Below, piece by piece: positions 1 through 64,000 of a stretch of DNA of 64,000 nucleotides (positions within the stretch are counted from its first letter, which is position 1; the number at the start of each line of letters is the position of its first letter). Source of the stretch: a phage. The DNA is taken from the NCBI GenBank assembly GCA_011911785.1, contig GCA_011911785.1_4084.1; one strand, 5' to 3'. Below the pieces are notes generated by a model. The model worked only from the letters and a program-made list of their open reading frames with translations, did no database searches and was not told where the DNA came from. A program made the position numbers and the translations under genes.

Positions 1-2
1 TT

Positions 3-170
3 GGACGTGGGTTGCGTAGAGCAGAAGATAAAGACCACGTAGAAATTTATGATATAAGTGGATCTAATAAGTACAGTGCAAAACACTTACGTGAAAGAAT
101 TGCATATTATAAAGAAGCACAATATCCACATAGTGTAATCGACGTGAAAGATTGGGAAAATACAGCGGGA
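3..170 (+). CDS. 3' end of an upstream gene, partial (hypothetical protein)
   Basis: Frame open from window edge to TAA at 168-170; absent from ORF track because there is no start in the window. Confidence 0.3.
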
Positions 171-194
171 TAATCCCGCTGTTAATGATATAAT
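162..194 (+). promoter_or_regulatory. stem-loop followed by extended -10 element
   Basis: Perfect 9-bp inverted repeat ACAGCGGGA/TCCCGCTGT at 162-182 overlapping the stop codon; TGaTATAAT at 186-194, about 20 nt upstream of ATG 216. Confidence 0.4.
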
Positions 195-215
195 GGACTG
201 TATAATAAATCAAGG

Positions 216-653
216 ATGTTAACAAATATGGAACTTAAATCGAGTATCGCATTTATCTGCGACCAAGAAACTTTAGACATTATGGATGTGTTATTGAATG
301 ATGATAATATCATGGATGACATGGTATCTTCATTGGATTATATTTCCGAATTAGAAACAGATGACACAAATGTATGGCGTTGTAACACAGATGGTGATTC
401 ATGGGTTAATATCTATGAATTACAGCAACGCATTGATTCTAAATTTGAATCACTAAAATATGATATCATTTATGCAAGTACTGATTCTAAAACATTCGTT
501 GATATTGTTAGTCTAAGTGGAAACTTTGATTCATATCTTGATACTGATACTGATAAGATTCAAGAACTTTGTGATACCTATGGATTAGAATTTTATGGGT
601 GTGATGAAGAAGAAGATTATTATGATGAAGAAGACGAAGATTCATTATACTAA
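216..653 (+). CDS. hypothetical acidic protein (145 aa)
   Basis: ORF track; AAGGA upstream; Asp/Glu-rich C-terminus. Confidence 0.55.
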   Translation: MLTNMELKSSIAFICDQETLDIMDVLLNDDNIMDDMVSSLDYISELETDDTNVWRCNTDGDSWVNIYELQQRIDSKFESLKYDIIYASTDSKTFVDIVSLSGNFDSYLDTDTDKIQELCDTYGLEFYGCDEEEDYYDEEDEDSLY

Positions 654-662
654 GGAGACAAT

Positions 663-1160
663 ATGAACGTATTAACCCCAGAAAATAATTCATTTGATAT
701 GGATTTGGTTACTGAACACATTCCAGAAGAAATGTATTGTGTGTTGGATTTGAGTGCAAATGGTGATTCAGATTTTTATTTCCGACATATTCTAAACACT
801 GTATCTTTTAATAGTATCAGTGCAGATCTTCAAATTGGTGATAAGGTTATTCAAGTACCATTGGGATGGCAAATTATGCTAGGTGATGAAGAATCAGGTA
901 TGGTTGAGATGTGTACTATTGAAAACATCTTAAACATGAAAGAGCCTAAAGCATTTGTATACAACCCGATTCGTTCGATGTATCCAAAATTCGAGCCAGT
1001 AAAAGTACTAAGAGTATTTGCACTTACAACTAAGTGGCAGATTCCTATGTTACCTAAAAAGAATTTACTATGTGTTCCATTGAGTAGTGGTGATAATCCA
1101 CCATGTGTTTACTTCGCCGATGAGAACGAAAAGATTCAAGACTTATACTTAGGAGTATAA
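663..1160 (+). CDS. hypothetical protein (165 aa)
   Basis: ORF track; AAGGAG RBS 6 nt upstream of ATG. Confidence 0.6.
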   Translation: MNVLTPENNSFDMDLVTEHIPEEMYCVLDLSANGDSDFYFRHILNTVSFNSISADLQIGDKVIQVPLGWQIMLGDEESGMVEMCTIENILNMKEPKAFVYNPIRSMYPKFEPVKVLRVFALTTKWQIPMLPKKNLLCVPLSSGDNPPCVYFADENEKIQDLYLGV

Positions 1161-1164
1161 AATA

Positions 1165-2007
1165 GTGTTAGATTTCAGTAATGTTAAAAGTAAATCGTCT
1201 GATGAAGTTATTAAACAAGAAAGTCATTCATTTTCTATTAATGATTTTCTTAAACATATTGACAGGGCTGATTACAAATATTACTCTGAAATGACCGAAG
1301 AAGAACGTAAAGATTTTACACCTTATACTGTTCTTCGTTGGGTAAGTTCATTAGATGATTCTTTGCAAGTAACTTACCCAAGTAGTAAAGTTGAAAGCGT
1401 TTTTGGTAAATGGAAAGCTGGTGGCAAAGATGCACTTACTGAATTAATCAATGAATTAAATTCAAGTGGTGTAAATGTGTCATCAGTGACAAAGTACTGT
1501 CATGCTGATTATGATTGGAGAATCAAGTTTGCAGTACAGGGTCAGTCCGATGCAAATAAATTGATTGCAGCCATGAATGATTTTAGCATTTCAGGGTCGG
1601 AAGTGATTTCTTTGGTTGATAGCACAACAGTAAAATACCAATTGATTATGTTAAATGATATGGTCAATGATGGTTTCTGGGATATGAAAGAACACCCTGA
1701 ACTAGTTTATCAATTGATGTGTGCTGTTCAGGATATGGTTGGTGGTAAAGAATTACCACGTAGTTGGCTTAACTTTTCAAAGAGTTTAAAACATGCAAAC
1801 AATGCATTATTTGACTTGATTAAAAGTACACAACCAAGTTCAGTTGCCAATCAAATGAACGAGGATGAGTATAAAATCATCTTATTACAATACACTAAGA
1901 AATCATTCGAAACTTTACTTGACAACATGGGTTATCAAGATAAAGATTCAAAAGCAATGATGAAACTATTCAAAGAAGAATGTAAGAAATATGGCAAAGA
2001 TATCTAA
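1165..2007 (+). CDS. hypothetical protein (280 aa)
   Basis: ORF track; GTG start preceded by AGGAG; tightly packed after previous gene. Confidence 0.55.
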   Translation: MLDFSNVKSKSSDEVIKQESHSFSINDFLKHIDRADYKYYSEMTEEERKDFTPYTVLRWVSSLDDSLQVTYPSSKVESVFGKWKAGGKDALTELINELNSSGVNVSSVTKYCHADYDWRIKFAVQGQSDANKLIAAMNDFSISGSEVISLVDSTTVKYQLIMLNDMVNDGFWDMKEHPELVYQLMCAVQDMVGGKELPRSWLNFSKSLKHANNALFDLIKSTQPSSVANQMNEDEYKIILLQYTKKSFETLLDNMGYQDKDSKAMMKLFKEECKKYGKDI

Positions 2008-2698
2008 ACCTGTATATCAATGTAAATTTTGTGATCGTGAATTTAAACGTGAAGACACAGTACATTCTCACAAATGTGAAAAGCGTGATAGATATGAAAA
2101 TCGAGACAGCCGCACCATGCGTGAGGCTTTTCGTTTATATATGCAATTCATGGAAACTAACAATTTCAAAATTAAAAAAGATGTAGAACCATATATTAGT
2201 TTTATCAAGTCAAGATACTTTAAAGATTTCTATGATTTTGCAGAATACTATTTGAATAATAGGGATATATTACATATAGATGATTTCACTTTACATCTTA
2301 TGAGAACCAATGTTCCCATTATGCAATGGAGTACATATAAAGCTAAGGATGAATGGATACTTTCATGTATACGTAATGAGCACCCCAACGATGCTGTTGC
2401 CAGAAGCGTAAATGCTTTAGTTGAATGGGAACAAATGACAAATAATCCGTGGAACACATTCTTTAAGAATGTTAGTTCTGCACGTTTGATTTCTTGGATT
2501 GAAAGTGGTAAAATATCACCTTGGTTGATATGGACTGCCCCTGTGAGTTCATCCAATGAATTGTTCTCACGACTATCAGATTCTGAATTTGAATATATAC
2601 TTAAATACATCGATCCTAGCTTTTTTGAAATTAAAAAGTTGAAGTATAAGAAAGAGTTTGAGGATATAAGAAGTATGTTAACTCAGGTGGGTTTATGA
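1991..2698 (+). CDS. hypothetical protein with N-terminal C2H2-like zinc-finger motif (235 aa)
   Basis: ORF track; CKFC...HSHKC spacing near N-terminus; overlaps previous gene by 17 nt. Confidence 0.5.
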   Translation: MAKISKPVYQCKFCDREFKREDTVHSHKCEKRDRYENRDSRTMREAFRLYMQFMETNNFKIKKDVEPYISFIKSRYFKDFYDFAEYYLNNRDILHIDDFTLHLMRTNVPIMQWSTYKAKDEWILSCIRNEHPNDAVARSVNALVEWEQMTNNPWNTFFKNVSSARLISWIESGKISPWLIWTAPVSSSNELFSRLSDSEFEYILKYIDPSFFEIKKLKYKKEFEDIRSMLTQVGL

Positions 2699-3024
2699 AT
2701 AATAAAAGTATATACAATAAAATACCAGAAGGGTACGTTCCTGTACCTAAATCGGACAAAAGTAAAGAATTACAATTACTTCGTCAAGGAAGTATAACTG
2801 AAATAACATTGGGTGACAAAACGTTCCAAGTTCATGATCCAGTAAAAATAGAACAATTGATTAAGCTAGTCGAGAGGCATGAAGAACGTTTACATTCTGT
2901 GTCTAATGAGACAGCACAATTGAAAAGAAAGATTCAGTACATGGAAAACGAAATACGAACCTTAAGAAATTCTATTAATAAATTACAGGATCAAATAAAG
3001 AATGCAGGATTCAACCAATTCTAA
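2695..3024 (+). CDS. hypothetical coiled-coil protein (109 aa)
   Basis: ORF track; ATGA stop-start overlap with previous gene. Confidence 0.5.
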   Translation: MNNKSIYNKIPEGYVPVPKSDKSKELQLLRQGSITEITLGDKTFQVHDPVKIEQLIKLVERHEERLHSVSNETAQLKRKIQYMENEIRTLRNSINKLQDQIKNAGFNQF

Positions 3025-3640
3025 TCATTACAGAAAAGCTAGAACAGATATTGATATTGATTTTAAAGATAGTAAATCTGTCATAGCTCAATTGCCATGT
3101 GTAAGAAGTACTGAAAAGATTACAGAAGATGGATTGATTGCACATAATAGTGGTGTACACTTTGATAATATTCCAATCGATCCAATAACTGGTTTGGCGA
3201 GTATACAATATAAAGAAGCCGAAAGATTGGGGTATCAGAAGGTTGATATCCTTTCACAATCGGCTTACATGTATGTTCGTGACAGAGAACATTTAAAGGA
3301 ACTGATGAACAGAGAGCCTAATTGGGATCTGTTGTTAGAACCAGAAATTGTTGATCATTTATCACAAATTAAAAAGCATATAACTTTACTTAATGTTTGG
3401 AAACCCCGTTCTATAGACGAGTTGGCTATGTTTATTGCTATGATTCGCCCAGGGAAACGAAATTGTCAAAGTATGAACTCTTGGTCTGAAGTAGAATCGG
3501 TTATTTGGGATTATAGTAGTATTGGGCTAGATAGTGAGGGCAAAAAATTGCGTTATTTTAAAAAACCACATGCTTATGCTTATAGCTTAATGATTGTGGT
3601 ACAATTAAACGCATTGGTTGAACATCTTACTTCTTCTTAA
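3002..3640 (+). CDS. hypothetical protein (212 aa)
   Basis: ORF track. Confidence 0.5.
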   Translation: MQDSTNSNHYRKARTDIDIDFKDSKSVIAQLPCVRSTEKITEDGLIAHNSGVHFDNIPIDPITGLASIQYKEAERLGYQKVDILSQSAYMYVRDREHLKELMNREPNWDLLLEPEIVDHLSQIKKHITLLNVWKPRSIDELAMFIAMIRPGKRNCQSMNSWSEVESVIWDYSSIGLDSEGKKLRYFKKPHAYAYSLMIVVQLNALVEHLTSS

Positions 3641-3980
3641 GTGCCACATTACGTCTTTTAATACGTTTTTGTGGCAAATCACTTAACGAAATTACCGGAC
3701 CACAAACGAAATTCACCATAGGCGTATCGAAGCGTTGTGTGAAAGGTTCAAATTTCTCCATTTCTTCTTGAAAGAAAAGACACACTGGGATTGACCTGTT
3801 ACTTTGCCACCACCAATCGTGTGCTATTCCTAACAATTCATCTTGCATAGATTCATCCATAAGATCAAAACAATACAAAGTAGTATATTGCTTACTTTTA
3901 ATCTTGATGATACCAATGTAAGTTTTACCATTATATTGCAGTACTGTAATAAATGGTGGAATAGTATTATATTGATTCAT
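3627..3980 (-). CDS. hypothetical protein, minus strand (117 aa)
   Basis: Fills a 400-bp region where the + frames give only a low-complexity extension; basic C-terminus; weak RBS. Confidence 0.4.
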   Translation of the reverse strand: MNQYNTIPPFITVLQYNGKTYIGIIKIKSKQYTTLYCFDLMDESMQDELLGIAHDWWWQSNRSIPVCLFFQEEMEKFEPFTQRFDTPMVNFVCGPVISLSDLPQKRIKRRNVALKKK

Positions 3981-4037
3981 ATGAGTTCCATAAATATTAG
4001 TATAAATTTATACCTATTATTTATGGAAGGAATAATC

Positions 4038-5015
4038 ATGTCCCATCACGGTGTGTATATGTACCCTTATAATCAGGAAGTATCATTGGGCAATTTTAAT
4101 ATGCCATTTAACAATGATAAGTTAACGATTTATCGTGGTGCTAACAATAACGTAACTTTCACAGTACACAATGCTGATGGAAAGTACACTCAATTAAAAA
4201 CTAATGAATATTTAACATTTATGATTTTCGATGCACGTAACAATACGATTTTGTTTGATACTGTATTGGAAAAGATTTTACCAAGTTGGTTAAACGATAG
4301 TGGTCAGGCTAAACCTACTTTGGGTAATAGTAAAAAAGTATATTATGGTTGTATAATTCCTGCTGGTATTATACAAGATACTAGTCCTGGTTCCAAATAC
4401 AGATGGAGTATTACTAAAGTAACTATGGACGGTTCGTTGATTGAACCAACACAGTACTTATATACTGGTTTAAATTATGAAGCATCATCTGAACTAATTA
4501 TCTCCGACAAAGCAGCACCTGTTTTCGTACCAAGCATTGAAGTTTCTGCTGATCAGAATCCATCTTGGAAATCTATCAAGTCTGCGTTCAGAGAACCTAT
4601 TAGTGATGGTTTTAAAGGTGAATTTGATGTTATGTGTACATCGCCTTTGAGAGCACAAATGCAATATGGTTTAGTTGATGGTTTAAGTACTATTGCAATT
4701 TACTGTAATGGTTTTATTGGTAGGATACAGTTACAAGGATGCTTGAGTAATGATGTACCAAGTGATAGTGATAACTATAAGTGGTTTATTATCAAGTTGG
4801 ATGGAAAAGAGTACATCGAGAATGGCATAGATGAAAATGGCGTACCCGTTCCGTTGGAAGGTATACAGGCATTTAATTTTAAAGGTAATTACATGTGGCT
4901 TCGTGTGGTTGTTAGTATTCGTCCAATCTCCAAACCAATCCCATATGATTATGCTGCAATCCGTAAAATCTATAACCCACTCTTAACTGTTCCTAAAATT
5001 TTGATTCGTCGATGA
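4038..5015 (+). CDS. hypothetical protein (325 aa)
   Basis: In-frame ATG at 4038 preceded by GGAAGG; start moved from ORF-track 3843 because the upstream extension is low-complexity. Confidence 0.55.
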   Translation: MSHHGVYMYPYNQEVSLGNFNMPFNNDKLTIYRGANNNVTFTVHNADGKYTQLKTNEYLTFMIFDARNNTILFDTVLEKILPSWLNDSGQAKPTLGNSKKVYYGCIIPAGIIQDTSPGSKYRWSITKVTMDGSLIEPTQYLYTGLNYEASSELIISDKAAPVFVPSIEVSADQNPSWKSIKSAFREPISDGFKGEFDVMCTSPLRAQMQYGLVDGLSTIAIYCNGFIGRIQLQGCLSNDVPSDSDNYKWFIIKLDGKEYIENGIDENGVPVPLEGIQAFNFKGNYMWLRVVVSIRPISKPIPYDYAAIRKIYNPLLTVPKILIRR

Positions 5016-5068
5016 GACATACTCATAAGCTGTGATATAATCATCGAAGACAAGAAAAGGAATTACAT

Positions 5069-6118
5069 ATGAACTCAGTACAAGACATTATGGCACAAAT
5101 CATGAATGACCCTGTACCTGGTATTGGTATATGGGCACACCACAACTGTCCTATGTGTGTGTTTCGTGGACATTCAAGACCTGATGTAAAGGGTCGTGGT
5201 AATCATATGTTTAATTCTGATGGTTCAGTATCTTATAACTGTTTTAACTGTAGTTTAAAGACAGGTTGGCAACCTGGAAAATATATGAGCAAAGATATGG
5301 AGTCTTTGCTCATTTCTTTTGGTGCACAACAAAAAGATATAGAATTATTAAAATTTTACATAAAAGAAATGGTAGAGAGTGGTGATTATGCTGAACAAGA
5401 GTCTACCACATCGAAGTTATATCAAAGGGTAACAGCACGCGATTTACCACCTAATTCAAAGACATTTTTTGAATGGGCTTCAGATGATAATGCACCCAAT
5501 GAATTTTTTAGTGTACTGAATGCAGTAAATGACCGAAATCCATATCTATTGGATTTGGAATTATATTGGAGTCCATCTAAAGAACATAAAATGTATGATA
5601 GATTTATTATACCTTACTATATGAATGGTAAAATAATTGGGTATACTGCAAGACATAAATTAAAAGACCCAGGAAGTACGTATCGTTTTATTAATCAGGT
5701 AAGTACTAATATTTTGTACAATTATGATTTGTTGAATGATGAACGTATAAAAACTTTATTGGTATGTGAAGGACCAATGGATGCCGCATTGATGGGTGGT
5801 GTATCAGCAAATAACTTTAAGTTATCTACACCACAGATTGAAATACTTAAACAGGCACAGAGTAAAGGTAAAAAAGTAGTAATTGTACCAGACAGGGATA
5901 AAGATGGATTAGTGACAATTGACCAAGCATTAGAGCATGGTTTTAGTGTTGCCTTTCCAAACTTTGGAGCCGTAAAAGAAGGTAGTGGTATTCGTCACAT
6001 AAAAGATTTTGACGAAGCCTGTGCCAAATATGGTCGTTTATTTTGTCTACAACTAATACATGAAAGTATAGTTGACGAACCTTTCTATATCAAAGCACAA
6101 ACCGATAAATGGATGTAA
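5069..6118 (+). CDS. DNA primase (T4 gp61-like; zinc ribbon plus TOPRIM)
   Basis: N-terminal CPMC...CFNC zinc-binding motif; TOPRIM signature LVCEGPMDA ... VIVPDRDKDG; immediately upstream of the helicase. Confidence 0.8.
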   Translation: MNSVQDIMAQIMNDPVPGIGIWAHHNCPMCVFRGHSRPDVKGRGNHMFNSDGSVSYNCFNCSLKTGWQPGKYMSKDMESLLISFGAQQKDIELLKFYIKEMVESGDYAEQESTTSKLYQRVTARDLPPNSKTFFEWASDDNAPNEFFSVLNAVNDRNPYLLDLELYWSPSKEHKMYDRFIIPYYMNGKIIGYTARHKLKDPGSTYRFINQVSTNILYNYDLLNDERIKTLLVCEGPMDAALMGGVSANNFKLSTPQIEILKQAQSKGKKVVIVPDRDKDGLVTIDQALEHGFSVAFPNFGAVKEGSGIRHIKDFDEACAKYGRLFCLQLIHESIVDEPFYIKAQTDKWM

Positions 6119-6136
6119 AAGAAATAAGGGAATATA

Positions 6137-7663
6137 ATGATTCAAAGCACAGTGGACGTCAAACAATATGGGATTAATGCCCAACAATATCTATTATCAC
6201 AAATTTTCAGTAACCCAGATTTATATGTACGCTGTAAAAATATTCTTAAACCTGAATATTTCGATAGCACTTTTCATGAAAGTATTAAATTCGTTCATGA
6301 TTACAGTGCAAAATATAGTGCATCACCAACTTTAAAAGATATTGAAGTTAAGGGTGGTTTTGCATACGATAGTACTGAAGTAAGTGAGCTACACAAGCAA
6401 TCAGTACTTGATACATGCAGTGAGTTCTGCCGACACAAAGCACTAGCTTTAGCTGTTGAGAAAGGTATGGAGTTAGTACATCAGAAAAAATATGGTGGAA
6501 TCGAAGAACTAATTCGTGAAGCTATGCTTGTTTCTGTACAAAACGAACTAGGTCTGGATATCTTTGAAAATCCAGAAGATACAATTCGCTCACTAAGTAC
6601 GATGCAAGGTTCATTCAAGAGTGGTTGGGAAACTCTGGACTTTAAACTGTTTGGTGGTTTCGGTCGCCGTGAACTTGAGATCTTCGCAGCAGCATCCGGT
6701 GGTGGTAAATCAGTTGTTCTGCAAAACTTAGCAGTAAACTTTGCTAAAGCTGGACTGAACGGTGCTTACATTTCATTAGAACTTGCTGAAGAGTTGGTTG
6801 CAGTCCGTATCTATGGTATGATGACTGAATCCAAATTGAGTAATGTTAAACATGAAGCAGACCGAATTGGTTTACAAGTACAAATGGAAGGTAAAAACAG
6901 TGGTGTAATGCGTATCAAGCGTTTGCCTGAATCTGTGACAACAACAGATGATATTGAAAGTTACCTTCGTGAATTACAAATCAAATTGGAAATTAAACTT
7001 GATTATGTTTGTGTGGACTACTTAGATCTATTAACATCTAATCGTCTTGGTCCAAATGATAAATCGAATACATTTACCAAAGATAAGTTTGTTTCTGAAG
7101 AATTGCGTGCTCTAGCAACTAAGATGGATTTAACTGTATTCACTGCATCCCAGTTTAACCGTAGTGGTATGGGTGAAGATAAGAAAAGCCAAAGTCAGAT
7201 TGCTGGTGGTATTTCAAAGATCTATACCGCAGATAACGTAATTTACATTGAAGCACGAAAAGAAACTGGTGAGATGTGGTTCGACTTCCAGAAAACACGT
7301 AACAGTAGTGCAGTTGGTTCTCGTTTGCGTATGTCTTATGACATTGATTCATTACGTGTGTTGGACCATGCAACAACCATTCAGCAATTCGAAACCGATG
7401 GTTCTGGGTTCAAGCATAGCGGACTAACAAAGGTCGGTGGTGGTAACATGGCACTCCCCCCAACCACTATGCAAACATTGCGTCACACGCTTTCTGGTGC
7501 ACAAAAACCAGTACAAACACAAAGTACTGTTGAAGCTGATGACGTAACACTAAATACAGAAAATGCTACACTTTCTAGCACTACAGAGGAAACCCAACAA
7601 CCTGTTAATATTGGCACTAATCGTGCGAATATGATGAAACAATGGTTGAATCAAAGGAAATAA
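6137..7663 (+). CDS. replicative DNA helicase (DnaB / T4 gp41-like)
   Basis: Walker A AASGGGKS; Walker B-like CVDYLDLL; RecA-fold helicase motifs; 508 aa. Confidence 0.85.
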   Translation: MIQSTVDVKQYGINAQQYLLSQIFSNPDLYVRCKNILKPEYFDSTFHESIKFVHDYSAKYSASPTLKDIEVKGGFAYDSTEVSELHKQSVLDTCSEFCRHKALALAVEKGMELVHQKKYGGIEELIREAMLVSVQNELGLDIFENPEDTIRSLSTMQGSFKSGWETLDFKLFGGFGRRELEIFAAASGGGKSVVLQNLAVNFAKAGLNGAYISLELAEELVAVRIYGMMTESKLSNVKHEADRIGLQVQMEGKNSGVMRIKRLPESVTTTDDIESYLRELQIKLEIKLDYVCVDYLDLLTSNRLGPNDKSNTFTKDKFVSEELRALATKMDLTVFTASQFNRSGMGEDKKSQSQIAGGISKIYTADNVIYIEARKETGEMWFDFQKTRNSSAVGSRLRMSYDIDSLRVLDHATTIQQFETDGSGFKHSGLTKVGGGNMALPPTTMQTLRHTLSGAQKPVQTQSTVEADDVTLNTENATLSSTTEETQQPVNIGTNRANMMKQWLNQRK

Positions 7664-7666
7664 CGA

Positions 7667-7939
7667 ATGGCTAATGAATCCAGTAAAAAGAATCTACTTG
7701 ATAGTATAGTAAATTATACTCCAGAGAAGGATACATTGCAGAGTTTTGGTAATAGGGCCGACCATGCCATAAATTCTGTAATTCATTTATTGGAGAGTAT
7801 AGATAATGAGTTTAATAGTATTGATGCTGAAGATTTAAAGAAACGATTATTTTTGAGTATCAAGAACCGAGATTACAAAAAGTTTCAGAAGGGGTTGGAA
7901 AATATAGCACTGGATGAAAAACGTAATAAAGGTAATTGA
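7667..7939 (+). CDS. hypothetical protein (90 aa)
   Basis: ORF track. Confidence 0.5.
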   Translation: MANESSKKNLLDSIVNYTPEKDTLQSFGNRADHAINSVIHLLESIDNEFNSIDAEDLKKRLFLSIKNRDYKKFQKGLENIALDEKRNKGN

Positions 7940-7940
7940 T

Positions 7941-8099
7941 ATGAAAAAGAAATTAAAAGAAAATGCTTCAGCAGGTGCTACCTCGGCAGGGGCAGTTGCA
8001 TCAATCAGTACTGGATTAAATTATCCATTACTCAAACGTATTCCTCCAACCAATTTCTTTGGGTATAAAGAATATAAAATTAAAAAGGATAAGGAATGA
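7941..8099 (+). CDS. hypothetical small protein (52 aa)
   Basis: In-frame ATG at 7941 just after previous stop; ORF-track start 7914 lies inside the previous gene. Confidence 0.4.
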   Translation: MKKKLKENASAGATSAGAVASISTGLNYPLLKRIPPTNFFGYKEYKIKKDKE

Positions 8100-8488
8100 A
8101 ACCATATACGTTCTACACTATTAATACCGTTGTAGATATAGGTGATGGTAGTACTCCAACTATAATCGATTCAAAATTCACAGGTGCTATGAATTTGTCC
8201 CGATTACTTGAAGCAATCATGGTGCATGATTATCCAATGATGGTAAGTGTTGTTAGAGATGAAGTTGATTTGACTAAAGGAAACAATTCTGAATTTTACA
8301 GCTTACCATCGTCATGGGGAAAATGTATTGTTAGTACTTTCAAATTTGCATTACCAGTTGATGTTAATTTGAGATTAAATGGAATACCATTAGTACTACC
8401 TACAGTGGTTAATAATAACCGCATTACAAAATTTATCACAACGAATTGTACTCGTAATATTAGCATCAGTAAACAGACCTTTTCTTAA
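8096..8488 (+). CDS. hypothetical protein (130 aa)
   Basis: ORF track; ATGA overlap with previous ORF. Confidence 0.5.
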   Translation: MKPYTFYTINTVVDIGDGSTPTIIDSKFTGAMNLSRLLEAIMVHDYPMMVSVVRDEVDLTKGNNSEFYSLPSSWGKCIVSTFKFALPVDVNLRLNGIPLVLPTVVNNNRITKFITTNCTRNISISKQTFS

Positions 8489-8504
8489 TTGTGATAAATA
8501 TCAT

Positions 8505-8530
8505 AAAGCAAGACTAAGGTCTTTTTTATT
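8505..8530 (+). terminator. putative weak intrinsic terminator
   Basis: Short stem AAGAC/GTCTT followed by TTTTTTATTTT. Confidence 0.35.
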
Positions 8531-8541
8531 TTGGAGAATAT

Positions 8542-9498
8542 ATGGACATGCAACAAACCGCAAGCGAACTACAGAAGTTTGCTGATGCTCATGGAATGAA
8601 CATCGATGTGGCAATTATTATTGATAATATGGATGCAGGTGATTTCGTTGCTCTTAATGGTGCAATGGATAATTCAGACAACCGTACAATTATGCAATTG
8701 CTACAAAAATATAAAGCACATATGAGTGAGAGTTATAATTATTTTAGCCCAACCAATTTTATGAAACACATCAACGAATCATCTGAATTGTGTTCTAAAG
8801 TTGACTCAATGAGTGCGAAAGAATTAACCGAACATTATCGTTCAATGAACACCTACTGTGATGTATCCAGTCTTAGTATTCAAGAACTTAAAGCTTTGGT
8901 TTTTGAAGATATCACTTCACAGCTAAAATCAAATCAAGCCGTGAATATGAACAATAATACGCAACAAATGAATCCACAAACACAAGCAAAACTTAAACAA
9001 GCGGAATTACAAAAGAACGCTAATAATATGCAAGTTACTGTTCCTGGGTCACAATCTGGAACTGATGCTGTTGAGCCAGTCGTTGGTGTTGATATTGGTG
9101 CAACCCCAGACCAATCTTTGGTTATTACAAAAAATGGTAATAAACCAAATGAATTAAATGTATTTTCACTTGATGATGTAACTCCGGTTGATATGCAAAA
9201 TCAAAAAGTTACTGAAGATCAAGAAACCCGTGTTTCTGATGAAAAAGACCCCAATGAAATCAATGATGAATTGATGGCTCCCCCTGATAATGCAGGTCTT
9301 TCAACCGATGAACCAAGTGACTCACCATTGACCAATCATCAGCCTGGTATGGGTGAGATGATTCATGCAATCAATGATATTGAGAAAGAAGAAGACCTTT
9401 CTGGTGAAGAAAGTCAAATGGGTAATAGTGCTCAATCGGATAATGATGATATTATTAACCAAATTATTGATGCTTGTTCGAGAATGAGAGGACTATAA
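8542..9498 (+). CDS. hypothetical acidic protein (318 aa)
   Basis: ORF track; GGAG RBS; Asp/Glu-rich C-terminal half. Confidence 0.55.
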   Translation: MDMQQTASELQKFADAHGMNIDVAIIIDNMDAGDFVALNGAMDNSDNRTIMQLLQKYKAHMSESYNYFSPTNFMKHINESSELCSKVDSMSAKELTEHYRSMNTYCDVSSLSIQELKALVFEDITSQLKSNQAVNMNNNTQQMNPQTQAKLKQAELQKNANNMQVTVPGSQSGTDAVEPVVGVDIGATPDQSLVITKNGNKPNELNVFSLDDVTPVDMQNQKVTEDQETRVSDEKDPNEINDELMAPPDNAGLSTDEPSDSPLTNHQPGMGEMIHAINDIEKEEDLSGEESQMGNSAQSDNDDIINQIIDACSRMRGL

Positions 9499-9716
9499 TG
9501 CGTACTGTTCCGAATTTACACGGACACAATACTATGGTTTCCAACGAAGAATATAAGTTATTACAAAAAATAAAGGCACGCGGTACTGTGCCTGTTAAAA
9601 ATGTCAATGAATACTATGAAGAATTGGCTGAAAAACTTGTATCTCGTGGTGTTCTAAATAAGGAACAGAACGATGATGGTGATGAAGTATATGTGTCAAT
9701 AAGGAGTAAGAAATGA
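9498..9716 (+). CDS. hypothetical protein (72 aa)
   Basis: ATG at 9498 preceded by GAGAGGA; ORF-track start 9474 lies inside the previous gene. Confidence 0.45.
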   Translation: MRTVPNLHGHNTMVSNEEYKLLQKIKARGTVPVKNVNEYYEELAEKLVSRGVLNKEQNDDGDEVYVSIRSKK

Positions 9717-10402
9717 ATTACGAATATGACCAAAAATCGGTTGACATGATGACTAACTTACTAAGTGGTTTGAATGATATCGAGTCTGGTAATGTGTCTG
9801 CATCATCTGGTGCACATTATAATACTGGTGGTGATATTGGGGCAATGACTGATATTTTGACCTCATTAAATGAGGCTGGTATGAATTACGGTGAACCAGT
9901 ACAACAGGTACACCAAGAACATCCTCATGTAACAACATATAATAGCCCTTACAATGAACACATTATGGGGCATCCAGCGTCCACACCACAATACGCACCT
10001 AGTGCCAGTACTAAACCAAAAACTAACTGGAGTTTAGTAGAAGAGAAAGTTCCAGGAACTAAAAATACAAAAACCTATAGTATCAAAAGTAATCATAGCT
10101 CACAAATACTAATGAATAATATCATGATGTACGAAGCTGCACTTACTTTAGTTAACTTATTAAATGAAGGTCGAGTATTGACTGATGCTAAAATTTTAGG
10201 TATCATTAGCTCTGGGATGCAATTCACTCATGTGATGAACGAAGCACTTAATGCTGCAAAGAAGAGACAACAAGTATTGAATGAGTCTAAGTACGATGAA
10301 GCTAAAGATCTAGACGTACTAATTGCTGAAAAGAAAGCAGAAGCATTTAAACTTAAAGAACGTGTTATGAACTTCCTCAAGAGTGAAGGTTATATCAAGT
10401 AA
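9713..10402 (+). CDS. hypothetical protein (229 aa)
   Basis: ORF track; ATGA overlap. Confidence 0.55.
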   Translation: MNYEYDQKSVDMMTNLLSGLNDIESGNVSASSGAHYNTGGDIGAMTDILTSLNEAGMNYGEPVQQVHQEHPHVTTYNSPYNEHIMGHPASTPQYAPSASTKPKTNWSLVEEKVPGTKNTKTYSIKSNHSSQILMNNIMMYEAALTLVNLLNEGRVLTDAKILGIISSGMQFTHVMNEALNAAKKRQQVLNESKYDEAKDLDVLIAEKKAEAFKLKERVMNFLKSEGYIK

Positions 10403-10435
10403 ATAAATTTAGGATATTTTTATAAGGAAATACAA

Positions 10436-11065
10436 ATGTCAAATTACAAAAAACTAATGGAGTCTTCTTCTAAGGCTGAAGCAATGACTTTTATTAAACT
10501 CAACGAATCCAATATCGAAAAAGCAGAAATTGTTTTGGCAGTTAAAGGTGAAATCGTTGATAAGCTACAACGTCAATCTGAAGTTATCAACAACATGGGC
10601 GTTGACGTACTAGGCCCACTACTTGACCGTATCAAAGCTGAGCAAGGTCTAGATGCAGCAGAAAACTTTAAAAACAGCGTTAGTGGTTTACTACAACAAG
10701 CAGTAACAACACTAATGGATGTTAAGGACAAGATCAGTACTGAAACTCTAAAGCTAACTGGTGATATCACTGATGCACCAGACGTATCCGATTTGGGTGC
10801 TGATGAGTTTGATGTTGATGTAACTTCTGAACCATCTTTTGATATGGGTGCAGATGCAGATTTCGAAGAAGACCTAATTTCAGAACCAATCCCAACCGAA
10901 CGTGAAATGAAAGAATCAGTACAATTCACAAAAATTGGTGTTGAGATGGAAAGTGTTCGTGGCACTATTGGTACTAAGTACTTCTCGAATAAAGCAGAAA
11001 TGAATTCTTGGCTAACTGAAAACCAACACAAAATCAAAAAAGTTTTGGGCGTTGTGAAGAAATAA
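10436..11065 (+). CDS. hypothetical acidic protein (209 aa)
   Basis: ORF track; AAGGAAA RBS. Confidence 0.55.
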   Translation: MSNYKKLMESSSKAEAMTFIKLNESNIEKAEIVLAVKGEIVDKLQRQSEVINNMGVDVLGPLLDRIKAEQGLDAAENFKNSVSGLLQQAVTTLMDVKDKISTETLKLTGDITDAPDVSDLGADEFDVDVTSEPSFDMGADADFEEDLISEPIPTEREMKESVQFTKIGVEMESVRGTIGTKYFSNKAEMNSWLTENQHKIKKVLGVVKK

Positions 11066-11075
11066 GGATATAATT

Positions 11076-11408
11076 ATGAAATTCAGTGATCTAACTGAAG
11101 ATGCACCACCAAAAGACATTCGCAACATGATCACATCTATTGCATTGTCTCTGGTATCTTCTGGTCGTGAAGAAGTGAATTTGCAATCCTTAATTTCCGA
11201 AATTAAAAAAAGAACTAACATCGACGTACCTTACAATGTGATGATGGATATTCTTAACACATTGCCATTTGTACAAGATGTTAATTCTGATATAGTGAAA
11301 TTTGCAGGTGCTGATGGGGACACAAATCCATCACCTGATGGACAAGAAAATTCAGAAGAACAGGTCACCGACTGGGCTACTAAAGCTGCATCTGTAACTA
11401 AAGATTAA
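11076..11408 (+). CDS. hypothetical protein (110 aa)
   Basis: ORF track; AAGGA RBS. Confidence 0.5.
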   Translation: MKFSDLTEDAPPKDIRNMITSIALSLVSSGREEVNLQSLISEIKKRTNIDVPYNVMMDILNTLPFVQDVNSDIVKFAGADGDTNPSPDGQENSEEQVTDWATKAASVTKD

Positions 11409-11412
11409 AAAA

Positions 11413-11442
11413 TTGAGACAAACAAAAATATAGTGCTATAAT
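11413..11442 (+). promoter_or_regulatory. sigma70-like promoter (TTGAGA-N18-TATAAT)
   Basis: TTGAGA at 11413-18 and TATAAT at 11437-42, directly upstream of RBS AGGAG and ATG 11456. Confidence 0.5.
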
Positions 11443-11455
11443 TAGGAGTACACGG

Positions 11456-12175
11456 ATGTACACACCACCGATTGTTAGCAGATATACTTATGTTGATTAT
11501 AAAAGAATTGAAGGCGGCTCTGAAGGTCGCCTTTATTCTACTCCAACGGGTAATCTGCCGTCAGTAACAACAATACTTAGTGCCACTTCAGATAATGAAG
11601 GTTTGAAGAAATGGCGTGAGTTTGTTGGAGAAGAAAAAGCAAATGAGATAACGTTGGAAGCCTGTACTGTTGGTACTTTCATGCATGAAAATTTAGAATT
11701 CCGTTTGGAAGGTAAACCAGACCATGAAGGTGGAATGCCAATACGAGTTCTTGCACGAAAAATGGCTGATAAAATCCAGTCAGAAGCATGGCCTCGAATC
11801 AACGAGGTATGGGGTCAAGAAGTTCCTTTATTCTATGAAGGTTTGTGGGCAGGAACAACAGATTTAGTTGGTGTTCATGATGGTATACCTACGATAATGG
11901 ATTATAAAAACTCCCGAAAACTCAAAACATGGGAACATATTGAAAATTATCGTATGCAAATCGCCGCGTATGCATTAGCACATAATCAAATGCATGGTAC
12001 TAACATTGAGCGTGGTGTGATTTTTATTTGTGTAAGAAAAGATCCACAAAATTTACAATATCAAGAATTTGTTATTGAAGGACAAGACTTTAAAGACGCA
12101 GTTGATATGTGGATTGGTCGTGTAGAACAATATTATATTTTACGTGGAGAAATTGAAGCCAATGGAGCAGCATAA
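11456..12175 (+). CDS. PD-(D/E)XK (RecB-like) family nuclease
   Basis: Motifs in order: D (TTDLVG), D-x-K (IMDYK), QxxxY (QIAAYALA), as in the RecB nuclease fold; 239 aa. Confidence 0.55.
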   Translation: MYTPPIVSRYTYVDYKRIEGGSEGRLYSTPTGNLPSVTTILSATSDNEGLKKWREFVGEEKANEITLEACTVGTFMHENLEFRLEGKPDHEGGMPIRVLARKMADKIQSEAWPRINEVWGQEVPLFYEGLWAGTTDLVGVHDGIPTIMDYKNSRKLKTWEHIENYRMQIAAYALAHNQMHGTNIERGVIFICVRKDPQNLQYQEFVIEGQDFKDAVDMWIGRVEQYYILRGEIEANGAA

Positions 12176-12722
12176 ACAAATGAAACAAGACTTATATATT
12201 ATCAAAGCACTACGTAGTAAAGGTTATGAAATCGATGAAGTTATGGCAATGAGCATTGAGGAAATCGAAGCATTACCACTACCACAGCGTATCATTGAAA
12301 ACGCAAAGGATTACAAAGCTCGTGGTGCTAAGCCAGTAGAAGTAATCAAAGAAAAGATTTTTGAAGATATTAGTGTAGATGAAGCATCTCGTAATGTTAA
12401 ACCTGAAGTTATCGAAGAATACGTAGAAAATTCAGAAGATCAAGAAAAAGCACTAGAAGAAGTAAAACAAATTGTAGAAGAACAACAAGAATCTGTTGAA
12501 TCCGAAGAAGATGTTGTTGTTATTGAGCGTATCGAAGCTTCCAAAGAAGATCTAGATATCATCAAAACTTCTCTACAATCAAAAGAACTAAAAACTGTAG
12601 CAGCATATATCAAACACCTAAAAGCTGAAGTTCCAGAAGCAATTCTTGCAGCGGTTGATAGTTCAGTTGTATCTCGTTTAGTTAACGAGCGTATTGCTGA
12701 AGTAAAAGAAAATGCTAAATAA
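12144..12722 (+). CDS. hypothetical acidic protein (192 aa; start uncertain)
   Basis: ORF track; Glu-rich; alternative in-frame ATGs at 12162 and 12180. Confidence 0.5.
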   Translation: MEKLKPMEQHKQMKQDLYIIKALRSKGYEIDEVMAMSIEEIEALPLPQRIIENAKDYKARGAKPVEVIKEKIFEDISVDEASRNVKPEVIEEYVENSEDQEKALEEVKQIVEEQQESVESEEDVVVIERIEASKEDLDIIKTSLQSKELKTVAAYIKHLKAEVPEAILAAVDSSVVSRLVNERIAEVKENAK

Positions 12723-12750
12723 TCCTATAATACTATAGGAGAACATTAGT

Positions 12751-13332
12751 ATGGCACAACAACAGATTGCGTTGCAGCAAATTAGAACTGGCAAACAGCG
12801 TGATTTACCAGATGCATTAGAAAAAGGTCAATTGGCATTCAGTACTGATGTAGGTCGTATGTTTGTTGGTTTACCTTCTTCATCTGACCCAGCTAGTATT
12901 GTAGCGGGTAGAACATGGGAAACTGACCCTAATTCTGGTAAAGAAAACGTGGAAATCATCACAGAATTTACCCCGTGGCAAACTGTTTCTAAAATTATAA
13001 ATCGACCATTCGTTTATGATTTACTTAAAGATGTAGAGACGTATGACATTTATATTCAAAGTCAAAGTCGTGTATTCGTTGATTACATTGCTTATAATAC
13101 CAGTAATACAATTCTTGAATCAGGAACTATTCAAATTGTAACGATTGGTGGAAACACTCTACTAACCCAATTTAACAATACCAACAGACCAGATGCTATT
13201 ATATCTATTACATTCGAAAATCCAAGTTACGATGAACAAACTAAAAATATGAGTTTCACAGTTCGTAATAATGATTTTGCAGAATCAGGATATACTTTAG
13301 AATTTGTATACCGTGGGTGGGACAAACCTTAA
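12751..13332 (+). CDS. hypothetical protein with tail-fibre-like N-terminal motif (193 aa)
   Basis: N-terminus RTGKQRDLPDALEKGQLAFSTDVGRMFVG resembles the conserved N-terminal motif of many phage tail-fibre/receptor-binding proteins; followed by a terminator. Confidence 0.5.
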   Translation: MAQQQIALQQIRTGKQRDLPDALEKGQLAFSTDVGRMFVGLPSSSDPASIVAGRTWETDPNSGKENVEIITEFTPWQTVSKIINRPFVYDLLKDVETYDIYIQSQSRVFVDYIAYNTSNTILESGTIQIVTIGGNTLLTQFNNTNRPDAIISITFENPSYDEQTKNMSFTVRNNDFAESGYTLEFVYRGWDKP

Positions 13333-13351
13333 AAGGCGTCCCGCCTTTTTC
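13331..13351 (+). terminator. intrinsic terminator
   Basis: GGCG-TCC-CGCC hairpin flanked by A-run and TTTTT. Confidence 0.6.
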
Positions 13352-13411
13352 TTCCCCATAATTTTGCAGTACTAAATATTGAACTGAAATAATGAGTAAC
13401 AAGGATGATAA

Positions 13412-15730
13412 ATGATTAACGTAACCAAACGTGATGGTTCAAAGGAACCGTTGAATCTGGACAAAATTCACCAAATTTTATTCTTTTCGTGTGAAGGTCT
13501 AAGTGGTGTGTCTGTATCTGAAATCGAGATTAAAGCACAACTACAATTTTATGAAGGTATTGAAAGTAGTACTATTCATGATATTCTTATTAAATCCGCT
13601 GCTGAACTAATCACAGAGGATACCCCGAATTATCAATACGTTGCTGGTCGCCTACTAAACTATAGTATTCGTAAGCAAGTATATGGACAATATGAGCCAA
13701 TTAAATATTCTGCTCATCTACAGGAGATGGTAGACACTAAGATTTATGATCCTGAAATCCTAGAAAAATACACCCTACAAGAAATCGAAGAATTGGGTAA
13801 GTATATCAAGCATAAGCGTGATGACCGTTTCACCTATGTCGCAATGCGTCAATGGGAAGGGAAGTATTTGTGTAAGAACCGTGTAACCAAAAAGATTTAT
13901 GAATCCCCGCAAATGGCATACATGACCATTGCCGCAATTATCTTTATGGGTTATGATAAAGACGTTCGTATGTCATATGTTAAGAAGTTTTATGATGCAA
14001 TCAGTAACTTCGACATTAGTCTACCTACACCAATCATGGCTGGCTTACGTACTAATACACGTCAGTTTAGCTCATGTGTAGTACTAAACGTTGGTGATAG
14101 TCTAGATAGTATTGGTTCATCAAACCATGCTATTTTGCGTTATATCTCACGCAAAGCAGGACTTGGTATCAACATGGGACGTATTCGTGCACTTGATTCT
14201 GAAATCCGTGGTGGTGATGCAGTACATACTGGTTTGATTCCATTTATCGCAAGTACTGCAAAAACCGTTAAAAGCTGTTCACAAGGTGGTGTGCGTGGTG
14301 GTGCAGCAACTGTGCATTTCCCATTGTGGCATTTAGAATTTGAAAGTTTAGTTGTATTAAAGAATAACAAAGGTACTGAATTTAACCGAGTACGTCAACT
14401 AGATTATTGTTTCCAGATTAATAAAACTTTATATCAACGTTTGGTTGATAATAAAAATATTAGTTTCTTTAGTCCTGGTGATGTTCCTGGGTTATATGAA
14501 GCATTCTGCTCTAACCAAAAAGAATTCGAGCGTCTATACAAGAAATATGAAGCAGACCCAAGTATTCGTAAGAAAGTGGTTCCAGCATTGGAAGTATTCA
14601 GTACTTTAATGCAAGAGCGTGCAGAAACTGGTCGTATCTATATTCAAAATATTGACCATGCAAATACGCATTCACCATTTGATGAAGTTGTTGCACCTGT
14701 TGAGCAATCCAACTTATGTCAAGAAATCGCACTACCGTCAGTGCCATTTGATGATATTAATAATGGTGATGGTCTAATTAGCCTATGTACTCTAAGTGCA
14801 ATTAACTGGGGTAATTTTGAAAATCCAGAAGATATGGAGTTGGCGTGTGAGTTGTCAGTTCGTGCATTAGACTCTCTATTAGACTATCAGGACTACCCCG
14901 TATTGCACGCAGAACGAGCTACAAACCTCTATCGTCCATTGGGTGTGGGTATCATTAACTTCGCTTACTTCTTAGCTAAGCGTGGCTTACGTTACGATTC
15001 TAAAGCATTGGATACCGTAAACACATGGACTGAAGCATGGTCATATTATTTGCTTAAGGCATCCGTCCAACTGGCAAAAGAAAAAGGCCGCTGTGAAGGT
15101 TTTGAAAATCTGAAATATGCAAAAGGTATTTTGCCTATCGATACCTATAAATCAGATATTGATGAATTAGTTTCTTCTGAGTTGAAACAAGACTGGGAAT
15201 CATTACGTGCTGATATCAAACAATATGGTATTCGTAACGCAACAACTATGGCATTAATGCCAGCAGAAACTAGTGCACAAATCAGTAATAGTACTAATGG
15301 TATCGAAAAACCGCGTTCGCTAGTATCACGTAAAATATCCAAAGATGGTATTTTGAAACAAGTAGTTCCTGAGATTGGTAAGTTGAAGAATAAGTACGAT
15401 CTACTATGGGATCAAAAAGATAATATTGGTTATCTACAAATCTGTGGTATTCTTCAGAAGTATATTGACCAAAGTATTAGTGTCAACACTAGTTACAATC
15501 CTGAGCATTTCCCAGAAGGGAAATTACCAATGTCTACACTTTTGACTGAATTGATGTATGCGTACAAAGTAGGTCTTAAGAACCTTTACTATCATAACAC
15601 CAATGATGGTTCAGATGAAATCGACGTTGAGAAACTACTAAATGAATCAGCACCAAAAGAGAAAGGTGGTTTTGTATTACCTGACCTCACTGGAATGGAT
15701 GCTGATGACTGCGACAGTTGCAAAATCTAA
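13412..15730 (+). CDS. nrdA: ribonucleoside-diphosphate reductase large subunit (class I)
   Basis: N-terminal ATP-cone (VTKRDGSKEPLNLDKIHQ); 772 aa; active-site region NLCQEIALP; C-terminal Cys pair; followed by nrdB. Confidence 0.95.
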   Translation: MINVTKRDGSKEPLNLDKIHQILFFSCEGLSGVSVSEIEIKAQLQFYEGIESSTIHDILIKSAAELITEDTPNYQYVAGRLLNYSIRKQVYGQYEPIKYSAHLQEMVDTKIYDPEILEKYTLQEIEELGKYIKHKRDDRFTYVAMRQWEGKYLCKNRVTKKIYESPQMAYMTIAAIIFMGYDKDVRMSYVKKFYDAISNFDISLPTPIMAGLRTNTRQFSSCVVLNVGDSLDSIGSSNHAILRYISRKAGLGINMGRIRALDSEIRGGDAVHTGLIPFIASTAKTVKSCSQGGVRGGAATVHFPLWHLEFESLVVLKNNKGTEFNRVRQLDYCFQINKTLYQRLVDNKNISFFSPGDVPGLYEAFCSNQKEFERLYKKYEADPSIRKKVVPALEVFSTLMQERAETGRIYIQNIDHANTHSPFDEVVAPVEQSNLCQEIALPSVPFDDINNGDGLISLCTLSAINWGNFENPEDMELACELSVRALDSLLDYQDYPVLHAERATNLYRPLGVGIINFAYFLAKRGLRYDSKALDTVNTWTEAWSYYLLKASVQLAKEKGRCEGFENLKYAKGILPIDTYKSDIDELVSSELKQDWESLRADIKQYGIRNATTMALMPAETSAQISNSTNGIEKPRSLVSRKISKDGILKQVVPEIGKLKNKYDLLWDQKDNIGYLQICGILQKYIDQSISVNTSYNPEHFPEGKLPMSTLLTELMYAYKVGLKNLYYHNTNDGSDEIDVEKLLNESAPKEKGGFVLPDLTGMDADDCDSCKI

Positions 15731-15735
15731 TAATT

Positions 15736-15757
15736 AATCCCACTTCGGTGGGATTTT
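15736..15757 (+). terminator. intrinsic terminator / inter-cistronic hairpin
   Basis: AATCCCAC-TTCG-GTGGGATT perfect hairpin followed by TTTC. Confidence 0.55.
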
Positions 15758-15775
15758 CTACAAAAAGGAATATAA

Positions 15776-16900
15776 ATGTCAGTCTTTAAAATTAACGAAA
15801 AATCACACTTAGAAAAAAATATGTTTTTTGATGAAAGTGTTGACATTCAACGATTTGAAAGTGTAAAATATTCAGCACTAGAGAAACTAACTGAGCAACA
15901 AAAAAGTTTCTTCTGGACACCTGGTGAAGTTGATGTAACCAAAGATAAGATTGATTTTGCAGGTTTATCACCATCTGAAAAGCATATCTTTGATTCGAAT
16001 CTAAAGCGTCAAATCTTACTTGATTCGGTTCAGGGTCGTGGTCCAAACTTGATGCTTCTCCCCTATGCATCATTACCAGAATTAGAAAACTTCATTGAAA
16101 CTTGGGCATTTTTCGAAGGTGCAATCCACAGTAAGTCATATACGCACATCATTCGTAATATCTATGCAAATCCATCAGAAATTTTTGATACTATGCTTGA
16201 TATTCCAGAAATCACCGATTGTGCGGCAGATGTGTCTAAGTACTATGATGAACTGGATGAGCTAGGTACATGGTACAAAGTACTGGGTGAAGGAACACAT
16301 AATGTCAATGGTAAAACTATTGTCGTTGATATGTACGAACTTAAAAAGAAAATGTGGCTGTGCTTGAATAGTATCAACATTCTTGAAGGCGTTCGTTTTT
16401 ACGCTTCTTTTGCTTGTTCCTGGGCTTTTGCTGAAAATAAATTGATGGAAGGTAACGCAAAGATTATCCGTCTAATCTGTCGTGATGAAAACCTACATCT
16501 TGCCGCAACCCAAATGATTCTACGTCTTCTTAAGAAAGAAGATCCAGACTTTGCAAAAATTGCAGAAGAGTGCTATGATACAGTACAAGCAATGTTCATT
16601 GATGCCATTGAACAAGAAGAAAAGTGGGCAGACTATCTATTCAAAGATGGTTCTATCATTGGGTTGAATGCAGAAATCCTAAAACAATATGTTCGTTGGA
16701 TTGGTTCTAAACGTATGTCCGGTGTTGGTGTTAAATGTCCGTACAGTGTATCAAAGAACAATCCACTACCTTGGACTGAACACTGGATTACAAGTGCAGA
16801 TGTTCAAGTCGCACCACAAGAAACTGAAATCAGTTCATATATCATTGGTGGTATTGTGAACGATGTGAATGAAGATACTTTTACTCCATTCAAACTATAA
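15776..16900 (+). CDS. nrdB: ribonucleoside-diphosphate reductase small subunit (class I)
   Basis: 374 aa; di-iron ferritin-like fold signature; directly downstream of nrdA. Confidence 0.95.
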   Translation: MSVFKINEKSHLEKNMFFDESVDIQRFESVKYSALEKLTEQQKSFFWTPGEVDVTKDKIDFAGLSPSEKHIFDSNLKRQILLDSVQGRGPNLMLLPYASLPELENFIETWAFFEGAIHSKSYTHIIRNIYANPSEIFDTMLDIPEITDCAADVSKYYDELDELGTWYKVLGEGTHNVNGKTIVVDMYELKKKMWLCLNSINILEGVRFYASFACSWAFAENKLMEGNAKIIRLICRDENLHLAATQMILRLLKKEDPDFAKIAEECYDTVQAMFIDAIEQEEKWADYLFKDGSIIGLNAEILKQYVRWIGSKRMSGVGVKCPYSVSKNNPLPWTEHWITSADVQVAPQETEISSYIIGGIVNDVNEDTFTPFKL

Positions 16901-16911
16901 TAATCTAACCT

Positions 16912-16936
16912 AGGGGATTCAACTGAATCCCCTTTT
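16912..16936 (+). terminator. intrinsic terminator
   Basis: AGGGGATTC-AACT-GAATCCCCT hairpin followed by TTT. Confidence 0.6.
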
Positions 16937-16950
16937 ACATGGGTATATTT

Positions 16951-17124
16951 TATGAATGATATTTTTTCAATTGAGCCTGGTATCGTCTATGAGTTTGTTG
17001 TTGTAGGTGGATACAAAATTACTGGTTCTGTGATTGCAGTACGTGATAATGGTATGATCTTAAATGATGGTACACATCTCGTGCAAGCACATGTGATAAT
17101 GTTTACACCTAAAATTGAAGAATA
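16951..17124 (+). CDS. possible small ORF (57 aa)
   Basis: ATG...TAA open frame between terminator and next promoter; below ORF-track size cutoff; no clear RBS. Confidence 0.3.
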
Positions 17125-17138
17125 ATCTGGTACTGTGT

Positions 17139-17150
17139 GTTTTATGGTGA
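17139..17150 (+). promoter_or_regulatory. extended -10 promoter element (TGaTATAAT)
   Basis: GGTGATATAATTG upstream of RBS AGGAG and GTG 17187. Confidence 0.4.
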
Positions 17151-22733
<5,583 letters not shown>

Positions 22734-22777
22734 CAATAAATAATCAAAAGTGCTTTGTATAATGGAGAAAATATACA

Positions 22778-23344
22778 GTGAACAATTTATTAAAAGTATT
22801 TAAAATCAGTGTGTCTGGTACAAATCTAGATAACAAAATGTATAATCAATATGATGATTATGATTCATCAGATGCAACACTAGCACCAACTGATGCAGAA
22901 ACTAAAGCGAAAAGTATTGCTTACTTGCGTATGCAATATGTAACTCGTTTACTATCTGAATATTCAGTACCTACCTATTATACCGTAGAATTCGGTACTG
23001 AAGGTACAGCAAAAACCATCCCTTCTGATGCATCTATTCATGTTGGGTATATTAGTTATGAGCCATTCTTAAGCACATTGAGTGCTGAAGAACAAAAAGA
23101 ACTCACAACTGAAGATCTAAAAACTGCCGCAGCAGCTAAAGTTATTCAGGATATGCTAAATGCAGCATTAACTGGTAACGGTACTAATGCATTAGAAAAA
23201 GAACAAATTTCAGTTCAAAAAACCATCCAACGTATTGATAATGCTTTCGAAAAAACCACCATTGATTTTGTGGAATATGAAAACATTTACGTTGATGTGC
23301 CATCTTTGGCTGATGCAACCGAAGTAACATACGTTAAACTATAA
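22778..23344 (+). CDS. hypothetical protein (188 aa)
   Basis: ORF track; GTG start with GGAG 10 nt upstream; alternative ATG at 22838. Confidence 0.5.
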   Translation: MNNLLKVFKISVSGTNLDNKMYNQYDDYDSSDATLAPTDAETKAKSIAYLRMQYVTRLLSEYSVPTYYTVEFGTEGTAKTIPSDASIHVGYISYEPFLSTLSAEEQKELTTEDLKTAAAAKVIQDMLNAALTGNGTNALEKEQISVQKTIQRIDNAFEKTTIDFVEYENIYVDVPSLADATEVTYVKL

Positions 23345-23368
23345 TTTTTATTACATGGAGTTCTTGAC

Positions 23369-23563
23369 ATGGAAGACAAATCATTCTATGATCGTATCAT
23401 TGATGACAAAGGTGTATTCGACAAAGTTGTATATGACCTTGACATTATGATTAAAAATGCACCAAATCCACGAGTTCGTACTCAAGCTGAGTTTGCAAAA
23501 ACTTATCTCATTCAAGTACAAGCTATTTGTGATGCATTAAAAAAACACAATAATGGAGCTTGA
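23369..23563 (+). CDS. hypothetical small protein (64 aa)
   Basis: ORF track; GGAG RBS. Confidence 0.4.
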   Translation: MEDKSFYDRIIDDKGVFDKVVYDLDIMIKNAPNPRVRTQAEFAKTYLIQVQAICDALKKHNNGA

Positions 23564-23588
23564 CAGAAATCAATTATTGTTATACAAT
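23560..23588 (+). promoter_or_regulatory. sigma70-like promoter (TTGACA-N17-TACAAT)
   Basis: TTGACA at 23560-65, TACAAT at 23583-88; about 45-nt leader to the IF3-like gene. Confidence 0.55.
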
Positions 23589-23636
23589 CTTTACTGTAAC
23601 CAACACCTATTACAAACTATTTGGAGCTTTTATTAC

Positions 23637-26880
<3,244 letters not shown>

Positions 26881-26881
<1 letters not shown>

Positions 26882-27735
26882 TGCCATCTAAATCAAAATC
26901 ACAGGCTCGCTTTATGGCGGCAGCAGCACATGATCCAGAATTTGCTAAACGTAATGGTATTTCACAAGATGCTGCGAAAGAGTGGAATCATGCTGATGAA
27001 AAAGCTGGAAATCTTAAAAAAGGGGCGAAGTTGCCCCAACACGTTAAAAAGAAAACAACCGAATCTTCGATGAAAGGTTGGGTTGATATAATTCAAGATG
27101 CAGAAATTGCACAGGACAATCCTGAAATTGATGATACAATGGATGTACACGCAGATGATTGTGAGTGTGAACAGTGTTGTCAAAATAAAGAACATCACTT
27201 CTATGAAAATACTGAGAAGTTGGAAGAAATGCCACAACGCTTTGATAGTTTTCAGGGACAAGACCGTGATGAGTTTGTCGATAAGACAGCAGAAATGACA
27301 GGTAAACATAACATGGTAATCTTTGCTAAACATAACGATTATGATGTTTATCAGAATAAGAACGGAACTGGTTTTATTGCATATGATAAAAGTGGTAAGC
27401 AACTAGCAATTGTCAGTGGACATACTTCAAATGATGCAGTACTAGGTGTTCAGAATGTTTTCGAAATCGCAGCAACTGCATCTAAAACTGGCACAAAAGG
27501 TATCATTTACACTATCTTTATGGATATGGTAAAGCACGGATACGCTATACTTAGTGATAGTTTACACACTGATGATGCAATTAAATTTTGGACTCGACTA
27601 ATTGGTTCACATCAAGTGTACATTGTTGGTGGTGGTGAAGTTTTAGCAAAGGCAACACCAGAAAAAGTTCACAAATATTGGAGTGATGATGAGACAAGCC
27701 CAAGTGCTGAGTTACAATTACTCCTTGTTAAATAA
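26881..27735 (+). CDS. hypothetical protein (284 aa)
   Basis: ORF track; ATGA-type overlap; Cys cluster DDCECEQCC. Confidence 0.55.
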
Positions 27736-27744
27736 GGATACTAT

Positions 27745-28131
27745 ATGAGTATACTTTTAGTTTTTGGGCTATTGGCATTATTTCAAATAAAACATTTTCT
27801 GTGTGATTATATATTCCAAGGCAAATACATGCTTGGTAAATTTAAAGAGCATGGGTGGTTTCTACCATTGACAGCACACGTTGCTGTTCATGTATTAGGA
27901 ACTGCAATAATTATTGCAATTTTTGCTTGTTATATTGGAACAACGTGGAAGGTGTTTTTCATGCTTCTTGCAATTGATGCAGTTGTTCATTTTGTAATGG
28001 ACCGAGTTAAAGTTGTTGGCTCTAAACAACACACACCACAAGATGCTGAATTTTGGTGGTGGTTAGGGTATGATCAAATGATTCATCATTTTACCCATTA
28101 TGTTATCATTTTTGGATTACTTCTTTTGTAA
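27745..28131 (+). CDS. integral membrane protein with conserved His residues (128 aa)
   Basis: ORF track; several hydrophobic helices. Confidence 0.55.
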   Translation: MSILLVFGLLALFQIKHFLCDYIFQGKYMLGKFKEHGWFLPLTAHVAVHVLGTAIIIAIFACYIGTTWKVFFMLLAIDAVVHFVMDRVKVVGSKQHTPQDAEFWWWLGYDQMIHHFTHYVIIFGLLLL

Positions 28132-28167
28132 TTATATTCGGGGGGCTTTATGCTCTCCGAATTCTTT

Positions 28168-28202
28168 TTGAGACAAATAAACTTTTCGTGATACAATATC
28201 AC
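28168..28202 (+). promoter_or_regulatory. sigma70-like promoter with palindromic -10 region
   Basis: TTGAGA at 28168-73, TACAAT at 28192-97 embedded in palindrome GTGATA-CAA-TATCAC (28188-28202). Confidence 0.45.
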
Positions 28203-28231
28203 AAGACACAGAGACACTAAAAGGAATTAAA

Positions 28232-30196
28232 ATGGCTAAGAAAGAAAGTGCTGTTCTACAAGAACATGACGTTCAACGTCTAAACGATTATCAACATGCT
28301 CGTCTACGTACTGAGATGTATCTTGGTTCTCGTTCTATTCACGAAAGTCAAGTACTGATTTTTGGTGAAAATGATTATGCTGTAAAAAATATGGAATGGG
28401 TTCCTGCAATTCTTACTGCAACTCGTGAAATTATTGATAACAGTCTTGATGAATTCAAAAAAGCTGGTACGAAAGAACCAGTACTGAAAGTTGATTTCAA
28501 TGAAGAAGACCTTTCCTTCGAAATCAGTGATAATGGTCGTGGTATTCCGATTGATTATGTCCCAGAGTATGAGAAAAACCTCTGTACGATGGTAATGACT
28601 GAAACTAAAACTGGTCGTAACTTTGATGATTCTAAGCGTGATGAAACAATCGGTCAAAACGGTCTAGGTGGTTCTGTGGCTATGATTGTTAGCTCTAAAG
28701 CAGAACTTGAAATTCACCGAACCGGACGTCCATATAAAACGCAATCCAGTAATGACGGTTATGATGGTATGTACAAATATACACAGAAGTTTGAAGAAGG
28801 TACAATTATGTTCCCTGAACTTCATGTACATGAACCAACTATTCGAAAAGTACAATCCGATAAAACTGGTACAACTATTCGCTTTACCCTAAGTAAAGAA
28901 GTATTTCCTAATCGCAAGCTACCAACTGAATTACTTTATAGTATTCTAAAAGAAATGGCAGCAGCGAACCCAACATACAAAATCTTCTTGAATGGTAAAC
29001 GTATTGCAATTAAAGGAAGCACAGAAAAGGCACTCTTTAATGCTTCAAAACTAATGTCATTGAATGTTAAAGATGAATCATTCAATTTCAATAGTACTTT
29101 TTATATTGTACCTAATGCTGTATCTGGTATGAACACAAACTTCCATATGCATGGTCTTGTGAATAATGCTCCAGCATTTGATGGTGGTACACATCTAGAT
29201 ACCTTCAAGAAATTCTTCTCTTTAGGGGTAGGAACTGCATTAGAGAAAGAAGCGAAGAAGCGTAAGATGAAACCAAACCGTTCTGATATTGAAGAAGGTT
29301 TGTTGATTTACAATGTAACTACAATGAAAGCACCATCATTCAACTCACAGATTAAATCTAAGTTGACTAATGAAAATGTAATTCGTCCTATTCAGCAAGC
29401 TATGAGTGCTGACTGGTTTGATGAATTGGTCAAGAAAAATAAAGAATGGGTTGATGAGATTTTTGAACGTTGTGCTGCCCGTACTAATAAGAAAGACGCA
29501 GAAGAAGACCGTCGCCTTGCCAAGAAACTTTTGAAAGGTAAAGTTGCAAAACTACTTGATAGTACTGGAACTGACCGTTCACAATGTATTCTATTGGTTG
29601 CGGAAGGTGACTCTGCTATTTCCAACATGGCAAGTGCTCGTATTCCTAGTATTCATGGTATCCTCCCATTGCGTGGTAAGATTATGAACGTTAGTGGGAA
29701 TGAGAAAACCAAAGAATTAATGGATTCTATGGCATTACATGATATAATGGCAAGCATCAACTTGGTCCCTGGAGTTAAAGCTGAACGTGCTGATTTGAAT
29801 TACGGTAAGCTATATATCTGTGCGGACGAAGATGAGGATGGTAAGAACATTGGTGCACTAGTTTGTAACTTCTTGTACAAATTCTGGCCCGAATTATTCC
29901 AAGATCCTGATAATCCGTTTGTATACGTATTCAAAACTCCATTTATTATCTTGGAGAAAGGTAAGGAATCTAAGTATTTTTATGGTCATAACGTCCATGA
30001 ATATATTCCTGAAGATTGGAAAGGGTGGAAAGCAACTCGTGCGAAAGGTTTAGGAACACTCGAAAAAAGTAACTTCCGCGATGCATTTACGAATAGTGTT
30101 GCAGTAGCAATTACTGATGACGGTCGTCTTGGTGAAACATTAGATTTGATTTTCAACAAGAAACGTGCTGATGATCGTAAAAACTGGATGGAATAA
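28232..30196 (+). CDS. DNA topoisomerase II large subunit (GyrB/ParE-like ATPase plus TOPRIM; T4 gp39/gp60 equivalent, fused)
   Basis: GHKL ATPase motifs ISDNGRGIP and QNGLGGSVA; TOPRIM EGDSA and DEDEDGKNIG; 654 aa. Confidence 0.9.
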   Translation: MAKKESAVLQEHDVQRLNDYQHARLRTEMYLGSRSIHESQVLIFGENDYAVKNMEWVPAILTATREIIDNSLDEFKKAGTKEPVLKVDFNEEDLSFEISDNGRGIPIDYVPEYEKNLCTMVMTETKTGRNFDDSKRDETIGQNGLGGSVAMIVSSKAELEIHRTGRPYKTQSSNDGYDGMYKYTQKFEEGTIMFPELHVHEPTIRKVQSDKTGTTIRFTLSKEVFPNRKLPTELLYSILKEMAAANPTYKIFLNGKRIAIKGSTEKALFNASKLMSLNVKDESFNFNSTFYIVPNAVSGMNTNFHMHGLVNNAPAFDGGTHLDTFKKFFSLGVGTALEKEAKKRKMKPNRSDIEEGLLIYNVTTMKAPSFNSQIKSKLTNENVIRPIQQAMSADWFDELVKKNKEWVDEIFERCAARTNKKDAEEDRRLAKKLLKGKVAKLLDSTGTDRSQCILLVAEGDSAISNMASARIPSIHGILPLRGKIMNVSGNEKTKELMDSMALHDIMASINLVPGVKAERADLNYGKLYICADEDEDGKNIGALVCNFLYKFWPELFQDPDNPFVYVFKTPFIILEKGKESKYFYGHNVHEYIPEDWKGWKATRAKGLGTLEKSNFRDAFTNSVAVAITDDGRLGETLDLIFNKKRADDRKNWME

Positions 30197-30202
30197 TGTA
30201 AT

Positions 30203-30227
30203 AAGGGGGACATGGTGTTCCCCGCTT
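30203..30227 (+). other. inter-cistronic hairpin (weak terminator or processing site)
   Basis: GGGGGA-CATGGTG-TTCCCC stem-loop without a U-tract. Confidence 0.3.
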
Positions 30228-30244
30228 AACAAAGAGACAATGGA

Positions 30245-31657
30245 ATGGCTAAAAGTAAGAAAAACACTAATACAAATGTTGATGAATTAACTCTAACTTT
30301 ACTTGATTATAAAAGTTCAGATTATGTCAATACTACATCATTAGAATACTCAATGTACACACTTGACCGTGCTATCCCAGGGATTGACGGACTCAAGAGT
30401 TCTCAACGTAAAGCAATCTTCACATTATCCAAAATCAGTGGGGAGATTAAAACTGTTTCATGTGCAGGTCGTATGATCAGTGATGGGATTTACGTTCATG
30501 GTGACACATCTGCATCAGGAACATTACAAAACCTAGCTAGTCCAGTTGCTAACAACTACCCACTGATTGGTAAGCGTGGTGGTTTCGGGACACAAGTTAA
30601 CAGTACTCCGGCATCTGCTCGTTATACCTACGTCAAAAAGACAAAAACGACTGAAGCATTAGTTCTACGTGATATGGATATAATTCCAATGAAAGAGAAC
30701 TATGATGGTACAACAATGGAACCAGTACACTTCCTTCCTATCATCCCATTAGCATTGTTTGGTAATGATAGTATGTCAGTAGGATATAAGAGTACAATTC
30801 TACCTCATAAAATTGAAGATGTAATTAAGAACTGTATTCGTGCAATAGAAGGAAAACCACTCAAAGAGATGACACCATATTATGCATCTGTTGGTGCTAG
30901 TGATGTGGTAACTAAACTAGACGAAAACAAATATGAATTTTATGGTAAAGCACAGGTAATTGATGCAAGTACTGTTAAAGTTACAGGGCTTCCACCTAAT
31001 TATAGTATTGAAAAGTTCATTGAAAAACTAATCAAGATGAGTGATGATGGTGATATACGTGATTACGATAATGACAGTACTGATGTTATTGATATCACCA
31101 TTAAACTACCACGTGGTATTTCTCAAAAATGGACAGAGGCAGATGTAATTGAGTATTTTGGATTGAATAAAAAGATGACTCAATTGTTAACTGTTTTGGG
31201 TGAAAATGGTAAAGTTCGCGTATATGACAGTACACTTGACCTTATTAAAGATTTCGTCAATTTCCGTTTCAAATATTATGTGAAACGTTACGAGAAGAAG
31301 CTTGAAGACTGTGCAGCAGAAGTTCGTTATAAAATTCTCATCAAAGAGTGTTTTGATAATGATATGATCGGTAAAGTGAAAGGATTTGCAAACCGTGCTG
31401 AAATGGTTGATTTTGTAACTTCTCTCAATACTGAAATTGAAGCAACAAATGAGAATATCCAAAGTATCGTAAACTTCCCATCATATCGTTGGACTAAAGA
31501 TAATTATGATGCAGTACTAAAAGATATTCAAGATAATCTAGACCTAATGGATAGTTATAATGATTTACTTAACAATCATGATAAAATCTGGAATATCTAT
31601 AAAGAAGAATTACAAGAATTACTAAAAATGGACTTTACACCTAAGTCTGAAGATTAA
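30245..31657 (+). CDS. DNA topoisomerase II medium subunit (GyrA-like breakage-reunion; T4 gp52 equivalent)
   Basis: N-terminal YSMYTLDRAIPGIDGLKSSQRK; catalytic Tyr region SARYTY; 470 aa; directly downstream of the large subunit. Confidence 0.85.
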   Translation: MAKSKKNTNTNVDELTLTLLDYKSSDYVNTTSLEYSMYTLDRAIPGIDGLKSSQRKAIFTLSKISGEIKTVSCAGRMISDGIYVHGDTSASGTLQNLASPVANNYPLIGKRGGFGTQVNSTPASARYTYVKKTKTTEALVLRDMDIIPMKENYDGTTMEPVHFLPIIPLALFGNDSMSVGYKSTILPHKIEDVIKNCIRAIEGKPLKEMTPYYASVGASDVVTKLDENKYEFYGKAQVIDASTVKVTGLPPNYSIEKFIEKLIKMSDDGDIRDYDNDSTDVIDITIKLPRGISQKWTEADVIEYFGLNKKMTQLLTVLGENGKVRVYDSTLDLIKDFVNFRFKYYVKRYEKKLEDCAAEVRYKILIKECFDNDMIGKVKGFANRAEMVDFVTSLNTEIEATNENIQSIVNFPSYRWTKDNYDAVLKDIQDNLDLMDSYNDLLNNHDKIWNIYKEELQELLKMDFTPKSED

Positions 31658-31665
31658 TATATAAG

Positions 31666-31690
31666 GGAAGACCCATTGGGTCTTCCTTCC
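31666..31690 (+). terminator. intrinsic terminator
   Basis: GGAAGACCC-ATT-GGGTCTTCC perfect 9-bp hairpin followed by pyrimidine/T-rich tract. Confidence 0.6.
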
Positions 31691-31697
31691 TCCTTTA

Positions 31698-31705
31698 TAT
31701 AAATA
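31698..31705 (+). promoter_or_regulatory. T4-late-promoter-like TATAAATA box
   Basis: Exact TATAAATA about 33 nt upstream of ATG 31739. Confidence 0.3.
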
Positions 31706-31738
31706 ATCTATAGATATTAGTAGCTATGGAGAAATAAA

Positions 31739-34126
31739 ATGGCATCTTTTACCCCGTATTGGGATTTAAAGGCTGATACTCAATATATTCAAGAAGGAAC
31801 TGACATTCTTATTAGATTAAGTATCAATAAAGAAGGAACTACAGGTGATAGCTATACACTAAGTCAAAATGAATACTTAGAGATGATTTTCACTATACAA
31901 TGTTTAGATAATGTTGGTAATGTTTTTAATGCTGAAAACCACTATTCATTATTAGTTGGAAATGACCCGAACAATCTAGTACCATTATCTGATGGAACAA
32001 CTGGAAATAAGTTTTTAAATGGAAGACATAAGTGTAGAATACAAAAGAATAATTTTTATCTTCCAAGTACAATAATCAGTGAAGATGTGTATTATTTAAA
32101 ACTACATTGTAAGCGTGATGGTACATTTAATAACGTGGAAAGTGTTGTTTTCAATTTACAGGCTATTAACGTCATGCATTTTGGGAACATTTCACCATCA
32201 GGATTATTGCGTGCCAACAAAGCAACTGTTACATTTGATAGTAAAGAAATATGGGTAACACCTGGATTAACTGTTACCGATGATGAACAGTTATATTGTA
32301 TTGGAGACATAGAGTATGGTTCAGATAGTACTTTATTCATTCAAGGCTTCGGTCGTAAACGTCCGTATCAACCAAATGTAGATAGTGCCGTTGACACCAG
32401 TCCACGTGTATTCTTCCCCGCTTATCGCTTGCTTGATATAACAGAACAAGATTTACCGTCTCGACATATTACAGGTAAAGCAGCTTACTTACGACCAGAT
32501 GACTTAGCGTTTCCGGTTGACGGAATTAATAAAGAAGTTAAAGTTAATATAGTTGATGATACTGGTAAGATTACAAAAAGTGGGCTTTCTTTTAACCCGA
32601 ATGGACAATTCTTACAAACATTTTTACATGAATCAGAACCAACTGACGTTTACTTTAAGGTAGAAATCGTAGATATTCTCAAAACCTACAATACACTTTC
32701 TGAACGTTTTGCTATTGATCAGCGTTTTAAAGCATATCAAATGTGGGTATGTCCAAACGATGTATCTACTATTGCTGCTACTGATGAAAAACCAAAACCT
32801 AATCATTTATATCAATTAAGAGATAACGTTGTGTATCCATATGTTATTAGTGGTGAATATGATGAAGGTATGATCAAACCATTATTCAAAAGTTCTGATT
32901 GGAATGATTTGGGTTATTATGATGTGTCATTGGGTAGTGGTATTATTGGTGAAAAGCGTATGTTCCGTTTCTTGGAAAACGCCGCTGAAGGTTCATCTAT
33001 ACAAATAATTACCGATCCTGACTTGGGAACTATACACGTTGGAGAATACTTCGGTCATACAGTATATCCTCAAATACTTACTAATAGTAAGAATCAAGTA
33101 TCTTGTGTATTAGTGGGCGGTGATGACATAACAAAATATGGATTGGATCTTACACCTGATGGGTATCTTGTAGGTACAGCATATGCATTAAGCACTGATT
33201 TTAGTGCCAATGATGATATAAAATTGAATTTCCAGGTTGAAGTTTATGACACTGAAGGTAGTAGTGTTATTGGTGATTTCAAATTAAAAATCGTTCGCGG
33301 GTTGGGGCAAAATCATTTGAGTTCACATATTGTTCCATCTGTTCAATTTGAACGTGAATGGTTTAAATGTATCAGTACTCAAACATTTGCTAATTATGGT
33401 TTCCATCGTCAATCTGATGACAGATATGGTTTACAGAAAGTTCCTAGGATTCTTCTAAAAGAAAACTTTGTTAGTCAAAACTATAATTACACTAACTTAA
33501 ATGATTTGAAAAAAGTTCTCCGTGAGAATATAATAGATCCATCAGGGGCGACAATCCCTAACGGTAAATTCAAGATGGTTATTGGTAATTACAAAATCAT
33601 GTCAGCACTTGACAACAAAGGAAACCTTCTGTATGATTTAGTGTTTAGAGAGTTACATCCAGAAGGAACACAAGTTGCTGTTTCTACCAATCCCAGAATC
33701 TACACAAACGTAGATAACGGACTACTTGCCGAATTATTTGGTTTACGCCAGAATATTTACAAGGCTGTTGGTGAAGACACAACCAACTTGGTAAAAGACC
33801 CAACAGACTTAGTTAACCGTGGGTTATATGTTGATGCTATACCAGGTATAAGTGATGAGATGATTGATACTGTTCCACGCTTCATGAATCATCCATATAT
33901 TGAAGATGGGATTGAGAAAAAATTTATGCCTATCATTCCAGTAGCATACTGCTTACCTGGTAAGGGTGAAGCGTTTTTCCAAATGTTATTACAAAACAAC
34001 GAACATAGTTCAATGGTTAGTACTGAATTTGAAGTAACAGCAGTTGAATTCGGATACTTTGCTCAAGATCATGAGCGTTATGTACATGATACATTTAGAA
34101 TTGCATTACAGAATGATATAATATAA
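31739..34126 (+). CDS. large hypothetical protein (795 aa)
   Basis: ORF track; GGAG RBS; long uninterrupted frame. Confidence 0.6.
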   Translation: MASFTPYWDLKADTQYIQEGTDILIRLSINKEGTTGDSYTLSQNEYLEMIFTIQCLDNVGNVFNAENHYSLLVGNDPNNLVPLSDGTTGNKFLNGRHKCRIQKNNFYLPSTIISEDVYYLKLHCKRDGTFNNVESVVFNLQAINVMHFGNISPSGLLRANKATVTFDSKEIWVTPGLTVTDDEQLYCIGDIEYGSDSTLFIQGFGRKRPYQPNVDSAVDTSPRVFFPAYRLLDITEQDLPSRHITGKAAYLRPDDLAFPVDGINKEVKVNIVDDTGKITKSGLSFNPNGQFLQTFLHESEPTDVYFKVEIVDILKTYNTLSERFAIDQRFKAYQMWVCPNDVSTIAATDEKPKPNHLYQLRDNVVYPYVISGEYDEGMIKPLFKSSDWNDLGYYDVSLGSGIIGEKRMFRFLENAAEGSSIQIITDPDLGTIHVGEYFGHTVYPQILTNSKNQVSCVLVGGDDITKYGLDLTPDGYLVGTAYALSTDFSANDDIKLNFQVEVYDTEGSSVIGDFKLKIVRGLGQNHLSSHIVPSVQFEREWFKCISTQTFANYGFHRQSDDRYGLQKVPRILLKENFVSQNYNYTNLNDLKKVLRENIIDPSGATIPNGKFKMVIGNYKIMSALDNKGNLLYDLVFRELHPEGTQVAVSTNPRIYTNVDNGLLAELFGLRQNIYKAVGEDTTNLVKDPTDLVNRGLYVDAIPGISDEMIDTVPRFMNHPYIEDGIEKKFMPIIPVAYCLPGKGEAFFQMLLQNNEHSSMVSTEFEVTAVEFGYFAQDHERYVHDTFRIALQNDII

Positions 34127-34139
34127 TAGGAGAAAAAAT

Positions 34140-34448
34140 ATGTTCAATCCATTTTTTGACCCTTCTGGTATGAGTGATAAAGAACTCCAACAAAAGATTA
34201 ATGATCAAAGTTTACGTATTAGTTCCGCTCGTGCCGCTGGCTTGAGTGATTCTATCATTGGTAACATGCAAATAGTACTGAATCAGTGCTATGAAGAAAT
34301 GACTTTACGACAAGGTAGAAAAGAGAAAGACACATACGAAGATACTGATCCATGTATTTTTGATATGAATTCTTATCTATCAGATGAAGAGGATAGTAAA
34401 AAGAAAAATGAAAGTTCAAGGAAACAGATATATAAGTCCCAATGGTGA
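34140..34448 (+). CDS. hypothetical protein (102 aa)
   Basis: ORF track; AGGAG RBS. Confidence 0.5.
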   Translation: MFNPFFDPSGMSDKELQQKINDQSLRISSARAAGLSDSIIGNMQIVLNQCYEEMTLRQGRKEKDTYEDTDPCIFDMNSYLSDEEDSKKKNESSRKQIYKSQW

Positions 34449-34926
34449 TGTTAAATGTAATTTGAATGCTGTAGTTTATGCTATGAATTGTGGGTCTGAT
34501 ATACAGTACTTACAATTACAAGATATAGATGAACAAGAGCGTTTGAAGTTTAACGATAACTGTAAAAAATTTGGACTAGAGCAACGTATGTTGGATTATA
34601 CAATTGACCATGATAGTAATCATGAGTTATGGCGTTATGATCCAATGTATGACAATATCAATCTAAGAGAATTCTTTTTACAAAAGTGTTCCACACCTGA
34701 AGCAAGACAGCGTGTGGAATACGAAATTGATTTATACGAACAATATAATATGACAAAGCTATTGCGTTGTATGATATGGTTGGTAGATTATATGGAAGAG
34801 CACAACATCTTCTGGGGCTTAGGGCGTGGTAGTTCTGTAGCCTCATATTGTCTGTTTCTGATTGGTTTGCATATGGTTGACTCATTGAAGTATGATCTCG
34901 ATGTGAACGAATTTCTGAAATGGTAA
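34408..34926 (+). CDS. hypothetical protein (about 172 aa; start uncertain)
   Basis: ORF track 34384-34926; in-frame ATGs at 34384 and 34408 both overlap the previous gene. Confidence 0.45.
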   Translation: MKVQGNRYISPNGDVKCNLNAVVYAMNCGSDIQYLQLQDIDEQERLKFNDNCKKFGLEQRMLDYTIDHDSNHELWRYDPMYDNINLREFFLQKCSTPEARQRVEYEIDLYEQYNMTKLLRCMIWLVDYMEEHNIFWGLGRGSSVASYCLFLIGLHMVDSLKYDLDVNEFLKW

Positions 34927-34935
34927 CGAAACATG

Positions 34936-34944
34936 TGATATAAT
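34936..34944 (+). promoter_or_regulatory. extended -10 promoter element (TGaTATAAT)
   Basis: TGATATAAT about 40 nt upstream of ATG 34985. Confidence 0.4.
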
Positions 34945-34984
34945 GGTTGTTGTGACGTTATAGCACTTAGAAAAGGGATTTTAT

Positions 34985-35347
34985 ATGTCAAAACATACTA
35001 CTTATCGTGGCACTATCATTGATATGGATATGCTAAAATATCAGAACCAACATCAGGTTGCATTGGGTAATGCTAAACTAAATGCTCGTGGTGATAAAAT
35101 TGGTTCTGGTGGAACTGTAATTAAAACTCGTGAAGAACTACTTCAAGAGAAAGAACGTGAAATGCAAATTCCTGACTATATTCCAGAACATCAGGCACAA
35201 AGCACTGATTATTCTGATGATGGTTGGGATGATGCAAGCTTTGAAGTTGAGCATGTCGTTGTACAAAACGAAGAAACAGTTGATCCTTCAGTTGCACCTG
35301 AAGAGAAGAAAGCACCACGCAGAGCAAAAACTAAAGATCAGGAGTAA
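34985..35347 (+). CDS. hypothetical protein (120 aa)
   Basis: ORF track; AAGGGA RBS. Confidence 0.5.
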   Translation: MSKHTTYRGTIIDMDMLKYQNQHQVALGNAKLNARGDKIGSGGTVIKTREELLQEKEREMQIPDYIPEHQAQSTDYSDDGWDDASFEVEHVVVQNEETVDPSVAPEEKKAPRRAKTKDQE

Positions 35348-35352
35348 TACAA

Positions 35353-35676
35353 ATGTCTAAAGTTATGACAGCATGTAAGGGAAAAGTACTGGTTACTGAT
35401 TTAGAACATGGCGAACGAAAAACTGCTGGTGGAATTGTTTTAACAAATGATGACGGTAAAATTCGTGGTATTCGTTGTCGTTGGGCTAAAGTTTATTCAG
35501 TTGGTGAAGATATAACTGATATTAAAGAAGGTCAATGGATTCTTATTGACCACGGTCGCTGGTCCAGAACTATTGAGGTTGATGGTGTTCAATTAAACTT
35601 AGTTGATTACCCAGCCGCAGTATCTTTGGTTTCCGATGAAGACCCACGTACTTCAGTACAAACATTTGGACGTTAA
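35353..35676 (+). CDS. GroES-like co-chaperonin (functional analogue of T4 gp31)
   Basis: KTAGGIVLT matches the GroES mobile-loop-proximal motif KSAGGIVLT; 107 aa, GroES-like length. Confidence 0.55.
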   Translation: MSKVMTACKGKVLVTDLEHGERKTAGGIVLTNDDGKIRGIRCRWAKVYSVGEDITDIKEGQWILIDHGRWSRTIEVDGVQLNLVDYPAAVSLVSDEDPRTSVQTFGR

Positions 35677-35688
35677 TTATAAAAGTAA

Positions 35689-35718
35689 GCTCGGAATATA
35701 TATTCTGGGCTTTTTATT
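35689..35718 (+). terminator. intrinsic terminator
   Basis: GCTCGGAATAT/ATATTCTGGGC hairpin (with G-U pairs) followed by TTTTTATTT. Confidence 0.6.
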
Positions 35719-35730
35719 TGGTTATATAAT

Positions 35731-36000
35731 ATGATTACAGATAATGATAAGTTTAGCTTTTCGGATGTTCAACTTGTTTCAAAGAATAATAGGTTTTTGT
35801 TTGAAGATAGGAAGAATACCAAATATGTTTATGAAGTATCTCACGATGTATTTAAGCACTTACTTGTAGTTGCTGCAAATGCAAAAGCACGTGGCATTGA
35901 CAATAAAGTAAATTCTTTTGACTATCTCTTTAATCAGTTGGAGATGACAGAAGACCTATTCACCGCACTACTATACCATCTATCAGATTGGACTCACTAA
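35731..36000 (+). CDS. hypothetical protein (89 aa)
   Basis: ORF track; no clear RBS. Confidence 0.4.
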   Translation: MITDNDKFSFSDVQLVSKNNRFLFEDRKNTKYVYEVSHDVFKHLLVVAANAKARGIDNKVNSFDYLFNQLEMTEDLFTALLYHLSDWTH

Positions 36001-36019
36001 TTTACATGAGGAATAATAA

Positions 36020-36973
36020 ATGACTACACTATGGACTGAAAAATATCGCCCACAAACCCTAGAAGATTACGTTTTCAAAAATGATGCTCTTCGTAAAAAG
36101 ATGGAAGAATGGATTTGTACTGGCAATATTCCACATATTGGATTCTTTGGTCCCGCTGGTACAGGAAAAACTTCAGCGATTAAAGTACTACTAAATGGAC
36201 TTGAAGCTAATGGTCACCTGGACCCAAGTGATGTAACAACTCTAAACATGTCAGATGAGGGTATTGATGCTGTGCGTGATAAGATTGACGCAGCCGCAAA
36301 ACTATCATGTTTTGGACGTTATCGTGTATTTGTTCTGGAAGAAATGGAACAGATGAACCACAAAGCACAAGGTAGCCTGAAGCGTGTAATGGAAGATTAT
36401 CACGAGAATGCTCGTTTTATTCTAACCAGTAATGAGCCACATAAAATTTTGAAACCTATTATTTCTCGTGTGCAAGTAATTACAATCGAGAAGCATGATA
36501 TGGAACAGTTTATGACCCGTATCATCAACGTACTGTTAGCTGAGGGTGTAGATTTATCATCCGAAGAAAGTATTGATCAAGTGCAGCAATACATCAATGC
36601 ATCGTACCCTGACTTCCGCAAAACATTAAACGTATTGCAGAGTTCAGTAGTTGATGGTAAACTAGTAAAACTAGAAGACAGTATTGAGAATTCTGCTGGG
36701 TATCGCACGGCAATCGTTGATGCATTAAAGGCGGGAAACATTCGTCAGATGCGTGAGCAGATTGTTCAAAATATCCCTGATGACGAAATGGATGCATTTT
36801 TCTCGTATCTGTATCGTAATGCAGAAATGTTCAGTACTGATGAAATCACACTAATGAAAATCAAGGTTAAAATCCGTGATGCAGTTGTCAAACAATCAAC
36901 AGTTTCTGATCGTGAGATGAACCTGAGTGCATTACTATGTGAAATTGACTTGATTTGTTCAGGAAATATGTAA
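36020..36973 (+). CDS. clamp-loader AAA+ ATPase subunit (RFC-like; T4 gp44 equivalent)
   Basis: N-terminal WTEKYRP; Walker A FFGPAGTGKTS; PDFRKTLNVLQS block; 317 aa. Confidence 0.85.
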   Translation: MTTLWTEKYRPQTLEDYVFKNDALRKKMEEWICTGNIPHIGFFGPAGTGKTSAIKVLLNGLEANGHLDPSDVTTLNMSDEGIDAVRDKIDAAAKLSCFGRYRVFVLEEMEQMNHKAQGSLKRVMEDYHENARFILTSNEPHKILKPIISRVQVITIEKHDMEQFMTRIINVLLAEGVDLSSEESIDQVQQYINASYPDFRKTLNVLQSSVVDGKLVKLEDSIENSAGYRTAIVDALKAGNIRQMREQIVQNIPDDEMDAFFSYLYRNAEMFSTDEITLMKIKVKIRDAVVKQSTVSDREMNLSALLCEIDLICSGNM

Positions 36974-37593
36974 TGAAACAACGTTGTGTAGTATGGGATT
37001 GTGATGAAGTGCTATTGGACCACATTGGTGGTCTATATAATTTTGTTAAAGAACATTATGATATTCATCCAGAAACACCATATCCAGAAAAATATGATTT
37101 GTGTCAGTGGTTGGGTGGAATTACTCAACCTGAAGTTCAAGAGATTCTAAAACACTTCAACCATCGTTCTTATGAGTTTGGTCTACTTGACCCAGTAGAA
37201 CATAACACGGTTGGAATTATGCAAGAATTACGTGATAAGTTCCCATATGATAAATTTGTAGTACTGACTAAATCTGGTACATTCGGTCACGGGGAAGTTC
37301 TCCGTAAGGTGAATCTCATTAATGTATTTGGTGAAGGTATTTTTGATGATATCATTATCATTGAAATGTATGAATCCAAAAAATCAGCACTAATGAAATT
37401 AAAAGCTCAATATGACGTTAAATTTTTGATTGACGATTATATTAAAAATATAGAAACGGCTATAGAGTTGGATATACCTGCTGTTATGATGTGTGCGTGT
37501 CATAACCATGAATACAAGCATAACAACGGCTTTGATTATGTTAATAATTGGAGCGAACTTCGTCTAAAAATTTACGAACTAATGAAAAAATAA
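36973..37593 (+). CDS. HAD-superfamily phosphatase, probable 5'(3')-deoxyribonucleotidase
   Basis: HAD motif I VVWDCDEVLLD, motif II VVLTKS, motif III Lys, motif IV FLIDDY; TAATG stop-start overlap with the clamp-loader gene. Confidence 0.5.
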   Translation: MKQRCVVWDCDEVLLDHIGGLYNFVKEHYDIHPETPYPEKYDLCQWLGGITQPEVQEILKHFNHRSYEFGLLDPVEHNTVGIMQELRDKFPYDKFVVLTKSGTFGHGEVLRKVNLINVFGEGIFDDIIIIEMYESKKSALMKLKAQYDVKFLIDDYIKNIETAIELDIPAVMMCACHNHEYKHNNGFDYVNNWSELRLKIYELMKK

Positions 37594-37598
37594 CAATA

Positions 37599-37627
37599 GG
37601 GGAACTTGATTCCCCTTTCATTGTTTT
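37599..37627 (+). terminator. intrinsic terminator
   Basis: GGGGAA-CTTGA-TTCCCC hairpin followed by TTTCATTGTTTT. Confidence 0.55.
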
Positions 37628-37676
37628 CAAAGTAGTAAATAATATAAATGTTCAAGTTTTTAAGGGAATAAAAAAC

Positions 37677-38252
37677 ATGGAAGATATGAATACAACAGAC
37701 AATGCTATCCAGCAATTATATGATAATTCTGGAATGTTAGACATTCTTCTGGCGGTTGAAAAATATTTTGATGACAATGATTTATATGCCTATACTGGTG
37801 TAATTGAAGGTGAACTAGTTGAGGGACCAAATGTTACTAAGTACTGGTGTACTGTTACATTCAAATATTATAGAGAAAACTTTCCAGATCCAACAGCATT
37901 CACAGTTTTAGAAAAACATGGAACTAAAGTTCAAGTTAAAGCTGATTACGAAATACGACCAATTGCGAAGCCTCGTAGTCGTAATGATATGAAAACACAA
38001 GCAACTCAACATGGATCAGTGAATGTACCAAGAACCGAAAGAGTACCAGTACTACTAGTTCGTTTTCAAATACCGCGAAATCTAATTAATCCAGAAAGCT
38101 TTGATGAATACAAACTAATGGCATCTGAATTTAATAGTAATCCAATGAACTTAGATCAAAATTCACCTGATATGAGTATGGAAGATGAGCAGGATGTTCA
38201 AGAATTAGATGCAGAATTTGGTGCACCTGATGAACAGAAAGGAGGAATGTAA
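37677..38252 (+). CDS. hypothetical protein (191 aa)
   Basis: ATG 37677 with AAGGGAA RBS; ORF-track start 37548 lies inside the previous gene and terminator. Confidence 0.5.
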   Translation: MEDMNTTDNAIQQLYDNSGMLDILLAVEKYFDDNDLYAYTGVIEGELVEGPNVTKYWCTVTFKYYRENFPDPTAFTVLEKHGTKVQVKADYEIRPIAKPRSRNDMKTQATQHGSVNVPRTERVPVLLVRFQIPRNLINPESFDEYKLMASEFNSNPMNLDQNSPDMSMEDEQDVQELDAEFGAPDEQKGGM

Positions 38253-38932
38253 TGTCTAAACAATTAAATGAACAGGGATTGCGTCCTGAAGTGCTTAAAG
38301 ACCTGATTTACCCTATTATCAGTGTTGATGAATATACGCCTAAAATTGAAGATGGTAATATCGTTGTTATGTTTCAGGTGTTGAATAATTTTGATGCTGC
38401 ATATGATTTGTCCTCTTTCATTGAGAAATCACCAATCACTGCGGTAGATACTGAAGCTGCTGAAACACCTAACCTAGATGGTAGATATCAAGTATTTGTT
38501 GAAATGGAACGTAATGCAGAGTTTCCAGAAAAATTACTAACTCTAATTAAGACTATTGAAAACATTTGTCCAAATCCAGGATGGAAAATACAGCTTTATG
38601 GTGTTAATGATCCAATTGATGTAGACTTTGATGAAGTTCAGCAACGTGTTGAATTGGGAACACCAGATGCACTAAGTGAGTTTTTGGATTATGCTGGCGT
38701 AACTGTACTCAAAGAGGGTAATAACCTAAAACTACAAACCGTGTATGGTGATTTATGTTATAGTACTGGTAGTGGTTTTGCATCTGAGGAATACATCAAA
38801 TCTATGCTGAAAACTGAAACCAAATTAGATACATCAAGACTTAGTTCTATATTAGGTGAAAACTATACAGTACTACGTAGTGGTAATCAGTATATAGTTG
38901 GTAGAGATGGGAAGTATCTGGTGCTAAGATGA
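38252..38932 (+). CDS. hypothetical protein (226 aa)
   Basis: ORF track; strong RBS GGAGGAA. Confidence 0.55.
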   Translation: MSKQLNEQGLRPEVLKDLIYPIISVDEYTPKIEDGNIVVMFQVLNNFDAAYDLSSFIEKSPITAVDTEAAETPNLDGRYQVFVEMERNAEFPEKLLTLIKTIENICPNPGWKIQLYGVNDPIDVDFDEVQQRVELGTPDALSEFLDYAGVTVLKEGNNLKLQTVYGDLCYSTGSGFASEEYIKSMLKTETKLDTSRLSSILGENYTVLRSGNQYIVGRDGKYLVLR

Positions 38933-39747
38933 GAATTTTAAATATGTTGAAATCTCTACATGAAAGTACTAAATTGGTTCAGGATGAAAAGTATCGTCGC
39001 AGTACTACAAAAGATTTAGCTTGTAGAATGTATATGCGTAGATTTGAGATTTCAAGGATTGGTAAGGGATGGGATGACATTAAACGTGATGATATCGATC
39101 CCGATGCAATCTTTAAAGCATATATGGCACGAAAGGTTTTCATTAATGAAAAAACATTTTATATTGACAGTGATAGAGAACGTGAAGTACAATTCACAAA
39201 AGGATTGTGGAAAATCTGGTGCATTGAGACATTTGGTGAGTTGTTACCTGAACCACCAGTACCAGAGACGTACAAAGAACTAAAGAACATCTTTGATAAT
39301 GAACATATACATATGAATTTTTCATTATATGAGACTGTCAATGAGGCATTGTTCTATGGTGAACTACACGGTCATAATGAATATTTTAGTTCTATGGTAG
39401 AGTTTGATTTGTTTTGTCATTTACCTGGGGTACAAAGCTGGACATCTGATCAGTACAGAGCCAGTAAGGTTGACAAACGTAAATTTTCAGCACAGAGATT
39501 TGTACAAGCAGCAATGGGTATGTATAAACTGGACTATCTGAACTGTCCAGAACCATATAAACATTTTTGGAAAGAAAGAGCACAGAAATGTTTAAACTAT
39601 GCTATCATACGTCTTATGGAAGTTTACATTTTAAAATTTAGGAATGCAACGGTGTATGATATGCCGGAGCCACCTAAAGATGAGAAGTACCCACCAGTTA
39701 AGGGTTTCAACTGGTACAGAGAGAAGAACAACAAAGGGACGTGCTAA
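38929..39747 (+). CDS. hypothetical protein (272 aa)
   Basis: ORF track; ATGA overlap. Confidence 0.5.
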   Translation: MRILNMLKSLHESTKLVQDEKYRRSTTKDLACRMYMRRFEISRIGKGWDDIKRDDIDPDAIFKAYMARKVFINEKTFYIDSDREREVQFTKGLWKIWCIETFGELLPEPPVPETYKELKNIFDNEHIHMNFSLYETVNEALFYGELHGHNEYFSSMVEFDLFCHLPGVQSWTSDQYRASKVDKRKFSAQRFVQAAMGMYKLDYLNCPEPYKHFWKERAQKCLNYAIIRLMEVYILKFRNATVYDMPEPPKDEKYPPVKGFNWYREKNNKGTC

Positions 39748-39762
39748 GGTGCGTCCTTTTTT
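39734..39762 (+). terminator. intrinsic terminator overlapping stop codon
   Basis: AAGGGACG-(10 nt)-CGTCCTTT stem followed by TTTTTTC. Confidence 0.5.
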
Positions 39763-39772
39763 CATTTAGGTG

Positions 39773-39801
39773 TTGACAATACTAATCAAGTTAGATAGAA
39801 T
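39773..39801 (+). promoter_or_regulatory. sigma70-like promoter (TTGACA-N17-TAGAAT)
   Basis: TTGACA at 39773-78 and TAGAAT at 39796-801. Confidence 0.55.
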
Positions 39802-39840
39802 AGCATTATTGATTTACTATTAATTAAAAAGAGGCTGATG

Positions 39841-40959
39841 ATGAAAGGAAAATATTTTTTCATTGAGAACAAACAAGAAATTGAAATCCAAGAGTTTGAT
39901 TACCAGTTTGTGTTGAATTCATTACTGAAAAAGTATGATCGTCGCGACAATAAAAAGTACTTTTATAATGTAATCGTAAAACGTACTTATGATTCAATGG
40001 GAAATCCCGAATTTGATGTTCGTAATTTAGAACTATCAAAAATTTACTATTCAAACACACGTTTGAATATGTTAGATCTCATGAAAGATGAAATTCATTT
40101 TAAAAATATTCAGATTCGTGATTTACCAGTGCCCCCACTTGAGCGTGAATACGAAGCATGGAAAGAAGGTCGTCTTAAACCACGTCCAGAACTTGCAGTG
40201 GTTGAAGTGCCAGCACCAATTGTTCTGACTAAAACACCAATTGATCCAGAAGATGAACGCATTGCGGATATCGAACAATGGATGGAATTTCCTGAAACTA
40301 TTAAAAAGGATTCTGTAAAAGTACTGGATTGGTTCGTAAACTTACCAGTATGTGCACAGGAAGTTGGTGTGAAGATTCAAAAAATTTCAGAGCGTCAATT
40401 GGACCTTAATGATGCATTACATAAGCATAGTGATTATGTTAGAACATTAATGAATAACTTAACCACTGCACTTGAATCGTTATTCCCATTGAAACCAACA
40501 TTTACACAAAAACTGTTTGGTAAAGCTGATATAAAGGTTCAACAGGCCGATTTACCTAAAGTAATGAAAGCATTGAATGATGCAGTGAAATATGATACGA
40601 ATAAGTTTAGTGGTTTAACTTCATTGTTTAATGAAATTCGAACTGAAGTTCGTGATATTAAAGATGAATTAGAATACGGAAAAATTGGGTGTGAGTATGC
40701 TATTCGTCGTTTGGATGATGCATTTGAATATGAACTGACTCTTGAACGTATCATGAAAATGAGCATTACCGCCGCAATGACTGAAGCTAGTATCGTTAAT
40801 GTGAGTAAACAGTATCAGATTGATATGAATAGAATGGTAGATATCCAAACTATTACTATTCCGTTGATTATCAATCGTTTACAGACACAAGTTGGAAAAG
40901 CAGTAGACGCAGATACCGCCGCGATCATTCGCAACTTAGCTTACGGCGATAAAGAGTAA
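39841..40959 (+). CDS. hypothetical protein (372 aa)
   Basis: ORF track; GAGG RBS 6 nt upstream of second ATG. Confidence 0.55.
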   Translation: MKGKYFFIENKQEIEIQEFDYQFVLNSLLKKYDRRDNKKYFYNVIVKRTYDSMGNPEFDVRNLELSKIYYSNTRLNMLDLMKDEIHFKNIQIRDLPVPPLEREYEAWKEGRLKPRPELAVVEVPAPIVLTKTPIDPEDERIADIEQWMEFPETIKKDSVKVLDWFVNLPVCAQEVGVKIQKISERQLDLNDALHKHSDYVRTLMNNLTTALESLFPLKPTFTQKLFGKADIKVQQADLPKVMKALNDAVKYDTNKFSGLTSLFNEIRTEVRDIKDELEYGKIGCEYAIRRLDDAFEYELTLERIMKMSITAAMTEASIVNVSKQYQIDMNRMVDIQTITIPLIINRLQTQVGKAVDADTAAIIRNLAYGDKE

Positions 40960-40968
40960 AAATAGTTG

Positions 40969-41016
40969 TTGACATAACTGTGTGTTGCTCGTATAATGTT
41001 TATCACAGAGCAACAC
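40969..41016 (+). promoter_or_regulatory. consensus sigma70 promoter with flanking inverted repeat
   Basis: TTGACA at 40969-74, TATAAT at 40992-97; 9-bp inverted repeat GTGTTGCTC (40982-90) / GAGCAACAC (41008-16) brackets the -10. Confidence 0.6.
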
Positions 41017-41044
41017 TATCTTAAATTAAATGAGGAATAACCTA

Positions 41045-42172
41045 ATGTCCGAGAAAGAAATCAATCCAAAAAAAGCAACTACCAAAACTTCTAAGCGTAC
41101 TACGACCAAAACCAAAGGTAATACTTTTGATGCGAGTGATATTTTCGACCAACAGTCTAAGACGTTACCAGTACTGAAAGATACAAAAGGTAACACTATG
41201 TCTTTAACTGTTCAGAACATTAACACCATTGGAACAACTGCTGGTGCAGGTGTCGGACGACTGGCTGATGAAATCATGTCAAAAGTGAACGTCACTGATG
41301 ACAATACTGAATTTGGTAAATCAATTACCACAATTTTATCACTAACCCGTGCTGTTGATATTGACAGTCTACAAGATGATAAATCAATTGTAGGTTGGGT
41401 CAAAAAACTCTTTGTCAATGCAAAACAGAAAGTTGGTGATCAGTACAAGAATAGTAAAGAGCAGATTGATGAAATCATGAACACACTCCAGGTTGGTATC
41501 AATCGCCAACATAGTGAATGTGAGTGGTTGGATACTGCTTACAATGAGAATAAAGCCTATCTATTTGAATTACGCGATACGCTGGTTGAATTGGAACAAG
41601 TTACAAAAACTCAAGATGCTAAACTGGAAGAAATGCAAGCGAACCCTGATGTGGATTCTTTCGCAATCCAAGAGCAGAAGATGATTTGTGAAGCATTGTC
41701 TAAACAGGAAGATAAGATTCGCCGTCTTATCATGATGTGTGAGCTTAGTGGCCCTCGTCTGATGAGTATGAAGAAAGTGAATCTAAACACTGTATCTAAA
41801 TTTGAAGATCTGAAATCTGTTGTCATCCCTGCATGGAAATCACAACTAGCAGAACAATTGATTTCTGAACGCCAACGCAAAGATAATGAGTTGGGTAATT
41901 TGATTGATAATGAAACTAACCGTTTACTTGAAGTGAACTCCAAAATGGTAGCAACTAATATGTTAGATGCTGCTAAAGCTAATAACCGTGGTATTGTGGA
42001 TATTAAAACATTGCGTAACGTACACAAAACAATGATCGATAGCATCGAAGCAGTACTGATTGAAGAGAAGAAAGGTAAGGAAGAACGTGAACGTGCTAAA
42101 CATGAAATTGCACAGTTGTCCTACGAACTTGAAGAAACTCTTCGCGAAATTGCTGACAAAGCTAACAAGTAA
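41045..42172 (+). CDS. hypothetical coiled-coil protein (375 aa)
   Basis: ATG 41045 with GAGGAA RBS; largely alpha-helical/coiled-coil composition. Confidence 0.55.
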   Translation: MSEKEINPKKATTKTSKRTTTKTKGNTFDASDIFDQQSKTLPVLKDTKGNTMSLTVQNINTIGTTAGAGVGRLADEIMSKVNVTDDNTEFGKSITTILSLTRAVDIDSLQDDKSIVGWVKKLFVNAKQKVGDQYKNSKEQIDEIMNTLQVGINRQHSECEWLDTAYNENKAYLFELRDTLVELEQVTKTQDAKLEEMQANPDVDSFAIQEQKMICEALSKQEDKIRRLIMMCELSGPRLMSMKKVNLNTVSKFEDLKSVVIPAWKSQLAEQLISERQRKDNELGNLIDNETNRLLEVNSKMVATNMLDAAKANNRGIVDIKTLRNVHKTMIDSIEAVLIEEKKGKEERERAKHEIAQLSYELEETLREIADKANK

Positions 42173-42175
42173 TAG

Positions 42176-42212
42176 TTGACATATAAATGTGCCCATTGTA
42201 TAATGGGCACAT
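42176..42212 (+). promoter_or_regulatory. consensus sigma70 promoter with -10 at centre of a palindrome
   Basis: TTGACA at 42176-81, TATAAT at 42199-204; palindrome ATGTGCCCATT-GTAT-AATGGGCACAT (42187-42212). Confidence 0.6.
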
Positions 42213-42240
42213 ATTTTATTAATTATCTAAGGATAATATG

Positions 42241-42939
42241 ATGGCAGATAAAGTTACACACTATGCAGTTGATATTGAATCTTTCGGAACTCCAGAACGT
42301 AGTGGTTATGATATTACCATTCCAAATTACGCAATTGTTTTAGTTCCAACTAACCCAATGAAAGATATCTCACGTTATGCATATGTTAAACTACCATTCC
42401 AAAAACAAATTGATGCTGGTCTTAAAGTTGATGCAGGTTCAATGAACTTTTGGATGAATATGTGTCAAAATGATCATAAAGGTGCATATGAAGAAGTAGT
42501 TAGTACACTCACGTTGACAGAACCAGAAATTATTTCCGGTAGTCAAAACAATTTGTATAAAACAAAAAATGTACTTGATTTGTGGAATGCACTTCGTTAT
42601 GATCTTAATGGAAATGAGAACAATATTGAAATTTGGGGTAATGGCTGTCACTTCGATTGTAGTATTCTTCAAGCAAACCATCGTAAAATGTTTGGTGTGG
42701 GCGAATTGTGGAAATACAATGCACCACAGAATGCCCGAAGTGTTAAGAATCGCCTAACTGAAGATGAAAAATTTGACATGGATTCCATTGTTGATGTACA
42801 ATTGAAAAAGTTTGTGGAGATGGTTGCTGATCATGGTCTTTATGGTCTAGAACTTCACCACCCATTATTCGATGCAGCACGTGAAGCTATCCAGGTTTCA
42901 TATTGCTTAAATGCAATCAACGAACGCGGAAACTATTAA
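42241..42939 (+). CDS. dexA: DEDDh 3'-5' exonuclease (T4 DexA-like)
   Basis: Exo I VDIESFG, Exo II GCHFDCSIL, Exo III HHPLFDAAREA; about 232 aa, similar to T4 DexA. Confidence 0.7.
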   Translation: MADKVTHYAVDIESFGTPERSGYDITIPNYAIVLVPTNPMKDISRYAYVKLPFQKQIDAGLKVDAGSMNFWMNMCQNDHKGAYEEVVSTLTLTEPEIISGSQNNLYKTKNVLDLWNALRYDLNGNENNIEIWGNGCHFDCSILQANHRKMFGVGELWKYNAPQNARSVKNRLTEDEKFDMDSIVDVQLKKFVEMVADHGLYGLELHHPLFDAAREAIQVSYCLNAINERGNY

Positions 42940-42949
42940 AGGTAACACA

Positions 42950-44047
42950 ATGAACTTAGCAATTCTTCTAATACCAAGTTTGATAGTTGTTCTAATCATG
43001 AAGTTCAAATACCATACTGCCATAACAACAAAGGAATTGCTAATTCATACTGGAATTTGCTTTCTTGCAGCGGTGTTGGTATTGGGAACATCATACTTGA
43101 TAAACTACAGCCAACTTCGTGATGTTGAAATTCTAAATGGTCAGGTTACAGAGAAATACAGCCAACGTGAGAACTGCACATCACAATCAAGTTCTTGTAA
43201 ACACTATACTTGGCATGAGCGTTGCTGGACTACCTATGATTCTAAAGGTCGCTCACAACGTGAATGTGAATCTTATAAGGTATTCGACTATCCGTATGAG
43301 ATTGATTGGTACGTTAAAAGCACTGTTGGTAAGTTTGAGATTGAAAGGGTCAATAGACAAGGAACACAAACTCCACCACGCTGGCAAGAAGTGAAAATTG
43401 GTGATTATGCAGCAGCAGAAAACACATACATAAATTATCTATTTGCAGATAAACACTCATTATTCAGTACTGAAGATTTGATTTCTATGTATGATAAAGA
43501 ATATCTGGAATCTTTACCTGAATATCCAAGTATTAGTGATTATTATAAAACACACCACGTTATTAATAAAACTGATTACGATGTGAGTGGGTATGATGAA
43601 TATTTACGTGAAGTGTTAAAAACATTAGGTGCACAAAAGCAAGTAAACATTCAAGTACTAGTATATGATTATCATGACGTGAATTTTGTTGATGCAGTAA
43701 CCTCAATCTGGCGTGGTGGCAAGAAGAACGATGTGATTATGTTCTTTGGTATCAGTAATGATGGTGTCGTTAAATCATTCAATAGTACGTCATTCGCTAA
43801 AGGTATGAATAATGAAGAATTGCATTCTAAAATGCGAATGGATGCGTTAAATGAAGTATTAACACTTGACTTACTTAAAGTTCAGGTTCATAATATACAG
43901 ACTAAGTTTGAACGTCTGTCGAATAAAGAGTTTGAATACATGGCAGTTAAAATGGAACCACGAAAAGATGTTATGATTGCTGCATCTTTGATTCTCATTG
44001 TACTGTCGATTGTTGTTGGTCTTTATATGAAGGAAAATAATGTATGA
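42950..44047 (+). CDS. membrane protein with N- and C-terminal TM helices and Cys-rich middle (365 aa)
   Basis: ATG 42950; hydrophobic N-terminus and C-terminal IAASLILIVLSIVVGLY. Confidence 0.5.
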   Translation: MNLAILLIPSLIVVLIMKFKYHTAITTKELLIHTGICFLAAVLVLGTSYLINYSQLRDVEILNGQVTEKYSQRENCTSQSSSCKHYTWHERCWTTYDSKGRSQRECESYKVFDYPYEIDWYVKSTVGKFEIERVNRQGTQTPPRWQEVKIGDYAAAENTYINYLFADKHSLFSTEDLISMYDKEYLESLPEYPSISDYYKTHHVINKTDYDVSGYDEYLREVLKTLGAQKQVNIQVLVYDYHDVNFVDAVTSIWRGGKKNDVIMFFGISNDGVVKSFNSTSFAKGMNNEELHSKMRMDALNEVLTLDLLKVQVHNIQTKFERLSNKEFEYMAVKMEPRKDVMIAASLILIVLSIVVGLYMKENNV

Positions 44048-44598
44048 ATAAGCCTCTGATTTTGTTGGTTGGTGTGTTGGTGATTTTTGTTATTGGTGTG
44101 TTTGCAACTGTAAGTATGTATAGTTCAGCACATGATAGTGCAGTGAATTTTGAAGGTAATATTAAAAAGTACTACGATGCATCTGAAAGTCAACTGAGCA
44201 GTTATACACTAACTATTCAAGAAAAGGTTCAAGTATCGGACAAATATAAGGATGCATTGAAAGAGACAATCGAAGCGTACTTTAAGGGACGTGAAGGAGT
44301 TGATCAGAAATTTGTAATGTCACAGATTCAACAACAAGTTCCAAATCTTGATCCTAAGATTTATCAAGAGTTGATGGTTACAATTGATGCAGGGCGTGAG
44401 AAGTTCAATAACTTGCAGAAAATGAAAATTGAACAATGTACTGATTATGAGAAATTCCGTAAAGGTTTCTGGAACTCAAAAATCATCGATTCTAATACAT
44501 TCCCAAGTAAAGATATTGAACATTTGTGTACTGTTGTTTCTGATACTCGCACTAAGAAAGCAATGGAAACTGGTATTCAGGAAGTAATTAAATTGTAA
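44044..44598 (+). CDS. membrane-anchored protein (184 aa)
   Basis: ORF track; N-terminal TM helix; ATGA overlap. Confidence 0.5.
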   Translation: MNKPLILLVGVLVIFVIGVFATVSMYSSAHDSAVNFEGNIKKYYDASESQLSSYTLTIQEKVQVSDKYKDALKETIEAYFKGREGVDQKFVMSQIQQQVPNLDPKIYQELMVTIDAGREKFNNLQKMKIEQCTDYEKFRKGFWNSKIIDSNTFPSKDIEHLCTVVSDTRTKKAMETGIQEVIKL

Positions 44599-44604
44599 GT
44601 ATTT

Positions 44605-44633
44605 GGGGAGTACATTATTGTACTCCCTTTTTA
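44605..44633 (+). terminator. intrinsic terminator
   Basis: GGGAGTACA-TTAT-TGTACTCCC hairpin followed by TTTTT. Confidence 0.7.
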
Positions 44634-44647
44634 ATAGGATATAAACT

Positions 44648-45229
44648 ATGTTTTATAATGAAACTCTTAAGTTGTTCGAGCGTATAGCAGAAATCAAAAA
44701 GCGTGCATATGATAATATAATTCTTCCTTATAGTTTTGAATCAGATACTATAATTTTTAAAATGAAACATCATGCTCGTCATTATGAATTTATTTTAGGG
44801 ATAAAAGAACCTAAAATTGAATCCAATGTTCCAAATATATCATCATCTATCGCAGTTCCAAGCGGTGTAAATATTGCCCACGGTCATCCAATGACAATTG
44901 CGGCAACTTCATCCAATACGATTATTGAGCGTTATATTAAAGTTTGTACAACAACAGCTATGCAAAATATCATATCAGTTGAGTGGAGTGAACTACCAAG
45001 TAACTTCATTTACTTCACCAATAGTAATGGTACAACATCTGAGAAAGAATCTATGGGTAATAAGATTATGTCAGCTATGATTCTACATGAAAAAACGCTT
45101 ATCAATGGTGAAATATATTCATTAGAAGACAATCCAGATGCATTTATTAAAGACATTGAGGGTTCCAATAAATTTAGTATTTTAGAAGTATTAAATCTTG
45201 AAAAGGATTATAAACATGCAATACGATAA
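44648..45229 (+). CDS. hypothetical protein (193 aa)
   Basis: ORF track; AGGA RBS. Confidence 0.5.
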   Translation: MFYNETLKLFERIAEIKKRAYDNIILPYSFESDTIIFKMKHHARHYEFILGIKEPKIESNVPNISSSIAVPSGVNIAHGHPMTIAATSSNTIIERYIKVCTTTAMQNIISVEWSELPSNFIYFTNSNGTTSEKESMGNKIMSAMILHEKTLINGEIYSLEDNPDAFIKDIEGSNKFSILEVLNLEKDYKHAIR

Positions 45230-45746
45230 TAAAGATCTACCATATCTCCCCGATCTGGAAAGAGGTGTTAATGAGTTCGTTCAGGTAATATCAGAGTGGG
45301 ATGTATCAGTATTTTCATATAATCGTAAGAAGGATTTCGAATATAAAGGCGTTCATTTTTTTATCACGGATAATTTAATAACCCTGCAATCTAAAATAGA
45401 AATGTTTGGATCTTTAGACCCCATATATCGTCAGCCATATTCTGATCCATACAAAGAAAATATTGCAAGAATGTTTGAAAATAGAACAAGACAATATACC
45501 CGAAATTATTTTGGTACTTTCGATTTCACTAAAAAAGGTACATTGGTTGGATATACCATATCAACAGAATCTTTCACATCTATACATAGTGTGATTCTTG
45601 GTGAGAAAAAAATGTTAGTTAATAATGAAGATTGGTTAGACCGTGAAAATTTTCATGAATATGCATTTCAGCATTCTGTAGCAAATCCAAAAGAACCATT
45701 TGATGTGTTCTTTATTTCTAATGTATTAAGAATGTTAGGAGAATAA
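45216..45746 (+). CDS. hypothetical protein (176 aa)
   Basis: ATG 45216 with AAGGA RBS. Confidence 0.5.
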   Translation: MQYDNKDLPYLPDLERGVNEFVQVISEWDVSVFSYNRKKDFEYKGVHFFITDNLITLQSKIEMFGSLDPIYRQPYSDPYKENIARMFENRTRQYTRNYFGTFDFTKKGTLVGYTISTESFTSIHSVILGEKKMLVNNEDWLDRENFHEYAFQHSVANPKEPFDVFFISNVLRMLGE

Positions 45747-45747
45747 T

Positions 45748-46101
45748 ATGTTGATTTACTTATGTGTGCTTTTGGTTTCATTGGTTGTAGCAGTATTAGT
45801 ACTGAAAACTATTTCAACTATTCGTTCTAAAATTGATAAACATCAAGAAAATTCTGTTATCGATTTAGTTATGGATTTTCCTAAAATCAGTGCAGCCGTT
45901 GTTTTTGTTGTTATGTTATTTGGAACATACTGCGTAAAAGGCTACCTCTATGGTATGTATGATTGTAGCGTTCGCTCATATTCACAAGGTGTCGAAACTG
46001 ACTATAGCTGGTACTATGGTAAGTGTCGTTTTAAAAATGAGCATGGTATTTGGGTAGATTTTGATAAACTACGCGGAACACCATCAGGTGATGAAGAATA
46101 A
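45748..46101 (+). CDS. small membrane protein (117 aa)
   Basis: ORF track; GGAG RBS; N-terminal TM helix. Confidence 0.5.
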   Translation: MLIYLCVLLVSLVVAVLVLKTISTIRSKIDKHQENSVIDLVMDFPKISAAVVFVVMLFGTYCVKGYLYGMYDCSVRSYSQGVETDYSWYYGKCRFKNEHGIWVDFDKLRGTPSGDEE

Positions 46102-46595
46102 TGTTTGAATTTCCTGATGAACAACCAAAAAACTACATTGACTGTACTGAAGATGGATACACGCATATCAATATCTACAGTAAAGGGAAAACTAAGCTAG
46201 GGAGAGATTTATCTAATTTTTCTCCCCATAGCTTTACACTAGAACCATATGGATGGTTTCCTTCGGTTGAGTCTTTTTATTTCTGGTTCCTCACTGGACA
46301 ACAGCATGAAGAACTTAGAAAGGTATCAGGAGCCGCAGCGAAAGCCGCTGCAAACAAATATATGCATGACCGTATAGAGATGACACCTGAGCGATTAAAT
46401 GTAATCCAGGATGCGATATGTGCTAAAATAATGCAGAATCCTGAACTTGCTGAACGATTGCGTAAAAGTACTCTGAAGTTTGAGCATTATTATTTGTATG
46501 GTGGTAAGATTATTGATGTTAGTGATGACCACCGTTGGTTTGTTCAGACCTTTGAGGATATCAGAACAGTACTGAAGGAGATGAATAATGGATAA
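46101..46595 (+). CDS. hypothetical protein, possible NADAR (YbiA-like) domain
   Basis: C-terminal AKIMQNPELAERLRKST resembles the NADAR motif AKF.QNP.L...LL.T; 164 aa. Confidence 0.35.
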   Translation: MFEFPDEQPKNYIDCTEDGYTHINIYSKGKTKLGRDLSNFSPHSFTLEPYGWFPSVESFYFWFLTGQQHEELRKVSGAAAKAAANKYMHDRIEMTPERLNVIQDAICAKIMQNPELAERLRKSTLKFEHYYLYGGKIIDVSDDHRWFVQTFEDIRTVLKEMNNG

Positions 46596-46863
46596 AGTGA
46601 AAATTTGTTGTCTTGAATGTGAGATGTTTGTCACTCCGTCTGATACAATGTTGACAATAGAGGAACAAGTCTTTCCATTAAGAGGTGGCTATATAAAATT
46701 ACCAACACCATTTTATAGTACATCTTGTTCAATATGTGGTAATGAACTTGTTCTTCATGAGTTGAATCACGTTAATATTATGGTTGTAAATGCAATTAGT
46801 TCGTATGCAAAAGAATTGGTTAGAAATGACAGTTCATTTGCACATTTATGGGGTTTCAACTGA
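46588..46863 (+). CDS. zinc-ribbon protein (two CxxC pairs), paralogue of next gene
   Basis: CCLECE ... CSICGNE; GAAGGAG RBS. Confidence 0.5.
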   Translation: MDKVKICCLECEMFVTPSDTMLTIEEQVFPLRGGYIKLPTPFYSTSCSICGNELVLHELNHVNIMVVNAISSYAKELVRNDSSFAHLWGFN

Positions 46864-46864
46864 T

Positions 46865-47137
46865 ATGAATCATTCAAGAACTTGTTGGATATGTTACAAT
46901 AAGGATGTAGATCATACTCTTGAACTTGAATATATGGAGATGAACTATGCAACAGACGTAAGATCATTTTCTGCTGGTCGTGTTATAATAAAAACACCAC
47001 AATATCAGTGTTTGTGTTCAGTGTGTGGTGGGAATGGTGTATATCGCAATGAGGTTCAAATGGTAAATGATGCTATTGAGCTTTATTTTGGACAATATGT
47101 TTTGGATTTATATAAAAATGAACAAACTAACATTTGA
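46865..47137 (+). CDS. zinc-ribbon protein (two CxxC pairs), paralogue of previous gene
   Basis: CWICYNK ... CSVCGGNG; first ATG after previous stop. Confidence 0.5.
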   Translation: MNHSRTCWICYNKDVDHTLELEYMEMNYATDVRSFSAGRVIIKTPQYQCLCSVCGGNGVYRNEVQMVNDAIELYFGQYVLDLYKNEQTNI

Positions 47138-47348
47138 TGCAACCCCAATAAATGAACTTTTAGTGCCCAGTGAAGGAAGCACTGTTAAAATGAACATGTA
47201 CTGGATTGTCAAAGATGGAAATGTATTCAGACATAAAATAACAAAAGTATGGCAATGTAACAAAAATGAAAGTATTGTTAAGATGATAGCTAATACTGTA
47301 GATGGTGCTGAAGTTGTTTTTATGCCGTATGCATATATTAAGGAATAA
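47118..47348 (+). CDS. hypothetical protein (76 aa)
   Basis: In-frame ATG 47118; weak RBS. Confidence 0.4.
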   Translation: MNKLTFDATPINELLVPSEGSTVKMNMYWIVKDGNVFRHKITKVWQCNKNESIVKMIANTVDGAEVVFMPYAYIKE

Positions 47349-47362
47349 ACATGAAAAAAGAG

Positions 47363-47391
47363 TTGACAATATTCGTCATTCCAACTATAAT
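47363..47391 (+). promoter_or_regulatory. consensus sigma70 promoter (TTGACA-N17-TATAAT)
   Basis: TTGACA at 47363-68, TATAAT at 47386-91. Confidence 0.55.
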
Positions 47392-47513
47392 GTTGATATT
47401 GGCTCTGGTGTTCCCACAATCACATGTGGTTATGCTTAACATCATAGAACTAATTTTATTGGTAATACACTGTATTGTCTGTTACTATTACATTAACAGT
47501 AATGAGGATCGTG

Positions 47514-47936
47514 ATGAAGTATTATAAAATTCGTATCATTACCAGTTCAGGGGCATCAGCGTGGATTTTTTATGATCTTCCAGATTCATATACCATCGAT
47601 GATGTAAAAGATTTATACTACGAAGATAACAATTGGGTTTTTGATTTAGAATCCAAAAGTGTAGAGATTGATGAGATTACTGAACAAGAATACAAGATTG
47701 GCACACAAGCTATGAAGTACTTTGAACGTAATCTTAAAATGTTACAGGAAAATGTGTTCCCTGTAAAAGAATGGGCAATTCTCCTTGCTAATTCCAATAA
47801 ACCTGTTAGAATTGGTTATCCAAACTTTCATATGGTATATCGTATGAATGAAAATCGTGAATTGAGTTATCAATTTGATTACGATGCTGCTAAGTTTGGT
47901 GTTCTGAAATCGTTTGAAAAGGCATATCCAGTATGA
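47514..47936 (+). CDS. hypothetical protein (140 aa)
   Basis: ATG 47514 with GAGGA RBS; ORF-track start 47475 runs back over the promoter. Confidence 0.5.
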   Translation: MKYYKIRIITSSGASAWIFYDLPDSYTIDDVKDLYYEDNNWVFDLESKSVEIDEITEQEYKIGTQAMKYFERNLKMLQENVFPVKEWAILLANSNKPVRIGYPNFHMVYRMNENRELSYQFDYDAAKFGVLKSFEKAYPV

Positions 47937-48268
47937 GTAAAGATAGCAAAGAGTTTATGTTGCGTTGTACTTGTGGTGATAAAAATGAACATTGTGTTCA
48001 CATTGCACAATTTGACTTGACAGAAGAACACGGTGATGATAAACTTGGTCAATGTACAGTCAGTATGCGTTTGAATCCTTTTCTTAAATGGTACAAGCGT
48101 GTATGGGTTGCAGTGAAGTATGTTTTTGGTCGCAATGACTTTCATTACGTAGAAGCTGAAATTGATGTTGACATTCTTAAAGAAGTTGTGTTACAATTAG
48201 ATGATACACGAACTGATGAGGAAAAGAAAGACGCACGAAATAAACGTAGTGATGTGAAGGTTTTATGA
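47933..48268 (+). CDS. hypothetical protein (111 aa)
   Basis: ORF track; ATGA overlap. Confidence 0.5.
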   Translation: MSKDSKEFMLRCTCGDKNEHCVHIAQFDLTEEHGDDKLGQCTVSMRLNPFLKWYKRVWVAVKYVFGRNDFHYVEAEIDVDILKEVVLQLDDTRTDEEKKDARNKRSDVKVL

Positions 48269-48459
48269 ACGTCGAGTTGATTGAAAAAAAGTACTGTACA
48301 AATTGCAATACAGCGTATACAATACAAGGTATGTTAGTTTGTACAACATGTCAGGCAACAGAAACAGCAACATTTTTGGTTGATGACCGATTCAGTGATT
48401 TGAAACAATTCAAAGCTAATCGCAATCTCCGTAACTTTAGTGATATGAATAAGGAATGA
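48265..48459 (+). CDS. small zinc-ribbon protein (64 aa)
   Basis: CTNC...CTTC; ATGA overlap. Confidence 0.5.
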   Translation: MNVELIEKKYCTNCNTAYTIQGMLVCTTCQATETATFLVDDRFSDLKQFKANRNLRNFSDMNKE

Positions 48460-48893
48460 ATATGAATCTTGAACAAGTAATCCGTAACAACCCATTCTTC
48501 GCAGAAAACCCTTCTCGTGTAATTGAAGCGATTAAAGTTGAAGAGCTAATGATTACCGTCAAATATAAAGAAGAAGGTGATGAAATTAGTAGCGTAGTAT
48601 GTGCTCTTCGTGCACCTTTCCGTAAAGAAGCAGCTAAGAAACCAGCATATGTACTATCTATCTGCTTGGGTTGTGTAGTTAAACTGGTTGTTGATGAAAA
48701 TAGTTTCAACATCAAGGTTGCACCAACTAATGATGATGAGAATGTTGATCTCAACTTTGATGGTGGGTTGCCAGAAGAAGAATTCTTCCAACAGTCACTT
48801 GTTGTAGATTTCCGTTCAGTAACTTATGACCATATCAAACTAATCAATGAAATGGTTGATATCGTCGCTAAGTTCGAAGAAGAAACCGCATAA
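48456..48893 (+). CDS. EE-x-FQ-x-SL motif family protein (member 1)
   Basis: C-proximal PEEEFFQQSLVVDF motif shared with 10 other ORFs. Confidence 0.55.
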   Translation: MNMNLEQVIRNNPFFAENPSRVIEAIKVEELMITVKYKEEGDEISSVVCALRAPFRKEAAKKPAYVLSICLGCVVKLVVDENSFNIKVAPTNDDENVDLNFDGGLPEEEFFQQSLVVDFRSVTYDHIKLINEMVDIVAKFEEETA

Positions 48894-48906
48894 TATAAAA
48901 AGAAAT

Positions 48907-48935
48907 AAGGCTCTCAATCGGGAGCCTTATATTCA
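48907..48935 (+). terminator. putative intrinsic terminator
   Basis: AAGGCTC-(8 nt)-GAGCCTT hairpin followed by interrupted T-tract. Confidence 0.45.
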
Positions 48936-48970
48936 TTTGTTAAATAAGACAAAGTAAAGGAGTACTTAAT

Positions 48971-49522
48971 ATGATCGAACAAATTCAAAAATTCACGAAC
49001 CAAATTGTAAATTTCCTAGCAGATAAAGAAGGATTCAGTACTGAAGTTACACATCACGGTGTTAACCTTAACGTTACTGCACCAAGCGGTGATGTAACGT
49101 CATATGACATGTATGAGTTATTGCTTTATACAATGGCAGTACGCAAAATAGGTTCTGATATAGAGCTAAACATCAATACTGATGACAAAGGGAACAATAT
49201 TTTTGCTATTAATACGGATGCTAAACTTGATGTAATTGCAGAAATTCAAAAAATTAACGAGTCATTTATTAATTTCCAACATGATACGATACAATCCGTT
49301 TTTATTGGTCATCAAACATCTGAAAGTGTTTGCCCTTTTTGTGTAATGACTCTCTATAAGAATGGTAATTGGATGCGTCATGATTTGGCTAAAGCTGAAG
49401 TTCTTTATGCCATTACACATGGTATGAAACTTGAACTAGATGACAGTGCTTTTGTCTTTAAGAAACTAAGAAAATTAACACTAGATGTTCAGACTAAATT
49501 AAAAGAACTTAATGATAAATAA
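48971..49522 (+). CDS. hypothetical protein (183 aa)
   Basis: ORF track; AAGGAG RBS. Confidence 0.55.
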   Translation: MIEQIQKFTNQIVNFLADKEGFSTEVTHHGVNLNVTAPSGDVTSYDMYELLLYTMAVRKIGSDIELNINTDDKGNNIFAINTDAKLDVIAEIQKINESFINFQHDTIQSVFIGHQTSESVCPFCVMTLYKNGNWMRHDLAKAEVLYAITHGMKLELDDSAFVFKKLRKLTLDVQTKLKELNDK

Positions 49523-49633
49523 TTATGCCAGTAATGGCTAACATATTATTATGTTATTTTTCCTCCCTTCTATAATAAAATTAATTTATTATATTTTCCA
49601 TTTCTTATTGTACATTTTATATCTTTTCGTACT

Positions 49634-49656
49634 GCCCCTCCCAGGGGCATTTTTTA
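49634..49656 (+). terminator. intrinsic terminator-like hairpin in intergenic region
   Basis: GCCCCT-CCC-AGGGGC followed by ATTTTTTAT; lies 15 nt upstream of the next ATG. Confidence 0.5.
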
Positions 49657-49670
49657 TATTAGGATAAAGT

Positions 49671-50066
49671 ATGTTAGGTAGTAGAATAGGCAGCATCGTC
49701 ACAATTAAACTTTCTTATTATCTAAATGATTTTTCAAAGATCGATTTATCAAAATATCAGCAATCATCATTCTATTATGAATCATCTGAGCATAAATTTT
49801 CTATCAGCAAAGAACCGGTAAAACTAAAGTATCAGGGGGTTGCAGAAAAGAATGAATTCGTGTATGATTATGGTATGGACAAAATTGTATTCACTGAATA
49901 TACTAAGGGTACAAGACCTACATGGAAAGCGGATTATCATAGAAAATCATTCATCAATATACATAAGTATCTTGACGAAGAGCATTACTTTCAACAGTTG
50001 CTTTTGGAGGATTTACCATTCACTATTGATGATCTAAAAACATTATTTAAGTACTATGCGATATAG
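49671..50066 (+). CDS. EE-x-FQ-x-SL motif family protein (member 2)
   Basis: DEEHYFQQLLLEDL motif; AGGA RBS. Confidence 0.55.
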   Translation: MLGSRIGSIVTIKLSYYLNDFSKIDLSKYQQSSFYYESSEHKFSISKEPVKLKYQGVAEKNEFVYDYGMDKIVFTEYTKGTRPTWKADYHRKSFINIHKYLDEEHYFQQLLLEDLPFTIDDLKTLFKYYAI

Positions 50067-50083
50067 TACTAAAGGAGATACAT

Positions 50084-50518
50084 ATGATTATATCATTCAA
50101 AAAAGTACTAAAATATTTCCAAAATAATAAACTTAAAGATATGAAAGTACGTGTCAATTTCTTTGCTAAAAGTGTGTGGTTTTGTACAGAGGATGAAATT
50201 AAGGTTAATGTAAGATTAACTGATTCATATGAAATAATTCGCCTGTACGCAACCATTGATGGTGTGGATACCAAGATATCATACATTTCAACGAGTGGTA
50301 CGTTGATCATGAGTACGCGAGAAAATGAAACTGATACATTCAATGAAATTAAGATAGAAAACATCCATGAAATCACATCTGAAGAGATACTATTTCAACG
50401 TTCACTTGTTGACAATGTACTAGATTTAACATATGATAATATCATACTAATTCACAAACTGCATGATGAGGCAAAAGCGTTTGCTCTAACCAAATTCGGA
50501 GAATTGGATGATAAGTGA
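50084..50518 (+). CDS. EE-x-FQ-x-SL motif family protein (member 3)
   Basis: SEEILFQRSLVDNV motif; AAGGAG RBS. Confidence 0.55.
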   Translation: MIISFKKVLKYFQNNKLKDMKVRVNFFAKSVWFCTEDEIKVNVRLTDSYEIIRLYATIDGVDTKISYISTSGTLIMSTRENETDTFNEIKIENIHEITSEEILFQRSLVDNVLDLTYDNIILIHKLHDEAKAFALTKFGELDDK

Positions 50519-50933
50519 CCTGTTGAATATTGATATCACTAAACTAAAAATTACCGATTGTGGTATGTGTGTCAATGATAAACGTAAGATTGATTATGCT
50601 ATACTTACTGATGGCAATAAATCTCTTTGGTATGATAAATCTGTAGGAATTCAATTTAGACATAGTTCTAGTACTGAAAAGTATTCAGAGACATTAGATT
50701 ACATAAGTAATGGTAGTATTATCTATGTAAAATATTCAGAATCTGGAAAAATTACAAATACCATTACATTCAATGAAAAGAAGTACTCTGAAGAAGAATT
50801 CTTTATGGTTAGTACTTTGTATGATTTTGGGTGTATCAGGTACTGTGATTATGTTAAAACATTGGACATTTCCAATAAGATCTATTCAATACTTGAGCAA
50901 TATGAAAAGGAGATTGTAGATGACAGTAAGTAA
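50508..50933 (+). CDS. EE-x-FQ-x-SL motif family protein (member 4, FM variant)
   Basis: SEEEFFMVSTLYDF motif; GGAG RBS. Confidence 0.5.
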   Translation: MISDLLNIDITKLKITDCGMCVNDKRKIDYAILTDGNKSLWYDKSVGIQFRHSSSTEKYSETLDYISNGSIIYVKYSESGKITNTITFNEKKYSEEEFFMVSTLYDFGCIRYCDYVKTLDISNKIYSILEQYEKEIVDDSK

Positions 50934-51330
50934 ATGTTACATTATCATTCGTGAAGACTTAGATATGCCAGTTGGGAAGCTTGCTGCTCAGGCGGGTCAT
51001 GCGGTTGATTCTATCTGGTCCACGATTACCGTTGCTGGTACATCAATTCGTGGTTGTAATGCTGTTGGTGAGAACCCAAGAGATGAAGATGAAAAGATCC
51101 TGAACGATTTCAGTACTTGGGTACAGGACGGTCGTCGCAAGATTATCTTAAAGGCTAAATCTGAAGAACAGATGCTTAATCTATTCGATAAAGTGAAAGC
51201 TGAAGGATTCACTGCAACTAAGATTCATGATTATGGATTCAACCATTTTGATGGTCTAACATTAACTGGATTCGTTGTGTTCCCGTGCACTGACGAAGTT
51301 AAAGCATTGAAAAGGGTAAGATTATGGTAG
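50920..51330 (+). CDS. peptidyl-tRNA hydrolase, PTH2 family
   Basis: KCYIIIREDLDMPVGKLAAQAGHAV matches the PTH2 signature (K.V.VVR.DL.M..GK.AAQ..HA); C-terminal block KIILKAKSEEQMLNL...TGFVVFP; AAGGAG RBS. Confidence 0.7.
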   Translation: MTVSKCYIIIREDLDMPVGKLAAQAGHAVDSIWSTITVAGTSIRGCNAVGENPRDEDEKILNDFSTWVQDGRRKIILKAKSEEQMLNLFDKVKAEGFTATKIHDYGFNHFDGLTLTGFVVFPCTDEVKALKRVRLW

Positions 51331-51704
51331 ATGAATTGGATAGAAAAATTGATGCTTTGTATAAATCAATTGAAACCAATGAGGTTACTGTATATTATGG
51401 GAGACAGAGTGTACAACAATCAAATTCATGTTTACGTTTAACCATAACCTTAGATTCAAGAGATAATCCATATACTTGTGTTTTCAAAGAAAGAAACACA
51501 ATTGAATGGATTGGTTGGTATATAGATGACCGTCTTTCATACCTTTATGATTTTGAAAATTATGATGGTTCAGAAGTTTACTTGAATTCAACTGAAGAAG
51601 AATTATTTCAACTATCATTAATTGAAAAACATGTAATGTCATATGACAATTTACAAAAAATCAAGTCAATAATGAATTATGCTCTATCTAAGGTAAAGCA
51701 ATGA
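51324..51704 (+). CDS. EE-x-FQ-x-SL motif family protein (member 5)
   Basis: TEEELFQLSLIEKH motif. Confidence 0.55.
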   Translation: MVDELDRKIDALYKSIETNEVTVYYGRQSVQQSNSCLRLTITLDSRDNPYTCVFKERNTIEWIGWYIDDRLSYLYDFENYDGSEVYLNSTEEELFQLSLIEKHVMSYDNLQKIKSIMNYALSKVKQ

Positions 51705-52141
51705 ACATTAAATTAGTTAAAAAATATATCAGTACTTTTAATAAAATTAAATTTATCAACGATGGTTTGACTGATCCTGAAGAACAAATTAAAAATACCA
51801 CATACGTAGGTCAGAATTGCTTTAAGATTATTATTGAAAATAATGTATTATCATTATCAGTTAATAATCTGGTATATGGTGATCAGATGTATATCGTGCA
51901 CAATGTTAATAACAATAACTTAGAAATTATGCTTCGTGATGATAATGTTATCAAAATATATCAGGTACAAAATGTAAGTGAATGCACTACTGAAGAGGGG
52001 TATTTCCAGGAATCACTGGTTCAAACATTTAATATTGATTTCAAGGATTTAAAATATCTCATGAGTACGCTAACAAAAATGCGTTCAGCTATCTTTAACA
52101 TCTTTTTTATTGATGAACAGCGACAAATGGATGTAAAATGA
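51701..52141 (+). CDS. EE-x-FQ-x-SL motif family protein (member 6)
   Basis: TEEGYFQESLVQTF motif; ATGA overlap. Confidence 0.55.
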   Translation: MNIKLVKKYISTFNKIKFINDGLTDPEEQIKNTTYVGQNCFKIIIENNVLSLSVNNLVYGDQMYIVHNVNNNNLEIMLRDDNVIKIYQVQNVSECTTEEGYFQESLVQTFNIDFKDLKYLMSTLTKMRSAIFNIFFIDEQRQMDVK

Positions 52142-52560
52142 ACCCAAGAGATTGTTTTGATTTGTTAAAGGGAATGCCTATAGATTCACTAGTACCTGAT
52201 AATAGGTTTGAGCACAATCTTGATTTTCATGGTGAAAATTACAATGTATATATAAGCTACAGTGATGATGAGAGTGAAGAACTAACATTTGTGTTCATTT
52301 ATAATGTTTTTGAAGGTGATAAGTTGTTGGATGTTGAAATTGCATCATATACTGTCACAAATCAATACGTTATCGAAGATGAACTTCGCAACAAATTTGA
52401 TATAACACTGTACAGTACTGAAGAAGAGTTGTTTCAGTTAAGTACTATCAGTGATGTGTGCACAACCGTCGAAGAGTTAGCAGACGTTAAGAAAATCATT
52501 GACACTGTGTACAACAAGATATACAATACATTCCATATTGAGAAACAATTGAAAGGGTAA
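52138..52560 (+). CDS. EE-x-FQ-x-SL motif family protein (member 7)
   Basis: TEEELFQLSTISDV motif; ATGA overlap. Confidence 0.55.
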   Translation: MNPRDCFDLLKGMPIDSLVPDNRFEHNLDFHGENYNVYISYSDDESEELTFVFIYNVFEGDKLLDVEIASYTVTNQYVIEDELRNKFDITLYSTEEELFQLSTISDVCTTVEELADVKKIIDTVYNKIYNTFHIEKQLKG

Positions 52561-52564
52561 CACA

Positions 52565-52825
52565 GTGACTACAGTAGTTCGTAAACGCCACATGATGAAC
52601 ATGGATGAATTCCGTACATTTGACAAATATCGCACTATGTTTCGTATGCTGACACAGGGGCGTCCAATTGTCATTGTAACAGAAAATTACATGTCACCTG
52701 AAATCATGTTTGGTAATTATGAAAAGGTTTTCATGTTGTATGTGAAGCGTGGATTATTAACTATCAAGACCTTAGCAGAAGCAACTGATGAAGACATGGA
52801 TGGTGATAACACGTTTACCATGTGA
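52565..52825 (+). CDS. hypothetical protein (86 aa)
   Basis: ORF track; GTG start with AAGGG RBS. Confidence 0.4.
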   Translation: MTTVVRKRHMMNMDEFRTFDKYRTMFRMLTQGRPIVIVTENYMSPEIMFGNYEKVFMLYVKRGLLTIKTLAEATDEDMDGDNTFTM

Positions 52826-52901
52826 GGAACTATGAGCGAAAAACCAAAAGAACCATTAGACCGTGATGATGATTACTACGACGAACGTTATGGTGATAAA
52901 G

Positions 52902-53153
52902 ATGAGTGAACATAGTGCAGTGCTAAAAAAGATTTTAAATGATCTGGGTAGTGAAATTGAAGTTTCAGACGAAGAATATGAATTTTGGAAAAAGGATTTT
53001 GAACAACTGTCCGAGAGTGATAAAGTGTTCAATATGATTGGTGTTGTCAGTCAGTACTTACTCGGTGGTGGTCGTGCTAGTGCTTCAATCCTTGCATCGG
53101 CAATCATCTGTACTGCCCGATGGTGTCAAGAAAAAAGTATTGACGATTTCTAA
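52902..53153 (+). CDS. hypothetical protein (83 aa)
   Basis: ATG 52902 in frame with ORF-track 52863-53153; a 25-codon ORF (52832-52909) with GAGGAA RBS precedes and overlaps it. Confidence 0.4.
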   Translation: MSEHSAVLKKILNDLGSEIEVSDEEYEFWKKDFEQLSESDKVFNMIGVVSQYLLGGGRASASILASAIICTARWCQEKSIDDF

Positions 53154-53211
53154 ATTAGGAGATATAATGTTTGTATCAGAGAGAAAGAATGTATAAGGAA
53201 TTATATTTTGC

Positions 53212-53240
53212 TTGACAATGGAGCAATAATATTATACAAT
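53212..53240 (+). promoter_or_regulatory. sigma70-like promoter (TTGACA-N17-TACAAT)
   Basis: TTGACA at 53212-17 and TACAAT at 53235-40; no ORF of 60 aa or more follows before the terminator. Confidence 0.5.
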
Positions 53241-53246
53241 TAATCA

Positions 53247-53428
53247 ATCTTATACAACGAGGAAACTCCAATTGAAATATGTAATACTCCTTATTCCAGT
53301 GGGGTCATTCCGTGAAATTCTACCTACTGATGTACTGGATGGTCTTAAAAAGAGAAATCCACATAAGTTTTAAATAGTATTAAAAAGGACAATACTGGGC
53401 GAATATTCGTCCAGTATTTTATTTTATA
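53247..53428 (+). ncRNA. candidate small non-coding RNA or structured leader (promoter-to-terminator unit without ORF)
   Basis: About 180-nt segment between promoter 53212-53240 and terminator 53391-53428, containing only tiny ORFs. Confidence 0.3.
53391..53428 (+). terminator. intrinsic terminator
   Basis: AATACTGGGCGAAT/ATTCGTCCAGTATT long hairpin followed by TTATTTT. Confidence 0.65.
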
Positions 53429-53439
53429 AAGGATTATAG

Positions 53440-54300
53440 ATGGAACCGATACGTGTACTATCTTTGTTCAATGGGATGAGTGTAGGATATATTGCATTAC
53501 AAAATGCTGGTATAGCAGTTGATAAGTACTACTCATCTGAAATTGACAAATTTGCTATAGCTGAATCCCAGGCTAACTTTCCTGATATCATCCAATTGGG
53601 TGATGTAACCAAATGGAAGGAATGGGATATCGAATGGGACAAGATAGATCTACTGATGGGGGGTTTCCCTTGCCAAGCATGGTCAGTGGCGGGTAAACAA
53701 GGTGGATTAACTGATATCCGTGGTCAACTATTTCTGGTTATGGTTGATATATTCAATCATATTAAAAGTTTAAATCCTAACTTGAAATTCTTATTCGAGA
53801 ATGTTAAGATGAAGGAAGATTTCAAGGAATATATCAATGGTATATTGCAACTAACCCCAGTACTGATAAACTCCCAGCATTACACGCCTCACTTCAGGCA
53901 ACGTTACTACTGGTACAGTACTGATAAGTTATTCATACCACCTGCAATATCCAAAGCCCCAAAGCTTCAAGATATACTTGATGATGGTTGGTACACAGAC
54001 AGAACCGCTTCGTACTGTATTGATGCCAATTACTTCAAGGGTGGAGATCCGAATCAGTACTTCAATAAGTCAAGAAGACAAATCGTTTTCAAAGACCCTG
54101 ATATCAACAGGAACTTCCTGATTGAGAAGGGTAAACGAAATGTGGACTATCGACATTTGACAGTGCAAGAGTGTTGCATTTTACAGGGAGTTGATGTAAA
54201 CTATTTCAAAGTGTCAAGTAACACACAAGCGTACAAAATGCTTGGTAATGGCTGGACAGCACCTGTTATAGAACATTTACTTCGTGATATATTCTTTTAA
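53440..54300 (+). CDS. DNA (cytosine-5)-methyltransferase
   Basis: Motif I LSLFNGMSVG, motif IV catalytic GFPCQAWSVAG, motif VI FLFENVKMK, C-terminal LGNGWTAPV; 286 aa. Confidence 0.85.
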   Translation: MEPIRVLSLFNGMSVGYIALQNAGIAVDKYYSSEIDKFAIAESQANFPDIIQLGDVTKWKEWDIEWDKIDLLMGGFPCQAWSVAGKQGGLTDIRGQLFLVMVDIFNHIKSLNPNLKFLFENVKMKEDFKEYINGILQLTPVLINSQHYTPHFRQRYYWYSTDKLFIPPAISKAPKLQDILDDGWYTDRTASYCIDANYFKGGDPNQYFNKSRRQIVFKDPDINRNFLIEKGKRNVDYRHLTVQECCILQGVDVNYFKVSSNTQAYKMLGNGWTAPVIEHLLRDIFF

Positions 54301-54315
54301 CCATTAGAGGCACAA

Positions 54316-55700
<1,385 letters not shown>

Positions 55701-55704
<4 letters not shown>

Positions 55705-56144
55705 CAGTACTGCACCAATTAAAGAAAGTTAAACATCCGGTAGTTTATAATGATTGGCTACGCCAGAAGGAGATGGGGGACTTTTACTACCCAAAGTCTA
55801 AAGTACTGGCAACGTCAAAAACTATATACCTGAAATATAACGATGAAGATTGTTTGTGTATTCAAATGGGATTCCATCCTAAAGTTGGATTGTTTACATC
55901 AAATCAAACATTTTATAAATTTAGAATTCAAAAAGATACATTTAGTATTCACATTGAAAAGCATGACGTAGAAGATACAATATATCGTGTGGAAAGTGAG
56001 CCTTTGAATCTTGTTGGGATTCCGTACAATAATTTAGAAGAAATGTACTTTCAGCAGTTGACAATACAAGAAGACTTTGGTATGATAGGACTTCAAGAGT
56101 TAGAGATGATTAAACAAATTCGTGATATCTACTTTAAGGAGTAA
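55701..56144 (+). CDS. EE-x-FQ-x-SL motif family protein (member 9)
   Basis: LEEMYFQQLTIQED motif; ATGA overlap; ORF-track start 55689 is a TTG. Confidence 0.55.
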
Positions 56145-56146
56145 TT

Positions 56147-56290
56147 ATGCCAGTGCGTAACAGTACATCACGCTTTACACTTCAACAGAAAGCAGATCTT
56201 CTGAATATGGCTAATAAAGATTCTAATTTTTACTATCTAGTACTTGGTGGTTCAGTTGAAAAGATTGATCTACGCGAGTGTATGAAATAA
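56147..56290 (+). CDS. small ORF (47 aa)
   Basis: Strong AAGGAG RBS 5 nt upstream of ATG; below ORF-track cutoff. Confidence 0.45.
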   Translation: MPVRNSTSRFTLQQKADLLNMANKDSNFYYLVLGGSVEKIDLRECMK

Positions 56291-56302
56291 TAAGGGGACA
56301 AC

Positions 56303-56473
56303 ATGAGTCTGAGTGAATCCTGGAAACAGTTCAAAGAAGAGATTGGTTATCGTGGTGTATCGATTGAACCAATCAATCGTACTGAAAGCATTAAGGCCAG
56401 TACTAACGGTACTACCTATGACCGATATGACCCACGATACGGGTTACATGAAGAAGTCAAAAAAGAAGATTGA
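56303..56473 (+). CDS. small ORF (56 aa)
   Basis: AAGGGG RBS upstream of ATG; ends just before terminator 56482-56511; below ORF-track cutoff. Confidence 0.45.
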   Translation: MSLSESWKQFKEEIGYRGVSIEPINRTESIKASTNGTTYDRYDPRYGLHEEVKKED

Positions 56474-56481
56474 CAATATAT

Positions 56482-56511
56482 CGAGAGTGTGTGATAATAC
56501 TCTCGTCTTTT
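56482..56511 (+). terminator. intrinsic terminator
   Basis: CGAGAGT-(10 nt)-ACTCTCG hairpin followed by TCTTTT. Confidence 0.6.
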
Positions 56512-56536
56512 AATTAAACAAAAAGGTAAAATAAAA

Positions 56537-57103
56537 ATGGCTGGATGTGAAAAGATTTGTGAATACAGTGATGAATACATTGGACATGAAATGTATCACC
56601 ATAAACGTAACCATATTCAAGTACTATCTAAGCACAGAAAACATTTCCGTGGTAAAGAGGCAACTCTTTTTGTTTTTGAAAATGGTTTGAAAGAAGTTTG
56701 GAAATCAGGTGGTCAATCCGACGCATCATTGGAATGTGTGAATCCAAATCCAACAGAAGAGAATTGGGATAATTATGAATACTTCCGCATGTTTAAACGT
56801 ACACCGTGGGGTAAATCCGAATGCTATGCTGTGTTTTTTGAAAACCTCGATGAATACAAAGCTGCACTGAAACAGTTCCAGCAACGACTGGTAATGGAAT
56901 ATGCATATTACCTGTACGTACCAGATGTACCAGGTAAAGTCGGTGGTATGTATCTTAACTTCTCAACTGATCTGAGTGCAGTTAAGCGTCGTTTGCGTCG
57001 TCTGGTAGGCACACGCAATCTTAAAATCAAATACATGAAAGGTGATTTCTGCGATTTCTATAATGAACAGAAATTGGTTAGAATCGGTTCAGAGGACATG
57101 TAA
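56537..57103 (+). CDS. hypothetical protein (188 aa)
   Basis: ORF track; AAAGG RBS. Confidence 0.55.
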   Translation: MAGCEKICEYSDEYIGHEMYHHKRNHIQVLSKHRKHFRGKEATLFVFENGLKEVWKSGGQSDASLECVNPNPTEENWDNYEYFRMFKRTPWGKSECYAVFFENLDEYKAALKQFQQRLVMEYAYYLYVPDVPGKVGGMYLNFSTDLSAVKRRLRRLVGTRNLKIKYMKGDFCDFYNEQKLVRIGSEDM

Positions 57104-57357
57104 TGGAACATCTTAAAACTATATGGGAACAAGTGAAAATCATCGTTGAATGTGTGGTATTCGCTCTTATGTCCTTAATCACAATTGTAGTTGCTTTGAT
57201 TCCATCCATCATTTATCAATATAATGGTGGAACTAACACTGATATTGACTTAGCATTGCGTATATTAGGTTTTGTGATTTGGCTCCTATTTGTTGTTTGG
57301 GTGATGAACCGCAAAAGTCCATATGAGCAAGATGAGAAATCGGATAATGAGTATTGA
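57103..57357 (+). CDS. small membrane protein (84 aa)
   Basis: ORF track; TAATG overlap; two hydrophobic helices. Confidence 0.5.
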   Translation: MEHLKTIWEQVKIIVECVVFALMSLITIVVALIPSIIYQYNGGTNTDIDLALRILGFVIWLLFVVWVMNRKSPYEQDEKSDNEY

Positions 57358-58141
57358 AAAGATATTAAAAGATAACTTAACAAAGTACTTGATGAATTGC
57401 GACCGTGATGTACGCCGTAATTTTAACGGGTACTTAAAACGTTATCCTTACATCATGTTTTGTCCTATTAAAATTAATAACGAGGAAGAACACGATTGTC
57501 TTCACATTGGATTCACAAATCGTGTACTGAATAAAAGTGAATTGTCTGATTCGGACGTATGGATTGAAACAGATGCACATGAGACTAATGTTTTCTATCT
57601 GTATACTCCATATGCAGAGATTGTACATAACATATGTGATGCTGTATTCATTAGTACTGATGAGTTTCCAAAACTTTATATAAAGCCAGCACCACTTAAA
57701 GTTGCTATCAATGCACCATCTGTCGGGGAGGATGTATTTGGTACAATACAGTACTGTGTAGAAGAACATTTGGATCGTGAGATTTCAATTGAAATGGCAG
57801 ACATGCTTGCTGATGCTGTATCTGAATGTACGGCCCTTGAAAGTTACCTTATATATGATAAATCGTATTATAATTTTAATAACATTGTTGAAGGTGAAAT
57901 CACAGTATGTATCAAATACAACAGTGAAGTTATTGGGTTTGTTCATTGTAAAGGGCATGATTTGTACCGTAAGAACATATCAGTTGTTGATCTAGAGAAA
58001 TGGAATCAGGTGATGGATTTAATCATTGACAACAGCGGTGTAAATGATATACTCGTTAAACAATATAGAGTAATCAACCCTAAAGATGACTGTGATTTGT
58101 ACTTCCCAGTACAAGGTGTAACTGACGAGGATAAGCGATGA
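57323..58141 (+). CDS. hypothetical protein (272 aa; start uncertain)
   Basis: ORF track; in-frame ATGs at 57323, 57332 and 57347. Confidence 0.5.
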   Translation: MSKMRNRIMSIEKILKDNLTKYLMNCDRDVRRNFNGYLKRYPYIMFCPIKINNEEEHDCLHIGFTNRVLNKSELSDSDVWIETDAHETNVFYLYTPYAEIVHNICDAVFISTDEFPKLYIKPAPLKVAINAPSVGEDVFGTIQYCVEEHLDREISIEMADMLADAVSECTALESYLIYDKSYYNFNNIVEGEITVCIKYNSEVIGFVHCKGHDLYRKNISVVDLEKWNQVMDLIIDNSGVNDILVKQYRVINPKDDCDLYFPVQGVTDEDKR

Positions 58142-58401
58142 AAATTTTAGAATACGTATATGGCAGTGAACATCAAAGCACTCTTTATGTTGGTAATGAA
58201 TTCAGTCCAGACCCTCTGGATATGTTACAACGCATTCAAGGGTTGAAGAAAGATATCAGTACTAAGGAACCGTTTGTTAAGCGTGTTGACGTTCAATCAC
58301 GCAATCCAGAAGAATATATTACCACAGATGCTGATATTAAAAAACTTCTTGCAAAGAATGGTTATGTTGAGTATAATCCTCACATCGTCAATCTTCAATA
58401 A
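58138..58401 (+). CDS. hypothetical protein (87 aa)
   Basis: ORF track; GAGGA RBS; ATGA overlap. Confidence 0.5.
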   Translation: MKILEYVYGSEHQSTLYVGNEFSPDPLDMLQRIQGLKKDISTKEPFVKRVDVQSRNPEEYITTDADIKKLLAKNGYVEYNPHIVNLQ

Positions 58402-58411
58402 GGGAAAGCGA

Positions 58412-58687
58412 ATGACCGAATCAACAGAAGTACTGAAAGAACGCCTATCTAAACTCCGTGAAGAACGCCGCATTGTTCGTCTGGATTGGGATATTCTTAA
58501 CCGCAAGGATGAACAATCCTATGCCAACTGGAGTTCAGATAAAGTTCGTAACGAACGTTCTAAAGAAGATGCTAAACAATTTTCAGCACTGTCCAAGCGT
58601 CTATCATGTCTGAATAGTGAGATTACTGGAATTCAAAAAGAAATCACTGAGCGTTTACTATCTGAACTGAGATCAATGTATGAATAA
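58412..58687 (+). CDS. hypothetical coiled-coil protein (91 aa)
   Basis: ATG 58412 with AAGGGAAAG RBS; ORF-track start 58274 lies inside the previous gene. Confidence 0.5.
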   Translation: MTESTEVLKERLSKLREERRIVRLDWDILNRKDEQSYANWSSDKVRNERSKEDAKQFSALSKRLSCLNSEITGIQKEITERLLSELRSMYE

Positions 58688-58976
58688 ACATGAAGTTCTA
58701 GTTTTTGATAATAAGTTCTATGTACCAACATGTGGAAGTACTGAATCATATTATCTAATTAATAATATCATGTCAGCAACCCAAACGTGTTGCCGTCAAC
58801 GTCCAGGTGAGTACGAGTTCAGCCAGACTATCGGGTATTACCGTTATACTGAGTTGGAAAGTTTCACAATTGATTCTAAAAAAGTTATTGACGTTCTTAT
58901 CAGTAACGGTTACAATGAACAAGAATCAAATAACACTGATTTACCTGTAGTTGAGATTGTTCTAAAAAATTCTTAA
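58680..58976 (+). CDS. hypothetical protein (98 aa)
   Basis: ORF track. Confidence 0.5.
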   Translation: MNKHEVLVFDNKFYVPTCGSTESYYLINNIMSATQTCCRQRPGEYEFSQTIGYYRYTELESFTIDSKKVIDVLISNGYNEQESNNTDLPVVEIVLKNS

Positions 58977-59003
58977 GAAGTTGTGGAACAATTTCGAATC
59001 CAA

Positions 59004-59012
59004 TGATATAAT
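59004..59012 (+). promoter_or_regulatory. extended -10 promoter element (TGaTATAAT)
   Basis: AATGATATAATG; a CCTCAA-TGA-TTGAGG hairpin lies in the downstream leader. Confidence 0.4.
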
Positions 59013-59095
59013 GTTTTCATCGGCAGATGTTAAAATGCAAATCACTTCCTCAATGATTGAGGGTTCTATAAAAAAGAAATAAAAGGGTATTAACA

Positions 59096-59305
59096 ATGGC
59101 ACAAGAAATTAAAGCACAAGTACTAGACGTAACTGATTTTGACCGCACTGTAAACTACATTCAGTTCCAAATTCACCAAGCGGAAGAAGCACTTGCTCAA
59201 TTCCACGGTACTGGTGCTAAGCCAATCATGTTCGCTCATCTCATCACTTGGAAGAAAAATCTCCAAGAAGAACTACACGAACTGCGTAAAGCAAATCGTA
59301 AGTAA
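59096..59305 (+). CDS. hypothetical protein (69 aa)
   Basis: ORF track; AAAGGG RBS. Confidence 0.5.
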   Translation: MAQEIKAQVLDVTDFDRTVNYIQFQIHQAEEALAQFHGTGAKPIMFAHLITWKKNLQEELHELRKANRK

Positions 59306-59316
59306 TTAGGGTTTAT

Positions 59317-59343
59317 GCCCTGTCCATATGGATGGGGCTTTTT
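59317..59343 (+). terminator. intrinsic terminator
   Basis: GCCCTGTCCAT/ATGGATGGGGC hairpin followed by TTTTT. Confidence 0.6.
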
Positions 59344-59370
59344 AATCAAAAGTATAGAGGAAAAAAGAAA

Positions 59371-59910
59371 ATGGGTGTAGAATATTATTTTTTATTTGGA
59401 TGCCTTAGTGTTCTGGTGTTGATAACAGTAGGATTAATTATTAATACATGCATAAGTGGTTCTAAATATTTTCGTTCTTTCCAGTTTCTTATGTCAGCTA
59501 TGTCATATAATAAAGAAGCTGATACAGCCATTAATCTATTACTAGATAAGACTGAAGCTGGAATACTTATTGCGAAATTATCACCATCTGATGACACGAT
59601 TATGTTTGTCAATCCTAACGATGAAGAAACAACACTTGTAGCAAATCAATATCGCACTAGTCATGCAGATCCACGTTATGTTAAAGTTCTTAATTCAGAA
59701 GGTGAAATCTGGATTGGTTCTAAATACTATGCTTATGGATACATCCATCGTTACTACGGTCAACGAAAGGAAGAATTTTATAAGAAACGTCCAAGTTTAA
59801 ATACATTTAAACGTATTCTAAAACTTGAACACGAGTTAAAGAAACCAAGTTCAGAAAACGCAGCACCAAATCATGTGCATAAGCGTGATAGTGATATCGT
59901 GGAGTTATAA
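59371..59910 (+). CDS. membrane-anchored protein (179 aa)
   Basis: ATG 59371 with AGAGGAAAA RBS; N-terminal TM helix. Confidence 0.5.
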   Translation: MGVEYYFLFGCLSVLVLITVGLIINTCISGSKYFRSFQFLMSAMSYNKEADTAINLLLDKTEAGILIAKLSPSDDTIMFVNPNDEETTLVANQYRTSHADPRYVKVLNSEGEIWIGSKYYAYGYIHRYYGQRKEEFYKKRPSLNTFKRILKLEHELKKPSSENAAPNHVHKRDSDIVEL

Positions 59911-60206
59911 TGTCACCAGATGAAGCAAGTAAAGTCCTCGTTGAAGTTCAAAATCGACTTCTACACGTAATGGACGCAGTAAAAGATTTACCACAAGGAT
60001 ATCAGTACAAGGTTCGCGAAATGCTTTCTTGTGCTGAAACCGTAGTCTCGATGTATTGTGATGTTCAACACGGAATTATCCCTGAAGTTCTGAAGAAAGA
60101 TGTAACAGAAGAACGAGAAATCCCTGAAGAAGTTCAGGTAACACAAGTTGTTAAACAAAAAACAATCCTTGATATTAGTGATATCAATCTAGACTTAGGA
60201 GATTAA
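59910..60206 (+). CDS. hypothetical protein (98 aa)
   Basis: ORF track; GGAG RBS. Confidence 0.5.
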   Translation: MSPDEASKVLVEVQNRLLHVMDAVKDLPQGYQYKVREMLSCAETVVSMYCDVQHGIIPEVLKKDVTEEREIPEEVQVTQVVKQKTILDISDINLDLGD

Positions 60207-60208
60207 AA

Positions 60209-60352
60209 ATGAGTTCACAGAAAGTTGATTTGGTTTTAAAACTCCAAGAGATTCAAGCACTTGCAAAAAATCTCGATGAAAAAAGTACTAAAATGGTAGA
60301 CGACCTCTGTGCATCTATTTTAGTAGTGTTTGCTGAAGCAGAAAAGAAATAA
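60209..60352 (+). CDS. small ORF (47 aa)
   Basis: AGGAG RBS 7 nt upstream of ATG; terminator immediately downstream; below ORF-track cutoff. Confidence 0.45.
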   Translation: MSSQKVDLVLKLQEIQALAKNLDEKSTKMVDDLCASILVVFAEAEKK

Positions 60353-60360
60353 AATATATT

Positions 60361-60390
60361 ACCCAGTACTTAGATACTGGGTATTTTTTT
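60361..60390 (+). terminator. intrinsic terminator
   Basis: ACCCAGTA-(6 nt)-TACTGGGT hairpin followed by ATTTTTTT. Confidence 0.7.
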
Positions 60391-60401
60391 AAGGAAAATT
60401 C

Positions 60402-60794
60402 ATGACTGATACTGACTTACAAAAACTCATTGATTACATCTATGAAATGGTTCAAGATAAAAACAATATAAATTACATAGCTTCCGGCTCAAAACCAATT
60501 GGAAATGTAATGACATATTCTTTGTCTTTGTGGTTACATCAGTACTATAAGGTTGATTGTGTGTATTATCGCCCAGATATCAATGCATTTTATTTTGTGA
60601 ACCCAGCAGTATTGTTTGACCGATCAAAGAAGCTTCCAGATGATGAATCATTTATACCTAGTCCATTCTATGTATCCGAATCAGACGAAGACGAGTTCCA
60701 AAAAAATACTTCTTTAGAACGTGGTGCGGGATGTATCCCTTATAAACTCAAAGATAAAATTGATTTCATTGTAGAAGTTATGAAAACATGTTGA
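60402..60794 (+). CDS. hypothetical protein (130 aa)
   Basis: ORF track; AAGGAAAA RBS. Confidence 0.55.
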   Translation: MTDTDLQKLIDYIYEMVQDKNNINYIASGSKPIGNVMTYSLSLWLHQYYKVDCVYYRPDINAFYFVNPAVLFDRSKKLPDDESFIPSPFYVSESDEDEFQKNTSLERGAGCIPYKLKDKIDFIVEVMKTC

Positions 60795-60843
60795 TAAGTA
60801 CAGTGAACTATGATATAATACTATGACTTACTAAGGAGAACAT

Positions 60844-61413
60844 ATGAACTTTATTAAATTCAACTCATCTGAGTCAGAATCATACTTTAATACAAATAAT
60901 AAATTTAATATTATTCTTAAAGACGGAACGGTTGTTATCGGAGTATCATTGCTTTCATTTGATGGCGAAAAACTCAAAACTGTTTATAAATTCACCAATC
61001 TTGATGGTGATTACTGGGATACGTCAGATGTATCTAAAATTTGCACACATTATGTATTTGAATCTATTGAAGTTGGTGATGGCTGGGCATTGACCTGTAA
61101 TGGTAATAAAGTATTTTCTGGTAACATATTTGGGGTAATTTCCAGTAAAGAAATCGTAGACCATCATCTTCATGTTCTCAATAATAACGCCAACACTTAT
61201 ACACCTGATAATATCAAAATTCACGATATTGTAACATATACTGATTATAATGGTTTCAGACATAAAGCAATTGTAACTGAAGTTAAAAAACCAAAAAATT
61301 ATTTCGACCACGGTTTAATTGAAGTATATATGGTAGGTGGCGAAAAACAATACTTTGATCATTTCACTTATACTGGTTGGGATAGATTCCTAACCGTTGT
61401 TGAGGAATACTAA
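60844..61413 (+). CDS. hypothetical protein (189 aa)
   Basis: ORF track; AAGGAG RBS. Confidence 0.55.
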   Translation: MNFIKFNSSESESYFNTNNKFNIILKDGTVVIGVSLLSFDGEKLKTVYKFTNLDGDYWDTSDVSKICTHYVFESIEVGDGWALTCNGNKVFSGNIFGVISSKEIVDHHLHVLNNNANTYTPDNIKIHDIVTYTDYNGFRHKAIVTEVKKPKNYFDHGLIEVYMVGGEKQYFDHFTYTGWDRFLTVVEEY

Positions 61414-61414
61414 C

Positions 61415-61891
61415 ATGCCAATTCGTGGTATACCAGAACCATTAAGTGAAGTTCTTAAGAATGTCAATGTTGGAACACGAGAAGTTAATCAGCGACGTGG
61501 TAATATATATTACTTTAAAACTACAGGAATGAGTTCTATACAGGTTGTTATTGGCACATCTATTACGGTCACGCGTGTTCTTGATGGTAGTACTGACTTC
61601 GTTGGATACAATGTACTTACTAATAAAGTAACACATACATATAAATGGAGTGGTTATAAAACCATCACATATGAGTTTGACTTAGCTAGAACTGAAGAAG
61701 AACGATTTATGTTGAGTACTATTAATCCAGCAAACTATCCTGACCTTGATGCATTTTTGCTAATTTTAAAATTGTATAATGAAGCAAATGAGAAAGCTAA
61801 AGAGTATGATAGAATCATGTATGAACGTAGAAAAGAACGTTCTCAAAAAAGTTATGATCTGTATGAAAGTTACATTCATAGATCCAAATGA
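61415..61891 (+). CDS. EE-x-FQ-x-SL motif family protein (member 10, FM variant)
   Basis: TEEERFMLSTINPA motif; GAGGAA RBS; ATG 61415. Confidence 0.5.
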   Translation: MPIRGIPEPLSEVLKNVNVGTREVNQRRGNIYYFKTTGMSSIQVVIGTSITVTRVLDGSTDFVGYNVLTNKVTHTYKWSGYKTITYEFDLARTEEERFMLSTINPANYPDLDAFLLILKLYNEANEKAKEYDRIMYERRKERSQKSYDLYESYIHRSK

Positions 61892-61929
61892 AATAAATAG
61901 TTACCTATAGATTAATCTAAGGAGTAACT

Positions 61930-62280
61930 ATGTTTAAAAGTAATCTTAAAGTAGAATTAATTAATAACGAAGGTCAACGTTGGAAAGTTCTAGAAGATCT
62001 AGAATACGAGTATAACGGTATTAAAATTGTTGTTCCCGCAGGTTTCAAAACTGATTTTGCAAGCGTCCCACGTATTCGTGGTATATTTGAACTAGTCGGT
62101 AATATGGGTCACGCCGCAGCAACAATACATGACTACTTGTATAGTACTGGTATGCTATCCCGTAAAGATAGTGATAAGGTGCTACTACAGGCTCTACGTG
62201 CTACTGAAGTTGGTAAGCCACGTAGTATGATTATGTATGCTGGTGTTCGTGTATTCGGTTGGTTGTTTTACAAAAAATAA
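61930..62280 (+). CDS. hypothetical protein, DUF1353-like
   Basis: GFKTDFASVPR motif typical of the phage-associated DUF1353 family; AAGGAG RBS. Confidence 0.5.
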   Translation: MFKSNLKVELINNEGQRWKVLEDLEYEYNGIKIVVPAGFKTDFASVPRIRGIFELVGNMGHAAATIHDYLYSTGMLSRKDSDKVLLQALRATEVGKPRSMIMYAGVRVFGWLFYKK

Positions 62281-62286
62281 AACTAT

Positions 62287-62319
62287 TTATGAGTACTGCA
62301 AGCAGTACTCATTTTTTTT
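62287..62319 (+). terminator. intrinsic terminator
   Basis: ATGAGTACTGC/GCAGTACTCAT hairpin followed by TTTTTTTT. Confidence 0.7.
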
Positions 62320-62333
62320 ACTCCGAGGTACAT

Positions 62334-62549
62334 ATGAAAGTTATTATTAATCCAGCATCAAACTTTTTTGGTGAGGTTTTCGGTGCAGACAGTATTGTGC
62401 ATAATTTTCCACGAATTGAAATCGACGGAATTGAAGTCCAACGATATGGCAACCTGTACTATGTAATAGATGAAAATGGTTCTATTGTACACGACAGTGC
62501 ATTCTTTACCGAAGAAGAGATGAAACACTTGATAGTACTGGACAAATAA
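62334..62549 (+). CDS. hypothetical protein (71 aa)
   Basis: ATG 62334 with GAGG RBS; ORF-track start 62259 lies inside the terminator. Confidence 0.45.
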   Translation: MKVIINPASNFFGEVFGADSIVHNFPRIEIDGIEVQRYGNLYYVIDENGSIVHDSAFFTEEEMKHLIVLDK

Positions 62550-62550
62550 A

Positions 62551-62736
62551 ATGACACTAGATGAATGGCATAAAAGAAACGATAAGCTGTATGAAAATGA
62601 TATTTTCTTCTTCGCATTCGGTGGTCTTGGAAGTATTTTACGTGATAGTGATGATTACTTCAATTCGATCATTAGCTATTATGATTGCTATGGGACTATG
62701 TACGCCATAGCACGAACAACGGGATGTTACAAATGA
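62551..62736 (+). CDS. small protein with MT-x-DEW N-terminus (61 aa)
   Basis: ORF track; N-terminus MTLDEWHKRN resembles the MTH(E/Q)EW repeated genes. Confidence 0.45.
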   Translation: MTLDEWHKRNDKLYENDIFFFAFGGLGSILRDSDDYFNSIISYYDCYGTMYAIARTTGCYK

Positions 62737-62915
62737 CACATCAAGAATGGTTAGATGAATTAAAATTCAAACATGATCATTTTGGCTTTGGTGTACGCCA
62801 GGGTCATTATGATATTTTAAAAGATAAGAACAAGTTTAAATCATTTATCTTGGATGATGATAGTAATCGCTGGTTCATCTATGAGCTTGCGGTTAGAGGT
62901 AAAAAAATTGACTAG
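62733..62915 (+). CDS. MTH(E/Q)EW small protein, copy 1 (60 aa)
   Basis: ATGA overlap with previous stop; paralogue of 63461-63637. Confidence 0.5.
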   Translation: MTHQEWLDELKFKHDHFGFGVRQGHYDILKDKNKFKSFILDDDSNRWFIYELAVRGKKID

Positions 62916-62960
62916 TACTGATATATATGCTATTCTTTTGTTTTAATCAGGAGAACAATA

Positions 62961-63460
62961 ATGCTCATTACGCATGTACCGGAAAGTATTACTGAAATTT
63001 TAAGTAAAATTAATGTTAATGAGTTTGAACGAACCGTTCGAAAACAGGGTACTTATCACTATAAGCACAAAGATGGTGATCATCAAATAAGCTTAGATCA
63101 GAACTATCAAACTCTAACAATTAAAATGGTTACTCGCTGGAATTTCGTTCGTAAAGACACTATTATCTGTGATTTTGGTAAAAATCTACTTAGAAAATGT
63201 TTCTCTGAAACAAATGGCATCTATCCAAACCCGAATAGAATTTTTACATATCGATACATCACAGATGAAGATGTACATTTCCAAGAGAGTTTGGTATGCG
63301 ATAATAAGTACTTTCCCGCATTTTCTGATAATTTGAAGTTAAAAGAACTATATAACTATTTCTTAAACGACAATATCCTGTGGGATGAAGAATTAAAACA
63401 ACGACAAATAGAACGTGAAAAGAAAAAAGTCTGGACTGGCTCACATTGGATGCAACGTAA

Positions 63461-63464
<4 letters not shown>
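62961..63464 (+). CDS. EE-x-FQ-x-SL motif family protein (member 11)
   Basis: DEDVHFQESLVCDN motif; AGGAG RBS. Confidence 0.55.

Positions 63465-64000
<536 letters not shown>

Follow-up and report, generated by a model that had tools for sequence, protein, structure and literature searches.

Based on its sequence anatomy, its conservation and a published precedent, we identify the site upstream of the topoisomerase II genes in a 64,000-nt stretch of phage DNA (hereafter the window) as a predicted class-2, or "divergent RpoD-like", promoter, whereas the perfect palindrome that spans its -10 seems to have arisen by chance and not as a regulatory device. We consider it very probable that this is an ordinary promoter of its class serving an insulated two-gene topoisomerase II unit, and that the palindrome has no function of its own. 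The anatomy of the promoter and of the terminator preceding it, the enrichment of the promoter motif, its conservation across genera and the class assignment are documented below.

Genomic context of the site

With a 2.5-kb query around the site, Escherichia phage A4 (a 355-kb Asteriusvirus) matched at 98.6% identity and some 50 further RaK2-like jumbo phages at lower identity, and the 231 nt around the topoisomerase promoter are 100% identical to A4; judged by its sequence, the window belongs to an Asteriusvirus jumbo phage. In the A4 annotation the site falls between a DUF3307 gene, whose stop is at 28131, and the gene for the topoisomerase II large subunit, which is followed by the medium-subunit gene (Table 1), with genes annotated as "structural protein" on both sides and on the same strand. 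Before position 26881 (window 1-26880) gene coordinates are offset from those of A4 by about 198 nt, and beyond it by 0, and one or more indels relative to A4 must therefore lie somewhere before that point. In Erwinia phage Hallingskeid (L008, position 373) the annotated topoisomerase gene start falls immediately 3' of the -10 box; the deposited start is probably too early, because the conserved ribosome-binding site and ATGGCA start lie about 36 nt downstream of it.

Table 1. Features of the topoisomerase II unit and of the dyads compared with the one at its promoter
Feature	Position	Strand	Basis or remarks
Intrinsic terminator hairpin of the upstream DUF3307 and structural-gene transcript (ATTCGGGGGGC-TTTAT-GCTCTCCGAAT)	28136..28162	+	terminator scan; 11 pairs, 6 G-C
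TGAGAC, -35-position element of the predicted class-2 promoter	28169..28174	+	motif enrichment; T and G invariant in 15 phages; CBB consensus TGAAAC(G)
Extended -10: TG (28189-90), A, TACAAT (28192-97)	28189..28197	+	conserved in 15 phages; class consensus (A/G)TGNTATAAT in CBB Table S6
Perfect 6-3-6 palindrome GTGATA (28188-93)-CAA-TATCAC (28197-28202)	28188..28202	no strand	judged incidental; two G-C pairs; followed by AAGACAC
Predicted transcription start, A28204 ±1	28203..28205	+	7 nt past the -10, from standard sigma70-family promoter geometry
Purine-rich conserved 5' UTR	28206..28231	+	second GAGACA 28211-28216; Shine-Dalgarno AAGGA 28221-28225
Topoisomerase II large subunit gene (GyrB-like, T4 gp39/60 type)	28232..30196	+	Pfam DNA_gyraseB, HATPase_c, Toprim, TOPRIM_C; A4_81 annotation
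Topoisomerase II medium subunit gene (GyrA-like, T4 gp52 type)	30245..31657	+	Pfam DNA_topoisoIV, 3e-63; A4_82 annotation
Terminator-like hairpin at the end of the two-gene unit	31664..31688	+; called on - too	terminator scan; 11 pairs, 6 G-C
Dyad at the 40969 promoter	40969		9-bp arms, 17-nt loop; -14.3 kcal/mol (RNA); followed by TATCTTAAATT, no clear T-run
Dyad at the 42176 promoter	42176		11 pairs, 4-nt loop; -16.8 kcal/mol (RNA); followed by ATTTTATT

Anatomy of the promoter region

The sequence from 28132 onward reads TTATATTCGGGGGGCTTTATGCTCTCCGAATTCTTTTTGAGACAAATAAACTTTTCGTGATACAATATCACAAGACACAGAGACACTAAAAGGAATTAAAATG. Its first element is the terminator hairpin of the upstream transcript, with an RNA fold of -17.1 kcal/mol (z = -4.9) and a T-tract (28163-28169) that extends into the -35-like element. 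All orthologs in the 15-phage comparison described below have a hairpin of differing sequence followed by a T-run at the terminator position, and the records of phages G17 and UE-S1 carry an annotated terminator at the counterpart of this hairpin.

The first-pass annotation of this DNA had called a topoisomerase promoter here with TTGAGA (28168-28173) as its -35, which leaves an 18-nt spacer to the -10, and a consensus scan lists TTGAGA-18-TACAAT with an upstream TG at 10/12. In our reading the -35-position element is TGAGAC, which is separated from the TGA of the extended -10 by the 14-nt spacer AAATAAACTTTTCG. The letters on which the earlier call drew, namely the -35-like element, the TG, TACAAT and the perfect dyad, are all present in the sequence. 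The left arm of the palindrome is made up of the extended -10 and the first two bases of the -10 box, and its right arm of the last base of that box and the discriminator ATCAC.

The dyad ends 30 nt upstream of the ATG of the large-subunit gene. Within the intervening leader A91, A93, A95, A98, A100, G102 and A104 of the alignment are invariant among the 15 phages. We also observed that GAGACA occurs twice in the region, in the -35-position motif and as part of AGAGACA in the leader; both copies read GAAACA in Eneladusvirus and Mimasvirus, the pattern is broken in XaC1, JNE01, EJP2 and RaK2, and a similar AGAGACA follows the -10 of a class-2 promoter at L135:31906. The leader copy could be a second site for a hexamer-recognising factor or could simply result from the purine-rich composition of the leader.

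A published promoter class conserved across RaK2-like phages

The motif TGRRAC-N14-TGN-TAYAAT has four matches in the window, all on the + strand, against 0.03 expected, and three of the four (at 5013, 11414 and 28169) are followed closely by an annotated gene start; looser variants are found at 34916 and 63738, and the 50-kb part of A4 preceding the window contains four more class members. Members in the window precede primase, exonuclease and topoisomerase genes, and those in the adjacent part of A4 precede the genes for a gp55-like late sigma and ssb (with RecA and UvsY), and a gene upstream of the DNA polymerase. As a separate observation, in the segment 63738-63866 the looser variant, a class-2-like TTGGAC-N14-TGA-TATAAT with an extended -10, ends 11 nt short of the gene for tRNA-Ser(TGA) (63777-63866).

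We aligned the topoisomerase upstream region of the window with those of 14 other phages, giving 15 RaK2-like phages in all, the 14 being drawn from the Asteriusvirus clades, EJP2, Erwinia phage Hallingskeid, Eneladusvirus, Mimasvirus, Xanthomonas phage XaC1 and RaK2. The same layout is kept throughout, comprising a lineage-specific hairpin, a T-run, TGA(G/A)AC, an A-rich spacer, (A/G)TGNTA(Y)AAT, a purine-rich leader, AAGGA and the ATG, and it spans Asteriusvirus, Eneladusvirus, Mimasvirus and Alcyoneusvirus as well as a Xanthomonas phage. No phage in this alignment departs from the TG of the hexamer or from the -10 box at positions 1, 2, 4 and 6, and conservation is at least 90% at the T of the extended -10 TG.

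A precedent for this promoter comes from Pectobacterium phage CBB, in which 18 "divergent RpoD-like promoters" with TGAAACG replacing TTGACA were predicted, concentrated upstream of DNA-synthesis genes, the same motif being present in Cronobacter phage GAP32 (Buttimer et al. 2017, PMC5259590). One of them, Porf_324 (TGAAACAAAGAAACAAATTATGCTATAAT; Table S6 of PMC5259590), is upstream of the gyrB-like gene CBB_324, and the window site aligns with it base for base. Beyond this orthology to a listed member, the window site has a hexamer of the form TG(A/G)(A/G)AC at the -35 position, a 14-nt spacer followed by (A/G)TGN and a near-consensus TATAAT in the same 29-nt frame as all 18 CBB entries, and DNA-metabolism genes downstream; we place it in the class on these features. 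The first-pass proposal of a promoter directly upstream of the topoisomerase II unit is thereby upheld, its elements being invariant or nearly so in the 15 phages and its CBB ortholog having been predicted earlier.

A scan of IMG/VR for TTGAGAC-N14-TGNTAYAAT yielded 113 scattered single matches on unrelated contigs, as expected of chance, and no further members of the class, and an Rfam search of 27500-28800 gave only a sub-threshold snoRNA match. Our search of the literature for transcript maps or promoters of Asteriusvirus and other RaK2-like phages returned the computational CBB analysis only, and no transcript 5'-end data, and a further search on promoters that overlap terminators brought up no relevant work.

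The palindrome as a probable by-product of the promoter consensus

The left arm GTGATA coincides with the extended -10 consensus of the class, and GTGATATAAT and ATGATATAAT recur in the CBB list and at 5013, 34916 and 63738; only the discriminator ATCAC has to match by luck to complete the palindrome. With the core held fixed and the flanks randomised at window composition, the probability of a perfect dyad of at least 6 bp overlapping the -10 is 0.14, or 0.06 if only loops of 3-8 nt are admitted, and an energy-based P for the window dyad is 0.044. Dyads of this size are in any event plentiful: the window contains 34 perfect 6-3-6 palindromes where shuffles give 26.0±4.3, and one of the 34 lies within the gene only 64 nt downstream; for 6-bp dyads with a loop of 3-8 nt the window count is 214, against 150. 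A single such dyad among roughly ten class members is what chance predicts. In the others the dyad over the -10 reaches at most 4-5 bp, and no other member, whether from the window or from 50 kb of neighboring A4 sequence, has a comparable one.

The palindrome is likewise weak as a structure and is confined to one lineage. Its predicted folding energy is -4.7 kcal/mol for an RNA hairpin and -3.1 for a DNA hairpin, whereas the terminator, 26 nt upstream, reaches -17.1. Its right arm TATCAC is found in A4 only among the phages compared, and on the 15-phage alignment 65.9% of the dyad pairs are standard against 66.0% in shuffles, with a slid register scoring higher. Hence the comparative alignment, which the first-pass annotation had itself proposed as a check, naming lack of conservation as grounds for rejection, separates the two parts of the element: the promoter is conserved and the palindrome is not. 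The decamer TATCACAAGA, which covers the topoisomerase discriminator (28197-28206), also occurs at 18791-18800 in the intergenic space between convergent genes, a sharing that is probably due to chance. We suggest that the palindrome be dropped from the list of candidate regulatory elements.

Alternative roles for the dyad

One alternative is that structure and not sequence is selected, such that the -10 is held in a dyad prone to form a DNA hairpin or cruciform, or in a read-through RNA hairpin, with the arms turning over between lineages. This idea draws on three E. coli Asteriusvirus lineages that have different dyads on the same -10. Against the 6-bp dyad of A4, phages G17, 121Q and their relatives carry a longer, 9-bp dyad, AAAACATTG-GTGATA-CAATGTTTT (-6.5 kcal/mol as DNA), for which P is about 0.001-0.005 under a null in which the spacer and downstream bases are shuffled around a fixed core, and JNE01 has a 6-bp dyad, CGTCAA/TTGATG, with one G·T pair. 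The P of 0.044 for the window dyad and a both-sided change from A-T to T·G in UE-S1 point in the same direction, and the differences between A4 and G17 are concentrated in the two dyad-forming flanks; these could reflect some selection for symmetry, though they are also expected if the spacer and the discriminator are simply unconstrained. However, the pair count over the whole 15-phage alignment cannot be told from that of controls, at 57.5% against 54.4%, a value reached in 52 of 500 shuffles, and a register slid by +3 shows equal covariation. All the non-Asteriusvirus lineages and EJP2 give dyad P values of 0.34-1.0, and a Fisher combination of the independent-lineage P values, computed by hand, comes to about 0.07. 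Further, within the G17-like clade the changes in EC.P1 and phAPEC6 are one-sided and erode the outer pairs of the stem, the hairpins are weak throughout (from -3 to -6.5 kcal/mol), a transcript from the promoter itself would begin past the dyad, and a strong terminator already stands 26 nt upstream. On balance we regard selection for structure at this site as unsupported and very unlikely. The narrower proposition that the topoisomerase -10 of E. coli Asteriusvirus has been selected to lie inside a dyad with lineage-replaced arms (GTGATA/TATCAC in A4, AAAACATTG/CAATGTTTT in the G17-like phages and CGTCAA/TTGATG in JNE01) earns little credence from us; were it true, it would imply structure-specific rather than sequence-specific control, either of promoter opening or of a structure-binding protein.

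The dyad might otherwise be an operator, with a dimeric host or phage protein binding GTGATA-N3-TATCAC over the -10 to repress or time topoisomerase transcription. A perfect 15-bp palindrome centred on the -10 occupies the classic position for a repressor, and these phages do encode small HTH regulators, such as CBB_511. Nevertheless, the inverted repeat is not conserved along with the promoter, in that its right arm is missing in every other phage compared despite conservation of the promoter and the gene, and its left arm is accounted for by the promoter consensus. Nor does it recur at co-regulated promoters: GTGATANNNTATCAC with up to 2 mismatches has 6 matches in the 64 kb against 5.06 expected, none at another class promoter, so that there is neither a second or near copy above chance nor an operator family, and the arms at 40969 and 42176 are unrelated to it. 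In view of this we think it distinctly unlikely that the palindrome is an operator. Sites for three familiar host regulators were also considered and rejected. CRP recognizes TGTGA/TCACA half-sites with a 6-nt spacing; the arms resemble these half-sites, but with 7-nt spacing and a mismatch. The palindrome is two bases shorter than the usual 7-1-7 Fur box, and it lacks the CTGT/ACAG of a LexA site.

We attach next to no weight to a third reading, which takes the dyad for a terminator hairpin that overlaps the promoter in the manner of 40969 and 42176: a terminator scan does call the dyads over the -10 at 42176 (42187-42212) and on a third promoter at 56470 (56482-56505), and the arrangement at 42176 is conserved, its counterpart being annotated as an ARNOLD terminator in the G17 record, yet the topoisomerase dyad has a stem of six mostly A-T pairs followed by AAGACAC instead of a stable G+C stem with a T-run, shows no compensatory maintenance of the stem, and is absent from the terminator scan, the real terminator being the separate hairpin upstream.

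Promoters nested in hairpins elsewhere in the window

The first-pass annotation had considered the topoisomerase site to share its architecture with the promoters at 40969 and 42176, and had argued from the three occurrences for a shared mechanism acting through dyad symmetry. Our results do not sustain either point. The promoters at 40969 and 42176 both match TTGACA-N17-TATAAT at 12/12 and fall in a different class. What all these sites, including 56470, have in common with the topoisomerase promoter is a dyad touching the -10; the topoisomerase dyad lacks the stable hairpin of those sites, the conservation seen at 40969 and 42176 and the T-run of 42176 and 56470. The dyads at 28188, 40969 and 42176 differ from one another in arm sequence, in loop length (3, 17 and 4 nt) and in their register with respect to the -10, and therefore no single sequence-specific factor could serve all three.

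The segments 42176-42222, 40969-41016 and 56470-56512 each hold a TTGACA-N17-TATAAT/GATAAT promoter whose -10 lies inside a strong hairpin (-12.8 to -16.8 kcal/mol, 9-11 pairs), and a T-run follows the hairpin at 42176 and 56470. In all of the six relatives with a counterpart of the 42176 site, a hairpin is formed around TATAAT and followed by a T-run, the 75-nt segment folding at -16.7 to -23.1 kcal/mol; the stems of these counterparts are of wholly different sequence (GAGTGCGTTTT...AAAACGCACTC), with compensatory changes. The hairpin at 40969 is likewise kept in six relatives, its stem covarying from T-A to C-G. At the nested-hairpin sites the genes are only 65-90 nt apart, and the scan called no separate terminator there. 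As far as can be read from sequence and folding, 40969, 42176 and 56470 are promoters nested in hairpins, conserved at 40969 and 42176 and terminator-like at 42176 and 56470. Transcripts begun at such promoters would be without the left arm of the hairpin and would therefore not self-terminate. This is a different and more interesting arrangement, and it should be kept apart from that at the topoisomerase site. The terminator hairpin with a T-run fused to the -35 that is seen at the topoisomerase promoter occurs also at 39733-39801 (39733/39773) and 44605-44659 (44605/44631).

More generally, the window has 49 sigma70-like matches scoring 10/12 or better on its + strand and 16 on its - strand, and many matches of 11-12/12 lie inside coding sequence, including those at 47363 (12/12), 42773, 48168, 52499 and 54661. 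The latter could be internal promoters of the short-gene region at 44-58 kb or could stem from a codon or composition effect.

Proposed function of the topoisomerase promoter

Returning to the reading that we favor, an ordinary class-2 promoter with an incidental palindrome, we propose that the upstream terminator and its T-tract halt transcription arriving on the same strand from the virion-protein genes, and that the T-tract leads straight into the promoter, with its TGAGAC, the A/T-rich spacer of 14 nt and the extended -10 TG-A-TACAAT. Transcription starting near A28204 would produce a 28-nt unstructured purine-rich leader ending with AAGGA and the ATG at 28232, and the unit would be closed by the hairpin downstream of the medium-subunit gene. 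As promoters of this class precede replication and recombination genes, the promoter most likely times expression of the unit with DNA metabolism. It might be read by the host E-sigma70 via the extended -10 or by RNA polymerase carrying a phage-encoded sigma70-family factor. Homologs of the CBB sigma factor, a member of the sigma70 family, are found across the RaK2-like phages, including Asteriusvirus 121Q and G17; in the genomes of these two phages the sigma gene is about 50 kb from the topoisomerase gene, and with this separation it presumably falls outside the window. The palindrome would then amount to a class-consensus left arm joined by five lineage-specific bases of an unconstrained discriminator.

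The significance of these results is small. They provide the topoisomerase II unit of this A4-like jumbo phage with a promoter and a terminator that had not been annotated, and they extend the CBB/GAP32 class to Asteriusvirus, in which the hexamer is TGAGAC or TGGGAC, which should be useful for annotation and for choosing sites at which to map transcription starts.

Comparison with known systems

The hairpin promoters of N4-type phages have a stem of 5-7 bp and a loop of 3 nt and are read by the virion RNA polymerase. Hairpin promoters of the N4-like phage LUZ7 are mentioned in 10.1101/2022.03.18.484859. With its 6-bp stem and 3-nt loop the window dyad falls superficially within this geometry, but unlike the N4-type elements it is a single occurrence, with no family of similar hairpins in the window, and it lies on a sigma70-type promoter before a replication gene and not at a genome end; hence we reject this assignment.

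In T4 middle promoters, which serve DNA-metabolism genes, a MotA box is combined with a sigma70 -10, and the sigma factor is appropriated by MotA/AsiA. The topoisomerase promoter is similar in keeping a host-type -10 while the -35 is replaced by a phage motif, and in its association with DNA-metabolism genes. It differs in that the motif is TGRRAC and not (a/t)(a/t)(a/t)TGCTTtA, and in that the RaK2-like phages have a sigma70-family gene of their own.

E. coli sigma70 promoters with an extended -10 (TGnTATAAT) can dispense with the -35. The topoisomerase promoter resembles these in having TG one base 5' of a near-consensus -10 and a poor match to TTGACA at 17-nt spacing. In contrast to a pure extended -10 promoter, it has a distinct conserved hexamer in the -35 position, and since such a promoter would not need one, the hexamer suggests an additional specificity factor.

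There is a close likeness in layout and setting to Promoter 1 of CBB and GAP32 (-35 TGAAACG, extended -10). The window site has the same 29-nt geometry of hexamer, N14, TGN and TATAAT, the same position after a terminator and upstream of the topoisomerase II large-subunit gene, and the same association with DNA metabolism. The two differ, in a comparison of computational predictions on both sides, in the hexamer, which in Asteriusvirus is TGAGAC or TGGGAC in place of TGAAAC(G), and in the -10, which at the window site is TACAAT.

Follow-up and report, generated by a model that had tools for sequence, protein, structure and literature searches.

The window analysed here, a stretch of 64,000 nucleotides of phage DNA, is 99.3% identical to Escherichia phage A4, a Rak2-like jumbo coliphage of the genus Asteriusvirus. 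On its plus strand, the gene for the medium subunit of topoisomerase II (gp52-like; 30245..31657; phrog_551, E 2e-142; A4_82 in the A4 annotation) is followed by an intrinsic terminator at 31664..31697, consisting of an 11-bp GC-rich hairpin (31664-31688, fold energy -17.4 kcal/mol) and a T-rich tail, an exact TATAAATA box at 31698-31705, a Shine-Dalgarno sequence (GGAG, 31728..31731), and the gene for a virion structural protein of 795 aa (89.9 kDa; 31739..34126). The latter matches phrog_13911 over its full length with E=0, residues 1-793 aligning to profile positions 1-785 of 789. Further downstream lies a conserved ORF of 102 aa (34140..34448, plus strand; phrog_15348, E 9e-50), which is annotated in phAPEC6, RaK2, CBB and GAP32 and absent from the A4 annotation. 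An Rfam scan of the window returned tRNA and nothing else. The first-pass annotation had placed the box about 33 nt upstream of the largest ORF in the window and directly after the topoisomerase terminator, and this description is accurate: 33 nt lie between the box and the ATG at 31739, the runner-up among the ORFs has 772 aa, and hairpin and T-rich tail fill the interval between the medium-subunit stop codon (31657) and the box. The proposed functional core of the box, ATAAATA (31699-31705), would represent a late-promoter element of the -10 type; part of this motif overlaps the T/A-rich tail of the terminator.

For the operon encoding the large and medium subunits of topoisomerase II, a middle-type promoter candidate, TGAGACA-N14-TGATACAAT, was located at 28165..28197 (plus strand) by consensus match only. 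It has the same architecture as 'promoter 1' of phage CBB (TGAAACG...TGnTATAAT), and CBB Porf_324 is found at the equivalent place; the terminator after the CBB topoisomerase gene is listed as Torf325 (PMC5259590). Between the medium-subunit gene and the 795-aa gene, a search for sigma-70 promoters (-35/-10 hexamers with 16-18 nt spacing) yielded only a 9/12 match at 31711-31740, which ends within the start codon. A further candidate, the extended -10-like sequence TGATATAAT at 34114..34122 (plus strand), likewise a consensus match only, falls within the final codons of the 795-aa gene, 18 nt short of the following ORF. Sites of the middle-promoter pattern thus concern the operons next to the box and have no bearing on the box.

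In the window, TATAAATA occurs once on both strands together, against 9.8 +/- 2.7 copies expected from shuffles, and ATAAATA 11 times against 36 +/- 6.3 expected. The exact 8-mer alone is thus not enriched, and the signal therefore lies in depletion together with position: of the 11 ATAAATA copies, six are found 28-41 nt 5' of a Shine-Dalgarno sequence and start codon (binomial p about 1e-6). The A4 genome presents the same picture, with 55 copies of ATAAATA against about 174-206 expected (3-4-fold depleted) and 13 of TATAAATA against about 46-58. Of these 55 copies, 37, belonging to 36 genes, are positioned 15-61 nt upstream of annotated starts (p 2e-39), and 27 of the 36 genes are annotated, by homology, as structural (Fisher odds ratio 34, p 7e-20), including those for major capsid protein, scaffold, protease, tail sheath, baseplate wedge and hub, and long tail fibre; the endonuclease VII gene has the motif as well. 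An unbiased enrichment test of k-mers, applied to the 70-nt regions preceding 72 structural genes, put TAAATA first among the 6-mers (37/72 genes, 37-fold, p 1e-47) and ATAAATA first among the 7-mers (79-fold, p 6e-43), both outranking the Shine-Dalgarno sequence.

Across the 36 A4 sites, the nucleotide preceding ATAAATA is A in 14, C in 8, G in 6 and T in 8 cases, A is enriched 6 nt past the motif (25/36 sites), and no sequence 5' of the motif, such as a -35 element, is shared. Judged from these sites, conservation is limited to ATAAATA or NTAAATA and leaves the initial T of the T4 octamer outside the motif. The earlier designation of the box as T4-late-type accordingly applies to its ATAAATA core and fails for the leading T. 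In T4-like cyanophages, a different phage group, the late-promoter motif is NATAAATA, and both the ATAAATA core and the degenerate first position are common to the two.

The box is one of several such elements on the plus strand of the window. ATAAATA is found at 3990..3996, 41 nt upstream of A4_44, at 8494..8500, 41 nt upstream of A4_50, and at 22736..22742, 35 nt upstream of A4_71, all three encoding structural proteins; at 24730..24736, 28 nt upstream of A4_75, beyond which lie the structural genes A4_76, A4_77 and A4_79; and at 61893..61899, 30 nt upstream of A4_140 (DUF1353 protein). A second copy near the A4_44 site (4018-4024, minus strand) faces A4_43. Variants of the motif precede further structural genes, namely GTAAATA at 10399..10405 (30 nt upstream of A4_53), CTAAATA at 12715..12721 (29 nt upstream of A4_57) and GTAAATA at 37635..37641 (35 nt upstream of A4_90, a virion structural protein of phrog_12928). 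A minus-strand GTAAATA at about 20036-20042 was considered as promoter of the A4_66-64 structural operon and dropped, as it is about 98 nt from the annotated start. In the first-pass annotation, the gene would be late-expressed despite its location in the early/replication block. This location is not exceptional, because the surrounding block is a mosaic that holds at least nine comparable units of motif and virion gene.

For phylogenetic footprinting, we used 13 phages (Asteriusvirus, Alcyoneusvirus, Mimasvirus, Eneladusvirus and unclassified), in which protein identity falls to 42%. The gene order, with the topoisomerase II medium subunit followed by the orthologue of the 795-aa protein, is kept in all 13, and so are, within the orthologous intergenic regions, a terminator hairpin, (A/G)TAAATA, a Shine-Dalgarno sequence and the ATG; between topoisomerase stop codon and ATG, only TAAATA and the Shine-Dalgarno/ATG positions, including the GGAG, are invariant. 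The orthologous sites read AATAAATA, CATAAATA and GTAAATA. Terminator hairpins were folded for each sequence separately, since RNAalifold on the MAFFT alignment, in which the hairpins are out of register, gave no consensus; they are located 5-22 nt upstream of the motif in 13/13 phages, with energies of -12.5 to -21 kcal/mol and at least four different stem sequences.

That the 795-aa protein might be virion-associated, as the first-pass annotation had put it, is borne out for its orthologues in three phages, which were detected by mass spectrometry in purified virions of phAPEC6, GAP32 and RaK2. The phAPEC6 orthologue, gp158c, is 68% identical to the protein of the window in a gap-free alignment and was identified in virions with 9 peptides at 17.1% coverage (90.30 kDa); GAP32_321 and RaK2 ORF160 are the other two MS-positive orthologues. 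The text of the RaK2 paper mentions neither promoters nor ORF160, and the CBB orthologue is not among the proteins detected in the mass spectrometry of CBB (PMC5259590). Two AF2 models of the 795-aa protein reached pLDDT values of 86.9 and 89.6, the second of which was used for the C-terminal domain. The N-terminal part of about 520 residues is predicted to form a tandem array of Ig-like beta-sandwiches, for which a fold search with the full-length model retrieved only generic tandem Ig/cadherin arrays at low TM scores; a Pfam scan gave no match for the protein, and no Ig family in particular. Domain-wise fold searches were informative solely for the C-terminal domain (residues about 525-795), which has a 2H fold in the model (Foldseek probability 1.0, E 4e-6 to 1e-3, TM (target) 0.5-0.63 against LigT, CPDase and Usb1).

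We do not call the protein a phosphoesterase, because the two catalytic H-x-T/S-x motifs are absent: residues 525-795 contain no conserved HxT/S pair. The conserved histidines of this domain occur instead as H718-P-Y and H756-x-[S/T/A], and as H640-P in 78% of sequences. As the catalytic histidines are lost and many invariant polar residues kept, the 2H-like domain could be a module carried by the virion for nucleotide binding or for a non-canonical enzymatic activity. The predicted beta-sandwich array, with its matches to cadherin/Ig arrays and phage 'Ig' proteins, resembles the Ig-like virion surface proteins of tailed phages, such as T4 Hoc; the 795-aa protein has no Pfam Ig match and, unlike Hoc, adds the C-terminal 2H-phosphoesterase-like domain. 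Virion surface proteins with Ig-like domains are described for tailed phages (Fraser et al., 2006, as cited in PMC5259590).

A gp55-like late sigma factor, the presence of which the first-pass annotation had left to be checked, is encoded by A4_588, which lies outside the window in the 99%-identical A4 genome and matches both phrog_234 ('late sigma transcription factor', E 3e-17) and T4 gp55 (24% identity over 139 aa, BLASTP E 2e-4). About 120 of its 279 aa form an N-terminal extension, and it is without the clamp-binding (S/T)LDFL tail that T4 gp55, gp33 and gp43 possess. BLASTP and phmmer searches of all A4 ORFs of at least 50 aa with T4 gp33 gave nothing better than E 3.5, at the sensitivity of pairwise comparison, and searches of all A4 ORFs with T4 gp45, DsbA and RpbA gave no credible match; for gp33, the authors of the CBB study likewise report finding none (PMC5259590). 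Since a clamp loader is encoded in the genome (phrog_168), a divergent sliding clamp may exist. Like T4 late promoters, which have TATAAATA at -10 and are served by gp55, gp33 and the gp45 clamp, the element described here is an A/T-rich sequence of the -10 type with an ATAAATA core and without a -35 element, situated 30-40 nt before the starts of virion genes and of endonuclease VII, and the gp55-family sigma gene adjoins annotated gp47/gp46-like genes. It differs from T4 in that conservation does not extend to the octamer's first T, the sigma factor is extended at the N-terminus and lacks the tail, and gp33 and gp45 are undetected. With no gp33 or gp45 detected and no clamp-binding tail on the gp55-like protein, the T4 activation mechanism is not simply transferable.

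A close likeness is to 'promoter 3' of the Rak2-like phages CBB and GAP32, members of the same clade, (A/C/G)TAAATA followed by A/T-rich sequence before structural genes, with a gp55-like sigma common to both. For CBB and GAP32, this late motif was described as ATAAATA with A/T-rich sequence downstream, 5' of structural genes and together with a gp55-like sigma factor (Buttimer et al., 2017, PMC5259590; for GAP32, Abbasifar et al., 2014, as cited there). The CBB 'promoter 3' table, with 35 sites, omits the site 5' of CBB_326, although CATAAATA occurs there. In the literature, we found no promoter analysis of A4 or other Asteriusvirus genomes equivalent to that of CBB and no transcriptome for Asteriusvirus or Rak2-like phages; the PA5oct paper has RNA-seq, and no late-promoter motif is contained in it.

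The box might also be a chance A/T-rich string, effectively the tail of the terminator, in an intergenic region of 35% G+C, with the 795-aa gene transcribed early or in the middle phase by read-through from the topoisomerase operon or from a host sigma-70 promoter. A single copy of the 8-mer where shuffles give about ten per window is statistically unremarkable, and the box abuts the T-rich tail; moreover, virion detection is no proof of late-only expression, because the topoisomerase subunit gp159c is also present in phAPEC6 virions. Such an origin is nevertheless very improbable in view of the invariance of TAAATA at this position in 13 phages, where the flanking intergenic sequence diverges, and of the genome-wide depletion of a motif whose copies are concentrated before virion genes. 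The intergenic region offers no usable sigma-70 promoter, and a terminator that is both strong and conserved speaks for a gene insulated from the operon before it.

If the motif is functional, its reader could be other than the gp55-like protein: ATAAATA could serve as -10 element for the sigma-70-family proteins A4_181 or A4_187, as the binding site of another late activator, or as a signal for RNA processing or stability at the 5' end of late messages. The presence of these further sigma-like proteins speaks for this, as do the weak resemblance of A4_588 to gp55, its N-terminal extension and the failure to find gp33 and gp45. The motif, on the other hand, is identical to the core of the sequence recognised by T4 gp55, and members of the gp55 family are the only factors known to read it (PMC6024815). 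A4_181 has the regions 2, 3 and 4 typical of factors for -35/-10 promoters and better fits the TGAGACA/TGAAAYG...TATAAT class than an element without -35, and the sites have no common sequence 5' of the motif. We consider these alternatives unlikely.

With high probability, the TATAAATA box is a late-gene promoter of the type found in Rak2-like jumbo phages, with ATAAATA as its core, NTAAATA as its looser form and no -35 element. Late in infection, the core of the host RNA polymerase together with the gp55-like sigma factor (the A4_588 orthologue, encoded outside the window) would recognise the element, and the transcript would begin a few nucleotides downstream, in the region 31710..31713 of the plus strand, as predicted by analogy with the start-site spacing of T4 late promoters. 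It would span the 795-aa gene and, because no terminator follows that gene, probably extend over the 102-aa ORF and the Pol III-alpha-like gene, so that the 102-aa ORF would share the late promoter. The conserved terminator directly upstream would insulate this late unit from the middle-class topoisomerase operon, and the gene would encode a component of the virion in which an Ig-like array is joined to an alpha/beta domain at the C-terminus. The conditional reading of the first-pass annotation, by which the 795-aa gene is expressed late, is supported, its checkable parts having held.

More tentatively, late transcription in Rak2-like phages might work by a modified form of the T4 mechanism, with a 7-bp ATAAATA element and a gp55-like sigma factor that has gained an N-terminal extension and lost its tail; we regard this as possible and rather doubtful. 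With the tail lost and neither a gp33 nor a gp45 partner detectable, late promoters might then fire without a DNA-loaded sliding clamp, uncoupled from replication.

The finding is correct and ordinary in kind, because the promoter motif has already been described in these giant E. coli phages and the product is known from the virions of relatives; motif, sigma factor and virion status of the protein family were published for sister phages, and current understanding is unchanged. What is obtained is a concrete map of the promoters along one part of an Asteriusvirus genome, in which units of late promoter and virion gene, each bounded by a terminator, are scattered across the replication region. 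This scatter accounts for the spread of 'structural' proteins detected by mass spectrometry over genomes of 350 kb, and NTAAATA 25-45 nt 5' of a start codon provides a simple sequence rule for predicting late or virion genes among unannotated ORFs. If the variant mechanism is true, hairpin terminators would serve to interleave late virion genes among the replication genes.

The segment 31000-35000 of the window was matched over its full length by Escherichia phage A4 (ON286972.1, 355,528 bp, genus Asteriusvirus), a Rak2/121Q/PBECO4-like jumbo myovirus, at 99.3% identity, and by the remaining Asteriusvirus genomes at about 75%. For the regions of the phage beyond the window, the complete A4 genome was taken as proxy. 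From window position ~4000 to ~31000, the window-to-A4 offset shifts by 198 bp, perhaps within about 24700-31000; the source phage thus differs from the deposited A4 by at least one indel of ~200 bp.

The octamer TATAAATA occupies 31698-31705 on the + strand, 33 nt from the ATG (31739) of the 795-aa ORF (31739-34126), the longest in the window. An 11-bp GC-rich hairpin with a T-rich tail (31664-31688, -17.4 kcal/mol) separates it from the topoisomerase stop codon (31657), so these coordinates agree with the first-pass annotation, which had put the box about 33 nt before the largest ORF and just past the topoisomerase terminator. The A4 counterpart of the ORF, A4_83, is labelled 'structural protein' and has 'topoisomerase II medium subunit' on one side and a 'DNA polymerase III alpha subunit' fragment on the other. 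On both strands of the 64 kb, TATAAATA occurs once, against 9.8 ± 2.7 copies in dinucleotide-preserving shuffles; taken alone, the 8-mer is no more than chance, and the informative point is the avoidance of the motif elsewhere. Its core ATAAATA is found 11 times where 36 ± 6.3 copies are expected, with nine of the 11 on the coding strand and six placed 28-41 nt 5' of a Shine-Dalgarno sequence and start codon (binomial p ~1e-6).

Across A4, 55 copies of ATAAATA and 13 of TATAAATA were observed, against ~174-206 and ~46-58, respectively, expected from Markov-1 and Markov-3 simulations. Thirty-seven ATAAATA copies lie 15-61 nt 5' of annotated starts, belonging to 36 genes (p 2e-39), 27 of which have virion or assembly annotations (odds ratio 34, p 7e-20; 72 such genes among ~590). 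They include the genes for the major capsid protein, scaffold, prohead protease, tail sheath, baseplate wedge and hub, long tail fibre and other tail fibres. The motif-bearing set also takes in endonuclease VII. To avoid bias, every k-mer within 70 nt 5' of the 72 structural genes was scored against its frequency in the genome, leaving out an artefact of an N-filled 203-nt gap. TAAATA was the top 6-mer (37/72 genes, 37-fold, p 1e-47) and ATAAATA the top 7-mer (79-fold, p 6e-43), both outranking Shine-Dalgarno words. Alignment of the 36 A4 sites revealed no conserved sequence 5' of the motif, and hence no -35 element; the preceding base is variable (A14, C8, G6, T8), and A is enriched 6 nt past the motif (25/36), plausibly marking the start point of transcription, as judged from the alignment. 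From the flanking positions and k-mers, the unit is ATAAATA, or NTAAATA with variants. Of the T4-type octamer proposed earlier, the ATAAATA core therefore stands, and the leading T at 31698 is incidental.

Full-length orthologues of the 795-aa protein were found in 73 phage records of the Rak2-like clade, at identities down to ~42%, besides one distant match in a Vibrio phage. Thirteen loci were compared (the window, phAPEC6, 121Q, JNE01, vB_Ec-M-J, RaK2, Hallingskeid, Munch, Serratia BF, fHe-Yen9-04, GAP32, CBB and XaC1), and all share the order topoisomerase II medium subunit, 795-aa gene orthologue, ~100-aa ORF, Pol III-alpha-like gene. In the intergenic alignment, TAAATA and the SD/ATG are the only invariant blocks, the motif reading ATAAATA at 12 loci and GTAAATA in RaK2. 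All 13 loci are predicted to form a hairpin (-12.5 to -21 kcal/mol), built from at least four unrelated stem sequences and followed after 5-22 nt by the motif and after a further 27-38 nt by the ATG. That this layout is kept with unrelated stems indicates that the arrangement of terminator, late element, SD and ATG is under selection while its sequence drifts.

A gp55-like late sigma factor, named in the first-pass annotation as a point to check, is encoded in A4 outside the window: A4_588 (279 aa, A4 200920-201759) matches phrog_12791 'sigma factor for late transcription' (E 1e-151), phrog_234 'late sigma transcription factor' (residues 125-262, E 3e-17) and T4 gp55 (24% identity over 139 residues, pairwise E 2e-4). 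As in T4, genes annotated as gp47/gp46-like nuclease subunits come after it. Unlike T4 gp55, A4_588 has a ~120-aa N-terminal extension and ends in ...IERKNDDGTI, without the (S/T)LDFL clamp-binding motif that forms the common C-terminal end of T4 gp55, gp33 and gp43. The C-terminal end of the A4 DNA polymerase is ...NNGFFSW, not an LDFL-type tail. T4 late promoters require gp55, gp33 and gp45 (PMC6024815); no credible match to gp33 or gp45 was obtained among all A4 ORFs, and neither was found in CBB by its authors (PMC5259590). Since a clamp loader is encoded (phrog_168 match), A4 may have a divergent sliding clamp.

The location of the box within the replication block is not exceptional: ATAAATA/NTAAATA elements also precede A4_44, A4_50, A4_53, A4_57, A4_71, A4_75-79, A4_90 and A4_140, and late virion genes with such elements are interleaved within the block. 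Within 3990-4024, ATAAATA occurs once on each strand; the two copies, with 28 nt between them, point towards A4_43 (-) and A4_44 (+, structural), which diverge, and look like a back-to-back late promoter pair. At 13372-13378, a late-type element, the CTAAATA variant, stands 33 nt 5' of the gene for the large subunit of ribonucleotide reductase (13412); it may be fortuitous or may reflect dual-phase expression of this nucleotide-metabolism gene.

For the topoisomerase operon, TGAGACA-N14-TGATACAAT (28165-28197) is a candidate promoter of middle type, which follows a terminator of its own and is built like CBB 'promoter 1'; two sites of the latter, Porf_324 and Porf_329, flank the equivalent region of CBB (PMC5259590). 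A matching candidate, TGAAATGG...TGATATAAT, lies at 34916-34944. Together with 5010-5041 and 11411-11442, these candidates form a second class (TGAGACA or TGAAAYG, 13-14 nt, TGnTAyAAT) preceding the primase, exonuclease, topoisomerase and A4_85 genes, which resembles the 'TGAAACG' promoters of CBB/GAP32 and may be recognised by A4_181, a sigma-70-family protein of the phage. Downstream of the 795-aa gene, the first terminator is at 35687-35712, so late transcripts would extend into a conserved 102-aa ORF (34140-34448, phrog_15348; annotated in phAPEC6, RaK2, CBB, GAP32 and 121Q, without annotation in A4) and the Pol III-alpha-like gene (34408-34926). The first 41 nt of the latter are shared, in another frame, with the 102-aa ORF; the overlap is A-rich (AAAAAGAAAAATG) and of identical length in 121Q, RaK2 and CBB.

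The 795-aa protein (89.9 kDa, pI 5.0) belongs to phrog_13911 'virion structural protein' and contains no Pfam domain. Its possible virion association, raised in the first-pass annotation, is supported by experimental evidence from relatives: phAPEC6 gp158c was detected by virion MS (90.30 kDa, 9 unique peptides, 17.1% coverage; PMC7247149), and the CBB paper's comparison table records MS detection for GAP32_321 and RaK2 ORF160 and non-detection for the CBB orthologue (PMC5259590). The gp158c gene adjoins that of topoisomerase subunit gp159c; its product, with a mass of 90.30 kDa computed from sequence, is 68% identical to the 795-aa protein over 795 residues, gap-free. An AlphaFold2 model based on 54 homologues (mean pLDDT 86.9) predicts beta-sandwich domains for the N-terminal ~520 residues, matching cadherin and Ig arrays and phage 'Ig' proteins. 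In the best-conserved beta-sandwich region (residues 331-524), I-H-V-G-E-Y-F-G-H-(T/S)-V-Y-P at residues 430-445 is near-invariant among the homologues. Residues 525-795 (window 33311-34123), modelled separately, gave a confident prediction (pLDDT 89.6, pTM 0.87), whose fold resembles that of the 2H phosphoesterases LigT, plant CPDase and Usb1 (probability 1.0, E 4e-6 to 1e-3). The 2H phosphoesterase superfamily is defined by two HxT/S motifs. As these are absent from residues 525-795, a phosphoesterase identity was dropped and only the resemblance in fold retained. Many polar residues of this domain are invariant across the 54 homologues, e.g. R539, K574-E575-N576, R637-E638, R670, R694, D710-T711, R714 and H718.

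While the motif behaves like T4 late promoters, 'promoter 3' of the sister phages CBB and GAP32 is a closer match, with ATAAATA followed by A/T-rich sequence at 35 sites 5' of structural genes, alongside a gp55-like sigma (PMC5259590). The CBB list of sites (PMC5259590) omits the one before CBB_326, though CATAAATA is present there; for A4 or other Asteriusvirus genomes, no promoter analysis was found in the literature. We infer late timing, the start site and the link between sigma factor and motif at the box, which is probably a functional late-class promoter; that the 795-aa product is a virion component we hold with still greater confidence. The box is a further instance of a promoter type already described in CBB/GAP32, as a specialist on Rak2-like phages would expect.

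What the first reader, a model, noticed from the sequence alone, without database searches (positions are those of the whole stretch)
36973..37593. HAD-family nucleotidase directly after the clamp-loader ATPase gene
In T4-type genomes the large clamp-loader subunit gene is normally followed by the small subunit gene. Here the next gene overlaps the gp44-like stop (TAATG) and encodes a protein with all four HAD motifs (DCDEV, TKS, K, DD), followed by its own terminator. Either the clamp-loader small subunit is encoded elsewhere (37677-38252 is the right size but has no recognisable similarity) or the module is organised differently.
Basis: partly seen in the sequence, partly recalled or inferred. 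Interest (0 to 1): 0.4.

Follow-up and report, generated by a model that had tools for sequence, protein, structure and literature searches.

The report
Phage phosphatase gene beside clamp loader
The gene after the clamp-loader gene of this giant E. coli phage encodes a small phosphatase, most likely acting on DNA building blocks and related to the uncharacterised T4 gene 30.2; it is a real but ordinary, already annotated gene and not a hidden clamp-loader subunit.

Summary
The window is about 99% identical to Escherichia phage A4, an Asteriusvirus (RaK2-like jumbo phage). ORF 36973-37593 (206 aa) overlaps the stop of the gp44-like clamp-loader gene (TAATG). It carries all four HAD motifs and is followed by a hairpin terminator.

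It is a HAD phosphatase of the NT5C / 5'(3')-deoxyribonucleotidase type. A confident AlphaFold model (pLDDT 95.5) best matches 3bwv and human mdN/cdN. A family profile hits mdN at E 2e-7, and 30 of 56 relatives hit PF06941. It is a clear homologue of T4 gp30.2 (hhalign 99.7%, same PHROG 420), a widespread T4-type gene of unknown function.

It is not a divergent gp62 (hhalign 0.24%). The neighbour 37677-38252 shows no sequence or profile similarity to gp62. The next gene, 38252-38932, which I tested as a possible clamp, has a confident model that matches no clamp.

No gp62 or gp45 was found anywhere in the genome. The RaK2 (2013) and CBB (2017) papers had already reported this. GenBank already labels the gene HAD-like or NT5C. 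The substrate and the role are untested. Low novelty, low interest.

The parts
35687..35712 (+). Hairpin terminator that closes the preceding unit (after the GroES-like gene). It marks the upstream limit of the small unit containing the clamp-loader gene.
   Evidence: Terminator scan, 11-pair stem plus T-run.
35731..36000 (+). 89-aa ORF of unknown function (A4_87), 20 nt upstream of the clamp-loader gene and inside the same terminator-bounded unit.
   Evidence: ORF list. It hits phrog_16539, unknown function. It is present in 121Q, RaK2 and GAP32 but absent from the divergent relatives L010 and L011.
36020..36973 (+). gp44-like AAA+ clamp-loader ATPase (317 aa). Walker A GPAGTGKT starts at residue 44, sensor-1 TSN at 136 and the SRC-type arginine finger (here SRV) at 149.
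   Evidence: phrog_168 at 1.6e-78; PF13177, PF00004 and Gp44_lid. About 30% identity to T4-like gp44, and only one copy in phage A4. Motifs.
36961..36966 (+). AGGAAA Shine-Dalgarno-like element for the phosphatase gene, inside the 3' end of the clamp-loader gene.
   Evidence: Read directly from the sequence.
36973..37593 (+). HAD-superfamily phosphatase (206 aa) of the NT5C-like / T4 gp30.2 family (phrog_420). Motif I is D9-x-D11, motif II T99, motif III K136 (plus R111) and motif IV D154-D155. A helical C1-type cap spans residues about 17-89.
37598..37616 (+). Intrinsic-terminator-like hairpin (AGGGGAAC..GTTCCCCT-type stem, then TTCATTGTTT) that ends the clamp-loader/phosphatase unit.
   Evidence: Terminator scan. 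The region holds 9 such sites against 2.4 expected from shuffles.
37643..37650 (+). TATAAATG, a T4-late-promoter-like motif 27 nt upstream of the next gene. It suggests that the downstream genes form a separate late unit.
   Evidence: Motif scan. ATAAATA/TATAAATA-type late motifs were reported before structural genes in CBB and GAP32 (PMC5259590).
37677..38252 (+). 191-aa protein annotated as virion structural, with an acidic C-terminal tail. No similarity to gp62 was found.
   Evidence: phrog_12928 at 3.6e-78. Profile against PDB found nothing relevant. hhalign against a gp62 alignment gives probability 0.07%.
38252..38932 (+). 226-aa protein annotated as virion structural. I tested it as a candidate sliding clamp and rejected it.
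   Evidence: phrog_13138. hhalign against gp45 gives only 8.6%. The AF2 model has pLDDT 90. Foldseek against PDB gives no hit at E<=0.001 and no clamp fold.

Best explanation
ORF 36973-37593 encodes a soluble, Mg2+-dependent phosphatase of the haloacid-dehalogenase (HAD) superfamily. It belongs to the branch that contains the 5'(3')-deoxyribonucleotidases (NT5C, PF06941), and it is the RaK2-like-phage counterpart of phage T4 gp30.2.

Inferred mechanism, from the established chemistry of the family: Asp9 attacks the phosphate of a small phosphomonoester to form an aspartyl-phosphate intermediate. Asp11 acts as general acid/base. Thr99, Arg111 and Lys136 hold the phosphate. Asp154/Asp155 hold the metal. 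A helical cap (residues about 17-89) closes over the substrate. The cap keeps aromatic or ring residues at positions that align with the nucleoside-pocket residues of human mdN. The most likely substrates are therefore (deoxy)nucleoside monophosphates, giving nucleoside plus phosphate.

The gene is co-transcribed with the gp44-like clamp-loader gene and probably translationally coupled to it (TAATG overlap, own SD, shared terminator). It would therefore be made during DNA replication.

Its likely role is to trim or edit the dNMP pool alongside the phage's own thymidine kinase, dNMP kinase, thymidylate synthase, dCMP deaminases and ribonucleotide reductases. That would be a nucleotidase/kinase substrate cycle, or removal of unwanted dNMPs.

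It is not a clamp-loader subunit. The adjacency is lineage-specific gene order.

What is shown: the gene, the motifs, family membership, the fold and the operon layout. What is inferred: the substrate, the timing of expression and the physiological role.
For: - Gene, overlap and terminator.
- Catalytic residues invariant or near-invariant across 40 orthologues and 56 distant relatives.
- 15 of 40 orthologues and 30 of 56 relatives hit PF06941 NT5C (best 1.5e-13); many also hit PF00702 and PF13419.
- The wide family profile hits 3bwv (putative 5'(3')-deoxyribonucleotidase) at 8.7e-8 and human mdN at 1.9e-7 over the full length. T99 aligns with the TS motif, R111 with the Lys of 'YEKY', K136 with 'RDK' and D155 with 'IDD'.
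- In the same alignment, H17 (W in most relatives), Y41 and F62 align with mdN F49, W76 and W96. The roles of those mdN residues come from my own knowledge of the mdN structures.
- The AF2 model has pLDDT 95.5 and pTM 0.90.
- Foldseek against PDB puts 3bwv and mdN/cdN on top (E 3e-10 to 1e-6, TM about 0.7).
- Foldseek against BFVD puts the orthologue of the RaK2-like phage CBB first, then the Dinoroseobacter phage R5C homologue, ~280-310-aa proteins of Escherichia phage EcS1 and Yersinia phage TG1 (the size of T4 gp30.2), and then phage '5' nucleotidases'.
- T4 gp30.2 homology: hhalign probability 99.7%, E 2.9e-26; both hit phrog_420.
- gp30.2 homologues occur in 1453 phage records.
- A phage NT5C-family enzyme, PBS1 Dtm, has been shown to be a dTMP phosphatase: PMC12697855.
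- The phage encodes TK, dNMP kinase, ThyA, two dCMP deaminases, DHFR and class I and class III RNRs.
- There is only one such HAD gene in the genome.
Against: - The protein on its own does not reach any Pfam model (no hit at E<=0.1). NT5C membership therefore rests on relatives, profiles and fold.
- No member of the gp30.2 / phrog_420 family has a published activity in the library searched.
- Generic HAD sugar-phosphate and phosphoglycolate phosphatases also match the fold, with lower scores. Some records call the protein 'phosphoglycolate phosphatase' or 'FMN phosphatase YigB'.
- Gene context in distant relatives is inconsistent. It lies next to ligase in T4, next to a helicase and QueD in phage R5C, and near a dCMP deaminase in one metagenomic contig.
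- A dNMP phosphatase seems wasteful in a phage that invests heavily in dNTP synthesis.
- RaK2 DNA carries only methylation, so there is no obvious base to exclude (PMC3622015).
Confidence: 0.6

Rival explanations
1. It is a HAD phosphatase, but its substrate is a non-nucleotide small phosphoester such as a sugar phosphate, phosphoglycolate or a cofactor phosphate. Possible roles are in a phage metabolic or cell-surface pathway, or in making a Ter-type nucleoside-like signal together with the nearby TelA-like protein.
For: - The fold also matches predicted phosphatases, phosphoglycolate phosphatases and beta-phosphoglucomutase-type HADs (3mc1, 2hi0, 2nyv).
- Source annotations include 'phosphoglycolate phosphatase' and 'FMN phosphatase YigB'.
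- HAD phosphatases of T4-like phages act on arabinose bisphosphate in DNA-hypermodification pathways (PMC13326640).
- Ter systems use HAD phosphoesterases, and a TelA-like gene lies at 41030-42172 (PMC7824862).
Against: - The best sequence-profile and fold matches are consistently NT5C deoxyribonucleotidases over the full length.
- Residues aligned with the nucleoside-pocket positions of mdN are aromatic or ring residues.
- The TelA-like gene is separated from this gene by a terminator, a late-type promoter motif and four other genes.
- No sugar-activation or glycosyltransferase genes are adjacent.
Confidence: 0.22
2. It is a polynucleotide 3'-phosphatase or DNA/RNA end-healing enzyme, like the HAD phosphatase domain of T4 Pnkp. 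It would work with the replication and ligation machinery.
For: - Weak hit to phrog_415, labelled 'polynucleotide kinase' (E 0.0041). A Vibrio-phage homologue hits it at 1.8e-6.
- The T4 homologue 30.2 lies two genes from DNA ligase, and several T4-like homologues abut ligase.
- Here the gene sits in a replication-gene unit.
Against: - The model has a closed helical C1 cap, as in the small-molecule NT5C enzymes. From my own knowledge, Pnkp-type phosphatase domains act on polynucleotide ends and lack such a cap.
- The phage already encodes a separate 3'-phosphatase/5'-kinase (A4_432) and an RNA ligase.
- phrog_415 also contains T5 Dmp, a dNMP phosphatase, so that weak hit does not point specifically to end-healing.
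Confidence: 0.08
3. The protein has taken over the gp62 slot. It binds the gp44-like ATPase as the fifth (non-ATPase) clamp-loader subunit, or it tethers nucleotide-pool editing to the replisome.
For: - It occupies exactly the position, and has the translational-coupling geometry, that gene 62 has after gene 44 in T4-like phages.
- Its size (206 aa) is similar to gp62 (134-187 aa).
- The tight linkage to the gp44-like gene (overlap to 11 nt) is kept in all relatives down to 35% identity.
- No gp62 or gp45 homologue is detectable anywhere in the genome, as published for RaK2 and CBB.
Against: - There is no similarity to gp62 (hhalign probability 0.24%).
- All catalytic residues are under strict conservation, which fits an enzyme and not a degenerate scaffold.
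- The same family exists in T4 itself alongside a normal gp62, at another locus.
- The whole region is syntenic across the clade, so conserved adjacency carries little weight.
- No interaction prediction could be run.
Confidence: 0.04

Closest known systems
Phage T4 gp30.2 (NP_049815; PHROG family phrog_420, 'unknown function')
   Same: Clear homologue: hhalign probability 99.7%, E 2.9e-26 over residues 2-195 against 1-197. Both hit phrog_420. It has the same N-terminal DxDxV motif and the same conserved SK and DD motifs. The family is widespread in T4-type phages (1453 records).
   Different: T4 gp30.2 is 278 aa, with a C-terminal extension of about 80 residues that is absent here. In T4 the gene lies next to DNA ligase (30 - 30.1 - 30.2), not next to gene 44. 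Neither protein has a tested function.
5'(3')-deoxyribonucleotidases, NT5C family (PF06941): human mitochondrial mdN and cytosolic cdN, and S. epidermidis 3bwv
   Same: HAD core plus helical cap. These are the best fold matches (TM 0.64-0.72) and the best profile matches (E 9e-8 to 5e-4, full length). The catalytic Asp-x-Asp, Thr, Lys and Asp-Asp residues align.
   Different: Only 15-20% identity. This protein alone does not reach the Pfam NT5C threshold. Arg111 replaces the mdN lysine of 'YEKY', and His17 replaces Phe49. dNMP specificity is untested.
Bacillus phage PBS1 Dtm (dTMP phosphatase, PF06941; PMC12697855)
   Same: A phage-encoded NT5C-family enzyme shown to hydrolyse dTMP (less so dUMP) in order to edit the nucleotide pool. 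It is the nearest characterised precedent for a phage role.
   Different: PBS1 replaces T with U in its DNA. This phage encodes thymidylate synthase and thymidine kinase, and RaK2 DNA is only methylated, so excluding dTMP is unlikely to be the purpose. The two sequences were not compared directly.
Phage T5 Dmp (deoxynucleoside-5'-monophosphatase, T5.001; phrog_415)
   Same: A phage HAD-motif phosphatase (DLDGT, T, SK, DD) known to dephosphorylate dNMPs (record annotation). phrog_415 is the second-best PHROG hit of the target (E 0.0041).
   Different: There is no significant homology (hhalign probability 4.6%). Dmp is a pre-early gene used together with host-DNA degradation, which is a different genomic and temporal context.
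T4 gp62, clamp-loader small subunit
   Same: Only the gene position (directly after gene 44, tightly coupled) and the approximate size.
   Different: There is no sequence or profile similarity. The target has an enzymatic HAD fold, whereas the literature describes gp62 as a helical small subunit (PMC7824862).

Membership tests
HAD (haloacid dehalogenase-like) phosphatase superfamily | Motif I DxDx(T/V) at the end of strand 1, with the nucleophile and the general acid/base Asp | tested here: met
   D9-C-D11-E-V13. D9 and D11 are near-invariant (>=90%) in 40 orthologues and invariant in the 56 distant relatives.
HAD (haloacid dehalogenase-like) phosphatase superfamily | Motif II Ser/Thr, motif III Lys/Arg, motif IV DD/ED acidic pair | tested here: met
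   T99, K136 and D154-D155 are invariant in the orthologues. K136 and D155 are invariant family-wide, and the position of D154 is E or D. They align with the TS, RDK and IDD motifs of mdN.
HAD (haloacid dehalogenase-like) phosphatase superfamily | Rossmann-like alpha/beta core with a cap inserted after motif I | tested here: met
   AF2 model pLDDT 95.5, with core strands at 4-8, 94-100, 126-130, 148-154 and 170-173 and cap helices at 17-89. There are 139 PDB matches at E<=0.001, and those listed are almost all HAD-fold proteins.
HAD (haloacid dehalogenase-like) phosphatase superfamily | Mg2+-dependent phosphoryl-transfer activity through an aspartyl-phosphate intermediate | not testable with these tools
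   Requires enzyme assays.
NT5C 5'(3')-deoxyribonucleotidase family (Pfam PF06941) | The sequence reaches the Pfam NT5C model | tested here: inconclusive
   The protein itself gives no hit at E<=0.1. However, 15 of 40 orthologues and 30 of 56 relatives hit NT5C (best 1.5e-13), and the family profile hits mdN at 1.9e-7 and 3bwv at 8.7e-8.
NT5C 5'(3')-deoxyribonucleotidase family (Pfam PF06941) | NT5C-type fold (core plus helical cap), closest to solved deoxyribonucleotidases | tested here: met
   The top Foldseek PDB hits are 3bwv and mdN/cdN structures (1q92, 4mum, 2jao, 2i7d), at E 3e-10 to 1e-6 and TM 0.64-0.72.
NT5C 5'(3')-deoxyribonucleotidase family (Pfam PF06941) | Preference for (deoxy)nucleoside monophosphate substrates | not testable with these tools
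   The only indirect evidence is that H17/W, Y41 and F62 align with mdN F49, W76 and W96 (the residue roles are from my own knowledge).
T4 gp30.2 family (phrog_420) | Significant match to the family profile and to T4 gp30.2 itself | tested here: met
   phrog_420 at E 2.3e-30 for the target and 7.4e-94 for T4 30.2. hhalign probability 99.7%, E 2.9e-26. The GAP32 record note already says 'similar to gp30.2'.
T4 gp30.2 family (phrog_420) | Same domain architecture and locus as T4 gp30.2 | tested here: not met
   The target lacks the C-terminal part of T4 gp30.2, about 80 residues (206 against 278 aa; the alignment ends at T4 residue 197). The locus differs: after gene 44 here, and after 30/30.1 in T4. 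Many family members are about 190-210 aa, like the target.
T4 gp62 clamp-loader small subunit | Sequence or profile similarity to gp62 | tested here: not met
   hhalign of the 40-member family against a four-member gp62 alignment gives probability 0.24%. A gp62 HMM finds nothing credible among the A4 ORFs.
T4 gp62 clamp-loader small subunit | Gene immediately downstream of gene 44 and translationally coupled to it | tested here: met
   TAATG overlap. The same position is held by gene 62 in RB27 and D480. Position alone does not define the family.
T4 gp62 clamp-loader small subunit | Forms a 4:1 complex with gp44 and binds the clamp | not testable with these tools
   No multimer prediction or experiment was available.
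T5 Dmp-type dNMP phosphatase (phrog_415) | Significant match to the family or to T5 Dmp | tested here: not met
   phrog_415 at E 0.0041 with no stretch passing on its own. hhalign against T5 Dmp gives probability 4.6%.

The most novel reading that the evidence does not exclude
In RaK2-like jumbo phages, which have a gp44-like ATPase but no detectable gp62 or gp45, the gp30.2-type phosphatase that sits in the translationally coupled 'gene 62 slot' may be physically part of the clamp-loader or replisome assembly. It could act either as a non-homologous replacement for the fifth subunit or as a tethered dNMP-pool editor at the fork, in the spirit of the T4 dNTP-synthetase complex.
Probability: 0.04. 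Interest if true: 0.65.

Novelty: already known. Interest (0 to 1): 0.15.

Why it matters
As it stands this is an annotation-level result. The gene is already labelled 'HAD-like domain protein' in phage A4 and 'NT5C 5' nucleotidase', '5'-3' deoxyribonucleotidase' or 'phosphoglycolate phosphatase' in relatives. The GAP32 record already notes the similarity to T4 gp30.2.

Two modest points remain of interest.

1. The gp30.2 / phrog_420 family is conserved in more than 1400 phage genomes, including T4, yet has no tested function. A simple enzymology experiment on any member would annotate all of them and would say how T4-type phages edit their dNMP pools.

2. RaK2-like phages keep a gp44-type clamp loader with intact ATPase motifs but have no recognisable clamp or fifth subunit. 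That gap has been known since 2013.

Tried and rejected
1. Pfam on the single protein gave no hit. phmmer against PDB gave only E 0.33. Family profiles were needed.

2. Homology to T5 Dmp is not significant (hhalign 4.6%), although both proteins carry HAD motifs.

3. A second NT5C-like paralogue was sought, because the CBB paper names CBB_380 as a deoxyribonucleotidase. None was found in the whole A4 genome with the family HMM.

4. gp45 and gp62 were sought genome-wide. HMMs from four T4-like phages each gave nothing credible among the A4 ORFs searched (best E 0.029 and 0.22). hhalign of both alignments against 470 size-filtered ORF/profile pairs gave a best probability of 3.2%. A PHROG scan of ten conserved hypothetical proteins from the replication region found only clade-specific families of unknown function, plus the second Pol III alpha fragment.

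5. 37677-38252 as gp62: profile against PDB found nothing and hhalign gave 0.07%.

6. 38252-38932 as the missing sliding clamp. The lead was its size (226 aa against 228), its top rank in the gp45 hhalign scan and a shared 'AAYDLSSFIE / AIYDLNGFLG' stretch. It was rejected. The confident AF2 model has no PDB match at E<=0.001 and no clamp or PCNA hit.

7. Gene-neighbourhood inference for the wider family failed or was uninformative. The search for related loci with the wide alignment failed for lack of a conserved stretch. The contexts sampled were inconsistent.

8. The 89-aa ORF upstream of the gp44-like gene was considered as a conserved partner. It is absent from the divergent relatives L010 and L011.

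9. The literature on gp30.2 was searched. Nothing was found in the library, and the T4 genome review is not held. One search was wasted on a loose term setting.
Full report
**Identity of the window.** Bases 34000-40000 match Escherichia phage A4 (ON286972.1; Asteriusvirus, a RaK2-like jumbo phage of 355.5 kb) at 99.3% over their full length. They match some fifty other RaK2-like phages (121Q, PBECO4, phAPEC6 and others) at about 77%. The target protein is 100% identical to A4_89, which is annotated 'HAD-like domain protein'. The upstream protein is 99.7% identical to A4_88, 'sliding clamp loader subunit'. This is therefore not a T4-type genome in the narrow sense. It belongs to a distant T4 relative whose replication genes are scattered among virion genes.

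**Check of the observation.** All elements are present.
- ORF 36973-37593 encodes 206 aa. Its ATG overlaps the TAA of the 317-aa ORF 36020-36973 by one base (TAATG).
- An AGGA lies 8 nt upstream of the start.
- The orthologues start at the same Met, so the ATG at 36973 is the start, and the TTG at 36955 listed is not.
- The motifs are D9-C-D11-E-V, L-T99-K-S, K136 and D154-D155.
- A hairpin with a T-rich tail lies at 37598-37616.
- A T4-late-like TATAAATG at 37643-37650 precedes the next gene. This resembles the late motif reported before structural genes in CBB and GAP32.
- An upstream terminator at 35687-35712 bounds a small unit made of an 89-aa ORF, the gp44-like gene and the phosphatase gene.

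**What the protein is.**
- On its own it hits no Pfam model, but it hits PHROG family phrog_420 ('unknown function') at 2.3e-30.
- Forty orthologues from RaK2-like phages and metagenomes keep T99, K136, D154 and D155 invariant and D9 and D11 in all but an N-terminally truncated row. Of these, 15 hit PF06941 (NT5C) and 21 hit PF00702.
- An exhaustive HMMER search with the family profile finds 1635 cluster representatives at E<=1e-3, mostly stand-alone proteins of 190-215 aa.
- In a 56-member sample reaching down to 23% identity, D9, D11, R111, K136 and D155 are invariant. Thirty members hit NT5C, the best at 1.5e-13.
- That wide profile matches solved deoxyribonucleotidases over their full length: 3bwv at 8.7e-8 and human mitochondrial mdN at 1.9e-7. 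The catalytic residues are in register. H17/W, Y41 and F62 fall opposite mdN F49, W76 and W96. From my own knowledge of the mdN structures, those residues line the nucleoside pocket.
- The AlphaFold2 model is very confident (pLDDT 95.5, pTM 0.90). It shows a Rossmann-like core with a helical cap inserted after motif I.
- Foldseek against PDB ranks 3bwv and the human and mouse mdN/cdN structures first (E 3e-10 to 1e-6, TM about 0.64-0.72), ahead of generic HAD phosphatases.
- Foldseek against viral models ranks the CBB orthologue first, then the Dinoroseobacter phage R5C homologue and ~280-310-aa proteins of Escherichia phage EcS1 and Yersinia phage TG1 (the size of T4 gp30.2), and then phage '5' nucleotidases'.

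**The T4 counterpart.**
- A note in the GAP32 record points to T4 gp30.2. The wide family profile aligns with T4 gp30.2 at hhalign probability 99.7% (E 2.9e-26, residues 2-195 against 1-197). T4 gp30.2 hits the same PHROG at 7.4e-94.
- T4 gp30.2 is an uncharacterised 278-aa protein encoded two genes from DNA ligase. It has homologues in 1453 phage records, mostly labelled hypothetical and occasionally 'phosphatase'.
- T4 therefore has both a normal gp62 and a member of this family, at a different locus. This argues strongly that the gene here is an ordinary accessory enzyme that happens to lie after gene 44 in the RaK2-like lineage.

**Is it a disguised gp62?** No. The 40-member family compared with an alignment of gp62 from RB27, cyanophage S-MbCM6, Vibrio phage D480 and Ralstonia phage RSP15 gives hhalign probability 0.24%. 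The strict conservation of every catalytic residue fits an active enzyme. The only gp62-like properties are position and size. In T4-like phages the order 45-44-62-regA-43 holds, and gene 62 starts within a couple of bases of the stop of gene 44. The tight gp44-to-phosphatase spacing is kept across the clade: overlap in 121Q, 1 nt in RaK2, 8 nt in GAP32, and 11 and 2 nt in metagenomic relatives at 35-36% identity. The whole neighbourhood is syntenic in these genomes, however, so this says little about function.

**Where are the small subunit and the clamp?** I could not find them, in agreement with the RaK2 and CBB papers. Both report gp43, gp44, gp41, gp61 and gp32 homologues but no gp62 or gp45 (PMC3622015; PMC5259590).
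- The A4 annotation has no clamp or small subunit anywhere.
- HMMs of gp45 and gp62 found nothing credible among all A4 ORFs of at least 60 aa.
- hhalign scans gave at best 3% probability.
- Ten conserved hypothetical proteins of the replication region hit only clade-specific PHROGs.
It shows no similarity to gp62.
- The next gene (38252-38932, 226 aa, the size of gp45) ranked first in the gp45 scan and shares an 'AAYDLSSFIE'-like stretch with gp45. I spent the last structure prediction on it. The model is confident (pLDDT 90) but matches no sliding clamp and nothing in the PDB at E<=0.001. That lead is rejected.
- The gp44-like protein keeps Walker A, sensor-1 and an SRC-type arginine finger (SRV). 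It therefore looks like a working oligomeric ATPase whose partners remain unknown.

**Likely function and mechanism.**
- By family chemistry, the protein should hydrolyse a small phosphomonoester through an Asp9 phospho-intermediate, with a Mg2+ ion held by D154/D155.
- The fold, the profile matches and the conserved cap aromatics point to (deoxy)nucleoside monophosphates as substrates.
- There are precedents for phage enzymes of this kind. PBS1 Dtm is a PF06941 member shown to be a dTMP phosphatase (PMC12697855). T5 Dmp is a HAD-motif dNMP phosphatase, although it is not detectably homologous to the target.
- This phage carries a full set of dNTP-synthesis genes: thymidine kinase, dNMP kinase, thymidylate synthase, two dCMP deaminases, DHFR, aerobic and anaerobic ribonucleotide reductases and a MazG-like pyrophosphohydrolase. 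RaK2 DNA is only methylated.
- A nucleotidase/kinase substrate cycle, or removal of particular unwanted dNMPs during replication, is therefore more plausible than wholesale exclusion of one base. This role is inference.

**Rival explanations.**
- A non-nucleotide substrate remains a real alternative, because HAD specificity is hard to read from sequence.
- A polynucleotide 3'-phosphatase role is less likely. The model has a closed cap, and the phage has a separate Pnkp (A4_432).
- A link to the nearby TelA-like gene through a Ter-type signalling pathway (PMC7824862) is not supported by the transcription-unit layout.

**Novelty.** The gene, its HAD/NT5C character and the similarity to T4 gp30.2 are already in public annotations (PMC11895373). 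The missing gp62 and gp45 are already discussed in the literature. Two things are added here. First, a firm, multi-method placement of the protein in the NT5C-like gp30.2 family. Second, explicit negative tests of the gp62 idea and of the two neighbouring genes as small subunit and clamp (fold-tested for the 226-aa gene, profile-tested only for the 191-aa gene). The result is ordinary, so I score interest low.

Noticed in passing
window 34140-34448 and 34408-34926: A roughly 100-aa ORF overlaps the start of the 'minimal Pol III alpha' N-terminal fragment gene by exactly 41 nt, with the second gene in the +1 frame. The same 41-nt overlap, with both reading frames conserved, is present in 121Q, RaK2, GAP32 and two metagenomic relatives at 35-50% identity. 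It could be long-range translational coupling or a frameshift fusion. An A-rich run (AAAAAGAAAAATG) sits at the second start.
   Followed up: partly
window about 3002-3640 (+) and 34408-34926 (+): The phage-specific split 'minimal' DNA polymerase III alpha is encoded as two distant genes (phrog_11778 and phrog_11127/PF07733), alongside a family-B polymerase elsewhere in the genome. This matches the description by Iyer et al. 2021 (PMC7824862).
   Followed up: partly
window 38252-38932 (+): The 226-aa 'virion structural protein' (phrog_13138) gives a confident AF2 model (pLDDT 90) with no PDB match at E<=0.001. Only its N-terminal beta-alpha-beta-beta-alpha-beta part weakly resembles small ferredoxin-like domains (Rpb11, S6). 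This may be an undescribed fold or domain combination.
   Followed up: partly
window 37677-38252 (+): The 191-aa 'virion structural protein' has a conserved, strongly acidic C-terminal tail, ending in GGM in four of six relatives, after a conserved globular part. Its gene overlaps the next one (ATGTAATG), and it is preceded by a T4-late-like TATAAATG at 37643-37650.
   Followed up: no
window 35731-36000 (+): An 89-aa ORF lies 20 nt upstream of the gp44-like gene and inside the same terminator-bounded unit. It is conserved in 121Q, RaK2 and GAP32 but missing from the more divergent relatives L010 and L011. Its function is unknown.
   Followed up: partly
L014:4989-5591 (Dinoroseobacter phage R5C): A distant homologue of the phosphatase (28% identity, TM 0.86) sits between a DNA helicase gene and a QueD/QueC/GTP-cyclohydrolase/queuine tRNA-ribosyltransferase-like (DpdA-type) 7-deazaguanine cluster. 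This hints that some family members may serve DNA-modification nucleotide pathways.
   Followed up: no
window 41030-42172 (+): A stand-alone TelA-like (tellurite-resistance / Ter system) gene lies four genes downstream. It is conserved at this position in relatives (PF05816 in L010). Iyer et al. note stand-alone TelA in this phage group.
   Followed up: no
whole window compared with ON286972.1: The window is not identical to phage A4. It is 99.3% identical over 6 kb, and ORF coordinates shift by about +197 bp and back again between the left part of the window and the target region. It therefore comes from a distinct, closely related isolate or assembly.
   Followed up: no

Follow-up and report, generated by a model that had tools for sequence, protein, structure and literature searches.

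The 9-bp inverted repeat that surrounds the -10 hexamer of the telA promoter in a jumbo phage of Escherichia (genus Asteriusvirus) is, in our moderately confident view, best explained as the two arms of a conserved stem-loop that is interleaved with a sigma-70 early promoter and acts as an attenuator or a 3'-end element, i.e. as a composite resembling the promoter-early stem-loops (PeSLs) of T4-type phages. Over the 2.3 kb compared, the stretch of DNA analysed here in full (64,000 nt, henceforth the window) shares 98.5% identity with phage A4. A first-pass annotation had reported in it a perfect TTGACA-N17-TATAAT promoter, together with a 9-bp inverted repeat flanking the -10 hexamer and the start site, and had proposed that the repeat is an operator for a dimeric regulator, or else a cruciform or hairpin element. 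The description of the site proved accurate: the promoter reaches the full scan score of 12/12, the downstream arm is the exact reverse complement of the upstream one across a gap of 17 nt, and the arm coordinates place the -10 hexamer and the start, as predicted from promoter geometry, between them (Table 1). The interpretation fared less evenly: the hairpin stands, with its base-pairing potential conserved, the operator is not supported, and the classical cruciform is unlikely in view of the long spacers.

The promoter and the stem together occupy the 85-nt gap between the TAA codon of a gene for a 373-aa protein and the ATG codon of the TelA-like gene, downstream of which lies an adjoining gene for a 3'-5' exoribonuclease-like protein. 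The A/T-rich tract upstream of the -35 hexamer is short because the stop codon is only 9 nt away; the consensus of the A4 early promoters (see below) has AAAAAA in the equivalent place. Exact TTGACA-N16-18-TATAAT sites are rare (3 in 64 kb, with 0.18 expected; none of 100 shuffles reached 3), and each of the three precedes a gene, in intergenic DNA and on the coding strand. A 9-bp inverted repeat by itself is unremarkable in the window, which contains 25 perfect inverted repeats of at least 9 bp with a 3–30-nt loop, compared with 11.2±3.2 in dinucleotide shuffles. The placement of the repeat around the -10 hexamer is unusual: in shuffles that kept both hexamers, a stem of equal quality bracketing the -10 hexamer was obtained with p=0.004 (0.4%). 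RNA folding prolongs the 9-bp stem inward through the -10 hexamer, which gives an imperfect hairpin of 15 bp closed by a 3-nt loop (ΔG -13.1 kcal/mol), and the folding z-score of the promoter segment is -3.16; this inner extension is not conserved beyond the closest relatives. The search of positions 39600–42400 with the Rfam covariance models returned no match with E≤1.

Table 1. Features of the telA promoter region and of two sister modules in the window
Feature	Position	Strand	Basis or remark
Canonical terminator ahead of the promoter at 39773	39733-39760	+	terminator scan
Promoter TTGACA-17-TAGAAT of the preceding gene, 11/12	39773-39801	+	promoter scan
Upstream gene, 373 aa	39838-40959	+	homolog of A4_93; no Pfam family
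Stop codon TAA that ends the 373-aa gene	40957-40959	+	sequence
Short A/T-rich tract AAATAGTTG, 7/9 A/T, from the stop codon to -35	40960-40968	+	sequence
-35 hexamer TTGACA	40969-40974	+	sequence, promoter scan
5' arm GTGTTGCTC, spacer positions 8-16 after -35	40982-40990	+	counterpart of the "AGTACTG box" of the clade's early promoters, just upstream of -10
-10 hexamer TATAAT, in the loop or the inner helix of the stem-loop	40992-40997	+	sequence, fold
Lineage-specific inner helix: 40991-40996 (GTATAA) with 41000-41003 and 41005-41006 (TTAT·AC), loop TGT 40997-40999	40991-41006	+	RNA folds
Predicted transcription start, 7-8 nt past -10	41004-41005	+	sigma-70 promoter geometry; folds assumed 41004
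3' arm GAGCAACAC, about +4 to +12 of the telA mRNA (predicted start)	41008-41016	+	sequence, predicted start
Remaining unstructured 5' UTR, Shine-Dalgarno GAGGA at 41032-41036	41017-41044	+	sequence, folds
TelA-like gene, predicted target of the promoter	41045-42172	+	Pfam PF05816, E=4.9e-38
Sister module: perfect promoter 42176-42204 and 11-bp terminator hairpin 42187-42212, then ATTTTATT	42176-42212	+	part of -10 in the loop
Sister module: TTGACA-17-GATAAT 56470-56498, 9-bp stem (56482-56490 with 56497-56505) enclosing -10 in its loop, then TCTTTT	56470-56511	+	fold

The regions upstream of telA were gathered from phages in GenBank and from contigs of IMG/VR and of metagenomes, and yielded 19 distinct sequences from 5 named genera and metagenomic relatives, among which the identity of TelA to the protein of the window drops to about 45%. 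They comprise an Asteriusvirus set (A4, WPEC5, vB_Ec-M-J, CMSTMSU, Turkey5, JNE01, PBECO4, BF17 and EJP2) and, as other named relatives, RaK2 (Alcyoneusvirus), Salmonella phage PHA46, GAP32 and CBB (Mimasvirus), and fHe-Yen9-04 and Serratia BF (Eneladusvirus). Synteny of the upstream gene, telA and the genes that follow extends from Asteriusvirus as far as Mimasvirus and Eneladusvirus, and no indel boundary falls at the module. All 19 distinct sequences have a promoter that agrees with the consensus at 10 or more of the 12 positions; the -35 hexamer is TTGACA in 16 of them and TTGACT or TTGACG in the others. A stem that brackets or overlaps the -10 hexamer is likewise present in 19/19, in EJP2 in a shifted register and in RaK2 just outside the bracketing rule, as its 5' arm enters the -10 hexamer by 3 nt, one above the limit of the rule. 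Shuffling carried out separately for each lineage gave p-values of 0.002–0.03 for the stem in most lineages. The stems of the other lineages comprise 7–10 bp, the ortholog loops 13–29 nt, and the arms are spaced 21–36 nt from centre to centre; in all orthologs the start site, placed by promoter geometry, falls within the hairpin.

At the level of sequence the arms are strongly divergent, with at least eight different versions among the orthologs (GTGTTGCTC, GTGCTGC, GTAGTGCTG, TAAGTACTG, GAGTATCGG, AGATTGCTGT, GAGAGTG and GGGAGTAT). The 5' and 3' arms read GTGCTGC and GCAGCAC in PBECO4, AGTGCTGTAT and ATACAGCACT in RaK2, GTAGTGCTG and CAGCACTAC in the PHA46-like version, GAGTGCT and GGCACTC in GAP32, GGGTGCTGTT and GACGGCACTC in CBB (with three G·U pairs), GAGAGTG and CACTCTC in Serratia BF, and GGGAGTAT and ATACTCCC in EJP2 (in the shifted register). 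The corresponding pairs are TAAGTACTGT and ACAGTACTTA in L023, GTAGTAGTGT and ACAGTACTAC in L033, GAGTATCGG and CCGATACTC in L030/L031, and AGATTGCTGT and ACAGCAATCT in L018/L020.

A whole-region MAFFT alignment misplaced the 3' arms because the loop lengths differ, and it was replaced by a pseudo-alignment of the 18 alignable sequences anchored at the -35 hexamer, in which the columns of the 5' arm are set by the distance from the -35 hexamer and the register of the 3' arm is that of best pairing, a fit that biases both the percentage of paired cells and the slid-register control. With this fitted register, 78.7% of cells are paired in the 18 sequences (58.3±2.4 in shuffles) and 53 cells carry double substitutions (21.6±3.4 in shuffles), neither value being reached by any of 500 shuffles. 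The covariation score, obtained with the same fitted register, is 0.621, compared with 0.237 in shuffles (0/500 reach it) and with no more than 0.231 when the register is slid. The five core pairs (columns 3–7) are paired in 18/18 sequences; four of them exhibit 3–4 pair types and column 6 is invariant. Compensatory change has thus preserved the complementarity of the arms while the arm sequence, the loop length and the loop sequence vary, which indicates that selection acts on the base-pairing potential of the arms. A chance repeat without function, kept through shared ancestry, would account for the fact that about 11 such repeats are expected in 64 kb and that close relatives share the dyad trivially, but it is extremely improbable in the face of the covariation in 18 sequences and the significant per-lineage shuffles, and we reject it, as the arms have diverged at most positions and are still complementary in 18 distinct sequences. 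A single module held by compensatory evolution across several genera provides rare and clean comparative evidence that its stem is functional.

The origin of the arms can be traced in the early region of A4. The first 50 kb of that genome are an array of small ORFans separated by gaps of 60–100 nt, and its early promoters form a repeated cassette family with the consensus AAAAAA..TTGACAAT...T.atAGTACTG TATAAT A.TTTACATcAAG, most members of which then carry a G+C-rich hairpin in the 5' UTR, while others have stems around the -35 hexamer. The AGTACT box begins 7–8 nt before the -10 hexamer in 15 of 30 A4 promoters. In the telA orthologs whose spacer is 16 nt long, 6–7 of 7 positions agree with the family box, which identifies the 5' arm as this box; these orthologs also exhibit TTTACAT(C/T)AAGAC past the -10 hexamer and share TTTACATCAAG. 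An inverted copy of the box is found 8–19 nt past the -10 hexamer at telA. It is therefore likely that the telA module descended from the early-promoter cassette family of the clade. The window version has drifted furthest from the family box: its 5' arm matches 1 of 7 positions and yet forms a perfect 9-bp dyad. The "loop motif" ATC(G/AC)AAGAC, which is not enriched overall after the -10 hexamer (3 occurrences, 5.2 expected), is best regarded as a part of the family consensus TTTACATCAAG, i.e. as initially transcribed sequence. Whole-cassette copies were not found in the 64-kb window, where the best other match is 11 nt long (E about 1). The palindrome AGTACT is 8–14-fold over-represented across the genomes of the phage clade, an observation that may merit a follow-up of its own.

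The mutated boxes bear directly on the operator proposed in the first-pass annotation. Where the AGTACT box at telA has changed to AGTGCT, GTGTTG, AGTATC or GATTGC, the downstream arm reads AGCACT, CAACAC, GATACT or GCAATC, respectively, i.e. the complement in each case, so that arm-arm complementarity is kept and self-palindromy is lost. This is a further indication that pairing, and not recognition of AGTACT, has been maintained at the telA locus. Repressors commonly bind the spacer and the early transcribed region, and the dyad overlaps these two, like the inverted repeats that serve as operators of LacI, lambda CI/Cro and LexA over the spacer and start region of strong promoters. A dimeric phage or host regulator that represses or times the telA promoter by occupying both half-sites might also be read from the ancestral AGTACT arm, which is self-palindromic, has a fixed place in the 15 A4 promoters and is over-represented to an extent that could reflect a DNA-binding protein. 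The known operators, however, keep the sequence and the spacing of their half-sites, while here both vary and complementarity is kept. The window arms do not contain AGTACT, the changes in the ortholog arms are complementary rather than identical, and the spacing of the would-be half-sites ranges over 21–36 nt. The search for the same dyad elsewhere, suggested together with the operator, revealed no second copy of it or of its 6-mer core pair in the 64-kb window, and the other promoters that bear a dyad each have a different sequence. We therefore reject the dimeric-regulator operator, as half-site sequence and spacing both vary and the window holds no second copy, and consider this explanation very unlikely. 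For annotation, the case advises caution, as a dyad over a promoter need not mean an operator.

The geometry of the site restricts where the stem can form. RNA initiated at the telA promoter, with the start predicted about 7 nt past the -10 hexamer, holds the 3' arm only, and the fold is thus possible only in read-through RNA or in DNA. Judging from this start geometry, both arms should occur together only in RNA that reads through from the 373-aa gene, for which the promoter at 39773 is the likely source; no terminator was found between that promoter and position 40982. In the 15 orthologs for which it was folded, the first 90 nt of promoter-initiated RNA is weakly structured (z-scores from -0.4 to +1.5) and in 14 of 15 less stable than shuffles. 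The leader folds of these 15 orthologs revealed neither a conserved partner for the 3' arm nor an occlusion of the Shine-Dalgarno sequence, and in the window the 3' arm ends 16 nt ahead of the latter. A riboregulator that sequesters the Shine-Dalgarno sequence through alternative pairing of the 3' arm was accordingly rejected, since no such pairing appears in the leader folds.

The mechanism that we favour for the stem-loop is one that we infer from sequence. Host RNA polymerase would initiate telA transcription at the strong sigma-70-type early promoter. With the 5' arm in the spacer between the -35 and -10 hexamers and the 3' arm spanning roughly +4 to +12, the -10 hexamer and the start site would lie inside the loop, and the stem would fold in RNA reading through from the 373-aa gene. 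The folded stem may then mark the 3' boundary of the upstream unit, either as an attenuator or weak terminator, or as a barrier that stabilises the 3' end, or as both, while the embedded promoter would restart transcription for telA, the whole acting as a composite promoter/stem-loop insulator. We word the function as attenuation, 3'-boundary marking or 3'-end protection because conservation extends to the stem but not to the U-tail. Whatever its exact action, a consensus promoter nested in a stem-loop makes a compact natural part for tests of read-through and restart.

Or perhaps the stem could discriminate between classes of transcripts, or be a processing site that marks read-through RNA apart from promoter-initiated RNA, and not terminate at all? 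It might, for instance, show the loop, comprising the -10 hexamer and the start region, to an endonuclease, or alter the stability or translation of telA on the bicistronic RNA. This is the chief alternative to our reading, though we regard it as unlikely. The location of the start site within the hairpin in all orthologs, the conservation of the stem but not of the U-tail, the unusually open promoter-initiated mRNA and the 3'-5' exoribonuclease gene next to telA are consistent with it. The distance of the 3' arm from the Shine-Dalgarno sequence speaks against it, as sequestration is thereby missing, and so does the failure to find an alternative pairing of the 3' arm in the leader folds. Canonical RNase III sites need stems longer than 7–10 bp, hence the stems observed here are too short for such a site. 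A precedent for the geometry may be seen in the T4 hairpins with an internal promoter (genes e for lysozyme, soc, 49 and I-TevI), where the read-through RNA reportedly folds and is untranslated while the internally started RNA is translated. As in T4 e, soc and 49, the promoter and the start site lie between the arms and only the read-through RNA can fold; however, the T4 3' arm sequesters the ribosome-binding site, which the 3' arm of the telA module leaves free, and the internal promoter of T4 is late or middle, while that of the module is a sigma-70 early one. In an extended and equally doubtful version, the fold may steer processing, decay or polymerase release at the restart promoter and so pass telA expression from read-through to initiation at its own promoter, or the other way round later in infection, with arms derived from the AGTACT box and perhaps with paired boxes structuring promoters throughout the clade.

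As the fold is possible also in DNA, supercoiled or single-stranded, a hairpin or cruciform there could modulate promoter opening or serve recombination, which appears to us improbable. Compensatory change maintains the pairing of DNA as much as that of RNA, and A·C mismatches are present besides G·U; in the strand-asymmetry test for RNA against DNA, G·U was found in 10 and A·C in 5 cells, the fitting of the register being biased towards G·U, and the comparison of stems and minimum free energies between sense and antisense was uninformative on the level at which pairing operates. From the energetics of DNA, however, spacers of 13–29 nt, as found in the orthologs, strongly disfavour cruciform extrusion, and promoter geometry suggests that neither arm falls within the stretch that melts in the open complex. 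It has been suggested that PeSLs are sites of recombination, and a crossover was mapped to the inside of a loop (PMC2839356). At telA, on the other hand, synteny is stable across genera, no indel boundary falls at the module, and the window contains no further copy of the module.

The sequence clues to whether the stem of the preferred composite terminates or attenuates transcription from upstream are equivocal. The module shares with an intrinsic terminator followed by a restart promoter its location at the end of a gene before the next promoter and a stem that, at -13.1 kcal/mol, is as stable as canonical ones; it differs by its long loop and the lack of a conserved U-tract. The window stem can be described as 9 bp (5 of them G:C) with a 17-nt loop or as 15 imperfect bp with a 3-nt loop, and loops of 13–29 nt, as seen in the orthologs, are long for a terminator. 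The tail past the window stem, TATCTTAAATTAAAT, is weakly U-rich, with a score of 1.98 (top 9% of the background), compared with 2.05–4.85 for most of the canonical terminators of the window that were scored. The orthologs have a mean tail score of 1.14 (background 0.88±0.75), and several of their tails are plainly non-U, e.g. CCCAATTAAC. A U-tract directly 3' of the stem, which defines an intrinsic terminator, is thus missing, and the consensus terminator scan made no call at the window stem. The canonical intrinsic terminator was rejected on the tail scoring, which revealed no conserved U-tract. Because the U-tail stays at the background level across the orthologs, efficient intrinsic termination is unlikely to be the conserved function. 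A stem kept without its U-tail raises the question of the role that intercistronic hairpins play in the early transcription of phages when they do not terminate it.

The closest known counterparts are the PeSL cassettes of the T4-type phages RB49/phi1, T4/PST and KVP40/nt-1 (Arbiol et al. 2010, PMC2839356; Comeau et al. 2014, PMC4122927). They are intergenic and combine an A/T-rich tract with a consensus sigma-70 promoter and with a stem-loop, mostly between the -35 and -10 hexamers or over the -10 hexamer; they were proposed to mediate modular shuffling, and in one case the stem-loop cut lacZ expression like a strong terminator (PMC2839356; PMC4122927). The telA module resembles them in its sigma-70 consensus promoter (12/12 with a 17-nt spacer, at least 10/12 in the orthologs), in the A/T-rich tract upstream of the -35 hexamer (7/9), and in a stem-loop that overlaps the promoter and lies between the upstream stop codon and the next Shine-Dalgarno sequence and ATG; a further likeness is the occurrence of several stem positions within one genome, as in the early region of A4. 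It differs in that it is not a repeated cassette of about 100 bp in the window, although the early region of A4 does hold a PeSL-like repeated family, and in that it resides at a syntenic, conserved locus rather than in a hyperplastic region of ORFan indels. Moreover, its arms span the -10 hexamer and the start site with a 13–29-nt loop, it has no G/C-tract stem, and its U-tail is absent. The published accounts of related phages list RpoD-like promoters without stem-loops (CBB) or promoters and terminators separately (PA5oct), and the papers on RaK2, fEgEco12 and Sharanji contain nothing on promoter/stem-loop modules. In the literature on RaK2/PBECO4-like jumbo phages we found no description of such modules, and no Asteriusvirus transcriptome was found. 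Composite promoter/stem-loop modules, so far known from T4-type phages, exist also in jumbo phages of the RaK2/PBECO4/GAP32 kind.

The telA module is not the only promoter of the window that is combined with a stem. The genes in its neighbourhood are arranged as promoter-gene-hairpin units, with a terminator, the promoter at 39773, the 373-aa gene, the module, telA and a sister module in this order (Table 1). Downstream of telA, WPEC5, Turkey5 and PBECO4 carry a 14–16-bp stem whose arms flank the -10 hexamer of a perfect promoter and which is followed by a T-run. These modules share their geometry with those at 42176 and 56470 in the window, and all of them are unmistakable terminators made of a hairpin and a T-run; a -10 hexamer lodged within such a hairpin is thus a design that recurs in Asteriusvirus. 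Strong stems over the -10 hexamer (z-scores from -3.2 to -3.8) were found at 3 of the 9 intergenic promoters of the window, and a moderate one at another. The promoter-in-stem design is thus recurrent but not universal in the window, where the intergenic promoters have a mean folding z-score of -1.30 and the 33 intragenic look-alikes one of -0.13, a marginal difference (p=0.07).

The palindromic hexamer AGTACT, which in this clade's early-promoter family forms a box just upstream of the -10 element, occurs 117 times in the window (15.4 expected) and 229 times in the first 50 kb of phage A4 (16.2 expected), and in both it is the sole palindromic hexamer to stand out. Ranked by observed/expected ratio among all hexamers, it comes first in the window and second in A4, behind the overlapping CAGTAC. 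The extended form of the signal is hAGTACTd, with CAGTACTG as its most frequent 8-mer in A4, and the enrichment recurs, at about 3-16-fold, in every relative among the telA (TelA-like gene) loci compared (L001-L033), from five genera. Because the sites are spread evenly over coding and intergenic DNA and over all three codon phases, AGTACT is a DNA-level signal; a phage protein that binds or modifies DNA could have its target site here. A literature search found no paper describing such a signal. Two terminator stems of the window consist of AGTAC(T) boxes, thus the over-represented palindrome also serves in hairpin stems (see the table).

The first 50 kb of phage A4 also carry a repeated family of early-promoter cassettes, with more than 15 near-identical copies flanking small ORFans. 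Their consensus, AAAAAA-TTGACAAT-...-AGTACTG-TATAAT-A.TTTACATCAAG, is followed on the 3' side by a G+C-rich 5'-UTR hairpin (GGGGAGAA...TTCTCCCC) without a T-run, and other copies (12572, 12866 and 16149) exhibit a 12-bp stem around the -35 element. The family looks like a jumbo-phage version of the promoter-early stem-loop (PeSL) system of T4-type phages.

In the window, the initially transcribed sequences of promoters 5012 and 28168 are similar to the clade-wide early-promoter start motif ACATCAAGAC; across the window, the pattern of this motif shows no overall enrichment (3 matches, 5.2 expected). Promoter 28168 (TTGAGA-18-TACAAT) has a short dyad, GTGATA-caa-TATCAC, over its -10 element (28185-28203; folding z-score of the promoter segment -1.89), with no T-run 3' of it.

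Finally, several perfect or near-perfect promoters, in the window and in the telA loci L002, L005 and L013, carry their -10 element in the loop of a canonical terminator hairpin, with a T-run behind the stem. Downstream of telA, the window and A4 share one hairpin (ATGTGCCCATT...) and WPEC5, Turkey5 and PBECO4 a completely different one (GAGTGCGTTTTCAA...). Genera other than Asteriusvirus possess only a plain terminator at this position.

Positions of promoter-, terminator- and AGTACT-related features
Feature	Location	Positions	Sequence or remark
Initially transcribed sequence	window	5043-5051	ATCGAAGAC, directly after -10 of promoter 5012
Initially transcribed sequence	window	28198-28207	ATCACAAGAC, directly after -10 of promoter 28168
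Terminator stem of AGTAC(T) boxes	window	44605-44628	arms GGGGAGTACA/TGTACTCCCT
Terminator stem of AGTAC(T) boxes	window	62289-62312	arms ATGAGTACTG/CAGTACTCAT, then T7
AGTACT, example sites	window	13368, 34274, 48961, 56239, 60284, 62914	
Promoter with -10 in terminator-hairpin loop	window	42176-42212	
Promoter with -10 in terminator-hairpin loop	window	56470-56511	
Promoter with -10 in terminator-hairpin loop	L002	2480-2566	
Promoter with -10 in terminator-hairpin loop	L005	2368-2455	
Promoter with -10 in terminator-hairpin loop	L013	2635-2719	
Early-promoter cassettes, example -10 hexamers	A4, 1-50000	15851, 17060, 17359, 18452, 18722, 22104

Follow-up and report, generated by a model that had tools for sequence, protein, structure and literature searches.

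A consensus sigma70-type promoter that probably encloses a terminator hairpin downstream of a TelA-like gene in an Asteriusvirus-type jumbo phage

Composite promoter-terminator motifs known as PeSLs (promoter-early stem-loops) have been described in the T4-like phages RB49/phi1, T4/PST and KVP40/nt-1 (Arbiol et al. 2010, PMC2839356; Comeau et al. 2014, PMC4122927). Each PeSL comprises a sigma70 promoter and a stem-loop that most often is located between the -35 and -10 boxes or overlaps the -10 box, and the motifs end in a Shine-Dalgarno sequence and a start codon. The promoter and terminator activities of PeSLs were both demonstrated with lacZ reporters, and the motifs have been proposed as recombination points for gene shuffling (PMC2839356, PMC4122927). 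RpoD-like early promoters and Rho-independent terminators also have been catalogued for the Rak2-like jumbo phages CBB and GAP32 (PMC5259590). In a term search of the CBB paper the promoters and terminators were found to be given separately, with no mention of stem-loops or PeSLs (PMC5259590), and promoters, terminators and stem-loops were unmentioned in a term search of the paper on fEgEco12. A literature search for transcript mapping or RNA-seq in Asteriusviruses found no paper. The element described here, located at position 42176 of the DNA analyzed, shares its promoter consensus and general phage group with the promoters of CBB and GAP32, and its architecture resembles that of the PeSLs.

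The window, i.e., the whole stretch of 64,000 nucleotides that was analyzed, carries almost all of its genes on the + strand. Over 40800-43000, nucleotide identity amounts to 98.5% with Escherichia phage A4 and to 81-84% with other members of Asteriusvirus, and the window is assigned to an Asteriusvirus-type jumbo phage of E. coli. A gap of 65 nt in this region separates a TelA-like gene from a DexA/Rv2179c-like 3'-5' exonuclease gene, both on the + strand. The TelA-like gene (41045-42172) forms the upstream transcription unit; the open reading frame matches Pfam TelA (PF05816) with E = 4.9e-38 and is TelA-like also in the annotation of phage A4. A search of IMG/VR with the TelA-like protein recovered phage 121Q as the sole match, and an Rfam search of 40800-42400 at a permissive E-value gave no match. 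The exonuclease gene (42241-42939; Pfam PF16473, E = 1.1e-8) begins at an ATG equivalent to that chosen in the annotation of phage A4, and would be the first gene in the transcription unit of the promoter described below.

The first-pass annotation had placed a TTGACA-N17-TATAAT promoter upstream of the DexA-like gene, and direct reading of the + strand confirmed the coordinates. The TAA stop codon of the TelA-like gene (42170-42172) is followed by TAG and then by TTGACA, such that the -35 hexamer (42176-42181) is positioned 3 nt past the stop. A 17-nt spacer (42182-42198) leads to the -10 hexamer TATAAT (42199-42204) and a GGG discriminator (42205-42207). Standard sigma70 geometry predicts transcription to start at A42211, the seventh base past the -10 box. 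The Shine-Dalgarno sequence AAGGA (42229-42233) and the ATG of the exonuclease gene (42241-42243) are in place further downstream. The next terminator-like hairpin on the + strand, GGGGAGTACA..TGTACTCCCT followed by TTTTAA (44605-44628), is the probable end point of transcripts initiated at 42211.

The 42176 promoter agrees with the sigma70 consensus at 12/12 hexamer positions and possesses a 17-nt spacer. Perfect TTGACA-N16-18-TATAAT strings were found three times in the window compared to an expectation of 0.18, a count that was reached in 0/100 shuffles. Across nine distinct Asteriusvirus sequences, TTGAC and TATAAT are invariant whereas the intervening and downstream bases vary. Sequence and conservation together give good support to the element as a full-consensus sigma70-type promoter. 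The third perfect TTGACA-N17-TATAAT string in the window (47363-47391) is situated 12 nt into a 58-codon open reading frame (47351-47527) and is not accompanied by a dyad; either the reading frame call or the promoter may be spurious at that site. A T4-type late promoter also was considered at 42183-42190, where TATAAATG matches TATAAATA at 7/8 positions. This reading was dropped because relatives do not conserve the motif and a single exact copy of TATAAATA is present in the window.

The promoter is overlapped by a palindrome of 11+4+11 nt composed of ATGTGCCCATT (42187-42197), GTAT (42198-42201) and AATGGGCACAT (42202-42212), the 5' arm of which occupies the 3' part of the spacer. The -10 box had been placed at the centre of this 26-bp palindrome by the first-pass annotation. 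The two features do overlap, but the centring is inexact: the hexamer is offset ~2.5 nt 3' of the dyad centre, with three of its bases in the loop and three at the beginning of the 3' arm. Two perfect hairpins with arms of 11 bp and loops of 3-8 nt were found in the window compared to 0.15 in first-order Markov simulations. As RNA, 42173-42225 has a predicted folding energy of -17.5 kcal/mol (z = -3.7) and the hairpin in a 52-nt context a value of -16.8 kcal/mol. The stem consists of 11 bp, including five G-C pairs, is capped by the 4-nt loop and begins 15 nt past the TAA stop of the TelA-like gene. The 24-nt core of the hairpin had no match in IMG/VR or in the metagenome collection. Nor is the hairpin arm repeated in the window, in which the half-site with ≤2 mismatches was detected at 17 sites compared to 22.5 expected.

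Directly after the stem is the T-rich tail ATTTTATT (42213-42220), in which six of eight bases are T and which is the proposed U-tract and release zone. The combination of hairpin and ATTTTATT, which was absent from the earlier annotation, was flagged as terminator-like by a simple scan. Terminator-like hairpins are enriched between 35 and 50 kb of the window, where 18 were detected compared to an expectation of 5.8 ± 2.6. The U-tract of the window hairpin is not continuous (A-UUUU-A-UU). A d'Aubenton-Carafa-type score of -2 to -14 was borderline, falling within the range of the other hairpins of the phage and below the best ones; this score is uncalibrated with modern energies, is very sensitive to how stem and tail are divided, and serves for ranking only. 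Termination at the 42176 hairpin may be partial as the U-tract is interrupted and the score is borderline.

The element is likely to be a composite of a host-sigma70 promoter and a nested intrinsic terminator or attenuator hairpin that belongs to the upstream TelA-like gene; we infer promoter activity, the start site and termination from the features outlined above. The hairpin (42187-42212) would span -24 to +2 relative to the predicted +1 at A42211. Polymerase arriving from the TelA-like gene would copy both arms (42187-42197 and 42202-42212), and the read-through RNA would form a GC-cored hairpin with a stem of 11 bp ahead of AUUUUAUU, with release expected at ~42215-42222. Polymerase that binds to the 42176 promoter instead would start at ~42211, where the 3' arm is about to end. 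RNA made from this start would contain no more than the two terminal bases of the 3' arm and nothing of the 5' arm, and hence would form no hairpin and would not be terminated. The transcript then would continue through the exonuclease gene and two further genes, probably to the terminator at 44605. With a gap of 65 nt and a -35 box that abuts the stop codon, a terminator that spares the transcripts of the promoter itself would fit only between -35 and +1. The location of the -10 box near the palindrome centre thus may reflect how little room the gap leaves for a terminator between -35 and +1.

The positions of hairpins with T-runs relative to promoters that matched at ≥11/12 hexamer positions were surveyed in the 64-kb window and in the first 50 kb of phage A4. 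All four T-run hairpins that overlapped a promoter end between -4 and +1 of the predicted start (42176 and 56470 in the window; 26302 and 41902 in A4). Two further terminators are located entirely upstream of a -35 box, and none was found entirely downstream of a start, a position in which it would halt the RNA of that promoter itself. The second nested promoter/terminator in the window (56470-56515, + strand) consists of TTGACA-N17-GATAAT, a hairpin at 56482-56505 whose 3' arm extends precisely to the predicted start, and the tail TCTTTTAATT (TCTTTT). The TGA stop of an open reading frame at 56303-56473 falls within the -35 hexamer of the 56470 promoter. The same window also contains a tandem form of the two functions on the same strand, in which a terminator (39733-39760) is followed by a promoter with TTGACA at 39773. 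The tandem arrangement leaves ~50 nt between the end of the hairpin and the start and requires a gap of 90 nt, whereas the hairpin at 42176 extends from -24 to +2 in a gap of 65 nt.

The gap downstream of the TelA-like gene was compared in 22 other phage records. All Asteriusviruses examined retain TAATAG-TTGACA and TATAAT. With the exception of A4, these phages possess a different dyad that comprises GAGTGCGTTTT(T), a loop containing TATAAT, and (A)AAACGCACTC, followed by T5-6. The hairpin of the relatives (GAGTGCGTTTT..AAAACGCACTC) folds with -15.7 to -22.1 kcal/mol per sequence, and the window hairpin cannot be aligned to it. The 3' arm in the relatives ends at +11 to +15 of the predicted start, and the same logic of sparing would apply to them. 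The first-pass annotation had held that a dyad unique to this phage and unconserved in relatives would speak against the element; instead, a dyad over the -10 box is retained in the relatives.

The Asteriusvirus alignment consisted of nine distinct sequences. Pairing was observed in 95.8% of the alignment cells compared to ≤55% when the 3' partner was slid. Two pairs exhibited compensatory double changes (A-U/G-C swaps, Turkey5 type), and G·U wobbles on the + strand were present in 121Q, UE-S1 and ph0011. The loops of the relatives range from 6 to 14 nt and vary in length by indels, one arm contains a bulge, and G·T pairs occur. Because the depth is small and 14/500 shuffles reach the observed covariation values with nine sequences, the covariation is thin evidence that may support, without deciding, the assignment of the dyad as an RNA hairpin. 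In RaK2, Hallingskeid, EJP2, 7t3, GAP32, XbC2 and fHe-Yen9-03, the same gap harbors a textbook hairpin and T-run without a consensus promoter, and in the record of phage G17 the orthologous hairpin is annotated as an ARNold terminator. As these distant genera have a plain terminator and the Asteriusviruses a terminator hairpin together with a promoter, the comparison indicates that the terminator is the constant feature of the gap downstream of TelA across genera, and that the Asteriusvirus promoter is interleaved with it.

A second promoter, at 40969, had been linked to that at 42176 by the first-pass annotation as part of a co-regulated class on account of a common upstream sequence. The 8-mer AATAGTTG indeed is present at both promoters (40961-40968 and 42171-42178), but the class was not upheld. 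The register of the two copies differs by 3 nt: AATAGTTG precedes TTGACA at 40961-40968, and its last three bases form the TTG of the -35 box at 42171-42178. Moreover, AATAGTTG is not enriched in the window, with seven copies compared to 4.4 expected and 12/100 shuffles reaching seven. As the 8-mer is out of register and not enriched, it defines no promoter class; it also consists partly of stop codons and of the -35 box itself. Downstream of the -10 box, GTTTATCACAG at 40998 resembles the early-promoter family of phage A4, whereas GGGCACAT at 42205 does not. The elements at 42176 and 40969 share the hexamers only, and their dyads are unrelated in sequence.

The sister element (40969-41016, + strand) comprises TTGACA (40969-40974), TATAAT (40992-40997) and a 9-bp dyad formed by GTGTTGCTC (40982-40990) and GAGCAACAC (41008-41016), with no T-run. 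The promoter agrees with the consensus at 12/12 hexamer positions, its -10 box is contained in the 17-nt loop of the dyad, and the fold has z = -3.6. A dyad that encloses the -10 box was recognized at the orthologous promoter in 13/13 phages examined, from ~7 genera, with arm sequences that differ (GTGCTG/CAGCAC, AGTGCTGTAT/ATACAGCACT, GGGAGTAT/ATACTCCC and AGATTGCTGT/ACAGCAATCT). One compensatory pair was detected within the Asteriusviruses, and the loop contains a conserved TATAAT-nTTTAyATCAAG-like stretch. These dyads were judged by per-sequence inspection and with a six-lineage alignment; RNAalifold found no structure in a cross-genus alignment of the 40969-type promoter, in which the arms could not be aligned by MAFFT. 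The 40969 dyad scores far below the terminators, and its 3' arm is located at ~+5 to +19. A small predicted stem, AUAGUUGU/AUAACUGU at 40962-40981, holds the -35 box of the same promoter in its loop; this stem, which is rich in A and T and includes G·U pairs, may be due to chance.

Dyads within promoters were also sought more widely. Of 81 sites in IMG/VR contigs that match TAATAGTTGACA-N17-TATAAT, almost all in unrelated viral contigs, 17% folded at ≤ -10 kcal/mol compared to 3.7% of shuffled controls. The strong cases mostly are hairpins between the -35 box and ~+9 whose loop contains or adjoins the -10 box, and a T-run is often missing; examples are L049 (CATAGCGCAATT-GATAGTAT-AATTGCGCTATG), L081, L064 and L071. 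As a T-run is missing at 40982-41016 and from many of the viral-contig dyads, not every -10-centred dyad is a canonical terminator. Some probability therefore is left on a non-terminator role for -10-centred dyads, mainly because of the 40969 dyad, which is conserved and lacks a T-run. It is conceivable, if rather doubtful, that dyads between -35 and ~+10 of consensus promoters constitute a selected and widespread phage module beyond the PeSLs of T4-like phages, with a form devoid of a U-tract whose role is other than intrinsic termination. That form may act, for example, in factor-dependent shut-off, in control of initiation coupled to read-through, or in DNA. The dyad at 40969, retained with altered arms in 13 phages, and the excess of strong hairpins at the viral-contig promoters would point in this direction. 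If this broader interpretation is correct, the 42176 element would represent the terminator-type end of a wider class that is undescribed.

Other promoter-like families were noted in the window and in phage A4. The 9-mer TGATATAAT, which resembles an extended -10 box, occurs 13 times in the window compared to 2.55 expected, and 0/100 shuffles reach 13. The 12 copies on the coding strand (+ strand; 186, 5033, 17148, 21078, 26767, 27084, 29740, 34114, 34936, 59004, 60811 and 63758) include several that are 30-60 nt 5' of start codons and none with a good -35 box; TGATATAAT could represent a further class of promoter. A terminator hairpin at 162-194, ACAGCGGGA-TAA-TCCCGCTGT, occupies the would-be -35 position directly 5' of TGATATAAT, and at 5008-5050 a 7-bp dyad (TCGATGA..TCATCGA) surrounds one of the TGATATAAT motifs. 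Phage A4 carries ~20 near-identical early-type promoters between ~8,000 and 24,100, of the form AAAAAGTA-TTGACA-N16-..GTACTG-TATAAT-AGTTTACATCAAGG. A small ORFan lies downstream of each of these promoters, and in many cases the predicted 5' UTR contains a GGGGAG..CTCCCC hairpin that lacks a T-run. This array resembles a PeSL-rich hyperplastic region. The 42176 element is not a member of the repeated promoter family at 8-24 kb of A4.

The principal alternative to a nested terminator retains the promoter as real and assigns the hairpin to an intercistronic stem-loop that shields the 3' end of a processed TelA-like mRNA against exonucleases or marks a processing site, the overlap with the promoter being due to the short gap. 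The interrupted U-tract and the borderline terminator score would agree with this role, as would the sister dyad at 40982-41016 and most of the -10-centred dyads in viral contigs, which lack T-runs and yet are conserved or enriched. Nevertheless, T5-6 directly follows the stem in all Asteriusvirus orthologues of the gap, distant genera carry textbook terminators at the same place including the G17 orthologue that ARNold calls a terminator, and an 11-bp stem is short for RNase III. Protection or processing of the upstream mRNA consequently is regarded as unlikely to be the main function of the hairpin.

The 26-bp palindrome also has the classic look of a repressor site, being a perfect 11+4+11 DNA palindrome over a -10 box, and two neighboring consensus promoters each have a dyad in this position. 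On these grounds the palindrome could be an operator at which a dimeric phage or host protein bound to the -10 box turns the promoter off, or on, at a given time and also controls that at 40969. Several observations make such a shared operator very improbable. The two dyads are unrelated both in sequence and in spacing, with loops of 4 and 17 nt; the half-site (≤2 mismatches) is no more frequent than expected in the window (17 vs 22.5); and neither IMG/VR nor the metagenome collection contains the 24-nt core. Furthermore, relatives with 81-84% nucleotide identity have another arm sequence in which the pairing is retained, and the spacing indels, the bulge and the G·U-type substitutions suit an RNA helix and not a symmetric protein site. 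The dyad at 42187-42212 thus is best read as an RNA hairpin in preference to a shared operator.

DNA dyads are known at the early promoters of phage N4. The hairpins of the N4 promoters, with a stem of 5-7 bp and a 3-nt loop, serve as the recognition element for the virion RNA polymerase of the phage and are without sigma70 hexamers. The 42176 element is similar in having a DNA dyad at a phage early promoter, and differs from the N4 promoters in having consensus hexamers and a dyad whose sequence can change freely. A cruciform extruded under negative supercoiling might expose or hide the -10 box, such that the promoter senses supercoiling or upstream transcription. The perfect palindrome in the window, with T-12, A-11 and T-10 in its 4-nt loop, would allow this, and -10-centred dyads without T-runs recur in unrelated phages. 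However, the loops of 6-14 nt, the bulge and the G·T pairs of the relatives disfavor extrusion, the key T at -7 is paired in the window, and the mechanism is without evidence for sigma70; a role of this kind is considered highly improbable. Least probable of all is that a terminator and an unused promoter-like string overlap by chance in AT-rich DNA, for although weak sigma70-like matches show no excess in the window (74 vs 72.8 in shuffles) and one of the three perfect matches (47363) is inside a small open reading frame, few 12/12 matches separated by 17 nt would be expected (0.18), the promoter is 60 nt 5' of a start codon, and Asteriusviruses all retain both hexamers amid varying spacer and downstream bases.

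The boundary between conserved and divergent DNA coincides with the element. In comparisons with three relatives, nucleotide identity is 0.78-0.90 up to 42180 and drops to 0.45-0.53 at precisely this position, the junction of the -35 box and the spacer. The exonuclease allele shared by the window and A4 has ~55% amino acid identity to those of all other Asteriusviruses and of RaK2, compared to 88-91% for TelA. Replacement of the exonuclease gene as a cassette, with one of the junctions inside the promoter, would fit both the drop in identity at 42180 and the far greater divergence of the exonuclease allele than of TelA; however, neighboring genes also are unevenly diverged (~75%). A search for the exonuclease allele in metagenomes returned no relatives, and no donor lineage was identified in consequence. 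Position 42180 may mark a recombination boundary next to the highly divergent allele of the exonuclease.

Taken as a promoter with a nested terminator, the 42176 element is similar to PeSLs in its near-perfect TTGACA-N17-TATAAT sequence, in the stem-loop over the -10 box that is followed by a Shine-Dalgarno sequence and ATG, and possibly in its location at a boundary where related genomes diverge. It is unlike PeSLs in that it resides in an Asteriusvirus jumbo phage and not in a T4-like phage, and in that the hairpin is unique, whereas PeSLs are a repeated motif of ~100 bp with G-run/C-run or A3-4G3..C3T3-4 stems. In addition, an AT-rich UP-like block is missing at 42176 because the -35 box, 3 nt past the stop, abuts coding sequence and is preceded by the 3' end of the TelA-like gene. 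By sequence, the element has the architecture of a PeSL and appears to lack the repeated, sequence-conserved motif that makes PeSLs recombinogenic.

The space-saving stop-and-restart arrangement of promoter and terminator already is described in T4-like phages, so that the case at 42176 is fairly ordinary and does not overturn current understanding. Nested elements of this type could provide compact promoter/insulator parts for synthetic biology. For the reading of compact phage gaps, a terminator can nest in the next promoter if its 5' arm is upstream of the start, and a palindrome over a -10 box therefore is not automatically an operator. For the phages themselves, the element at 42176 would extend the PeSL-type architecture from T4-like phages to the Asteriusvirus jumbo phages.
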